A stretch of DNA of 63,101 bases, counting the filler, from Octopus bimaculoides (Eukaryota), in NCBI RefSeq assembly GCF_001194135.2. It is 4 parts of 4 records of this genome, joined end to end, with 100 filler letters (N's around TTAATTAATTAA, not from the genome) between each part and the next. Parts side by side here need not be neighbours in the genome. Positions count along the whole stretch, not along the records: positions 35,411 to 60,469 come from NC_068981.1; 3 more parts are not named here. One strand, given 5' to 3'. A program made the translations under genes and the position numbers. The notes under the pieces were generated by a model, which was not told the origin of the DNA, searched no databases, and saw only the letters and a list, made by a program, of their open reading frames with translations. Shown here piece by piece: positions 1-63,101 of the stretch. Positions within the stretch are counted from its first letter, which is position 1. The number at the start of each line of letters is the position of its first letter.

Positions 1-13336: not shown

Positions 13337-13909
13337 NNNNNNNNNNNNNNNNNNNNNNNNNNNNNNNNNNNNNNNNNNNNNNNNNNNNNNNNNNNNNNNN
13401 NNNNNNNNNNNNNNNNNNNNNNNNNNNNNNNNNNNNNNNNNNNNNNNNNNNNNNNNNNNNNNNNNNNNNNNNNNNNNNNNNNNNNNNNNNNNNNNNNNNN
13501 NNNNNNNNNNNNNNNNNNNNNNNNNNNNNNNNNNNNNNNNNNNNNNNNNNNNNNNNNNNNNNNNNNNNNNNNNNNNNNNNNNNNNNNNNNNNNNNNNNNN
13601 NNNNNNNNNNNNNNNNNNNNNNNNNNNNNNNNNNNNNNNNNNNNNNNNNNNNNNNNNNNNNNNNNNNNNNNNNNNNNNNNNNNNNNNNNNNNNNNNNNNN
13701 NNNNNNNNNNNNNNNNNNNNNNNNNNNNNNNNNNNNNNNNNNNNNNNNNNNNNNNNNNNNNNNNNNNNNNNNNNNNNNNNNNNNNNNNNNNNNNNNNNNN
13801 NNNNNNNNNNNNNNNNNNNNNNNNNNNNNNNNNNNNNNNNNNNNNNNNNNNNNNNNNNNNNNNNNNNNNNNNNNNNNNNNNNNNNNNNNNNNNNNNNNNN
13901 NNNNNNNNC

Positions 13910-14260
13910 TTGCTTCCCAAATAAGGTATTGGGTTCAGTTCCACTGTGTGGCACCTGGGGCAAATATCTTCAGATATAACCTCGACCCGATCAAAGCTTT
14001 GTGGGCAGACTTGATGGACGGAAACTGAAAGAAGCCCATCGTATGTATGTATGTATGTACGAATATGTGCGTGTGTGTGTGTGTGTTTTGTGCCCCCACT
14101 ACCGCTTGGCAACCGGTGTTGGTTTGTTTACATCTAACTCAAAGTTTCGGCAAAAGAAACCCGACAAAATAAGTTACCGGACAGTTAAAAAGGGATCGAT
14201 TTGTTCGACGAAACCCTTCAAGGCATGGGCACCGTCCAAAGACCAAAACAAATGAAAGAT
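13910..14260 (+). mobile_element. SINE family A
   Basis: GGGTTCAGTTCCACTGTGTGGCACCTGGGGCAA..GGAAACTGAAAGAAGCCC.. Confidence 0.7.
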
Positions 14261-14815
14261 AAAGCACACACAACCGTGGATGTACGATTGGAGGTAGAGC
14301 TTTGGCCATTTTTTAAAAATCAGGCCAGCAACCAAGTGGAGGCCTCCTTCGTTAGCTCACGATGTATGTGGTAGCGGTAATAGTATTACCAACACCACCC
14401 AACCATCACCACCACCACTATCAGTGCCGCCACTGTTAATAACACTACTACTTCTGCCAAACTTCCTGTCCATAAGACGGTCGAGTTATGTAGATCAACA
14501 ACCGCAGATAGAGACACGCACACGTATGTACACATACACGCCTTCAACACACACACACACATATACGCAGTTACAAACAAGCGCATGCAGTCATTACTCT
14601 TCCTCCCACACTCTCACACAGCTATACTCATCCAAACCACCACACACAACAACACACACGCACATACATAAAGATTCTATTATAGCCCGACATATCTCTA
14701 CACTCAATACATAAAACATTCAGGCACACACACGCAGTTAAGACATTCATAACTGCATCTCAAAACTACACACAGCATATATATATATATATATATATAT
14801 ACACATGCACACACT

Positions 14816-14866
<51 letters not shown>

Positions 14867-15057
14867 CTCCCTATTCAAACACATCCACGGCTATTCACTG
14901 TTACAACCATATACATTGTGTGTGTATGTTCACACACACACGCAGATAGATAGATAGATAGATAGATAGTCGAAATTTACAGAAAAACAAAAGACGAAGA
15001 CAGGTGTATAAACAACAAGCAGCTATATTAGTTTGACGTTCGGGAAAGTAAGAAAGT

Positions 15058-15093
15058 CTTTTATGTTTCGAGCCTACGCTCTCCAACAGAAAG
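15058..15093 (-). ncRNA. Decayed hammerhead-like motif
   Basis: CTTT-CTGTTGG-A-GAGC gtag GCTC-GAAA-CA-T-A-AAAG. Helices I and II intact, but the first core box has two substitutions; probably inactive. Confidence 0.3.
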
Positions 15094-15524
15094 AAACACG
15101 AGAAAATAAACAGTGAGTGTGTGTGTGTGTGTGTATACGGTGCTGGGGGAGTAGAAAGATAGGGTATTTCCAATGCAGAACTCAACCAGAGTTCTGGCTA
15201 TCTACACTGTCAGATGCCAGACAAATATTGAAATTCTTCATGTGTAGAAACAAACTACTGACTGGTTCCACGACGATAAAACCATTGTGTGGGTTTAGCG
15301 AAGAGTAATATATAATCCGAAGACGAAGACAGGACTTCAAAACACACACACAAATATGAGTTTTGTATATATACATGGACAGGGTAGGCCAAAAGACACG
15401 CACCAAAAGTAAAACATATTTATATTGCACATACATACGTACACAGCTAAGGTTTAAACAGAATAAATAAATGAATGATAAAAGCAGACGTATATAATGA
15501 CCCAAATTATTATTATTTATAATA

Positions 15525-15735
15525 ATAATGGTTTCAAGTTTTGCTTCAAAGACAGCGATTTGTCGGGAGGGAACTAGTCGATTCCATCGACCCCGGTGTT
15601 TCATTGGTATTTAATTTATCGACTCCGAAAGGATGAAAGGCTAAGTCGACCTCGACGGAATTTGAACTCAGAACGTAGCGGCAGACGAAATACCGCGAAG
15701 CATTTCGCCCGGCATGCTAACGATTCCGCCTTTCA
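15525..15735 (-). mobile_element. SINE family B
   Basis: Family B motifs; adjacent (AAT)n. Confidence 0.8.
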
Positions 15736-15747
15736 CATATAATAATA

Positions 15748-15809
<62 letters not shown>

Positions 15810-16253
15810 NNNNNNNNNNNNNNNNNNNNNNNNNNNNNNNNNNNNNNNNNNNNNNNNNNNNNNNNNNNNNNNNNNNNNNNNNNNNNNNNNNNNNNNNNNN
15901 NNNNNNNNNNNNNNNNNNNNNNNNNNNNNNNNNNNNNNNNNNNNNNNNNNNNNNNNNNNNNNNNNNNNNNNNNNNNNNNNNNNNNNNNNNNNNNNNNNNN
16001 NNNNNNNNNNNNNNNNNNNNNNNNNNNNNNNNNNNNNNNNNNNNNNNNNNNNNNNNNNNNNNNNNNNNNNNNNNNNNNNNNNNNNNNNNNNNNNNNNNNN
16101 NNNNNNNNNNNNNNNNNNNNNNNNNNNNNNNNNNNNNNNNNNNNNNNNNNNNNNNNNNNNNNNNNNNNNNNNNNNNNNNNNNNNNNNNNNNNNNNNNNNN
16201 NNNNNNNNNNNNNNNNNNNNNNNNNNNNNNNNNNNNNNNNNNNNNNNNNNNNN

Positions 16254-16535
16254 TGGAAACATGGGTGTTTTGTTCAACATCCTTAAACAACCCTTATTAA
16301 GGAAACTTTTGAGTGGGATGGGCTACTCGACCTGAAGAAAATTCTAACTGGGCCCCACCTGCGAGGTCATGCGCTGTTTATCTTGATATGAGACCACTAT
16401 GTCGCGCACGTATGGTTGTGATGCATGTGCCTGGTGTACCCTTATCAGACGGGTAGTCATGATGGGTATACTGGGCTTCGTATATTTTACCCCAGGGTCA
16501 CTTTGATGGCATGCCCTGCTCTTTCACTCAATAAT
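16254..16535 (+). mobile_element. Interspersed repeat family E (retroposon 3' end)
   Basis: CTAACTGGGCCCCACCTGCGAGGTCATG..ACCCTTATCAGACGGGTAG; an inverted copy lies at 24132-24420. Confidence 0.65.
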
Positions 16536-18547
16536 AATGGTTTCAAATTTTTCCACAAGGGCAACCATTTTCGAGGAGGGGAATCTGCCGATTACATCGA
16601 CTGCAGCGTTCAACTGGTACTTCATACACACACACACACACACATACACACTTGGATCTAACTCTGCACAAACCATTCACTGTGACACATTCATACAATA
16701 CACACACGCACGCGCAATTAGAATCACTCTACACATCCCAATAACACCCAGAACTACCCTCGACCCCACCCCAACTTATCACACACACACACTCCACAAA
16801 ACAGACCCCTCCCCCATACATACGCACAGCCGCCCCCCATCCCCTTCTCTCTGCCTCCGCCACCGTATTTCATCACACTCGCCCAACCCTGACACATTAA
16901 CCTACCCCGTAAGGCAATCGCTATACCTTATCTGGTCTAAAGTCTAATATAGCACATTCCCAACATATGGATGTATGTGTGTATATACATACATATATAT
17001 ATATACATACATACCTGTAGATAAATGTGTGTGTATATATATATATATATATGTATGTATATGTATGCGTGTTAGTGTGCGCGTGCATTCTTAACAGCTG
17101 TACGTCTCTTATCCCCGAGAAGTTTGCGTGCGCGTATGTATGTACATGTATGGTATGTGTGCATGTATGTATATAAAAATACATACGTTTCTGTATGTAT
17201 GTACGCATGTATATATAATATATATAAATATATATATATAGACACACATATATATATATACATATATATACACATATATAATATACATACACACACATTC
17301 ACATGTATATGTACATACGTATATATGTTTGTGTGCGTGTGTATGTATACATTATCTCTCTCTNNNNNNNNNNNNNNNNNNNNNNNNNNNNNNNNNNNNN
17401 NNNNNNNNNNNNNNNNNNNNNNNNNNNNNNNNNNNNNNNNNNNNNNNNNNNNNNNNNNNNNNNNNNNNNNNNNNNNNNNNNNNNNNNNNNNNNNNNNNNN
17501 NNNNNNNNNNNNNNNNNNNNNNNNNNNNNNNNNNNNNNNNNNNNNNNNNNNNNNNNNNNNNNNNNNNNNNNNNNNNNNNNNNNNNNNNNNNNNNNNNNNN
17601 NNNNNNNNNNNNNNNNNNNNNNNNNNNNNNNNNNNNNNNNNNNNNNNNNNNNNNNNNNNNNNNNNNNNNNNNNNNNNNNNNNNNNNNNNNNNNNNNNNNN
17701 NNNNNNNNNNNNNNNNNNNNNNNNNNNNNNNNNNNNNNNNNNNNNNNNNNNNNNNNNNNNNNNNNNNNNNNNNNNNNNNNNNNNNNNNNNNNNNNNNNNN
17801 NNNNNNNNNNNNNNNNNNNNNNNNNNNNNNNNNNNNNNNNNNNNNNNNNNNNNNNNNNNNNNNNNNNNNNNNNNNNNNNNNNNNNNNNNNNNNNNNNNNN
17901 NNNNNNNNNNNNNNNNNNNNNNNNNNNNNNNNNNNNNNNNNNNNNNNNNNNNNNNNNNNNNNNNNNNNNNNNNNNATATATATATATATATATAATTATG
18001 TGTATTTCTTCTATCTTAATGAATAAAAATTCTTCTGATAGAATAAATGGGTTAATAGAAACCAATGTAGCAAAGAACACAAAATAACTGTGGTTTAGTT
18101 CCTGTTTTTAAGGCAGGAGATAGATATATTATACACACGTGCAGATATACGTATGCATATAAAGACACGCATACAGACGTACACCCATATATACGTGTGC
18201 GTCTTAACCGCAAATTTACACACGCACGCACGCAAAATTCGAATTGTAAAGCCTTTTCGTAGCTGGTGCATAGTTAGTTCCAGAGAGAGCCCAGTGGACG
18301 TACGGATTTCAACAGTAAAACAAGTTTTTCATGCAATTCGCAGTCTTTTTGGTTGTACACTGAGAGGAATAAATCACGTTTCACAACTATTGTAAAATTA
18401 TATATGATCAATGTTGTTCCAGAAACGACCATCCTGTCGTTATATTCTGGATTTTCCGGTCTGTCTTTGTATTGTCTATCTGTCCGTATGTTTTTATTGT
18501 TGTCCGTTACGTTCTTATTCCGTTAATTTTTTTTTGGGATATATATA

Positions 18548-18715
18548 AAGGCGGCGGGCTGGCAGAAACGTTAGCACACCGGGCGAAATGCTTAGCGGTA
18601 TTTCGTCTGCCGCTACGTTCTGAGTTCTGAGGTCGACTTTGCCTGTCATCCTTTCGGGGTCGATTAAATAAGTACCAGTTATGCACTGGGGTAGATGTAA
18701 TCGACTTAATCTCTT
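18548..18715 (+). mobile_element. SINE family B
   Basis: AAGGCGGCGGGCTGGCAGAAACGTTAGCAC.. Confidence 0.8.
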
Positions 18716-18753
18716 TGTCTATNNNNNNNNNNNTATATATATATATATATATA

Positions 18754-18889
18754 TGTAAATAATATGTGACAATTATTCGGTAGCCATGATAAAACTCCGA
18801 GTTTCGGATGTCAGGGCGGAAACACACGCCGCCATCTCTTCAGTTATCTGGCCATATGGCTACGGAATAATTGTCACATATTATTTACA
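18754..18889. repeat. 34-bp inverted repeat enclosing a hammerhead
   Basis: TGTAAATAATATGTGACAATTATTCGGTAGCCAT (18754-18787) versus 18856-18889, one mismatch. Confidence 0.85.
18788..18848 (-). ncRNA. Hammerhead ribozyme motif inside a 34-bp inverted repeat
   Basis: GATAA-CTGAAGA-GATG GCGG..CCGC cctga CATC-C-GAAA-CTCGGAG-T-T-TTATC. Perfect helix I, intact boxes, 3-bp helix III, GUU triplet, one extra C at the base of helix II. Confidence 0.65.
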
Positions 18890-19225
18890 GATAAATTCCT
18901 CTATTTACATAATATCGAGGTCTCTTTCTTTTGTTGTCTTACCTTTTCTATCAATATATATATATATATATATATATAATACAGAATAGGACAAGAACAC
19001 AAAACATCCAGACAGTTAGGTGATACAAGAAAGGGACAAAACATACAGATGGACGATACAAAGAAAACATGGACATGTCATTCGGATCCAGATTATCTTT
19101 GCAATTTCAGCTGGTTACATATATATTGATAGAAAGGGTAAGACAACAAACACACACACACATAACTCCCAATAAACGTGCTGAGTGTTCTTTATTTTGT
19201 TTGTCCACTCATATACATACATACA

Positions 19226-19257
<32 letters not shown>

Positions 19258-19630
19258 CGTTTATTAATTTAAAAAAGTAATAATAATGTGTTTTGAATGT
19301 CACAACAATGCACTATAATAACTGTTGTAATTTAATCATCCATAGTCTAATATAATACTTCGGTATATAAAAATTCATTCTTCAGATATCCCTAGGGATT
19401 GATCGAGTCACTGCTACAATCGATTTTCCAACGGGGTTTTTTTGTTTTTTTTAAATTTTTTTTTTAATGAATTTGTGTTGCAAGATTCCTGATGTTAATC
19501 TTGTGCTGAAACATATTGTAATATTTCGGGATAGTCATTTCGTTTTTTGCTTTTTCTTCTTTTTTATAACTGAATAAGCACTTGCCCTATATTCCCGGTC
19601 TTCACTTCAGCATTATTATTATTATTATTC

Positions 19631-20010
19631 TAGTGGAGACGCAATGGCCTATTGGTTAGGGCAGCGGATTCACGGTCATAGGATCGCGGTTTCGATTCCT
19701 AGACCGAGCGTTGTGAGTGTTTATTGAGCGAAAACACCTAAAGCTCCACGAAGCTCCGGCAGGGGATGGTGGCGAACTCTGCTGTACTCTTTCACCACAA
19801 CTTTCTCTCACACTTACTTCCTGTTTCTGTTGTACCTGTAATTCAAAGGAGTCAGCCTTGTCACACTGAATATCCCCGAGAACTACGTTAAGGGTACATG
19901 TGTGTGTGGAGTGCTCAGTCACTTGCACGTTAATTTCACGAGCAGGCTGTTCCATTGATCGGATCAACTGGAACCCTCGACGTCGTAAACGACGGAGTGC
20001 CAACAACAAT
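19631..20010 (+). mobile_element. tRNA-derived SINE family C
   Basis: Head with A-box TGGCCTATTGG and B-box GGTTTCGATTCC; 3' part GAGAACTACGTTAAGGGTAC..GGATCAACTGGAACCCTCG..CAACAAC tail. Confidence 0.8.
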
Positions 20011-20032
20011 TATTATTATTTTAGTATTTTTT

Positions 20033-20075
20033 GTCTGAAATCTTTCGTCACGCGTTCCGTGACCTCTTCAGCGAC
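20033..20075 (-). ncRNA. Hammerhead-like motif
   Basis: GTCG-CTGAAGA-G-GTCACG gaacg CGTGAC-GAAA-GATTT-CAGAC. Intact boxes and a perfect 6-bp helix II; helices I and III imperfect. Confidence 0.5.
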
Positions 20076-20105
20076 TCTCCATCCCACGTGTCTTCTGGAG
20101 AATCA

Positions 20106-20144
20106 CTGAAGTGGTCGCATGTGTGTGTCGAAAGATGTCCAGAC
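20106..20144 (+). ncRNA. Degenerate hammerhead-like motif, inverted partner of 20033-20075
   Basis: CTGAAGT-GGTCGC..GTGTC-GAAA-GATG-T-C-CAGAC. Aligns with the minus-strand copy (CTGAAGaGGTCaC..GTGaCGAAAGAT..CAGACAA); A9 is mutated. Confidence 0.35.
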
Positions 20145-20282
20145 AATGGACAACAAATAAAAACAGTAGTAAACAACTGAAGAACGAATATATACACAGG
20201 GTATGTGTTAGTTTGAAAAAAGAGATGACCAACCAGAAATATAACAACACACACACACACACACACATATATATATTCTTTT

Positions 20283-20605
20283 ATTATTTTACTTGTTTCA
20301 GTCATTTGACTGCGGCCATGCTGGAGCACCGCCTTAAAGGGTTTTAGTCGAAGAAATCGACCCCGGGACTTATTTATTATTTGTAAGCCTAATACTTATT
20401 CTATTGGTCTTTGGCCGAACCGCTAAGTTAAGGGGATAAACACAAAGACACACATAAACCTATACATATATACAACGGGCTTCTTTCAGTTTCCATTTAC
20501 CGAATTCACTCACAAAGCTTTGGTTAGCCCGAGGCTATAGTAGAAGACACTTGCCCAAGGTGCCATGCAGTGGGACTGAACCCGGAACCATGTGGTTGGT
20601 AAGCA
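20283..20605 (-). mobile_element. SINE family A
   Basis: Family A motifs on the minus strand. Confidence 0.8.
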
Positions 20606-20683
20606 AGCTTCGTACCACAGCCAGACAAACACAAACATTGATAATGCAGGTTTGTATCTGCTTATGTGTCGAAGTTAAAGAGA

Positions 20684-20719
<36 letters not shown>

Positions 20720-21155
20720 CGTAGGTATTTGCGTGTGTGTGTTCCTGTATGTATCTGAACGTGTGTGTGTGTGTGTGTGTATGTCTATATGTGTGCTTAA
20801 ACCGTGTATGTTTAAGAGCTTAATAAGTATAGCTAAACACAGATTAACTTTAACGGGATTTAAGGAGATTAATTCCAGAGAGGCGATAAGTTAGCGGCAG
20901 AAGTACTGTTCATAGTCGCGGTAGTAGTTAGTCTAGACAGACACACAGCCATGTGGATGGATGGACAAATTTGGGAGGGCCAATGTTACATACGCACACA
21001 CACGTTTATCCTATAGATATATATATATATAGATATATATGAAAAAGGAAAACATTAAAAACTTTATAACCCTCCTCCTCCTCCTCCTTTCTCTCGTACT
21101 CCCAACTCACCTACCCCCCTTGCCACATAAAACATACACACTTTCCTCCTTCTCT

Positions 21156-21212
21156 CCCGCCCGCCAGCCCGCCCGCCCGCCATTCCCGCGTAGCCTCAGT
21201 CGCCATGGTGAC
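21156..21212. promoter_or_regulatory. CpG/GC-box patch with X-box-like palindrome
   Basis: (CCCG)n GC boxes at 21156-21181 and GTCGCCATGGTGAC at 21199-21212, in otherwise AT-rich DNA. Confidence 0.3.
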
Positions 21213-21272
21213 AACGACCGAGTAAAAAAATAAAAAGTTTACCTGTCGTGAAGTGAAAAAGTTTATTGGAAC

Positions 21273-21372
21273 NNNNNNNNNNNNNNNNNNNNNNNNNNNN
21301 NNNNNNNNNNNNNNNNTTAATTAATTAANNNNNNNNNNNNNNNNNNNNNNNNNNNNNNNNNNNNNNNNNNNN
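21273..21372. other. Assembly join spacer (N44-TTAATTAATTAA-N44)
   Basis: Exactly 100 bp, with a six-frame stop linker; identical structure at 35311-35410 and 60470-60569. Confidence 0.9.
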
Positions 21373-22347
21373 ATATATATATATACATATATATATATAT
21401 ATTCGTTTACTCATTTATATATATATATTCGTTTACTTGTTTATATATATACATACATAGTTCAAATTTACGGAAAACAACACAAAGACAGGTGAGGGAA
21501 CAACAAGCAGGTGTATTAGTTTGACGCTCGGGAAGAATGGCAAAGTCTTTGAGGTTTTGAGTCTATGCTCTTCGATCGAAAAGATTGAGAGGGAAAAAAA
21601 ATGGAGAGAGAACAGGAAACAAAAAAACCAAAAAACCGCGAGAGAAAAAAATGTGTAGGAATTAAGGTTTCAACACGATGAAATGACCGGCAGAAATAGG
21701 CTGAGTCAAAGGGAGAAAATAACGATGACCCAGCTGAACTAGGGTTATTTAGCCTGAGTGAAACTCTCATATGAACTCGGAGTGCATATAAGCACTCGTG
21801 TTTATATTACTAGCGGAAGATAATCGTCCGCAACCGCTATCAGAACTATCAGGTCATGTAATTCCGGCCTTCTTTGGCCTTGTCAATGGTAGACGTCCGC
21901 AGCTAGAGATAGCAGCGATTTTGCCTGAGCGATATATATTCATGGATTTTCGGCGTCAATTTAGGTTATAAAAAAAATCTATAACCAACCAATGTAAAAA
22001 TACAATAGAAATAAATTTTAATTTTATTTCATTGCATTCATTGTTCTCCTTTCGGCTCTCTCTACATCACCCTCTTTTATTCTCCCATCCATTTTTACTT
22101 CCTCATCTCACTTTCAAATCTTTCTCGTCTTTCGATTCCTTTTTACCCCCTCCTCCCACCACTTTCCTCCTTGCTCTCCTACTGAATGGCCGACTCTCTG
22201 TCTCTCCAGTTCTCATTCTCATCCTCTTTGTTTCTCTCCCTCTCTCACGCAAATCCTCTACACCATTCCCTTCCTCTCTCTTATTTCATCCTCTTCCTTT
22301 CTCTCTCTCTCATTCATTAGCGATGTTATCTTTATTTCCTCTGACAG

Positions 22348-22362
22348 GCGACAAAGTCATTC
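22348..22362 (+). CDS. Putative 15-nt microexon
   Basis: TTTATTTCCTCTGACAG | GCGACAAAGTCATTC | GTAAGTGA, preceded by a ~300-nt pyrimidine-rich tract. Frame-preserving length. Confidence 0.4.
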
Positions 22363-23749
22363 GTAAGTGATCATTATATAATGATCTGGGCCTTTTCTTC
22401 ACCATCCGTCCCATGTCATTTAAGGCTAAGGAAAAGTCCCTTGTCTCTTTTAATCTTACACCCAATAAAACTTATTACACGTAACCAATAAAAAAAAAGT
22501 ATTCCTTTTCATTTAAATCAAATTTTCCTTGTGTTTTTCCTTTATTTATATGTTTATTTTGTGCTTATTTCTCTATGCTTTTTTATTTTATATTTATTTA
22601 AGTTTTTAGTTGATTTCTTTTTTNNNNNNNNNNNNNNNNNNNNNNNNNNNNNNNNNNNNNNNNNNNNNNNNNNNNNNNNNNNNNNNNNNNNNNNNNNNNN
22701 NNNNNNNNNNNNNNNNNNNNNNNNNNNNNNNNNNNNNNNNNNNNNNNNNNNNNNNNNNNNNNNNNNNNNNNNNNNNNNNNNNNNNNNNNNNNNNNNNNNN
22801 NNNNNNNNNNNNNNNNNNNNNNNNNNNNNNNNNNNNNNNNNNNNNNNNNNNNNNNNNNNNNNNNNNNNNNNNNNNNNNNNNNNNNNNNNNNNNNNNNNNN
22901 NNNNNNNNNNNNNNNNNNNNNNNNNNNNNNNNNNNNNNNNNNNNNNNNNNNNNNNNNNNNNNNNNNNNNNNNNNNNNNNNNNNNNNNNNNNNNNNNNNNN
23001 NNNNNNNNNNNNNNNNNNNNNNNNNNNNNNNNNNNNNNNNNNNNNNNNNNNNNNNNNNNNNNNNNNNNNNNNNNNNNNNNNNNNNNNNNNNNNNNNNNNN
23101 NNNNNNNNNNNNNNNNNNNNNNNNNNNNNNNNNNNNNNNNNNNNNNNNNNNNNNNNNNNNNNNNNNNNNNNNNNNNNNNNNNNNNNNNNNNNNNNNNNNN
23201 NNNNNNNNNNNNNNNNNNNNNNNNNNNNNNNNNNNNNNNNNNNNNNNNNNNNNNNNNNNNNNNNNNNNNNNNNNNNNNNNNNNNNNNNNNNNNNNNNNNN
23301 NNNNNNNNNNNNNNNNNNNNNNNNNNNNNNNNNNNNNNNNNNNNNNNNNNNNNNNNNNNNNNNNNNNNNNNNNNNNNNNNNNNNNNNNNNNNNNNNNNNN
23401 NNNNNNNNNNNNNNNNNNNNNNNNNNNNNNNNNNNNNNNNNNNNNNNNNNNNNNNNNNNNNNNNNNNNNNNNNNNNNNNNNNNNNNNNNNNNNNNNNNNN
23501 NNNNNNNNNNNNNNNNNNNNNNNNNNNNNNNNNNNNNNNNNNNNNNNNNNNNNNNNNNNNNNNNNNNNNNNNNNNNNNNNNNNNNNNNNNNNNNNNNNNN
23601 NNNNNNTATATGCATACACACACATCCATCCATCCATACATACATACATACATACAGACACATACATATGTGTATACACACGCACACTGACGCACACCCA
23701 TGCGCACAAACAAACAAACAACGCAGCTCCGATAACGGACAGAGTCAAC

Positions 23750-24130
23750 GACTACGTTCTGAGTTCAAATTCCGCCGAGGTCGACTTTGCCTTTCATCCT
23801 TCCGGGATTGATTAAATAAGTACCAGTTGCGTACTGGGGTCGATCTAATCGATTGGCTCCCTCCACAAAAATTTCAGGCCTTGTGCCTAGAGTAGAAAAG
23901 ATTATTATATATTAAGGCGGCGAGCTGGCAGAAACGTTAGCGCGCCGGGCGAAATGCTTAGCGGAATTTCGTCTGTCTTTACGTTCTGAGTTCAAATTCT
24001 TCCGAAGTCGGCCTTGCCTTTCATCCTTTCGGGGTCGATAAATTAAGTACCAGTGAAACATTGGGATCTATGTAATCGACTAGTCCCCTCCCACCAAATT
24101 CCAGGCTTTGTGCTTATAGTAAAAAGGATT
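23750..24130 (+). mobile_element. Two tandem SINE family B copies
   Basis: One partial copy followed by a full copy. Confidence 0.8.
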
Positions 24131-24131
24131 G

Positions 24132-24420
24132 TCACTGAGTGAGAGAGCAGTGCATGCCATCAAACTGGAGTACTGCTATACGAAGCTCGATATACCCATT
24201 ATTACTACCCGTCTGATAAGGGTACAATAGGTACATGCATCACAGCCATTCGTGCGCGTCATGGGGATCTCATATCAAGATAAACAATCCATGACCTTGC
24301 AGGTGGGGCCCAGTTAGAAGTTTTTCAGATTGAGGAGCCTATCCTGCTCAAAAATGTTCCTGAATAAAGTTTGTCTAAAGATTATGAACGAAAACACCCA
24401 TATTTCTAGAGGTGAATTAT
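24132..24420 (-). mobile_element. Interspersed repeat family E
   Basis: Reverse complement of 16254-16535. Confidence 0.65.
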
Positions 24421-24664
24421 TCAAAACACGAAGAAGTCCTCGCAACACATGATTATGGTGCTCCCCCACTACTCCAGTTTGTTTTGTTATAGGGTCTGGT
24501 TGCAGTCTTTTATTGAATTAGTGCTTGTATTGTGTGTCGTGTGTGTAATGCGAGTTGTGGTCTTTGGTTGGGTATCTAGCCTGTTGGTGGCTGTTTATTT
24601 TATTGGATATTTGCTATATAGAGTGTCTTGTGTGTGTGAGTGGGGTTGTTTTATTTGGGTTGTA

Positions 24665-25147
24665 TTATTGAATTGATAGTGCCTTGCGTAGTATGTGGGC
24701 TGTTCCTAGCAGGGCTATTTTTTCGATTGTGTGTAGTGTTGAAGATCCAGGTATAGCTTCTACGTTTTTGTTCAGGTTTTTTTTTATTATGCCCAATGCT
24801 CCAATTATTGCTGACATTTTCTTCACCTCCCCAACCCACATCTTGAATACTTCAGTTTTGAGGTCTTTGTATTTTGACAATTTTTCCACTTCTTTTTTGG
24901 TCAATATTTTGGTCAGAATGGACTGCAATGTCTATCAGTAAGTAGTTTTTTTTTCCAATCCTTGATTATTATGTCTGGGCGATTAGCTTTTATTTCTTTG
25001 TCAGTTTGAACAAGTATATCGCAGATTATTGTTGCCTGGCTATTGTCATGTACCTTGTTTGGCACATCTTTGTACTTCTTTTTTTTTTGGTCAGGTTTTA
25101 TGTTGCAATGTTGGCATATTGTCAGGTGGATATAACTACTTACTCCG
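24665..25147 (-). pseudogene. Non-LTR retrotransposon restriction-like endonuclease (RLE) C-terminus, R4/NeSL/HERO-like
   Basis: Reads ..YIHLTIC..NRPDIIIKDW..LIDIAV..DQN..KKEVEKLSKYKDL..IIGALG..LLGTAHILRKALS (PD..D..K motif); frameshifted. Confidence 0.8.
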
Positions 25148-26154
25148 TTGTTGATTAGATTTTTCTATTTGGAACACAATCACTCTTTTTATTTCTTTCT
25201 CGTTTATCTCTCTCTCTCCCCTTTCTCCCGCCTTTCCCCTCTTCTTCACATTAATCTTCTTCCATTTTTGTTCTCTATCTTTTTCTCTACTCTCTTCGTT
25301 CTCTCATATTTCACCTCGGATTGCATCCATTGTCTCCATCTCGGCCTTTTTATTTCTCTCTTATATTACAATACGAAATACTGTTTGTGCCATTCCCAAA
25401 ATACAGACACAAGACATACACATTCACATATGTACATCCAAGAATATCATTTTAAAGACAGTTTATTAAAGAGGTATTTTTTTTAGTTTATTTTCGGAAT
25501 GGAGAGATGAATGTGTTTGACCCTTCCGATCCTAGAAAAGTACTCAGATATATTTCATTACAACCGGGAGGACAAGATCCAAAAGCCTGTGTCATCTGAC
25601 GGAATAAGATACAATGGAACTCAATCTGGTTCTTTTGTGACCGTACCTAACGCCACTGACACGCACATTTACATACAATGCATACACGCACATACACACA
25701 GATATATAAAGAGATTTATATATATATATATATATATNNNNNNNNNNNNNNNNNNNNNNNNNNNNNNNNNNNNNNNNNNNNNNNNNNNNNNNNNNNNNNN
25801 NNNNNNNNNNNNNNNNNNNNNNNNNNNNTATATATATGTGTGTGTGTATAGGCAGATAAAACATAATTGTTACACAGTCTTACATTTATTTCATTAACAT
25901 AAGGTGATTAGTTGTTACATAACGTAAATTACATAATCATGATATCAAATCGTCAGAAATGTGTAACTTTTATAAGTAACATTACAGAATTAACAGAGGT
26001 TGACTGAATCAAACATCGTGGAAATGGTCAGTGACTCCACGATGGTTGATTTTTTTCAACATCTTTTTTTTTCACATGATCAGCCGTGACGAGAATTATT
26101 TTTGATCAATGGCATTCCAGTTGAGAACATCCCGTCTTTTTCCGGCACAGTGTA

Positions 26155-26510
26155 TCTAGCACTACATTATATAAAGTGTCCTTCAGATATATTGTATGAA
26201 GAACTGCATTATCCATTGTTTTTCTGGCATAATGTACCTCAGATTACATTACCCAATGTGTTTTTCGAAAATATTGTGCATAGGACTGCATTATGCAGTG
26301 TGTCCTTCAGACATTGTGTATCTTGGACTACATTATATAATGTTTCCTTTAGACAAAATGTATGAAAAACTACATTAACCGATGTGTGCTCCAGATACAC
26401 AATATATAGAACTACATTAACTAATGTTTCTTCCAAATGTAGTAATCGTAGGACTACATTATTCAATGTTCCCTACAAACATTGTGTATCTTGGACTATA
26501 TTATACAATG
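26155..26510. repeat. Diverged 42-bp minisatellite (~9 units)
   Basis: ACT(A/G)CATTA-like anchor at 26161, 26203, 26243, 26285, 26327, 26369, 26411, 26453 and 26495. Confidence 0.85.
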
Positions 26511-26861
26511 TATACATCAAACGTTGGGTGTCTAAGCCTTAATTTCTAAACCAATGCATGCTTCCTTTTTTTTTTTAATTTTAGGTTGTGATGTGAAAAA
26601 AATTATATTTGGTTGATATTTCCATCAAGTCAATCGTCTACGTAGAGGCTTTTCGGTTGGTGGAAGTCGTTGAAAAATGATTGAGTGATAGACTGCTATT
26701 TAATTTACTCTATCTACTGTCTGGCAATTTGAATTCATCCGTATTGAGGGCAATAAAACAGCTGGTACTGAAGTTGAAACTGCTGACTAACTCTTCGCAT
26801 CTCAAAATATCTGGCCTTGTGCCTAAATCTGAAAGACTTATTATTATTATTATTATCTATA

Positions 26862-28150
26862 ATTAGTCTCGGGTGACTAGCAGAATCATTAATGCGTCGT
26901 AGAAAATGCTTAACAGCATTTCTTCCAACTCATTACATTCTTGGTTCAAATCCTATCGAGGTCGACTTTGCCTTTTGTGGTCGATAAAATAAATACCAGT
27001 TGAGACTGGGGTTGGTGTGATCGACTAACCCATCCACCCCGACTAAATCTGCCGGCTCTTTTAGAGTTCAAATCTAGCTCGGGTCAACTTTGTATTTCAT
27101 CTCTGCGAGCTCTATAAAAATGAAGTACCAGTCAAGCGCTGGGGTCGATCTAATCCCATCTCAGTAAAATTACTGACCCTGTACCTAAATTTGAAGCCAT
27201 TATCGTTATTATGAATGCGGTGATCTGGTTGAGCCTCTAAGACACCGGACAAAATGCTTAGCGACATTTCGCCTGTCTTTAAGTCCTAAATTCAATTTCC
27301 ACTGTTGACTTTCCTTTTCATCCTTTCAGGAGTTGATAAAGAATTATCGGCTGAACACAGAGATCGATATAATCGACTAACCCCCTCCCCCAACACTCCA
27401 GGCCTTGTGTCTATAATAGAAATGGTTGTTATTATTATTAAGGCGGTGAGTTGGCAGAATCGTTAGAGCGTCAGAAAAAAAATGCTTAGCAATATTTTTT
27501 CGACTTCCAGAGTTCAATTCCTGCCGAAATCGACTTTGCCTTTCATCTTTTCAGCATTGATAAAATAAGGTACCAGTCAAGCAGTGGGGCTGATAAAATT
27601 AACCAACCGTCTCTCCCTAAAAAATTGCCGACCTCGTGACAAAATTTAAAACAATTATTGTTAAGCAGCGAGTTGGGCAGAAAGTTAGCATACCAGACAG
27701 AATGCTTAGCAGCGTACAGTTCCATCTTTAGTTTCTATCTTCAAATTCCGCCAAATTTGACTTTGCCTTTAATTCTTTCGAAGTGGAAACCGTTGAGCTG
27801 ACTAATCTCTACCCCTGAAATTCTTGGCCTTTCACCAAAATTAGGCCGACGGATTATCAGACTACTTAGAGCACCCTGCCGTGCTTGTTTCTTCTCTTTA
27901 TGTAGTTATTTCAAATACAGTCGAAGTCAAGTTTTCCTTTCATTCTTCCAGCACCGATAAAATACTTTCTACTCTAGGCACAAGACCTGAAATTTTGGGA
28001 GAGCGGCCATCCGATTAGGTACTTAATTTATCGACCCCGAAAGGATGAAAGCAAAGTCGACCTCGGCGGAATTTGAACTCAGAACGTCGCGACGCTAACG
28101 TTTCTGCCAGCTCGGTGCTTCCAGCACCGATAAAATAAAATACCAGTCAA
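26862..28150. mobile_element. Cluster of ~6-7 SINE family B copies
   Basis: Repeated GTCGACTTTGCCTTT / GACTTTGCCTTTCATC cores joined by (ATT)n tails; one copy is inverted near 27960-28110. Confidence 0.75.
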
Positions 28151-28509
28151 GTACAGAATTCTATTAAATCGTCTAATTCCTATTCCTAAATTTATGGTCT
28201 TCAAAGAAACAATTACGTCTTTTGCAATAGGTATTTCAGAATACGGCTTCCATTATTTACGGACCACTTCATTATTTTCCTATCTCTAGTTCTTAATGTT
28301 AGCGGAAGCAGGTGATGGTTAGCCGTCCCAGAATTCACTAGGATTTAACAAAACAAATCTCAACTAATAATGTTGCTGACGTTTCAAATCATTATACTTT
28401 ATCTCCATTATACTACTTCTATGTAGTCAAAGTGAATTCGTGATGAATAAATAACGTTTTTTAATGTCAGTCATTTTGGCTAGCACAAAATTCCTTTTAC
28501 TGCAAACAG

Positions 28510-28556
28510 TTGTAAATTGACAGAGCTCAAATCAACATATGACGATAAGACTGCAG
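28510..28556 (+). CDS. Putative 47-nt exon
   Basis: TTCCTTTTACTGCAAACAG acceptor and a consensus CAG|GTAAGT donor. Open in phase 2 to 1: CKLTELKSTYDDKTA. Confidence 0.4.
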
Positions 28557-30600
28557 GTAAGTAAATTTTCTCGGTTATTATTTTATTATCTGTATTAATT
28601 TATTTATGTATAATATCTTAATAATGAATTTCAGAAATTTATAAGAATTCAAATCAGGATTTGAGCCACTTTTTTTTTTTTTTAATAATAAAATCAGGAT
28701 ATCAAACAATAACGAAAAATATGGTAGGGGAGGACGTAATAATAATAATAATGATACGACCTTCTAATTACAAAATGGCTTTCAAAACGAGACGTTTTGT
28801 TTATTTATTCGTGTTTTGTTTGATGATATGTTCGTATGTTTGTCATTTTTCAAATTGCAATTTGCTTTGGAATTGTCTTCTCTTTTCGTATATTTTATGG
28901 TCCATTACTGCTACTTTGTTCAGAAGTATTGTTAAAAGCGGCGAGGTGGGTTTGTATCCGTGCCGTATCGAGTGTTTAGTTTTAGTTCTTCTCTAAACAA
29001 TTTTTCTAAATTGAAAACTCAATTCCATTCACCCACTCCCTGCATTTTTTTTTTTTTTGTGTTTTTTTTTGTTTTTTTAAATAATTATTTTTAATATTGT
29101 TTTTAAATGCTATTANNNNNNNNNNNNNNNNNNNNNNNNNNNNNNNNNNNNNNNNNNNNNNNNNNNNNNNNNNNNNNNNNNNNNNNNNNNNNNNNNNNNN
29201 NNNNNNNNNNNNNNNCTCTATTCACTTCATTTAAGTATTGATGTCAATGTATTAAGGACGGAAAGAGAAAGATACAGAAGAGATCGTCTGGTCATAATTC
29301 ATTGAAGTCCATTTCTTTTTTTATGAACCAGAGAGAGGGAGAGAGAGGGAGAGTAAGTAGGAAGGGATGGAAATGAAAGAGTTAGATAGAATAAGAGATA
29401 TATAAAAGAAAAACAGAGGGAAAAGTAGAGTAAGGGGGAAAGATCATTGACTCTTTTAATTCATTGAAGTCGTGATGTCCATGAATGAGAGAGGGTGATA
29501 TCGTCTGCTCATTGACGTCACTGAATATCAAAAAAAGTACAGTTTCTTTCTTCTTTCTTCTTTCTTTCTCTTTCTCAATCTCTGTTATCCTTCGCTCTTT
29601 TTCTCTCATTCGCTTTTCTTTTTGCTTCTCTCTTTTTCTCCCCCTCCCCCATCCTTTAGGTATTTCACACAACTTCTAATTCTCGTTCCGTTCTCTATCC
29701 ACACATCTATCTTTCTTTCTATCTAATTCTTCTCTCAGTTTCTTTCGCGTCGCTTGTATCTTCGTTTTGATTTTGTTTTAATACTTGTAGATTGTCAAGG
29801 CATAAAAAAAATAATATTTTCATTGAAAAGTTTCAGCTGTCGAGACATTTCTACTCCATGACAACTTTTATTATAATCATCGTCGTCAAGGAAGTCTGTG
29901 CAGTTACAGAAACGATAGAGCGTCGCACTAAATGTCTTATACTATTTAAGTTCGTCCTTGTACGTTCTGAATGATCCCATAGGGATCGATTTTCGCCTTT
30001 TATCTCTTTGGTGTCTGTCTTGATATCGATTCACAGATTCTTTGAGTTCTTTCTAAATTTTTGGCATCGTGCTAATTTGAAAGACTTCATTAGCCATGTC
30101 ATCCAAGGTCAGACAGCTGGTTTTATGCTAATTCGATTCTTTGAAACACACTGCTTCTTGATTAATAACATATTTTAATTAAATTTTAATAGTTTAATTA
30201 TGTTTAATAAAGTTTAGTTAACATTTAACAAGAATGACATTATACAGTTAAAAGTTTTTTATCTTTTATTTGTTAGGTTTAAAGCAATTTTTTTAGTAAT
30301 TTAAAAAAATATTAAATGAAGAATGTCATTTTTTATAAATATTGTAATGAATATTTTAATTTACATAAAATGCGATATAACGCCATGGTTTCAGGCTAAT
30401 TGCTTTGCGCTCGTCTGTGAGTTTGGGGTACTAAGTTCCAGCATAGCTGGAACACACAGCTTTTCATCTCTCTGGGGTCAATAAATAAGGTTATTTCAAT
30501 AATACACGGTCCCTACAAAACTGTTTGCATGCTTAGGGAAATATACCATGCCGAGTTTTTTAGAAACCGAAGTACCTGACTATACTGTTCTCGTTTTCAG

Positions 30601-30674
30601 TCATGCTGGAAGTGAATTTGGTCCAGACTTTTGCTGGGGAGTGGTTTAGAATGGAATGGCAGTCGATAGAATAG
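30601..30674 (+). CDS. Possible terminal coding exon of the plus-strand gene
   Basis: Strong CTGTTCTCGTTTTCAG acceptor. In phase 1 it reads (V)MLEVNLVQTFAGEWFRMEWQSIE-stop. Linkage to the upstream exons is inferred from phase only. Confidence 0.2.
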
Positions 30675-30764
30675 ATAACACATACCATGGGTTGGCTGTG
30701 CCTACCCTACGAACTTTTAGCGTCGTACCGAAATACAGTTTCTTCTTTCTTTCTCTCACATCGA

Positions 30765-31115
30765 CACCAGTACATGACTGGTATTTGTTTTATTGACCTT
30801 GAAAGGATGAAAGGCAAAGTCGACCTCAGTTGAATTTGAACTCAGAACGTGATGACGGACGAAATGCCATTCTGCAGTTTGCCCGGCGTCCTAACGAAGT
30901 TAGAGATTAATCTTCTATCAAATAGTGAGCTCGTCAAACGAAATGCTTGATGACATTTCTTCGGCTTCACGTTTTGAATTAAAATTCCTCGAGGTTGACT
31001 TTGTCTTTCATCCTTTCGGAGTCGATATAATAAATACTACTTGATCAGTGGAGTCGATGTGATCGACTAGCCCTCACCCTACTAAAATTTCAAGCCTTGA
31101 GCCTTTAATAGAATT
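30765..31115. mobile_element. Two SINE family B copies in opposite orientation
   Basis: Minus copy ~30765-30895 and plus copy ~30930-31115. Confidence 0.65.
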
Positions 31116-31269
31116 ATTAGTACTATCTCTTTCGCTTTTACGACATCGTTTCCCTCTTTCCCCCCAACACTTTTTACGGAAAAGGCCGATCTTTGGTAAA
31201 GATCGCCGAAGACACTTTTTACGGAAAAAGGCGAATCTTTGGTACTGGTATCGTAAAATCGCCCACGAC

Positions 31270-31490
31270 TTTCTCTCACTCTATCTTCCTGTTTCTGCTG
31301 TGCCTGTAATTCAAAGGACCAGCCTTATCACACTCTATGTCACGCTGAATATCCCCGAGAACTACGTTAAGGGTACACGTGTCTGTGGAGTGCTCAACCA
31401 CTTGCACGTTAATTTCACGAGCAGGCTGTTCCGTTGATCGGATCAACTGGAACGCTCGTCGTCGTAAGCGACGGAGTGCCAACAGCAACA
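31270..31490 (+). mobile_element. SINE family C 3' half
   Basis: Matches 19800-20005. Confidence 0.8.
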
Positions 31491-31636
31491 ATAATCATCC
31501 CTCTACATTCCACGTTGAAACGTTCAAATTCCACCAGCGTCAATTTCGTATTTTATCCTTCCGTAGTTCTATTGATTAGCTTTTGGATACGTTACGTACA
31601 AAAGGTTGATGCAGTCGACTTTATTTCTCTATTATC

Positions 31637-31980
31637 TACAATTAATGTAAGTCATTTACCCTTTTGATACCAACCCGACTGATCCTGTTATACAAATTGC
31701 CTGTTTTAAAGTGATCTAAATTAAGATTTTCCTTGAGTATCTCGTGTTAATTTATGTTCAAAACACTTGCTAAACAATGACAGTTACTTTACTAAATTCT
31801 TTATTTTCAAAATTAATTGAAACAAAGACAATGCGTTTCAACAGAAATATCGTAACAAACCATATTTTTTTTGTTGAAACACGCGGCCTTTGTTCCAATT
31901 AATTTCGAAAATAATTACGAATTAATATTAAGCTAGTGTTTAGAACATAAATTAAGATGAAATTTTGATGAAAAGGGAAC
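31637..31980. mobile_element. Degenerate palindromic MITE
   Basis: Inverted blocks TTAATTTATGTTCAAAACACTTGCT / AGCTAGTGTTTAGAACATAAATTAA and AATTAATTGAAACAAAG / CTTTGTTCCAATTAATT; CCCTTT..AAAGGG-like ends. Confidence 0.55.
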
Positions 31981-32514
31981 AATTAACATGATAGCGAAAA
32001 CATTTCTTTTTAAGTAATTCATCGATTTAAATCTCATTTAACTTGTTTCTTACATAAACATCAAATTAGAGACTTTTAGATTTCGTGCGAATTTTAGATC
32101 TGATGCGAGTAATAGTAATGTCGGTGTAAGGTAAACATTCACCGATTCTGATTTCACTATAGATCGGATTTTTTTTTTTTCGTTTTTCTCTTTTTTCGAT
32201 TTGTGTTCAAATACCTCCGTAATCAACTTTGCTTTACATTCTTTCGGAGCTGATAAAATAAAATACCAGCCAAGCTCTAACGTCAGCGATTGTGTTGCTT
32301 CTTGTTCTCAGTTCAAACCGCACCACCCACCAAAAAATAAAACTACTGTCCTTGAGCCTATATCAGAAATTATTATATAAATCGGTGGAAATATTTTGAA
32401 TATGTTATTGATTTCTAAACTTCGAACAGGACGTGAAATTTGTAAGAGAATGATTAAAATCGATTCAGAAAATTTGACTCTGTCACGTGCTATCAACGTA
32501 TTTTACCACAATGG

Positions 32515-32715
32515 ATGAATAGTTCTGCATTTTGGCACAAGGCCTGCAATTTCCGGGTAGGGCTTTAGTCGATTATATCGACCCCAGCACTCAACTGGTA
32601 CTTATTTTATCGACCCCAGAAGGATGAATCGCAAAGGTGACCTTCGTGAAATTTGTACTCAGAAAGTAAAGACGGACGAAATGCCGCTAAGAATTTTGCT
32701 AACGATTCTACCAGC
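32515..32715 (-). mobile_element. SINE family B
   Basis: Family B motifs. Confidence 0.7.
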
Positions 32716-33964
32716 TCTTCACCCATATTAATAGTATAAAAAGTAGAACTGGCCTCCGTGGATGAGATGCACACTCGGTACATAGAACATGAGTATTCCT
32801 AATTCGGTATTTAGTCTGACATTCTCCCATACCTGCAAGTCGACCGTCTTATTTCGATAATATCATCAAAAAAGTTAATAGATGGAAATAAAATATAGAA
32901 GTAAATATTTCTTTGTTTACAAATCTGGTCGCTATTTGAACCGGTTTTGTACTATTTAAGACAAGCACGATTTAATTGATCCTAATACTAGACCGACACC
33001 TTTTCGATTCTTAAAGGATAAAAAGAAACAAAGTTGACCTCGGTGAAGTTTGAACTCGGAACAAGAAGTACCGTAACTAAACACTTCAACTTAGTTTCTT
33101 ATGCTCTTCGCCCAACTGACGACTTTAAGGTCTCCCTCTCCTAGGTCTTGTTGGCTTTGAATTGTCATCGATGCACCCGTCCATTTTTTTTCTAGGAAGG
33201 GGTGTTCGCCCTGCGCAAACCTATTTTTACCTCTGATAACAAGTGGTCCATGTTAATTTGGCCTCTATTCTTCGATCTGTCCAGCACAGGAAGCTCTACT
33301 AGGAATTTGCACTCTCTCAGGATCATTGATACACTCAAGCTAGCACATCGCAACACAGACGGGATCTTTTAGTGCAAAGAATTCAATCGAAGCGTACAAC
33401 TCCGGCTGCCCACTGAAATTCTTTTTGTCAATTAAACTGTAAGAAAGTCAACAAAATGCACGCGCTGTAACGATTTCCCCTATCAAATATTCAATATCTG
33501 TAAGAAATTGTATTCGTATTTGATTTTTCTATTTAGTGTGACTCTGCTGTATCGAACTGATTTTATTGATCATATAACTTGTAGCTCACCCAGCATATGA
33601 CATATTGAAAACGGTTGGGTTGTATATTTTGCATCGATATCAGACTAATAATCTGTAACGTGAGTGACTCTTTCTGGCTCTCTGGATATTTTAAATTACG
33701 TCAGAGGAGCCTGCTATTTTTCTCTGTAATTGAGAAATCTCTGTCAGGAATTGTGACCTACAGGTAGTATTAGTGGCGCAAAAATCAATGGACAGCTAGT
33801 ATCTTTAGTTCGGTTAGAAAACGAGCTGCTACGCGATTATCACTTACGAAGTCTTCTTTAAACAGTCAGATGTCAGTTTACCAGCAAAGAAACAAATCGG
33901 TTATTAACAAAAGCACTCCCGAGATCGCAAACCTCCGCCAAGACAACAACAACATCTTCTAAAC

Positions 33965-34256
33965 GGTTAGCCAGAATTGATTTTTGAAATGAGAATATCT
34001 GAAATGAACCTGACTGCTCTCAAAAATTAAGTAAAAAAACAGGAAAAATAATCCAGATTCCTTGTTCGGTATCTGATTGATCCCCAAATCTAATCAGTTC
34101 GTACAAGTCACAAGGCCAAACATCCCTGAAAGTTTCATCCGAATCCATTCAGCGGTTCTTGAGATATCTTGTCCACGGACGGACAAACAAACAAACACCA
34201 CTGAAAACAATACCTTCGCCAAGGTAGCGGTAATAAGAATTGAAATTAATGCATGC
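33965..34256 (+). mobile_element. Helentron-associated non-autonomous element (HINE/DINE-1-like)
   Basis: AAAGTTTCATCCGAATCCATTCAGCGGTTCTTGAGATATC core, GGAC/AAAC microsatellite, and a 3' end ACAATACCTTCGCCAAGGT..GGTAATAA. Confidence 0.55.
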
Positions 34257-34908
34257 AAGATTTCACAGCTCCCGCATCATAGTCAGCCTTTGAAGTTTTC
34301 AACCCGCCCTCGTACTAAAAGCCACCNNNNNNNNNNNNNNNNNNNNNNNNNNNNNNNNNNNNNNNNNNNNNNNNNNNNNNNNNNNNNNNNNNNNNNNNNN
34401 NNNNNNNNNNNNNNNNNNNNNNNNNNNNNNNNNNNNNNNNNNNNNNNNNNNNNNNNNNNNNNNNNNNNNNNNNNNNNNNNNNNNNNNNNNNNNNNNNNNN
34501 NNNNNNNNNNNNNNNNNNNNNNNNNNNNNNNNNNNNNNNNNNNNNNNNNNNNNNNNNNNNNNNNNNNNNNNNNNNNNNNNNNNNNNNNNNNNNNNNNNNN
34601 NNNNNNNNNNNNNNNNNNNNNNNNNNNNNNNNNNNNNNNNNNNNNNNNNNNNNNNNNNNNNNNNNNNNNNNNNNNNNNNNNNNNNNNNNNNNNNNNNNNN
34701 NNNNNNNNNNNNNNNNNNNNNNNNNNNNNNNNNNNNNNNNNNNNNNNNNNNNNNNNNNNNNNNNNNNNNNNNNNNNNNNNNNNNNNNNNNNNNNNNNNNN
34801 NNNNNNNNNNNNNNNNNNNNNNNNNNNNNNNNNNNNNNNNNNNNNNNNNNNNNNNNNNNNNNNNNNNNNNNNNNNNNNNNNNNNNNNNNNNNNNNNNNNN
34901 NNNNNNNN

Positions 34909-34961
<53 letters not shown>

Positions 34962-35211
34962 TTTGTTTCTCTCTCCGACCTATTTTTGTTTCGTCTTTTA
35001 CCTTTGTTTCTCTTTCCGAGTTTTTACGTCTCTCTCTTCCGCCCTATTTTTGACCACTTTCCCCTCCATGTTTCTTTCTATGTATCCTTTTTCTCTCTCT
35101 CTTTCTGTATTACTTTGCTTTCTAACCCTCTGTCGACCTCTCTATATAGCCACTTTCCTCTCTTTCCACTAGTCCTTCCGTTCTCTCTTTTTCTCTCCAC
35201 AGATCATTTCA

Positions 35212-35253
<42 letters not shown>

Positions 35254-35310
35254 CAGGCCATTCCATTCGCTCTCTCTCTCTCTCTCTCTCTCTCTCCACA
35301 GGCCATTCCA

Positions 35311-35410
35311 NNNNNNNNNNNNNNNNNNNNNNNNNNNNNNNNNNNNNNNNNNNNTTAATTAATTAANNNNNNNNNNNNNNNNNNNNNNNNNNNNNNNNNN
35401 NNNNNNNNNN
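35311..35410. other. Assembly join spacer
   Basis: Same 44+12+44 layout. Confidence 0.9.
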
Positions 35411-35461
<51 letters not shown>

Positions 35462-36158
35462 TATATATATAGTTTTCATTTATATACGGCATAACAGTTT
35501 GTTTCTACAGTTATTTGGAATAATTGAAGACATAAAAATGAAATTTGTAGCATACTTCATTTGAATTTTCTGAATTTTCTTCCAAATTCTGAATCACTAT
35601 TTGTGAATGTAAAACTGGTATCCATCATAATGTTACAGATAGAGTAACCTTTACGACATAGGAAAAAGTATCCCCCAAATCAGAGAGTGCAACTATTACT
35701 CTGTTAAGCAACTGTTTATCAAATGAAGCCACCTGTTTTCACAAATGCAGTAATAAGATTTGCATTGAAATTCTCACTTAAATATGAATAGGTTATTTGG
35801 GACAGTTTGATGTTATAAGCCAACAAAATTTTCAAGCAGTTTGGTAATAAAAGGATTAAGCAGAACTTTGGCAAAATCCAGCACTATCAAAGAATTATTT
35901 TGACTGAGAATGAGACAATTGAAAACAGGAGTTAAAAATAAAAACATTTTGGGAGCTGAGAAAGAATTTTCACAAAGAAGTTAGTCCTTACAAATCATGT
36001 TTGTTCTTAAGTTTATTGTGAGAGAACAGATGGATTTTATATATGAGCAAAAGTTAGAAACAGTCAAAAGGTTTAAGAATAGAATGAGAAATGTTCTATA
36101 TCAATAACTTGTTGAAAGGCTAAGGGAAAAAAAGTGTTTCATACTAAAAATTTGTTAC

Positions 36159-36290
36159 CATTTTCAAAAGGAGATGCATTGATTTGACTTGGTTCATCAA
36201 TCACAACTGAGTTGGTTTCTGTAACCATTCCAGACATGGGACTATAAAGTTCACTCACAGATTTCACACTTTCGATCTCACCACACTGCT
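36159..36290 (-). CDS. GCSH: GCSH exon 4 (132 nt) with lipoyl-lysine
   Basis: TCTTTTATAG acceptor and GTAACA donor. Encodes (Q)QCGEIESVKSVSELYSPMSGMVTETNSVVIDEPSQINASPFEN(G). The lipoylated Lys of ESVK is the AAA codon at 36262-36264. Confidence 0.95.
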
Positions 36291-37020
36291 CTATAAAAGA
36301 ATAAAAAATAGAATGAAATTAACAAACGATCATATAATAAATAATCAGTAACATATGCTCGTAATGGAATACACTCAATGTCACAAAAGCATAGTTTGAT
36401 AAGATTAATGATAGTACAGATAGAGCAGAAATAAGAATCAGATGTCTAAATCCCAGTTTTATCTTCATTATAATTAACTTCTGAAAACACAATGGTTATG
36501 ATTGAAGAAAGCAATTCTTAATTGTCTAACTTCACACGTGCATGAGCATCTTTGTCAATCTATTGTTGGAAATGTTTGGCTACACAGAAGTACTAACTCA
36601 GTTCCTGCATCTTTAGTAAAGGTACCATTGAACAGCTGGAATCTGCTCTACATTGATTAAATAAAGAGAGTGAAGACAAGTGAAAAAAAATCTATCCTGA
36701 AAATACTTAGACAAGAACAACCATCACATATCTGATTCTTCTTATATATACACGTATATACACACACATACATACATGGTGTTTTACACTTTTTATTATA
36801 AGAGAGAATTTTTTCTCCACAGTAACTGCAGCGAATTTGCCTTTAGAAGTTGAACTATATCACAAACTAACCTAAAATTCACTTATGCTTAAACACTGCT
36901 TGGCACTGACACTACTGTATATATATATATATATNNNNNNNNNNNNNNNNNNNNNNNNNNNNNNNNNNNNNNNNNNNNNNNNNNNNNNNCAAAAAATAAC
37001 AACAAAAACACAAAGGATTC

Positions 37021-37087
37021 TGCGGTATACGTGTTTCAAGCTTTATAGCAGTGTATAATTGACAATACAAAGCTATCTTCAGCCGCA
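37021..37087 (-). ncRNA. Minimal type I hammerhead ribozyme motif (left arm; sense to GCSH pre-mRNA)
   Basis: TGCGG-CTGAAGA-T-AGCTTTGTA..TATAAAGCT-T-GAAA-CACGTA-T-A-CCGCA. Perfect helix I, intact core boxes; helix III is one substitution from the palindrome. Confidence 0.75.
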
Positions 37088-37740
37088 AAAGTATTTCTCT
37101 CCCAAGAAATTATATCACATCGGCGTTAAAGGAGGAAGAAAGGTGTGATATAAAAGGTGAAGTTCCTTTCGGTATTTTGCATTGTACTATACCTCGTAGA
37201 ATTCTCCATCTACACATAATTTCCTTGGTACTCCAAAAACCATCCATACCTTGCCACGATTCAGTGTGTAGTGTTAAGTTGGTGGTTAAGAACAATATAA
37301 TAAAATGACAAGAACGAAATAACAATATAAAATAAAATGGGAATATAAACAGGATTTTATATTCCCATTTTATTAATCCCACATCACCAGTTCTGCTTAC
37401 CAAAAGTGGCCCACTTGGCACCGTGCATTCTTCGCAAGAATCGCGCAAAATAAATTCCGAACGATTCGTAAACAGGATTTTATATTCCCATTTTATTTTA
37501 TATTGTTATTTCGTTCTTGTCATTTTATTATATTGTTCTTAACCACCAACTTAACACTACACACTGAATCATGGCAAGGTATGGACGGTTTTTGGAGTAC
37601 CAAGGAAATTATGTGTAGATGGAGAATTCTACGAGGTATAGTACAATGCAAAATACCGAAAGGAACTTCACCTCTTATATCACACCTTTCTTCCTCCTTT
37701 AACGCCGATGTGATATAATTTCTTGGGAGAGAAATACTTT

Positions 37741-37807
37741 TGTAGCTGAAGATAGCTTTGTATTGTCAATTATACACTGATATAAAGCTTGAAACACGTG
37801 TACCGCA
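37741..37807 (+). ncRNA. Minimal type I hammerhead ribozyme motif (right arm of inverted repeat)
   Basis: TGTAG-CTGAAGA-T-AGCTTTGTAT..ATATAAAGCT-T-GAAA-CACGTG-T-A-CCGCA. Both core boxes intact, 10-bp helix II, palindromic helix III ACACGTGT, GUA cleavage triplet. Helix I has one mismatch and one wobble. Confidence 0.8.
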
Positions 37808-38309
37808 GAATCCTTTGTGTTTTTGTTGTTATTTTTTGCATTTACAATTTATTCTTTCACCTCAACCACGAGCTGGCATACACAGGTGCTTACAATTGTC
37901 AAGTATTGCCTCTAACTTTTACCTTACCTATATATATATGTATGTATGTATGAAGCAATGTGGCAGAAGTATTCAATTACAGAAATGAAATTGTTATCAC
38001 ATCTACAGGCATTAATTACTGTGTGGTAGAAGATTCACTTCAGATCTACAGTTTGGAGTCTGCTTTCATGGTGTGGATGCTGTTAGCTGCTGTCCTCAAC
38101 CATAGTAATGGGTTGACCAATATCTTGTGGTAAACATAAATGGAAACTGGAAGAAGTCCATTGTATGTGTGTGTATATGCATTCATGACCGAGTGCATGT
38201 TACCCTTGTTTTGTCATAAAAACCCATAAAAATGGCAATATTTGTTTGCAATCTTCCATGTGGAAACATAGGCCTAAAATAGTAAAAAGCACTATTTGAA
38301 CATGGTCGA

Positions 38310-38522
38310 TACCAGTGCCACTTGACTGGCCCCTGTGCTGGTGGCACATAAAAAGCACCCACTACACTCTCGGAGTGGTTGGTGTTAGGAAGGGCATCCA
38401 GCTGTAGAAACCTTGCCAGATTAGATCGGAGCCTGGTGCAGCCTCCTGGCTTGCCAGTCCTCAGTCAAACCATCCAACCTATGCCAGCATGGAAAGCGAT
38501 GATGATGATGATGATGATGATG
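38310..38522 (+). mobile_element. RTE LINE 3'-UTR fragment (GCSH intron 3)
   Basis: Same family tail, ending in (GAT)n. Confidence 0.75.
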
Positions 38523-39755
38523 AATGTGTCTCTAGGCTTTATAGAGGGACACCACCTGATCTGGACAGAGATTTTTCTTGATTCTGAGAGATCATCTGAA
38601 ATTGTGATGTCTAGCAATTGAGGCAACATTACTAAAGACTAGAGAGCTTGAAATATAAAGCTGTTTATTTCATATGAACACTGATCAAATCCTTGTGCTA
38701 TAGCCTGAGACTAGATTGATACATCTCATTTCAAAGAAAGTTGTAAGGTATCTGCCCATGAAGTCTACAAGTCTACTTATTATTGGCATGAATTATTCAA
38801 ATTACAAGTGGATGACATGTGCAGAAGGATTAAGTTAAGATTGAAGTGTAATATCATTTATACAGAAGTATGTATTATTAGACGTGACAACAAGTAGATT
38901 ATTAATATACAGAAGAATGCCAGATATTAACAAACTTTGGTGTACATCAACATTTGTAGAAGGAGGTCGGTAAGACCCTTGTCATAAACAATGTTACATT
39001 TTGTAAGCTACCACTTATGCAAACATATGCAGACACATGCACTAATTCAAGCAGTACCCATATCAATTTACCTATTCACTGCAGATATATAACTTCCATC
39101 CTCATTTTACCAACTGACTTGTAAATTTAGCAATTTACAAGTTTATTTATTGCATTTTTGTAAATTATCTGTGTTTCAGTGAAAATAGTATTTTTTGGTA
39201 TGAATTGTAATTGTATGCAGAATACTGCTTTTTAAATTTCAACTTCTAGCTTATGAAACAGTATGCAGAATCAAGACATAAAAAGGAAACTGAATTGTAG
39301 ATCTGTATAATATATACTAGCATGAAGATATAGACATAAATAATAATGATAAAGCATATTCAATTCCAGTTTGCTATGCCTCTATTAGTGTCACAGATAG
39401 GATACAGTGGAAGAGTCTGTCTTCCATTACCAATTCTTTGCAAGTATGAATTTTAACTTCTTGCACACTGTAGGTGCATCACGTCACTGTATGAGTTTTC
39501 TCCCCTGCAGCAACAGGGCAGTGGCAGGGGAAACAATTCTGGAGAAACTGTAGTGTGCTTAAAGGTTAAGACTTTTGTGAAGTAAATGTGATTTTTAACC
39601 TTCATATAGCTCTCAATGGTACAAGTATTATAAATACTTCATACAAGTGATATGAAGCAGGTATAATCAGATTGTTGTGGACTTACCAAATTCTAAACAT
39701 TCTCCTCTACATTTGATAAGATTATAGCAGAAATAAAAATGCATAACAAACTTAC

Positions 39756-39819
39756 GTCCTATCTTTAACTCTGTACCAATGTCGGGTAACGATACAAAAA
39801 CTATTTCACCAATAGCATC
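39756..39819 (-). CDS. GCSH: GCSH exon 3 (64 nt)
   Basis: CTTTCTAACAG acceptor and GTAAG donor. Encodes DAIGEIVFVSLPDIGTELKIG, matching the H-protein motif (E/D)ALGDVV(Y/F)xxLPxxG. Confidence 0.95.
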
Positions 39820-40511
39820 CTGTTAGAAAGACAAAGAAAAGATGTAAGTTCAAAAAATACAAAACAGGCAATACCCAAGTGGATAAGCTTTTGGCTTGGA
39901 AACTCAAAGTTCTGGATTTCTTTTGCTGAAATGTTTCATTATTTCTCAAAGCAGGATATTTGAATCTTTGGGTGATTGTTTACTTTGCAGTTCCAGTTCA
40001 TTGAAACACATATCATTAACAATGTGTAAAATAACTGATGTAATTTTCCCAATTATACATTTCAGTGGATTTGAATCCAAGTCTTTGAGCTGCTAGATCA
40101 ATACTATATCCATTTGGTATCTTTAGTAACTATATATAAAGTAAATAAGATACAGACTGGTCAATTTTTATATCTTTCAATTACCTGCTTTCTATCCTCA
40201 ATTTAATAAATAAATACATAAAGAAGCAAAGAGAGCAGCCCCAAAGAGCTGCTGTTTTAAAGCAGAAGAACTTGGTAAGGTGCTAGAAGGATACAGTTAT
40301 TTTTAAAAAGTTAAGTGTGACAAGCAAGACTGACAGATAATCATTGAAAGAGACTGTGATGAAAGGTTAATAATATATCAGTGATCATCATCATCTTTTA
40401 ACATCTCTTTTCCAGTCTGGCATGGGTTAGACTAGCAGTTCTCAACCATTTTTTTAAAACTATGTACCCCTCTGATTCCTATTTTATCCTGGTGGATCCC
40501 CATAGCCATTT

Positions 40512-41387
40512 CATCATCATCATCATCATCGTTTAACGTCCGCTTTCCATGCTAGCATGGGTTGGACGATTTGACTGAGGACTGGTGAAACCGGATGGCA
40601 ACACCAGGCTCCAGTCTAATTTGGCAGAGTTTCTACAGCTGGATGCCCTTCCTAACGCCAACCACTCAGAGAGTGTAGTGGGTGCTTTTACGTGTCACCC
40701 GCACGAAAACGGCCACGCTCGAAATGGTGTCTTTTATGTGCCACCCACACANNNNNNNNNNNNNNNNNNNNNNNNNNNNNNNNNNNNNNNNNNNNNNNNN
40801 NNNNNNNNNNNNNNNNNNNNNNNNNNNNNNNNNNNNNNNNNNNNNNNNNNNNNNNNNNNNNNNNNNNNNNNNNNNNNNNNNNNNNNNNNNNNNNNNNNNN
40901 NNNNNNNNNNNNNNNNNNNNNNNNNNNNNNNNNNNNNNNNNNNNNNNNNNNNNNNNNNNNNNNNNNNNNNNNNNNNNNNNNNNNNNNNNNNNNNNNNNNN
41001 NNNNNNNNNNNNNNNNNNNNNNNNNNNNNNNNNNNNNNNNNNNNNNNNNNNNNNNNNNNNNNNNNNNNNNNNNNNNNNNNNNNNNNNNNNNNNNNNNNNN
41101 NNNNNTCTTGGTCAGTAGTCATCGCCTCGGTGAGGCCCAATGTACGAAGGTCTTGCCTCACCACCTCAGCCCAGGTCTTCCTGGGCCTACCTCTTCCATG
41201 GGTTCCCTCAACTGTTAGGGTGTGGCACTTTTTCACGCAGCTATCCTCATCCATTCTCACCACATGTCCATACCAGCGCAATCGTCTCTCTTCCACACCA
41301 CAACTGATGCTTCTAATGTTCAGCTTTTCTCTCAAGATACTTACACTCTGACGGGTATTCACATTGACATTACACATCCAACGGAGC
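40512..41387 (-). mobile_element. RTE-clade LINE, 5'-truncated, partly gapped
   Basis: Reads ..LREKLNIRSI..ERRLRWYGHVVRMDEDSCVKK..GRGRPRKTW..; same 3' UTR and (GAT)n tail as 6548-7390. Confidence 0.85.
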
Positions 41388-41503
41388 TAGATTTATAGAA
41401 ACTTCTTCAAAAATTCCTATTTTGTTTTCCACACATAAACTTGTGGAGGTTGAACCATGTAAAATATTAGAGAAAGAAACCTAACTGTTTCTTGCAATAC
41501 ATA

Positions 41504-41910
41504 CATCATCGTTTAACGTCTGCTTTCCATGCTAGCATGGGTTGGACGATTTGACTGAGGACTGGTGAACCAGATCGCAACACTAGGCTCCAATCTGATT
41601 TGGCAGAGTTTCTACAGCTGGATGCCCCTTCCTAACGTCAACCACTCATAGAGTGTAGTGGGTGCTTTTACGTGCCACCGGCACGAAGGCCAGTCAGGCG
41701 GTAATGGCAACGGCCACGCTCAAAATGGTGTATTTTACGTGCCACCTGCACAGGAGCCAGTTCAGCGGCACTGGCAACGATCTCGCTCGAAAGTCCTTAC
41801 ACATGCCACGACACAAGTGCCAGAAAGGCGACACTGGGCACAGGTACCATCATGATTTCGCTTTCGCTTGCCCCAACAGGTCTTCGCAAGTCGAGTTTCG
41901 TGTCCAAAGG
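41504..41910 (-). mobile_element. RTE LINE 3'-UTR fragment
   Basis: Shares CATCATCGTTTAACGTC..CATGGGTTGGACGATTTGACTGAGGACTGGTG..GGATGCCCTTCCTAACG with the copies above. Confidence 0.8.
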
Positions 41911-42439
41911 GCCCTTAAAATACTACTGTGAATCCCCAATTTACTATTTTGTTGTGTGAACCCCAAAAACTCTTATATGGACCCTAGCTGAGAACCACTA
42001 GATCAGATGGTTTGACTGGAGCTAGTAAGCTGGAGAACTGCACCAGGCTGCAGTTTGTTTTGGTTTGGTTTCCACGGCTGGATGTCCTTCCTAATGCCAA
42101 CTACTCCATAGTGTACTGAGTGTCTTTAATGTGTCACTGGCACAGGTGCCTTTTTGTGTGTCACTGGTACAGGTACTTTAGCCTGTCACCAGCATAGGTG
42201 CCTTTAGCATGGATGAGATGCAACCTGATTAAGTGAGCCTAGGCTATAATAGAATATCATTAACATCAGGTCATTAATATTATATATTATTACAAAAATG
42301 ATGCATTATTCATAACTCACCTTTTCATACACAAAATATCCATTGTTCAGAGAATGGTTTACTGTTACTATTAAACTTGGAGTGGGGGCTAAATGTGGCT
42401 GATCACATTAGTGTACCATATAGGTTTTTTTTAAACCCT

Positions 42440-42675
42440 AAAGGGTTTTTTAGTCAAACAAATTGACTCCAGGACTTATAAACACACTAACACTGGTTGT
42501 CAGATGGTGGCGGGGGATAAACACAGACACACATATATATGATGGGTTTCCATCTACCAAATCCACTGCAAAGCCTTGATCAGCCTGCAAAGCCTTGATC
42601 ATGGTGCCACACAGTGGTACTGAACCTGGAATCATGTGGTTGGGAAGTAAGCTTCTTACCACACAGCCACACCTA
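42440..42675 (-). mobile_element. SINE family A (deleted)
   Basis: Partial family A motifs. Confidence 0.65.
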
Positions 42676-44489
42676 TAGCTTGTGTAGAATTTTTTGTTTC
42701 TTCGTATTGTTACAACAACACAAACCATAATTGAGGCAAAACAAAGAATAATCTGATCTTCCACTGTTTCTACTTATAGCATGCTACTTTGGAGTGTTGC
42801 GATCTTAATCCCAAGTCAGTCTTGATCGAGCAGACTTATGATCAAGGTGTGATCTTGCCTTTTATTCAGACCTAACTCAACATTATCCAGGGTGTTTGTT
42901 TATTCTATGATGGCAGAGCACGAGGTAAGAGAGTTTTCTATCAGACATAGCAACTATATAGATCCCCTCACTGGTTCATGAAAAGTTTCAAGCTTGCAGT
43001 GTCAATGAACACTTTCCCTAGGCTACTTGCATTGTATACTGCACTAATGCATGTAAAGCACTTCAAAGTATTAATCTTCTACAAGTATATAAACAACCTT
43101 ACTATATCTCTTTCCCACTTCTTAAATACTAAATCTAAAATTTTTAATCATTTAGTCTGGAGAAAGGGTAGTGCCCCTAACCCTTTTCAGGGCCTCTGGA
43201 GATTGGTGGGAGAAAGGAATGTTATCCTCAAACCAGAGGCCAACCCCGAATGCTTATAACATGAGTGGGCTTAACCCTTTGCCAGTCCAAAGCCTTTTCA
43301 AAAGTTTGCTCTAAACATCCATGCTCGTTTTCAGACTTTTAGTTAGCCCTTGTTTCATACATTATGAGTAATATAAAGCTTTCCTTTTATAAGTACCAAG
43401 TTACTTTGGTGACCAAAAAAAAAAAACAATTGGAAATGTGTATCATATATGATGCATGGATGTCAGGGAAATATGTCTTGTGCAAAGGGTTAAAGCACCC
43501 AAGAGACAAGTGTTGGTGTTAAACCAGGAGACAGATTACATCAACCACCCAAACAGACCATGGTGGAATTTGAACAAAGAATGCAAATGCAAAGATCCAA
43601 AACNNNNNNNNNNNNNNNNNNNNNNNNNNNNNNNNNNNNNNNNNNNNNNNNNNNNNNNNNNNNNNNNNNNNNNNNNNNNNNNNNNNNNNNNNNNNNNNNN
43701 NNNNNNNNNNNNNNNNNNNNNNNNNNNNNNNNNNNNNNNNNNNNNNNNNNNNNNNNNNNNNNNNNNNNNNNNNNNNNNNNNNNNNNNNNNNNNNNNNNNN
43801 NNNNNNNNNNNNNNNNNNNNNNNNNNNNNNNNNNNNNNNNNNNNNNNNNNNNNNNNNNNNNNNNNNNNNNNNNNNNNNNNNNNNNNNNNNNNNNNNNNNN
43901 NNNNNNNNNNNNNNNNNNNNNNNNNNNNNNNNNNNNNNNNNNNNNNNNNNNNNNNNNNNNNNNNNNNNNNNNNNNNNNNNNNNNNNNNNNNNNNNNNNNN
44001 NNNNNNNNNNNNTATATAGCCAGGCATTTAAGAAGGTAGTGAATTAGCAGAAGTGTGGCTCACATCCTATATACTAAAATCTCATTTTTTTAAACACTAA
44101 ATTTATTACTACTATCATCATCATCATCATCGTTTAACGTCTGCTTTCCATGCTATGTTAATTTGCTATCTATAAAGCATTACCTTTGTATAAATTTAGT
44201 TTTGGTGACTGAATACCACAGAATATTATTGTGTGTATTAAATATCAACCAATGAAAACTATTCAGCCAATTGAAGTACAATGCCATAAAGGTAAATACT
44301 GCTTCATCATTGTTATTCATGTTGCCAGACATTTAAAAACCTTGATAAAGGATGATACAAACATATATACAAATATACATATGTATGATTACATATACAT
44401 GCACATACATAAGTGTGTGTGTGTACATAATATACTTTTATATAATCTTGGAATGTCAGAAACTCCACGCTTCACAGTAATACTACGTT

Positions 44490-44705
44490 GTTCTAACACA
44501 ATGAGGTAACAGAATCAGTAGCATGCTAGGCAAAATGCTTAGTGGCATTTCATTTAACATTCCGAGTTCAAATTCCACCAAGGTTGATATTGCCTTTCAT
44601 CCTTTTGGGGTTGATAAAATAAGTTCAAGTTGAGTGCTGGGGTCTATTTGACTATCCCCCGTCCCCAAAATTGCTGGCATTGTACCAAAATTTGAAACCA
44701 ATATT
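44490..44705 (+). mobile_element. SINE family B
   Basis: Family B motifs, diverged. Confidence 0.7.
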
Positions 44706-44757
44706 ACTTTATTCTTTCTGCTATTCTTTTCACTGTTTGTGTACACACACACACACA

Positions 44758-44930
44758 CGAGGGGGTGCTGAAAAGTTCCTGGCTTTGGGTAAAAGAAAAT
44801 ACAGGGGAATCAGTTAATTATGTCTTTATTCAATATATTCCGTTCAGATTCACACACTTGTACAGCAGTCCTTTAGTTTTTCTAAGCCCTGTAAGAGAAC
44901 TCGGAACATTGGGCCTCCAACCAAGCCTTT
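44758..44930 (+). mobile_element. Mariner-type terminal fragment
   Basis: Begins CGAGGGGGTGCTGAAAAGTTCC, resembling mariner TIRs; no partner end found. Confidence 0.45.
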
Positions 44931-45070
44931 CATGGTTCCTATGGCTGGATGCCCTTCCAAACACTAATGCCTTACAGAGTGTGCTGGTTGTTCTTATGTG
45001 GCACTGCACAGACACTTTTACATGGTACCACACAGGCACTTTTTCATATATATATATATATATATATATA

Positions 45071-46165
45071 CATTAGGTTGTCAAGTATGAAATTTTTAGT
45101 ACGGTATCTGGTAAACTTTGACAGCTGCTCATTTTGCGCCATTATTATATTTTGACAACCTTTATTTTTCGTTAGAAGCTGACACATCTATTTCTTTATT
45201 GTAACTCATTTTGCGCTTTATAAAGTATTTATAAATGTTTTTTTGCTATTTTTGTTTAGAGATGGATAAGTCGGATATTCATACAGTTTTCAAAGGAGTT
45301 CTTTCTTGGAAATACAATATCACACACAAAAACTTACAAAAACACAGCTCGGAGTATTAATGGAGTATTTCATTCTAATGTTATTACACAGCAGACAGTA
45401 TCAAATTGGTTTGCAAAATTTCGTTCTGGTAACTTTGACCTCTCAAATGAGCAACACAGTTGACCAGAAACAAAGGTGGATAATGAACTGAAAGCCGTCT
45501 AGTCAGATCCATCTCAAAGTGCCCATGAATTATCGTTGTTGTTTAGTATTAGCAAGCAAACAATATTGACTCACCTAGTTCAAATAGGTAAAGTGAAAAA
45601 GTTCCACATGAACTCAATGAAAATCAGAAACAACATTTGGAAGCCTGCACTATGCTACTTTCTTGTCACAAAAATGAATCATTTTTTAAATTAAATTGTA
45701 ACATGTGATGAGAAATGGATCCAATACAACAACAATAAATGTTCAGCACAATGATGCAAAAACTTACAAAAACACAGCCTAGATTAGTCAACAGATCTAC
45801 TCCTATTTTATTGCAAGACAATGCCAGACCACACATTGCAAAAATGACACTGGTGAAACTATAGGAGTTGGAGTTGGAAGTTCTTCATCATCCACCATAC
45901 TCACTTGATCTTGCCCCCACTGACTACCACTTCTAGAATTTGGATAAATTTTTAATTCCGACAATGCTGTAAAACAGGCCTTTCAAGATTTTATTGACTC
46001 TAGATTGCCAGGCTTTTACAGTTCTGGGCTGGACAAGCTACCGCTTAAATGACAAAAGTGTATTGACAATATGGGTGCATACTTTGATGAATAAAACTCT
46101 TCCTTGTATTTATAAAACATTAGCATTTATTTTTCTGTTCTACAAATTTCATACTTTAAGAAGCA
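45071..46165 (+). pseudogene. Mariner transposon, decayed
   Basis: Left end TTAGGTTGTCAAGTATGAAAT with a partial match at ~46146. Residual motifs GNFDL, IVTCDEKWIQYNN, LLQDNARPH, HPPYSLDLAPTDYH and YFD; internal deletions and stops. Confidence 0.85.
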
Positions 46166-46224
46166 CACAAAAACAGTTAGATCAGGTCACTTGCTATGCA
46201 AGTACATCTCTGTAATATATATAT

Positions 46225-46712
46225 ATATACAAGAAGTCAAAAAGAGAAGGTCCCTGTCATTCGTCAACGAGGTAGTCAGCAAGAGGATGTCATAAAATCG
46301 GTCTTTCTGCCCATCAGGTAGCCCTGGTTGAGGGGCACAGGCCAAGATAATGGTTGCTAACCCACAATGTAGCACTAATCTAATCTTAAGTATTCTATCG
46401 CAGAATGACTACCTCGATTACCTTATCAACCCATTTCTCTGCAAGAAGTATACCCATGCCCCTGACCCCGTCAGTGTTCCCTGCCCAGAAAATCTAATAC
46501 CTATGTTCTCTACCTGTGAGGAACCTAGCAGAATTTCCTCTTCACCTTACTTCTTGGACGCAGCACAAATCTACACGTCTCTGCTCAAGCATCTCAACAA
46601 TCTCACCAGACCTATCTTTCAGTGTACCCACATTGAGTGTGCCAACACTGAGGGTGTGGGACGTGTGGGCCCGTGAGACCCTGGGATGGAGGACAGCAGC
46701 ATCATGTACCTG
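46225..46712 (-). pseudogene. RTE LINE apurinic endonuclease (APE) domain, decayed
   Basis: Reads ..LSVGTLNVGTLKDRSGEIVEMLEQRRVDLCCVQEVR* ..GMGILLAEKWVDKV.. YAPQ-like CAPQPGLPDGQKDRFYD; contains stops and frameshifts. Confidence 0.8.
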
Positions 46713-46975
46713 AAAAGGAAGTTCACATTTAGCAGAATTCATAAACAAACAATAGCCTTCAACCTGCATACACTACACCATCATTTTTATGTGCTATATG
46801 ATCATAACCTTACATAAGGAATAGACCCTAAGTAGGAGTGGGGATGGCATTCAGCCTTTAGAAGTGTTCATGGAAGACAGCCGAAGGATGTCAGGGGATA
46901 GGGAGTTCCGGAACTGGTGGTGAGGGTGGGAGGGTTTTTGCACCACAAAACAGCAATACTGGTGTTAGGAATAAC

Positions 46976-47580
46976 ATTAATAGTAGATAGAATGTAAAAA
47001 TCTTAGAATATACGGTCAGCCAATCTGTGACAAAATTAGAGAAATGACTAATTGACGATGTGACAAAAATAAATAGATGAATGAATGAATGAGTGACGAT
47101 AGGGTATTTGTGTGAACTTGAGTTTGTTTTTAAGACAGAAGACGAAAACTATGCGTACAGAACTAAGAGGGGATTATGATCTGCGCTGAAATAGAGGTGA
47201 TAGATGTACTGAGTTGAAGAAAAAACAAGATTCCTTATCTGAGCAACATCTTCTGGCTGTATTCTTTTGGCGGAGTTATTGAAATGTGGTAGGAATATGG
47301 GAGAGCAAGTTCATATAGAGTGGGATGGTGGAGGAGGAGGTAAGTGATTGAAGAAGCGAGTGGTTATTGAAAGAAGGAGAGAGAAAGAGAGAGAGAGAGA
47401 GAGAGTGATTGAGAGTGGTTATCGAAAGAGAGAGAGACAATGCCGGTGTTATGATAGACACGAGGGGGAGAGAAATAATTCTTTTGGGGTCTTTGTGAAA
47501 CATAATTTTAATGAAACAGCAAATTAATAGTAGATAGAATTAAAAAATCTTAGAATATTCGGTCAGCCAATCTGTGACAA
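46976..47580. repeat. 58-bp direct repeat pair flanking 489 bp
   Basis: 46976-47033 versus 47523-47580, 3 mismatches. Confidence 0.85.
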
Positions 47581-47586
47581 TGTATA

Positions 47587-47626
<40 letters not shown>

Positions 47627-47679
47627 AAACCCATACTAGCACAGACAATAGACATTAAATGATGATGATGATATATATC

Positions 47680-48062
47680 TTTTATCTTTTGCTTGCTTTT
47701 GTCATTAGATTGTGGCCATGCTTGGGCACTGACATGAAAATTTGTAGTTGAACAAATCAACCTCAGTATTTACCTTTTTAAGAATCGTATTTATTCTATT
47801 GGCCTCTTTTGCTGAACCACTAATTTACAGGGTCATAAACAAACCAACACCGAAGTGGTGGTGGGTGACAAAAATACAGATGCAAATACACACACACACA
47901 CACACAACGGGCTTCTTTCAGTTTCTGTATATGAAATCCACTCACAAGGCTTTGGTTGGCCCAAGGCTATAGTAGAAGAGACTTGTCCAAGGTGTCACAC
48001 AGTGGGACTGAACTGGAATCATGTGGTAAGGAAGCAAACTTCTTACCACATGCCAGCACAGC
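47680..48062 (-). mobile_element. SINE family A, ~80 nt downstream of GCSH exon 2
   Basis: Family A motifs on the minus strand. Confidence 0.75.
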
Positions 48063-48144
48063 CATATATGGCATTAAAATGATTTTAATGCAAATATAAA
48101 ACTCAGCTATAAAAATGTTTGGAATTATATGTAATGTTTCTTAC

Positions 48145-48224
48145 CTGAGCATAATCAGAAATCCCGATTGTTCCAACACCATTACTAATGGAAATCCATT
48201 CATGGGACTTGTTATAAAATCTCT
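48145..48224 (-). CDS. GCSH: GCSH exon 2 (80 nt)
   Basis: Poly-T tract, TTTAG acceptor and GTAAG donor. Encodes (E)RFYNKSHEWISISNGVGTIGISDYAQ, matching the H-protein HEW...GTxGISxxAQ motif; the 80-nt size agrees with vertebrate GCSH exon 2 as I recall it. Confidence 0.95.
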
Positions 48225-48516
48225 CTAAAGAAAAAAAAAAAGGAAAAAATAAACATGGAATACAGAATTTAAAAAAAGACTTGTGGAAATTGAGCACTTG
48301 TCTCTTTTGTTGTCAACCAAATGTAATTACTGATATTAATGTTGCTAGATCAAAATCTGTTGACAAAAAATGAATATATATATTCAATGCCAAGCATGAA
48401 GTAATTGTTATGTAGCGAAGAAAACAATGACTGATTTGTTCAGGCAGAAATATATTTTATAGGAAATCAGAAGGAAGATAGATCGAGATAAAGTGGGAGA
48501 GAGAGAGAGAGAGCGA

Positions 48517-48755
48517 GACAGAATGAGAAAAATGCAGGTGCAGAATCTTAAAATATTCTTAAGTATCATAACTGGAAAAGTACACAACAAGCAATAACAG
48601 AATGAAAAGTGCAGGCACAGAATTCTAAAATATTCCTAAGTATTGAATCTGGATAAGTACAGAACAAGCAGTAAAAGAATGAAAAATGTGAACACAGAGT
48701 GCTAGAATATTCTTATGCATTGAACCTGGAAAAGGACAGGACAAGGAGAAAAAGC
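48517..48755. repeat. ~78-bp tandem repeat x3
   Basis: AGAATGA at 48520, 48599 and 48676; CTGGA(A/T)AAG at 48572, 48649 and 48726. Confidence 0.8.
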
Positions 48756-49005
48756 TTAAAAAATAATCCTGCTTTAGTTAGAATTTAGAAAACTAAAATA
48801 GTAATAAATGCCCTTTTATATTTTTTATTTTTACATAAAAGTTTAAATTAAAATATTCAAGCTATTCATTTTCAATTTTAGTGAAAAGATTAATTGCCTG
48901 CAAGTTTCCACATTAAAAATTTGATATTACAAATTTATATATTTAAAAAATCACATAATAGCAATTTAAGCAAAATTGACAATGTATTAGAACTCCTAAG
49001 TTTTT

Positions 49006-49218
49006 TTAACCCTTTAGCATTCAGATTATTGTCAAATGTGATGCTTATATATTCACATTGTTTTGAATTAATCATGCATTATCTCACAGCTTCAAAATTT
49101 CAATGTTGTGATTGTTTATTTTTAGAATAACATTGTAGGGTAGGATTTCATCAGTTTTAACATAAAACAGATAGAATATCTGGGCTGGATATGGCTGGAT
49201 TAAATGCTAAAGGTTTAA
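49006..49218. mobile_element. piggyBac-like MITE with TTAA target sites
   Basis: TTAA-CCCTTTAGCATT ... AATGCTAAAGGT-TTAA. Confidence 0.7.
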
Positions 49219-49399
49219 AAAAAAATGCTAGTCATTTCTACATTTTGCACACAATTTGTTCATTAGCTTTGGTTTTTTTAATTTTTATTTTCTCCTAAAA
49301 TGTAAACAGAAAAATACTTTTGATATCTGATAATGTAGACTTTCCTTTTCTTTTTTTACGATCTTTTACTCTTTTGAATCACATATATTCTATATGAGG

Positions 49400-51175
49400 T
49401 TAATCTAATAACACAAGATCTATGATTTAAAATTATTAGATAATGAGTTTTGTTACGAAAATAAAATTATTGAGAAGACTGAGAGCATCAAAAATATCAG
49501 CCATGTATGCTAAAATGAGAATGAACTCAGAACTTTTGAAGCAATCTACATGACAATGTTGGTACTCTCGCAAAAACAGGGCTAATTCTACATGCATAGC
49601 AAAAATAAAATTCAGCACCTTTCCTGGGATAACCACCAAACGTTAGAATGGTATAGAAGTACCTCGAATTCAGAGCCCATTTCATTACACAGCTCTTTGA
49701 AGATGCAGTGCTTCACAGTACTATTTCACATGTAGTTCACAAATTCAACTACAAGTTTTAATACTTCTGCCAGTTTTGGAGGCAAGATTTTTGTTACCAA
49801 TTCATGCTTGTGTAGAACACAATATGTAACAATGATGTGTGGTGCATCGGATTTCACCACCACTCCAAAACCAGAGTGTCATCTCAGCATGGCTGGAGTT
49901 CTGTCCGAACAAACTGCAGAAATCATATTCCATGAAAGCCCATTGTCTCTGAAGAAGCTATCCATGAGTTTCTTCACATCAGCTACCTTGGTTTTTGTTG
50001 TAAGAGGCTTACAAAATAAATAAAATCTTCCTTTATCATGTTGTCTTTCACATAGCGCATGAATACAAGAAGCTGGCTCAGATTCAAAACATTGGTGGTC
50101 TTGTCAAGTTGGAGGTTGAATTTTGCTGGGTTTGAAATCAGATCTGCAACTACTTGAACCAAGATGTCATCGCTCACATCATACATTCTGCTGCTGATAG
50201 TGTTATTTTAAAGAGGAATTTGGGATAACTTATCTTCAGCAGCTTTTCCCAGCATATTTGCCATCTTCAAAGCAGCTGGTTTTACGAGTGTTTTGCCAAT
50301 GGTGTGTGGTCTGCCCTGCTTTGCGATCAGGTACGCAACTTCGTACAATGCTGTGAGGATCAGTTTGTTGATGAGTACAAAGCCAAGAACAGGCAGAGTA
50401 ACATTTTCATTGAATCTGACTTGTTTCACCTTGAATTCAGCAAGTGTTGTGTTCTTGTATTTCCCATCTCCATGCAGCTTTAGGAAGTGTTCTTTTAGTT
50501 TTGCCGGTGCTAGACTAGAATTGCTCAACTTGGCATTGCAAATCATGAGGATGCTAAGTCCCATCACGTTCCGTTATAGATGTGATGTCATACTGTATGT
50601 ATTCGTTCAACCACTTTCTGTTTTTTCAACATAGTATAAAGGGTTTAAAAGATTAAAAGAAAATCACAAATGATGTCCAATCACAACAGCCACAAGTGGA
50701 CTACTGAGCGCACCAAGTTCCCTGCAGCACAGATATCAAAGCCAAGCGATGTGGCATGATCAGCTGCAGCCAATGACGTCACAAATAATACGAGTGGGCT
50801 GAAAGGATCGAGGGGACATACACACACAAGCCTGGGCCAATTTTTTGCTTTGTTCAAAACTTAAAAATTTTTTTTATTTATTTATAAATTAATATTCTAA
50901 AATTAAATTTTATACTGTTATTGTAATTTATCTTTTAATAAACTAGCTTATCATGGAAATTTATTTTGTGTAACAAATTTTTACTATGCAACTAAATCTC
51001 TGTAATCTAACATGGTGAAGTAAAGTTGTGTTGCCAAATTGTCGGCAGCCGACAAAAATAGTCCACCATTGCTAATGTGAACCAGGCTATACTGTGTGTA
51101 TTTTGATCCCTGCTGAACCCGAAACTGACTCAATGAACCCCTAGGGTTTGATCGAACCCAAGTTAAGAACCACTG
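49400..51175 (-). pseudogene. hAT (Buster/Charlie, SCAND3/ZBED5-like) transposon, decayed
   Basis: Reads ..CNAKLSNSSLAPAKLKEHF..YEVAYLIAKQGRPHTIGKTLVKPAA..IPL*NNTISSRM..LQLDKTTNV..QLLVFMRY. The 5' TIR CAGTGGTTCTTAAC ends at 51175; multiple frameshifts. Confidence 0.85.
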
Positions 51176-51607
51176 GCTTAGAAGATCAGCTATATACCCT
51201 TAGAAAAACAGAATAAAAAAGAAGGGGCTAAGCAAGCCATTACAGAGAATTGAACCCAACACCTCTGAAACTCCTGTTAAGCTCTCTGTACCATTAAGCT
51301 AAACTACCTATGACATCTAATACATTATAACAATAAATATCTTAAAATGAAAAGACTATTATGTATCTAATATTTTTTTGACAAGGTTTGCACCATGTGG
51401 TTCATTTGAACACAACTGTTGTATAGTTTTCAATATTACTTAAGATATTTTGACTCAAAGTCAATGGACCATTTTTGTTAAAAAAAAACTGCATTGAATT
51501 TGGGTGAGAATGGAATTAGTAATGAATCCTAGAAATGCTCATGAGTAATTAAATGCTGACCCACTGCCATGGGTGAATGATATATATATATATATATATA
51601 TAATCAC

Positions 51608-51715
51608 TTGGAGCCTGGTGTTGCCATCCGGTTTCACCAGTCCTCAGTCAAATCGTCCAACCCATGCTAGCATGGAAAGCGGACGTTAAACGATGATGAT
51701 GATGATGATGATGAT
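51608..51715 (+). mobile_element. RTE LINE extreme 3' fragment (GCSH intron 1)
   Basis: CCAGTCCTCAGTCAAATCGTCCAACCCATGCTAGCATGGAAAGCGGACGTTAAACGATGATGATG. Confidence 0.8.
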
Positions 51716-52734
51716 CCATGCCAGCATGGCTTGTGCAGGGTCTCTAGAGGCAACATTTTATGAGATGCCCTTCCTCATGCCAAATCTTTTTGATGTTACT
51801 TCTTAAGACATGCAGAGGTTGTGTACCTATTCTAAAAACTAAGAAACAGAGAGAAGCACACACACTTCACTGACAAAGTCAGATTAAGACTAAAACATGT
51901 CCAGGGTTGTTTCCCAGTGAAAATATTTTCAGTTAGTGGATTAAATAATTTTTTTTCCCTCACTGTATATTTATTTCTAGTTAGATTTTTAGTGCTATAT
52001 ACATTTAAATGTATTAAAATTAACTCATTTCAGGAGGTAAAAAATCATTTATCTAGAGCCAAGCCACACATTCTCAATATTAATTACTACAGCAGCAGAG
52101 ATTTAATCCTTTTAATACCAATCCAACATATTTAAAATTGCTTACATCATAATATTACTTCAGAATACTTTGCTAAATTATGTTCCAAACTCCAGTTTAA
52201 TAATGAAAGAACCACAATAAATGGTAGTTCAAATCCATTAACATTGTCAATTATTTTCAAAATGAATTTTTTTTAAATGTCATACAAAATTGTACATTTC
52301 TTTAAAAATATGGTAAGGAAAGAAATGAGAGTAGGTCTCTGTTCAGCTCATCACAATTTTATAGCAGATGTTGGTTTAGTAGCTGTCATTGATTACTTTT
52401 AGTCAAACCTACTTCAACAGGCCCTCAGTTTATAAAGGGTAATCTTTTAACTCAGTGGTTGTGTTGATAAAGAAGTTTGCTTCACAACCAGACATTTCTG
52501 CACTTAAACCACACTACATGGCATATTGGGGCAAGTATTTTGTATCATAGCCTCAAGTCAACCAATTCATTGTGAAGAGAATTTGGTAGAAGAAAACTGC
52601 ACAGAGGCTTGTCATGAAAGTATGTAGAGGCAGATTAAAAGCCAGAGGCCCTAAGCACTTATTGGATTTTGGTACCTCCATATATATATATATATATATA
52701 TATATAACTTAAAAAAATTTTTTTAAATGCACTC

Positions 52735-53065
52735 CATCAGTTACAACGAGGGTTCCAGCTGCTCTGATCTATTGATCTCTGTTCTGACCAACAGAACAGC
52801 CTGCTTGTGAAATTAAGTGGCTGAGCACTCCACAGATGTGTGTACCCTTAATGTAGTTCTCAGGGAGATTCAGCATGACACAGAATGCAACATGGCCGGC
52901 CAATACAGTAACTACTCATTTTTGCCAACTAAGTGAAGGCACGTGGCTTAGTGATTAGGGTATTTGGCTCGTGCTCATAAGGTCAAGAGTTCAATTTCCA
53001 GTGGCACGTCATGTCCTTGAACAAGACACTTTATTTCATGTTGCTCCAATCCACTCAGTAGGCAA
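52735..53065 (-). mobile_element. SINE family C 3' fragment plus an adjacent tRNA-like head
   Basis: GAGGGTTCCAGCTG..TGTACCCTTAATGTAGTTCTC is the reverse complement of the family C tail. Confidence 0.6.
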
Positions 53066-53407
53066 AAAGAATGAATTCAAAATACAAACCATAAAATAAA
53101 ATTTTATTTTTCTAAATGAAAGAAAACAGTAAGATGGAAAATAATGTTTATTTTTGTATACTTTCACTATTTAAATTTGAAAGTTTCCTCCTACTTTTTG
53201 TAATTGCAAAGTCTTTGATCAGATCAACATTAATCTTACATAACACATCTGCTTCTATACTTAGTAGAGATAAGGCATCCTGAATACTATTTTAGCAAAT
53301 TTAAAGTGATTTCTTTTGTGCCATAAACCATTTCTGTGGTACCTCCTTTCTCTGGATCCCTTAAGCATAAGCTTATTCTATTTAATTAGGTTAATCTGGC
53401 ACTGTAA

Positions 53408-53800
53408 GGGCTTTATTCTTTTACTAGTTTTAGTCATTTGACTGCAGCCATAATGGGGTAGTGTCTTAAAGGGTTTTAGTTGAAGAAATCGGCCACAGGA
53501 GTTATTCTTTGTAAGCCTGGTACTTAATCTATTGGTCTCTTTTGCCAAACAGCTAAGTTACGGGGATGTAAACACACCAACTTCAGTTGTCAAGCGATGT
53601 GTGTGTGTGGGGGGGGGGACAAAGACAAATAAATACATACACACACATATGTGATGGGCTTCTTTTCAGTTTCTGTCAAACAAATCCACTCACATGGCTT
53701 TGGTTGGCCTGTAAACACTTGCACAAGGTGCCACGCAGTGGGACTGAACCCAGAACCATGTAGTCGGGAACCAAGCTTCTTACTACACAGCCATGCCAGC
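53408..53800 (-). mobile_element. SINE family A
   Basis: Family A motifs on the minus strand. Confidence 0.75.
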
Positions 53801-55184
53801 ACCTGTGTGTATGTGCATATTTTTCACTCAGGCGAGAAACATGAAAAACCATAGCTAATTGAATGAAGTCCCTCCTACAACCACAATATGTGGTCTCTAA
53901 ATGAGGGTAACTTTCAAATATTTTCATGTTTGTTTACATCATTTTACTTATATAAGCAAATAAAGTCAGTTACTATTGAAAGTTATTAGATCTAGAGTGG
54001 AAATAGGCCAGTAGTTGAATATCTAAGAAATATTATTGCTGCTCTACTTTTCTCATTTACACATAAACGTAAAAACAACTGATAACAAAACATTAAAAAG
54101 AAAGAAACAAGGCGAACCAATAAAAAATAACTATTGCTTGACATGTAAAGCAGAACTGCAAACAAGGCAAATAAACTTTCGTTCATAGGGTGAGTTCTAA
54201 TGTGAAAAATAATCTAAATATGAATATTTTATATGTAAATATTTTGTTATTCAAAAACTTGTTTTCATTTTTAATTCATTAACCCTTTCCAGACACCTTT
54301 TGAAAGGAAATAAAGTAAAACACAAAGTAAAGTTAATGTGGTTTAATGTTCAGTTTGAACTGTTCAAAACATCAACAGTAGAAGGGGAGAAAAAGGTACA
54401 GAGAATTAGTTCTGTAAAGGGTAGGATGGGTTGTCACTAGTTGGTGAAAGGGTGGAATAAAGACGCAATGAGTTGAAGGACAGAATCTAAGTAGGTTTGA
54501 GGTGGAGATAGCAAGTTAAAAATAGCAGAAGCTGAAGTCTCAGTTGAAAAGAGAGGCATCCTTGAAGGATTTTTTCTTTTGTTTTGAGTTCAAATTTATG
54601 CAGAACTTTCTGAATAGTCGTCACAACATATAGTGAAATTGGATTTCTCCGTTTTGGTGATGATTTTTACAAATAATTTTGTATCACACATTTTAAACGT
54701 AAAACTAGATTGACTATCTCTATAGTATTACCTGTCTTGAAGCCTTTTCCCAGGCATAATTACACAAGTGTGCCCCCGACTTTGTTTCCTCATAATTTTC
54801 AGAAAAATGGACACTTTTTAATGAAAATTTTCTACAAATAAGCTTCAGATGATGTAGATTCCAATTTTATCGGAATTGTGAACATTTTTTCCGGAAGTGG
54901 GTAGAGGAGTTTAGGAAAATTCATGCGAGCGGCTTTGATTCTTCATATCTTTCAGAAAAATGGATATTTTTTAAATGAAATTTTCAACAAATATCTTTCA
55001 GCGTGTGTGGATTCGATATCAGAATTAATAAGGGAAAAAATTAAAAAAATGCTGGGCACGCATGCTGATATATTTGTCCTATCGCTTCACCGAAGACAGG
55101 GTACTGAGATGTTTGGCAAATAACTAATTTGTTTTCACTGACTGCACAGTCAGAACGTGAAAATAAGGAATGAGTGAGTCGGTA

Positions 55185-55304
55185 ATCCTTCGGTATTGGT
55201 ACATGATGTCATTCACCAACACAACTTTCCCTCATGACATAGATAAAGAGGGTGAATGACGTCGTGTCTCCATACCAACACTCTATAGACCAATACCGAA
55301 GGAT
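55185..55304. mobile_element. 120-bp mini-MITE / hairpin element
   Basis: Perfect 16-bp TIR ATCCTTCGGTATTGGT / ACCAATACCGAAGGAT and an inner 10-bp IR GTCATTCACC / GGTGAATGAC. Confidence 0.6.
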
Positions 55305-56144
55305 CATCTATATATATATATATATTTGTCTCAATTCAATTCGTTTAATATGCGACATGTAAATGGGAGTAATACAACAAGTGTGCCATGTATGTATTGA
55401 TTTATAACTGGGGTACAATGACATATTTTATGAGATCGAACTGTAGATTATACAGATGACCTCGGAAGGATAAAAAGCAAATCCAAACTCGGAAAGGTTC
55501 GAGTCACAACGTAATGGGGCAATATTAAATCTCTCACTCTAACCAAACAAACCATTCCAGTAAATATGTGGAAGCAATTCAGAAGTATATTGAAAAATAA
55601 GGAAAGAACGTACTTCATTGTTTATACACTGCTACGTGCCTGGTTTGTGTATGTTCTACACAAGTTTGAAACACGTGGGACTTGTAACGTTAAAACTCGC
55701 TTTGTTGACAAACGGGGGGATGGGAGGGGGCTACGAAGAAAAGTTTCGTACATAGACTTCAGAATCATACAAGCTAGCTTTTGGCTTTATAAAGTAAATG
55801 AGCATAAAATGAATTTGTGTCCTTTCCCATTTTATTTTCTTTCTTTTGATATTCAAAAAATTAACAAAACAGCTCTAACTGGAATACGAATATTGTAGCC
55901 CGAACTGCAAAATAAACACACTATGAAGTTTACGACCATTCACATTATTAATATTTTATGACTTTTTAAACATTTATTTAATTAATACAATAACCGACTG
56001 ATATATACGAAAGCGATAAGAGAGAGAGGGAGACAGAGAGACGTGAAGGTCAGTAAAGGATTTCACCAAACGAACCATACATGCAATCACCACAAAAGAC
56101 ATTTAAAACCCAATATCTATAGCTTTTCACGGTTCAATGCTTAC

Positions 56145-56271
56145 CAGAATACGATCGAGAAGATAGGCTGAAATGTCTGTATTTCTGTAATGATGTTAGT
56201 ACTGGTGAGGATCGGCTCATTAACCTAGCAGCGCAAGAACAAGCATTCCGTCCAAGAGCAACAAGCGCCAT
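56145..56271 (-). CDS. GCSH: Glycine cleavage system H protein, exon 1 (mitochondrial transit peptide)
   Basis: ATG at 56271 reads MALVALGRNACSCAARLMSRSSPVLTSLQKYRHFSLSSRSYS (R/S/L-rich, no acidic residues) plus 1 nt, followed by a GTAAG donor. Phase 1 joins exon 2 in frame (G+AG = Glu). Confidence 0.85.
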
Positions 56272-57092
56272 GTTTCACTCTGCTGTGCTCCCGATCGTAT
56301 CAGGACAGATACATCTAAGATTCCCAGCCCTATTTACTCTCTCTCTCTCTCTCTGTATATATATATGTGTGTGAGTGTGCCAACATGCGGCAGAGGGTAT
56401 ATAATAGATAATACTATAGTAACACTCACACAGCTATGTATATGGGTGTGTGCGTGAGTGTGTACGAGAAGAACATTGTTGGTAGTAAATCTCCCGTACC
56501 AACTTTCTTTCTTCGTTCACACAAATTTAGCAACATGAGATATTCATAGTTTTCCCCGCCTTTATACATACGTGATAACGCAAAAGAGAATATAAATGGG
56601 AGGAGTAATAAGTTTTGATTTATGAACTTCCCACCCCTGTAGTTTTTAGTTACGTCCCTTTACGTCGGAGTTAAAATCCCACCGGGCTCAGTATGTCTTT
56701 CTCCTTTCCAGATTATTAGTAATATATAAATCAATTAAATCTATTAAACTTTTTTTTATTCGAGGTAACAAGGGAAGCTCTACGTGGTCGTTCGACTTGC
56801 TGGAAATAACAGCCAAATTCCCTCAAATTATATCCTACTGTTAAAAAAAATAACTAAAAATAACTAGCCTAGATAGCCCTCATCAGACTGTTTAATTAGT
56901 GGGTTAAACAACTGGAGTTTGCATGGAACCTGTATATGGTCTCTTAATCTGATTAGAATAACCATCAGATTCCCTCGAAACCATCTTTAAAAACGGAAAC
57001 ACTGGACAATATAACCAAAAATACATTGCCTGAAAATGGCCATGGTTGGAAAACTTGGTTCACAGGTCTGCTTTTTAGAACTGAGCTTGGTC

Positions 57093-57303
57093 AAGGCGGC
57101 GAACTGGCAGAAACGTTAGCACGCCGGGCGAATTGCTTAGCGGTATTTCGTCTGTATTTACTTTCTGAATTCAAATTCCGCCGAGGTCGACTTTGCCTTT
57201 CATCCTTTCGAAATCGATAAATTAAGTACCAGTTGCGTACTGGGTCGATCTAATCGACTGGTCCCCTCCCTTAAAATTTCGAGCCTTGTGCCTAGAGTAG
57301 AAA
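57093..57303 (+). mobile_element. SINE family B with perfect 16-bp TSD
   Basis: AAGGCGGCGAACTGGCAGAAACGTTAGC..AATTCCGCCGAGGTCGACTTTGCCTTTCATCC..CCTTGTGCCTAGAGTAG. TSD AGAACTGAGCTTGGTC at 57077-57092 and 57304-57319. Confidence 0.9.
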
Positions 57304-58662
57304 AGAACTGAGCTTGGTCTAAACAAACTGTGGCCTTAAGAGATGAATCTTTATGTAAATCAAATTAGTATATTCTGAACGGGGTTGCCAAATCAATCTA
57401 ATGAAAATAGCGCAATGTTTTTTTTAGTGTATTGTGTTAAAAAAAACCCCCAAAATCAAAATTTTGCAAGTGATAGGTATGTGTATGTGTGTGTGGTGTG
57501 TTCGTGCACGCCCACGCGTGCTACTTGCTGGTCGGTTCTAATGTATTTAATAAGAAAATGGTATCCTCGCCCTTAAGAATTATCTTTTTAAAGTAGCATG
57601 TAGCCCAAAGCCTGGACGAGAGCAAAGCCTTTCGCTCGTGATGCAAGGACTCTTATCTACCCACAGCATACAAACTTCACTAAACTACTTTTTACATCAC
57701 TGTATATTTGAAATATTAACTGTTGATGTACAATTTATAATTGCTTTTGATTTAGGGCCAGGACTAATAATTTTGAGTAGAAGGGTTTAGTCAACACCAT
57801 CGATATCAGTACTTGAGTACTTTATTTTACTGATCACGAAAGTTGAAAGACAAAGGTGACGGAAACAATACTTAAATCATAATATTAGCTGTGTGTATCT
57901 ATATAACACTGGGAAGTCGCACATTGTAAATTTCATTTAAATTTCGCTGGAATTTCGGATCACGATGCCCACATAAGTTCGATTTTCTCAGTTTTGACTG
58001 ATTTTTTTTTCATTTTTTTTCTCTCATTTCCCCGGCCTACGTAAATGAGGGAGGGAAGAGTTTTATGAAAAATAATTTTTGAAAATTTATGATTTATTTT
58101 CGCCTGTCCGCTCCCCTCTCCCTCTCTCCGGACCGATGTTGGACAACTTTTTAGCACTAAGCACTTTTTAAAGATAGGAGAAGCCTTTTCGGTAAAAAGG
58201 AAAAATAATTCTGAAAATATTTTCAGACGTAAAGGTGTGTGATTTAAGGGAGATTTAGCTGTTGTTTCTAGCACATCACATCAACACCTGGTGCCTTCCT
58301 CGCTTCTTTGTCACTCTGACGGCATGTTTTGATTTTTGCAATATTTTCTACTCATAAACACATTTCGNNNNNNNNNNNNNNNNNNNNNNNNNNNNNNNNN
58401 NNNNNNNNNNNNNNNNNNNNNNNNNNNNNNNNNNNNNNNNNNNNNNNNNNNNNNNNNNNNNNNNNNNNNNNNNNNNNNNNNNNNNNNNNNNNNNNNNNNN
58501 NNNNNNNNNNNNNNNNNNNNNNNNNNNNNNNNNNNNNNNNNNNNNNNNNNNNNNNNNNNNNNNNNNNNNNNNNNNNNNNNNNNNNNNNNNNNNNNNNNNN
58601 NNNNNNNNNNNNNNNNNNNNNNNNNNNNNNNNNNNNNNNNNNNNNNNNNNNNNNNNNNNNNN

Positions 58663-58812
58663 GTTTACGTCCCCCGTAACTTAGCGGTTCGGCAAAAGAG
58701 ACCGATAGAATAAGTACTAGGCTTACAAAGAATAAGTCCTGGGGTCGATTTGCTCGACTAAAGGCGGTGCTCCAGCATGGCCGCAGTCAAATGACTGAAA
58801 CAAGTAAAAGAG
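58663..58812 (+). mobile_element. SINE family A 3' half
   Basis: Nearly identical to 2810-2950. Confidence 0.85.
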
Positions 58813-59516
58813 TAAGTCCTCATCAACTTTTCCAGTTTCACTTGAAAAGGAATCTGAGGGTGGAGAGGGAAGTGCTGCCTCCCAGCAACTTAGTGAAAAG
58901 GTGCGTGAAAGGGCACATGTCAGGGCAACCGTGGTTTTGTGGGAATTCCTCTGTTTCCTCCTTTGGGGAAATTATTCATTGTTATAATTTTATATTGTTA
59001 CTATTTTTTAAAAACTTTTTACACGCTTTTTATGTAACCCTACATTGTATTGTCCTGTACCGTCCTCAATGTTTTTGTGAATCTTTAGTGTTTAATAAAG
59101 AAAACATTATTATTATTGTTAAATCTCTGAATGAGATATAAACAGTAACTGCACGACTTCCCTTTGCAAATACCGACAGGACACATCTGTGTGTCAATAA
59201 CCAGCTGGAGATGTTCTCCTGGAGCTAAAAGCAACAGTAACGTTCACCCTTAGGGTTTAGCCGCATTTAAGTGGCAAATATACTTCACATTATTATTGAG
59301 CTTTTTTGCTTGTATATTCAGACATATATGCATACACATACTCATGCGAGTGTACACATGCACATACACGCATGCATACATACACATATGCGCGCATCTC
59401 TCTTTCTCATTATATATATGTATATATACATATATATACATACAAACAAAACTGTCCGATGAACGGGAAAGTGAAACTCTGAGTAACAGGTTTTGTAATA
59501 TTTCTGCTGCTTTTTA

Positions 59517-59564
<48 letters not shown>

Positions 59565-60290
59565 TATACAGAGAGATAGGAAGGGGAGAGAGGGATAACT
59601 GATAACAACTCTAGTTTTAACCCTACACCTGACTTCTTGCTAAAGGGAAGGGACATTGTTATGTAAATGCATTTATGATTTTTCAACATCATGGAATGAG
59701 AGGTGTAGTTATCTATTCTGGGTTTGCATGATAGTTTTAACAAATGAATTCAGTATTCTTATGTAATTATGCATATCAACACCAGCTGTGGTTTCAAAAA
59801 ATTAGGTTGCTTCTACGAGATTAATTGTGAAGCTTTTTTACCGTGGCCGTTAAGCAAGTGCATTCACATTCGCTATTATGTGGTTAAATAACTATGCTGT
59901 TTCTACTTGATTAGTTTGGGACACTGTTACTGAAGTTGCTAACCGAGTGCACTTACATTCGCTTTTATGCAGCGACTCCTGTTATAAGGAAATCGATCAG
60001 GTCAATGAATTTGCACCTAATAGCTTTAGACATATGATTTTCTCTGTCGTGCACAAGTCTTTATTATTTCTTTTCCATCACTATCAAAATATCAGTAAAC
60101 TAATTCCTTTCAAAATGGGACAAGTTCCCCAGCCTCTCAGATCTTATTTTAAAAAATGATGATGGTAGATTTCATAAACTGAAATACATATACCGTTGAA
60201 AGATTTAAAAGGCCAAACAATGCAAATAGATTTTAAGATGAGGTAACGTAAACTAAAAGTAAGTTACCTGGTAATCTTTGGTCGTATATG

Positions 60291-60330
60291 TATCCAATAT
60301 TTCGGGACATACAAGTCCCTTCATCAGAGT
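60291..60330 (-). ncRNA. Hammerhead-like motif
   Basis: CTGATGA-A-GGGAC ttgtat GTCCC-GAAA-TA-T-T. Intact boxes, extra A after A9, perfect 5-bp helix II, ATAT palindrome as helix III; helix I weak. Confidence 0.5.
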
Positions 60331-60448
60331 TAAAAAGAAACTGTCCTTGGAAAGATGATTTTTGTCGGAGATAAAATAATTCTATGATTATATTTGAAAG
60401 TTTGTTTGAAATTTTAAGACGTTTCCATTATTTTGTCCAACCCCTGTA
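60330..60448. mobile_element. Tc1-like terminal fragment
   Basis: TTTCCATTATTTTGTCCAACCCCTG followed by TA (reverse complement CAGGGGTTGGACAAAATAATGGAAA); a related end lies near 62100-62122. Confidence 0.5.
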
Positions 60449-60469
60449 TATATATATATATATATATAT

Positions 60470-60569
60470 NNNNNNNNNNNNNNNNNNNNNNNNNNNNNNN
60501 NNNNNNNNNNNNNTTAATTAATTAANNNNNNNNNNNNNNNNNNNNNNNNNNNNNNNNNNNNNNNNNNNN
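60470..60569. other. Assembly join spacer
   Basis: Same 44+12+44 layout. Confidence 0.9.
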
Positions 60570-60690
60570 GTCGACTTTGCCTTTCATCCTTTCGGGGTCT
60601 ATAAATTAAGTACCAGTTAAGTACTGAGGTCTATGTGATCGACTATCCGCCTCCCCACAAATCCCAGGCCTTGTACTTATAGTAGAAACG

Positions 60691-60760
<70 letters not shown>
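60570..60760 (+). mobile_element. SINE family B 3' half with (ATT)n tail
   Basis: GTCGACTTTGCCTTTCATCCTTTCGGGG..(ATT)n. Confidence 0.8.
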
Positions 60761-60761
<1 letters not shown>

Positions 60762-61086
60762 GGTTTATGTGTGCATAATGCGATGCGTCAGCAGGATTAG
60801 TAAAAAATAAATATTAGCGACGGAAGCAGCAGTAGTATCAAATGGCAAGTTTTACATCCTATTAAACGTGGATGCATTATTAGAACGCAGTATAACTGAA
60901 CTGACACACTTTCATATAGACATAAGTTGATAAGAACATACTGACGCATCTTAGCAACGGACGTCGATGTGAGAAGTCTTCTTGGGGCGACTTCCGCAGT
61001 ATTCAGCGTCCTAATGATTCATCCACGTTGAGTAGAATAAATAGATAGCTATTCGAGACCAATACTCCTTCCGTCGTTAAGATCTA

Positions 61087-61088
61087 TT

Positions 61089-61138
<50 letters not shown>

Positions 61139-61143
61139 GTCTG

Positions 61144-61194
<51 letters not shown>

Positions 61195-61249
61195 GTCTGT
61201 CTGTCTGTCAGTCTATATCTACTTCTCTCTTTCTCTCTCGCTCTCTCTC
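61087..61249. repeat. (ATCT)n/(GTCT)n/(CT)n compound microsatellite
   Basis: Read directly; its exact reverse complement recurs at 62949-63101. Confidence 0.9.
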
Positions 61250-63003
61250 NNNNNNNNNNNNNNNNNNNNNNNNNNNNNNNNNNNNNNNNNNNNNNNNNNN
61301 NNNNNNNNNNNNNNNNNNNNNNNNNNNNNNNNNNNNNNNNNNNNNNNNNNNNNNNNNNNNNNNNNNNNNNNNNNNNNNNNNNNNNNNNNNNNNNNNNNNN
61401 NNNNNNNNNNNNNNNNNNNNNNNNNNNNNNNNNNNNNNNNNNNNNNNNNNNNNNNNNNNNNNNNNNNNNNNNNNNNNNNNNNNNNNNNNNNNNNNNNNNN
61501 NNNNNNNNNNNNNNNNNNNNNNNNNNNNNNNNNNNNNNNNNNNNNNNNNNNNNNNNNNNNNNNNNNNNNNNNNNNNNNNNNNNNNNNNNNNNNNNNNNNN
61601 NNNNNNNNNNNNNNNNNNNNNNNNNNNNNNNNNNNNNNNNNNNNNNNNNNNNNNNNNNNNNNNNNNNNNNNNNNNNNNNNNNNNNNNNNNNNNNNNNNNN
61701 NNNNNNNNNNNNNNNNNNNNNNNNNNNNNNNNNNNNNNNNNNNNNNNNNNNNNNNNNNNNNNNNNNNNNNNNNNNNNNNNNNNNNNNNNNNNNNNNNNNN
61801 NNNNNNNNNNNNNNNNNNNNNNNNNNNNNNNNNNNNNNNNNNNNNNNNNNNNNNNNNNNNNNNNNNNNNNNNNNNNNNNNNNNNNNNNNNNNNNNNNNNN
61901 NNNNNNNNNNNNNNNNNNNNNNNNNNNNNNNNNNNNNNNNNNNNNNNAAAAAAAAAAAAAAAAAAAAAGGAATAAAAGGAAAACAGAGGATAATTTCACA
62001 AAGTACAAGGCATACATAATGCATATGAAACCATTGATAGAGTGGAACAGTCTAGAATTTGCCATTTGCAATAAATCAAAATAGTTAAATAAATGTTGGG
62101 TTTTTCCATTATTTTGCCCAACATTTATGTGTGTATGTATGTATGTATGTATGTATGTATGTATGTATGTATGTATGTATGTGTGTGTGTATGTGTGTGT
62201 GTATGTATGTGTGTATGTATGCATGTCATTGTTCAGTTTTATTTCAAATTTAGAAACGCCAAACAATAGAGAAATGCCTCACTCATCGTAAAGTGAATAC
62301 CACCATGACCGATATCCAAACTACAGTGGAGAAGGCTAGCCAATGGATTTCACTAAAAAGAGACAATGAGCGATGGTTAGAAGAATATTGAGCTTTATTT
62401 GATAACCAGTTGATCTAGCAAGCGGGGCCTCATATCTAAAACTATGTTGACCTTCTAAAACCAATGTAAAAATCAGCTCTGGTAAGCATACATCTGAAGA
62501 AGTCTCGCAGAGAGGGCCACTGTATTTACAAATCATCGAAACTGCGTCAGCAGAGTGAACCCACCACTTTGCCAGTGGAGGCGCGTGGTTTAGTGGTTAA
62601 GGATGTTGGATTCATGATCATAAGATTGTGGTTTCGGCCATTATGAGTCTAGAAGACTCGGGAAGGAACTTTGTGGAGGCGCGTGGCTTAGTGGTTAAGG
62701 TGCGCAGTAAGGCCGTTGAGAGGTAGGTCTCGAAACGGCGCGCATTTTCTCCTGGTGACCCCATACACTTGCTGGCTTCCGGTATGCGGTGCTTTCGACT
62801 GGTAGCATGTGCACGTGCAAGTGGTTTGCAAAACATTTTCGTTGCCAATAGAGGAAGAGCCGGTTTCTAACCTAGATTCAAGGCTCCTTCACGAGAATTT
62901 CAACATCAACAACAAGGTATTTTTGTATGTATGTATGTATGTATGTATGAGAGAGAGCGAGAGAGAAAGAGAGAAGTAGATATAGACTGACAGACAGACA
63001 GAC

Positions 63004-63054
<51 letters not shown>

Positions 63055-63059
63055 CAGAC

Positions 63060-63101
<42 letters not shown>

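What the first reader, a model, noticed from the sequence alone, without database searches (positions are those of the whole stretch)
36990..37838. Twin hammerhead ribozymes locked inside a 360-bp hairpin in GCSH intron 3
Seen: two 360-bp arms in inverted orientation with 7 mismatches, each carrying a complete hammerhead core (37021-37087 minus, 37741-37807 plus). The left copy has a perfect helix I but one change in the helix III palindrome. The right copy has the perfect ACACGTGT palindrome but a CG-to-TA change in helix I, so the consensus of the two is an intact ribozyme. Established: minimal type I hammerheads with palindromic helix III occur in Penelope-like element pseudo-LTRs and are thought to cleave as dimers; coleoid cephalopods have very high ADAR A-to-I editing. 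Inference: GCSH is transcribed on the minus strand, so the antisense right arm is made first. The sense ribozyme would then emerge into a ready-made complement and be silenced, unless editing or helicases open the duplex. This could act as a conditional intron-cleavage switch ~730 nt upstream of the lipoyl-lysine exon, or it may simply be the reason the insertion was tolerated.
Basis: partly seen in the sequence, partly recalled or inferred. Interest (0 to 1): 0.9.

Follow-up and report, generated by a model that had tools for sequence, protein, structure and literature searches.

The report
Penelope-type retrotransposon fossil, inverted pair
The inverted repeat with two hammerhead-like motifs is real, but it is the usual head-to-head footprint of a Penelope-like retrotransposon that landed in a (TA)n microsatellite inside an octopus GCSH intron and is now decaying, not a ribozyme switch.

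Summary
Arms 36990-37349 and 37479-37838 are 360 nt with 7 mismatches. Each carries a type I hammerhead core with a palindromic helix III. The host gene is GCSH on the minus strand, and the element lies in intron 3. Exons 1-3 are identical to an Octopus bimaculoides protein model.

The architecture is the published signature of Penelope-like element (PLE) insertions: two 5'-truncated copies head to head, 3' ends outward, (TA)n on both outer sides, and the ribozyme motif near each 3' end. Removing one 123-nt unit at the centre restores a palindrome with a 6-nt loop and a 4-nt microhomology. That is a snap-back signature.

The arms differ mainly at CpG sites, and 4 of the 7 differences lie inside the ribozyme motifs, so I see neutral decay and no constraint. 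The only copy that is sense in the pre-mRNA has a damaged helix III palindrome. It lacks the conserved G10.1-C11.1 pair, has no sense partner to dimerise with, and lies at the base of a predicted -644 kcal/mol hairpin. No Rfam hammerhead model matches.

A conditional cleavage switch is not supported. No relatives could be retrieved, so PLE membership rests on architecture, not on RT/EN homology. The left arm abuts an assembly gap.

The parts
36918..36934 (.). Left flanking (TA)n microsatellite, one half of the target
   Evidence: (TA)8 run directly before the gap. (TA)>=5 runs cover only 1.1% of the piece.
36935..36989 (.). Assembly gap (55 N) that hides the outer (3') end of the left copy
   Evidence: N run. 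The right copy has 89 nt (37839-37927) for which the left counterpart would fall here.
36990..37349 (-). Left arm: a 5'-truncated element copy, sense on the minus strand (the same sense as the GCSH pre-mRNA)
   Evidence: 360 nt, 98% complementary to 37479-37838
37018..37090 (-). Left hammerhead-like motif. Helix I is 37083-37090 / 37018-37025. The core CUGAAGA is at 37076-37082. H17 is at 37026. Helix III is ACACGUAU.
   Evidence: The only hit of my descriptor in the piece, against 0 comparable hits in 4000 shuffles. No Rfam match.
37350..37355 (.). 6-nt loop (CAGGAT) of the inferred original snap-back palindrome, next to the TAAA/TTTA microhomology
   Evidence: 37331-37349 and 37356-37374 form a perfect 19-bp stem around it
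37375..37497 (+). 123-nt unit (94 nt of 48% GC sequence with 7 CpG, plus a 29-nt direct repeat) present in the right half only. It is an indel at the palindrome centre.
   Evidence: 29-nt direct repeat 37346-37374 = 37469-37497. Removing the unit restores a 360-bp palindrome with a 6-nt loop and the same 7 mismatches.
37479..37838 (+). Right arm: element copy, sense on the plus strand (antisense in the GCSH pre-mRNA)
37738..37810 (+). Right hammerhead-like motif. The core is at 37746-37752. The helix III palindrome ACACGUGU is at 37794-37801. H17 is at 37802. Helix I is broken by TA at 37743-37744.
   Evidence: It fails my helix I criterion. The homodimer is predicted to form an 8-bp intermolecular helix III.
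37839..37927 (+). 3' continuation of the right copy up to the microsatellite. It may include the 30-40 bp PLE 'tail'.
   Evidence: Unique sequence between the arm end and (TA)n. That it belongs to the element is inferred.
37928..37950 (.). Right flanking (TA)n(TGTA)n microsatellite, the other half of the target
   Evidence: (D2)
36159..36290 (-). GCSH exon 4 (132 nt, ...IESVKSVSELYSP..., lipoyl-lysine), the next exon downstream in the transcript
   Evidence: Pfam GCV_H E=1.5e-13. ag/gt splice sites. tblastn.

Best explanation
This is the fossil of one retrotransposition event by a Penelope-like element (PLE), or by a non-autonomous RNA that PLE machinery mobilised.

Inferred sequence of events:
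1. An AT-rich (TA)n microsatellite in GCSH intron 3 was cut.
2. The 3' part of the element RNA, which carries the minimal type I hammerhead near its end, was reverse-transcribed.
3. The nascent cDNA snapped back on itself at a TAAA/TTTA microhomology, or both cut DNA ends primed synthesis. Either route gives two 5'-truncated copies head to head with their 3' ends outward.
4. A 123-nt indel between 29-nt direct repeats later broke the central symmetry.
5. The two arms have since diverged by about 2%, mostly by CpG decay, and each ribozyme motif has been damaged.

The hammerhead served the element's own life cycle, if it served anything. For the host it is inert. In the GCSH pre-mRNA only the left copy is sense. 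It is a dimer-dependent, weak motif with a damaged palindrome, and it lies at the base of a long duplex made of about 360 bp arms. The likely host-level consequence is just a long intronic dsRNA hairpin.

Shown: the anatomy, the statistics and the gene context. Inferred: the insertion mechanism, the order of events and the inactivity.
For: Anatomy:
- Inverted arms with 7 mismatches.
- (TA)n on both outer sides, although (TA)>=5 runs cover only 1.1% of the piece.
- The motif lies about 30-100 nt inside the known arm end, and the right copy continues to the microsatellite.
- A snap-back centre: removing one 123-nt unit gives a 360-bp palindrome with a 6-nt loop and a 4-nt microhomology.

Motif: beyond chance, 0 comparable hits in 4000 shuffles. 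It has the extra nucleotide after A9, a long helix II and the 8-nt palindrome described for PLE minimal hammerheads (PMC4209133).

Decay: 4 of 7 differences fall in the 20 CpG positions (Fisher p=2e-4), and 4 of 7 fall inside the 67-nt motif (p=0.026).

Literature:
- PMC8557442: PLE insertions are heavily 5'-truncated, often have an adjacent inverted 5'-truncated copy, prefer (TA)n, carry a 30-40 bp tail at one end and disturb short-read assemblies.
- PMC4209133: dual minimal hammerheads on opposite strands, 100-700 bp apart.
- PMC11167929: a PLE protein cleaves and extends both DNA strands at AT-rich sites, and its hammerhead needs the protein and is dispensable for insertion in vitro.
- PMC6962438: Penelope elements and 235 Hammerhead_1 hits in a squid genome.

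Hairpin and dimer predictions: MFE -644 kcal/mol. The left copy does not form the dimeric helix III in cofold.
Against: - No RT or GIY-YIG coding sequence is present in the locus, and Pfam finds nothing in the arm ORFs.
- No second copy lies in the 25-kb piece.
- No relatives were found in any searchable collection. Family membership is therefore architectural only.
- No Rfam hammerhead model matches.
- The G10.1-C11.1 pair, called highly conserved in PLE minimal hammerheads, is replaced by U.U followed by A-U.
- The left arm abuts a gap, so the left outer junction is unseen.
- The origin of the 94-nt central segment is unknown.
Confidence: 0.75

Rival explanations
1. A fold-back inverted duplication or a foldback/MITE-type DNA element that is not produced by PLE integration. 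One version: a solo repeat copy was later duplicated in inverted orientation by hairpin-primed DNA repair or replication template switching. Another version: the whole unit is a long-TIR DNA transposon inserted at TA. The hammerhead-like motif would then be a passenger.
For: The 4-nt microhomology and 6-nt loop at the centre are also the hallmark of DNA-level fold-back inversions. Insertion at TA also suits Tc1/mariner-type elements. There is no RT/EN sequence in the locus.
Against: The duplication stops at or within the (TA)n on both sides and does not copy host flank. The left flank is not the reverse complement of the right flank beyond (TA)n. The motif has several features specific to PLE minimal hammerheads and is far beyond chance. 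Inverted adjacent copies are documented as typical of PLE insertion (PMC8557442).
Confidence: 0.12
2. Assembly artefact. The short-read contig folded back, or joined reads from different copies of a repeat family, next to the gap. The genome would then hold only one arm at this site.
For: The left arm begins exactly at the N run 36935-36989. The piece has four gaps and looks like a short-read assembly. PLE structures are known to cause assembly problems (PMC8557442).
Against: Both arms, the loop and the 123-nt unit lie in one gap-free contig, 36990-40751. A fold-back artefact would give identical arms, yet they differ at 7 sites with a CpG-decay pattern. The stem at the junction is only 19 bp, shorter than usual assembly k-mers. 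The asymmetric 123-nt unit is hard to produce by a strand flip.
Confidence: 0.07
3. The sense hammerhead is a conditional intron-cleavage switch for GCSH, held off by the hairpin and released by A-to-I editing or by helicases.
For: The transcription order and the masking logic are correct. The core nucleotides of the sense copy are intact. Coleoids edit dsRNA heavily (established knowledge, not tested here).
Against: - Mutations are enriched in the motifs rather than depleted.
- The sense copy has two mismatches in the 8-bp dimer helix III and has no sense partner in cis.
- G10.1-C11.1 is missing.
- PLE minimal hammerheads cleave poorly, and the one tested in a reconstituted system needed the PLE protein (PMC4209133, PMC11167929).
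- Editing would turn A-U pairs into I.U mismatches along the whole duplex, and it would also hit core adenosines that are needed for catalysis.
- The arms differ by only about 2%, so the insertion looks young. A housekeeping gene is unlikely to depend on it.
Confidence: 0.03

Closest known systems
Minimal type I hammerheads (min-HHR) in the pseudo-LTRs of Penelope-like elements (Cervera & de la Pena 2014, PMC4209133)
   Same: An open helix I (type I). The CUGANGA and GAAA boxes. An extra nucleotide after A9. A long helix II. A very short helix III whose sequence is an 8-nt palindrome, which allows a dimeric ribozyme. Occurrence as pairs on opposite strands a few hundred bp apart, mostly in truncated copies.
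   Different: 10.1/11.1 is U.U followed by A-U, not the highly conserved G-C. Helix II carries an unusually large 16-18 nt loop region. Helix I is 8 bp in the left copy, longer than the 4-5 bp described. No family alignment or covariation could be obtained.
PLE insertion architecture: 5'-truncated copies, inverted adjacent copy, (TA)n targets, one-sided tail (Craig et al. 2021, PMC8557442). In vitro, a PLE protein cleaves and extends both strands at AT-rich DNA (PMC11167929).
   Same: Two 5'-truncated copies head to head, (TA)n on both sides, a possible extra stretch at one end, and an assembly gap at the structure.
   Different: No full-length or ORF-bearing copy is attached. This is only a pair of 3' fragments of about 450-580 nt. 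The PLE clade cannot be assigned.
Non-LTR retrozymes of animals (Cervera & de la Pena 2020, PMC7229834; bioRxiv 10.64898/2026.07.22.740005)
   Same: Short non-coding repeats with type I hammerheads. They are related to PLE pLTRs and are common in introns (about 43% of the Xenopus copies).
   Different: Retrozymes are direct tandem repeats that yield circular RNAs. Here the copies are inverted, and there is no tandem unit.
Inverted-repeat transposon pairs in introns that form long dsRNA (for example inverted Alu pairs in primates; established knowledge)
   Same: A near-perfect intronic duplex made of about 360 bp arms. The expected fate is ADAR editing or small-RNA processing.
   Different: No editing or small-RNA data were available here.

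Membership tests
Hammerhead ribozyme (catalytic core) | C3-U4-G5-A6-N7-G8-A9 box, G12-A13-A14, A15.1-U16.1 and H17 (not G), in the right order around three helices | tested here: met
   Both copies have CUGAAGA ... GAAA-CACGU(G/A)-U-A.
Hammerhead ribozyme (catalytic core) | Helix I of at least 4 contiguous pairs flanking the core and the cleavage site | tested here: inconclusive
   The left copy has 8 bp. The right copy is broken by an A x C mismatch next to the closing pair.
Hammerhead ribozyme (Rfam Hammerhead_1, _3, _II, HH9, HH10) | A match to a curated covariance model | tested here: not met
   No hammerhead hit at E<=1 on the piece, at E<=10 on 911 nt, or at E<=10 on 91-nt stretches.
Hammerhead ribozyme | Site-specific self-cleavage | not testable with these tools
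   This needs in vitro transcription and mapping of RNA ends.
PLE minimal hammerhead (Cervera & de la Pena 2014) | [quoted passage not shown] | tested here: met
   A U follows CUGAAGA before the AGCUUU stem. A U also faces it on the 3' side (alignment).
PLE minimal hammerhead (Cervera & de la Pena 2014) | The highly conserved G10.1-C11.1 pair | tested here: not met
   The pair is U.U, or A-U if the two U are counted as bulges, in both copies.
PLE minimal hammerhead (Cervera & de la Pena 2014) | Palindromic 15.2-16.2 / loop 3, allowing a dimeric helix III | tested here: met
   Right copy: ACACGUGU is a perfect palindrome and forms 8 intermolecular pairs in cofold. Left copy: ACACGUAU matches at 6 of 8 positions and does not form the helix.
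PLE minimal hammerhead (Cervera & de la Pena 2014) | Consensus families with covariation within a genome | not testable with these tools
   No eukaryotic genome collection is on hand. Scans of metagenome and viral contigs and a protein search all found nothing.
Penelope-like element insertion | 5'-truncated copies with an adjacent inverted copy | tested here: met
Penelope-like element insertion | AT-rich / (TA)n target | tested here: met
   (TA)n at 36918-36934 and 37928-37941. The background coverage is 1.1%.
Penelope-like element insertion | Homology to a PLE RT / GIY-YIG ORF, or to a pLTR of such an element | tested here: not met
   The locus has no such ORF. Pfam finds nothing in the arm ORFs. 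Short truncated copies are not expected to keep one. No PLE consensus library was available to compare the non-coding sequence.
Penelope-like element insertion | A 30-40 bp tail at one end | tested here: inconclusive
   The right copy has 89 nt beyond the arm and the gap is written as 55 N. The 34-nt difference would fit, but gap sizes are estimates.
Non-LTR retrozyme | Direct tandem repeats of a hammerhead-bearing unit | tested here: not met
   The copies are inverted. The only direct repeat is the 29-nt one.

The most novel reading that the evidence does not exclude
The long intronic hairpin (about 360 bp arms) acts on GCSH expression in the octopus. It could be an ADAR or small-RNA substrate that affects splicing of the neighbouring lipoyl-lysine exon. 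The only public O. bimaculoides protein model I found skips exactly that exon, in frame. Alternatively, the sense hammerhead could cleave when the duplex is opened.
Probability: 0.04. Interest if true: 0.6.

Novelty: new member of a known kind. Interest (0 to 1): 0.15.

Why it matters
Mostly it does not, and that is the useful result. A striking feature, twin ribozymes inside a hairpin in a housekeeping gene, turns out to be the ordinary footprint of a known retrotransposon class.

Three minor points have some value:
- It is a clean example of a PLE-type snap-back junction, with a 4-nt microhomology and a 6-nt loop, followed by an indel that breaks the central symmetry.
- It shows a hammerhead variant with U.U at 10.1/11.1 in a cephalopod.
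- It is a reminder that Rfam models miss these minimal motifs.

Tried and rejected
- Rfam at three scales found no hammerhead. The only hits were hairpin-shaped miRNA models matching the inverted repeat itself or TA/TG low-complexity runs. I rejected those as artefacts.
- Looking for relatives failed. The arm ORF had no homologue in the protein database. Two exact-pattern scans of metagenome contigs and one gapped-pattern scan of viral contigs gave 0 hits. No supplementary sequence files were held for the two key PLE papers.
- Looking for the orthologous or independently assembled locus failed. The short exon-4 peptide found nothing. The 92-aa peptide found the O. bimaculoides UniRef model only, and no contig is on record for it.
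- Coding potential of the arms: the ORFs of 71 and 112 aa have no Pfam match, so I treat them as chance ORFs.
- A second copy in the piece: blastn with word size 7 found none.
- I considered and rejected a native 44-nt hairpin as the cause of an assembler strand flip. The stem is 19 bp and the arms differ.
- I considered reading the 129-nt spacer as unrelated filler. I prefer the reading that it is 6 nt of loop plus a 123-nt indel between 29-nt direct repeats. I cannot tell a deletion in the left half from a duplication or insertion in the right half.

Full report
**1. Observation**

The region holds one inverted repeat with arms at 36990-37349 and 37479-37838. The arms are 360 nt, 98% complementary and 129 nt apart. 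A base-by-base comparison gives exactly 7 differences, 6 transitions and 1 transversion. The left arm starts at the edge of a 55-N gap (36935-36989), so its outer end is not seen. The right copy continues for 89 nt (37839-37927) up to a (TA)n run. No other copy of the arm lies in the 25-kb piece.

**2. The hammerhead motifs**

Both arms carry CUGAAGA, then a long stem-loop, then GAAA, then an 8-nt stretch, then A (H17), then a strand complementary to the bases before the core. The motif is on the minus strand in the left arm and on the plus strand in the right arm.

- My own descriptor required helix I and helix II of at least 4 bp each, allowed one optional unpaired base at each end of helix II, and allowed up to 12 nt between A15.1 and U16.1.
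- It finds the left copy only. C3 is at 37082 and H17 at 37026. Helix I is 8 bp and helix II is 9 bp.
- The right copy fails because CG->TA at 37743-37744 breaks helix I.
- Helix III is the perfect palindrome ACACGUGU in the right copy and ACACGUAU in the left copy.
- In 4000 dinucleotide shuffles of the piece, the relaxed descriptor hit 62 times. A motif with helix I >=5, helix II >=6 and a >=75% palindromic helix III never appeared. The motif is not a chance match.
- No Rfam hammerhead model matches, even when only 91 nt are searched at E<=10.
- The pair next to the core, 10.1/11.1, is U.U followed by A-U. It is not G-C.

**3. Gene context**

Exon 4 of a glycine-cleavage H protein lies at 36159-36290 on the minus strand. 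It has ag/gt splice sites, the ESVK lipoyl-lysine motif and a Pfam GCV_H match at E=1.5e-13. Exons 3, 2 and 1 lie at about 39756-39820, 48145-48227 and 56146-56271. Exons 1-3 are 100% identical to a UniRef protein of Octopus bimaculoides.

The element therefore sits in intron 3. Only the left motif is sense in the pre-mRNA, and the antisense right arm is transcribed first.

**4. What it is**

The literature describes this architecture for Penelope-like elements.

- Craig et al. 2021 (PMC8557442) report heavy 5' truncation and, often, an adjacent inverted 5'-truncated copy that makes inverted repeats. They also report a preference for (TA)n, a 30-40 bp tail at one end, hammerheads near the 3' end, and trouble in short-read assemblies.
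- Cervera and de la Pena 2014 (PMC4209133) describe the minimal type I hammerhead of PLE pseudo-LTRs. It has an extra nucleotide after A9, a long helix II and a palindromic helix III, and it acts as a dimer with low activity in vitro. They note pairs of such motifs 100-700 bp apart on opposite strands.
- A 2024 in vitro study (PMC11167929) shows a PLE protein that cuts and extends both strands of AT-rich DNA. Its hammerhead cleaves only with the protein present and is not needed for insertion in vitro.
- Cephalopod genomes carry Penelope elements and hammerhead hits (PMC6962438).

The features seen here fit that description. Both outer flanks are (TA)n (36918-36934 and 37928-37941), while (TA)>=5 runs cover only 1.1% of the piece. 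The 3' ends point outward, and the motifs sit near those ends.

**5. The centre**

The 129-nt spacer is not arbitrary. The left arm ends in ...GGGAATATAAA. Then comes CAGGAT, then 19 nt (37356-37374) that are the exact complement of the last 19 nt of the left arm. A 29-nt direct repeat (37346-37374 = 37469-37497) brackets 94 nt of GC-richer sequence (48% GC, 7 CpG).

Removing one 123-nt unit restores a 360-bp palindrome with a 6-nt loop and the same 7 mismatches. TAAA/TTTA flanks the loop.

I read this as a snap-back of the nascent cDNA, or of a DNA end, at a 4-nt microhomology. A 123-nt indel between the direct repeats followed. It was either a deletion in the left half, if the 94 nt are native element sequence, or a duplication in the right half. 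Long perfect palindromes are unstable, and central asymmetry stabilises them (established knowledge). This step is inferred.

**6. No sign of constraint**

- Four of the 7 differences fall in the 20 positions that are CpG in either arm (Fisher p=2e-4).
- Four of the 7 fall inside the 67-nt motif (binomial p=0.026).

This pattern fits methyl-CpG decay of two real genomic copies. It argues against a simple assembly fold-back, which would give identical arms, and against selection on the ribozymes. The Kimura distance between the arms is 0.020.

**7. Would the sense ribozyme work?**

- As RNA, the minus strand of 36990-37838 folds into one hairpin of -644 kcal/mol. The left motif sits at its base and is transcribed last.
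- The pre-mRNA has one sense copy only, so it has no partner in cis for the dimeric helix III.
- In cofold the right copy, and a hybrid with the left helix I and the right palindrome, form the 8-bp intermolecular helix III. The native left copy does not. Its monomer fold pairs core bases C3-U4 elsewhere.
- Add the missing G10.1-C11.1 and the published weak, protein-assisted activity of such motifs.

Cleavage of the GCSH intron is therefore unlikely. These are predictions, not assays.

**8. Rivals**

- A DNA-level fold-back duplication or a long-TIR DNA element: 0.12.
- An assembly artefact: 0.07.

Evidence for and against each is set out in the rival entries of this report.

**9. Limits**

I could not retrieve any related sequence. 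No eukaryotic genome collection was on hand, and all scans were empty. PLE membership therefore rests on architecture and motif type, not on RT/EN homology or family covariation. One defining feature of the published motif class, G10.1-C11.1, is not met.

**10. Verdict**

The feature is a new member of a known kind and is of low interest.

Noticed in passing
window 36159-36290 (minus strand): The only public Octopus bimaculoides GCSH model I found (UniRef, P0029, 122 aa) joins exon 3 directly to exon 5. It lacks this 132-nt lipoyl-lysine exon. In the window the exon is intact, in frame and has ag/gt splice sites. This is probably an annotation error, but it is the exon next to the hairpin.
   Followed up: partly
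window 38351-38498, 40384-40751, 41499-41800, 42028-42107, 44114-44190, 44915-45013, 51609-51711: At least seven copies, in both orientations, of a SINE-like repeat with an (ATC)n/(GAT)n end (ATCATCATCGTTTAACGTC...CATGCTAGCATGGGTTGGAC...). Two copies are 100% identical over 103 nt (40511-40613 / 51609-51711). The GCSH introns are full of transposon debris.
   Followed up: partly
window 40688-41377 (minus strand): An ORF interrupted by the gap 40752-41105 that encodes ...RLRWYGHVVRMDE...GRGRPRKTW.... From memory this resembles the C-terminal tail of non-LTR (LINE) reverse transcriptase proteins. Pfam gave no match.
   Followed up: partly
window 50208-50567 (minus strand): A 119-aa ORF (...LKEHFLKLHGDGKYKNTTLAEF...AKQGRPHTIG...) that looks like a fragment of a domesticated or decayed transposase-type protein. 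Pfam gave no match, so it is unidentified.
   Followed up: partly
window 37375-37468: The 94-nt central segment is much richer in GC (48%) and CpG (7 sites) than the arms (33% GC). Its origin is unknown. It could be native upstream element sequence, such as part of a pLTR promoter region, or it could be filler.
   Followed up: partly
window 44354-44455, 47566-47647, 59321-59556: Rfam miRNA models (mir-297, mir-466, mir-3149 and others) hit TA/TG low-complexity runs, all far below their gathering scores. These are false positives of hairpin-shaped models.
   Followed up: no
window 54777-54861 and 54930-55014: Two 85-nt direct repeats, 78% identical and 153 nt apart. Their nature is unknown.
   Followed up: no
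window 37856-37890: Downstream of the right hammerhead lies a small AC-rich stem-loop candidate (CACCUC...ACACAGGUG), about 40-70 nt from the insertion end. PMC11167929 places PLE reverse-transcription initiation in an AC-rich stem-loop. I did not test this, and the MFE fold of the region did not form that stem.
   Followed up: no
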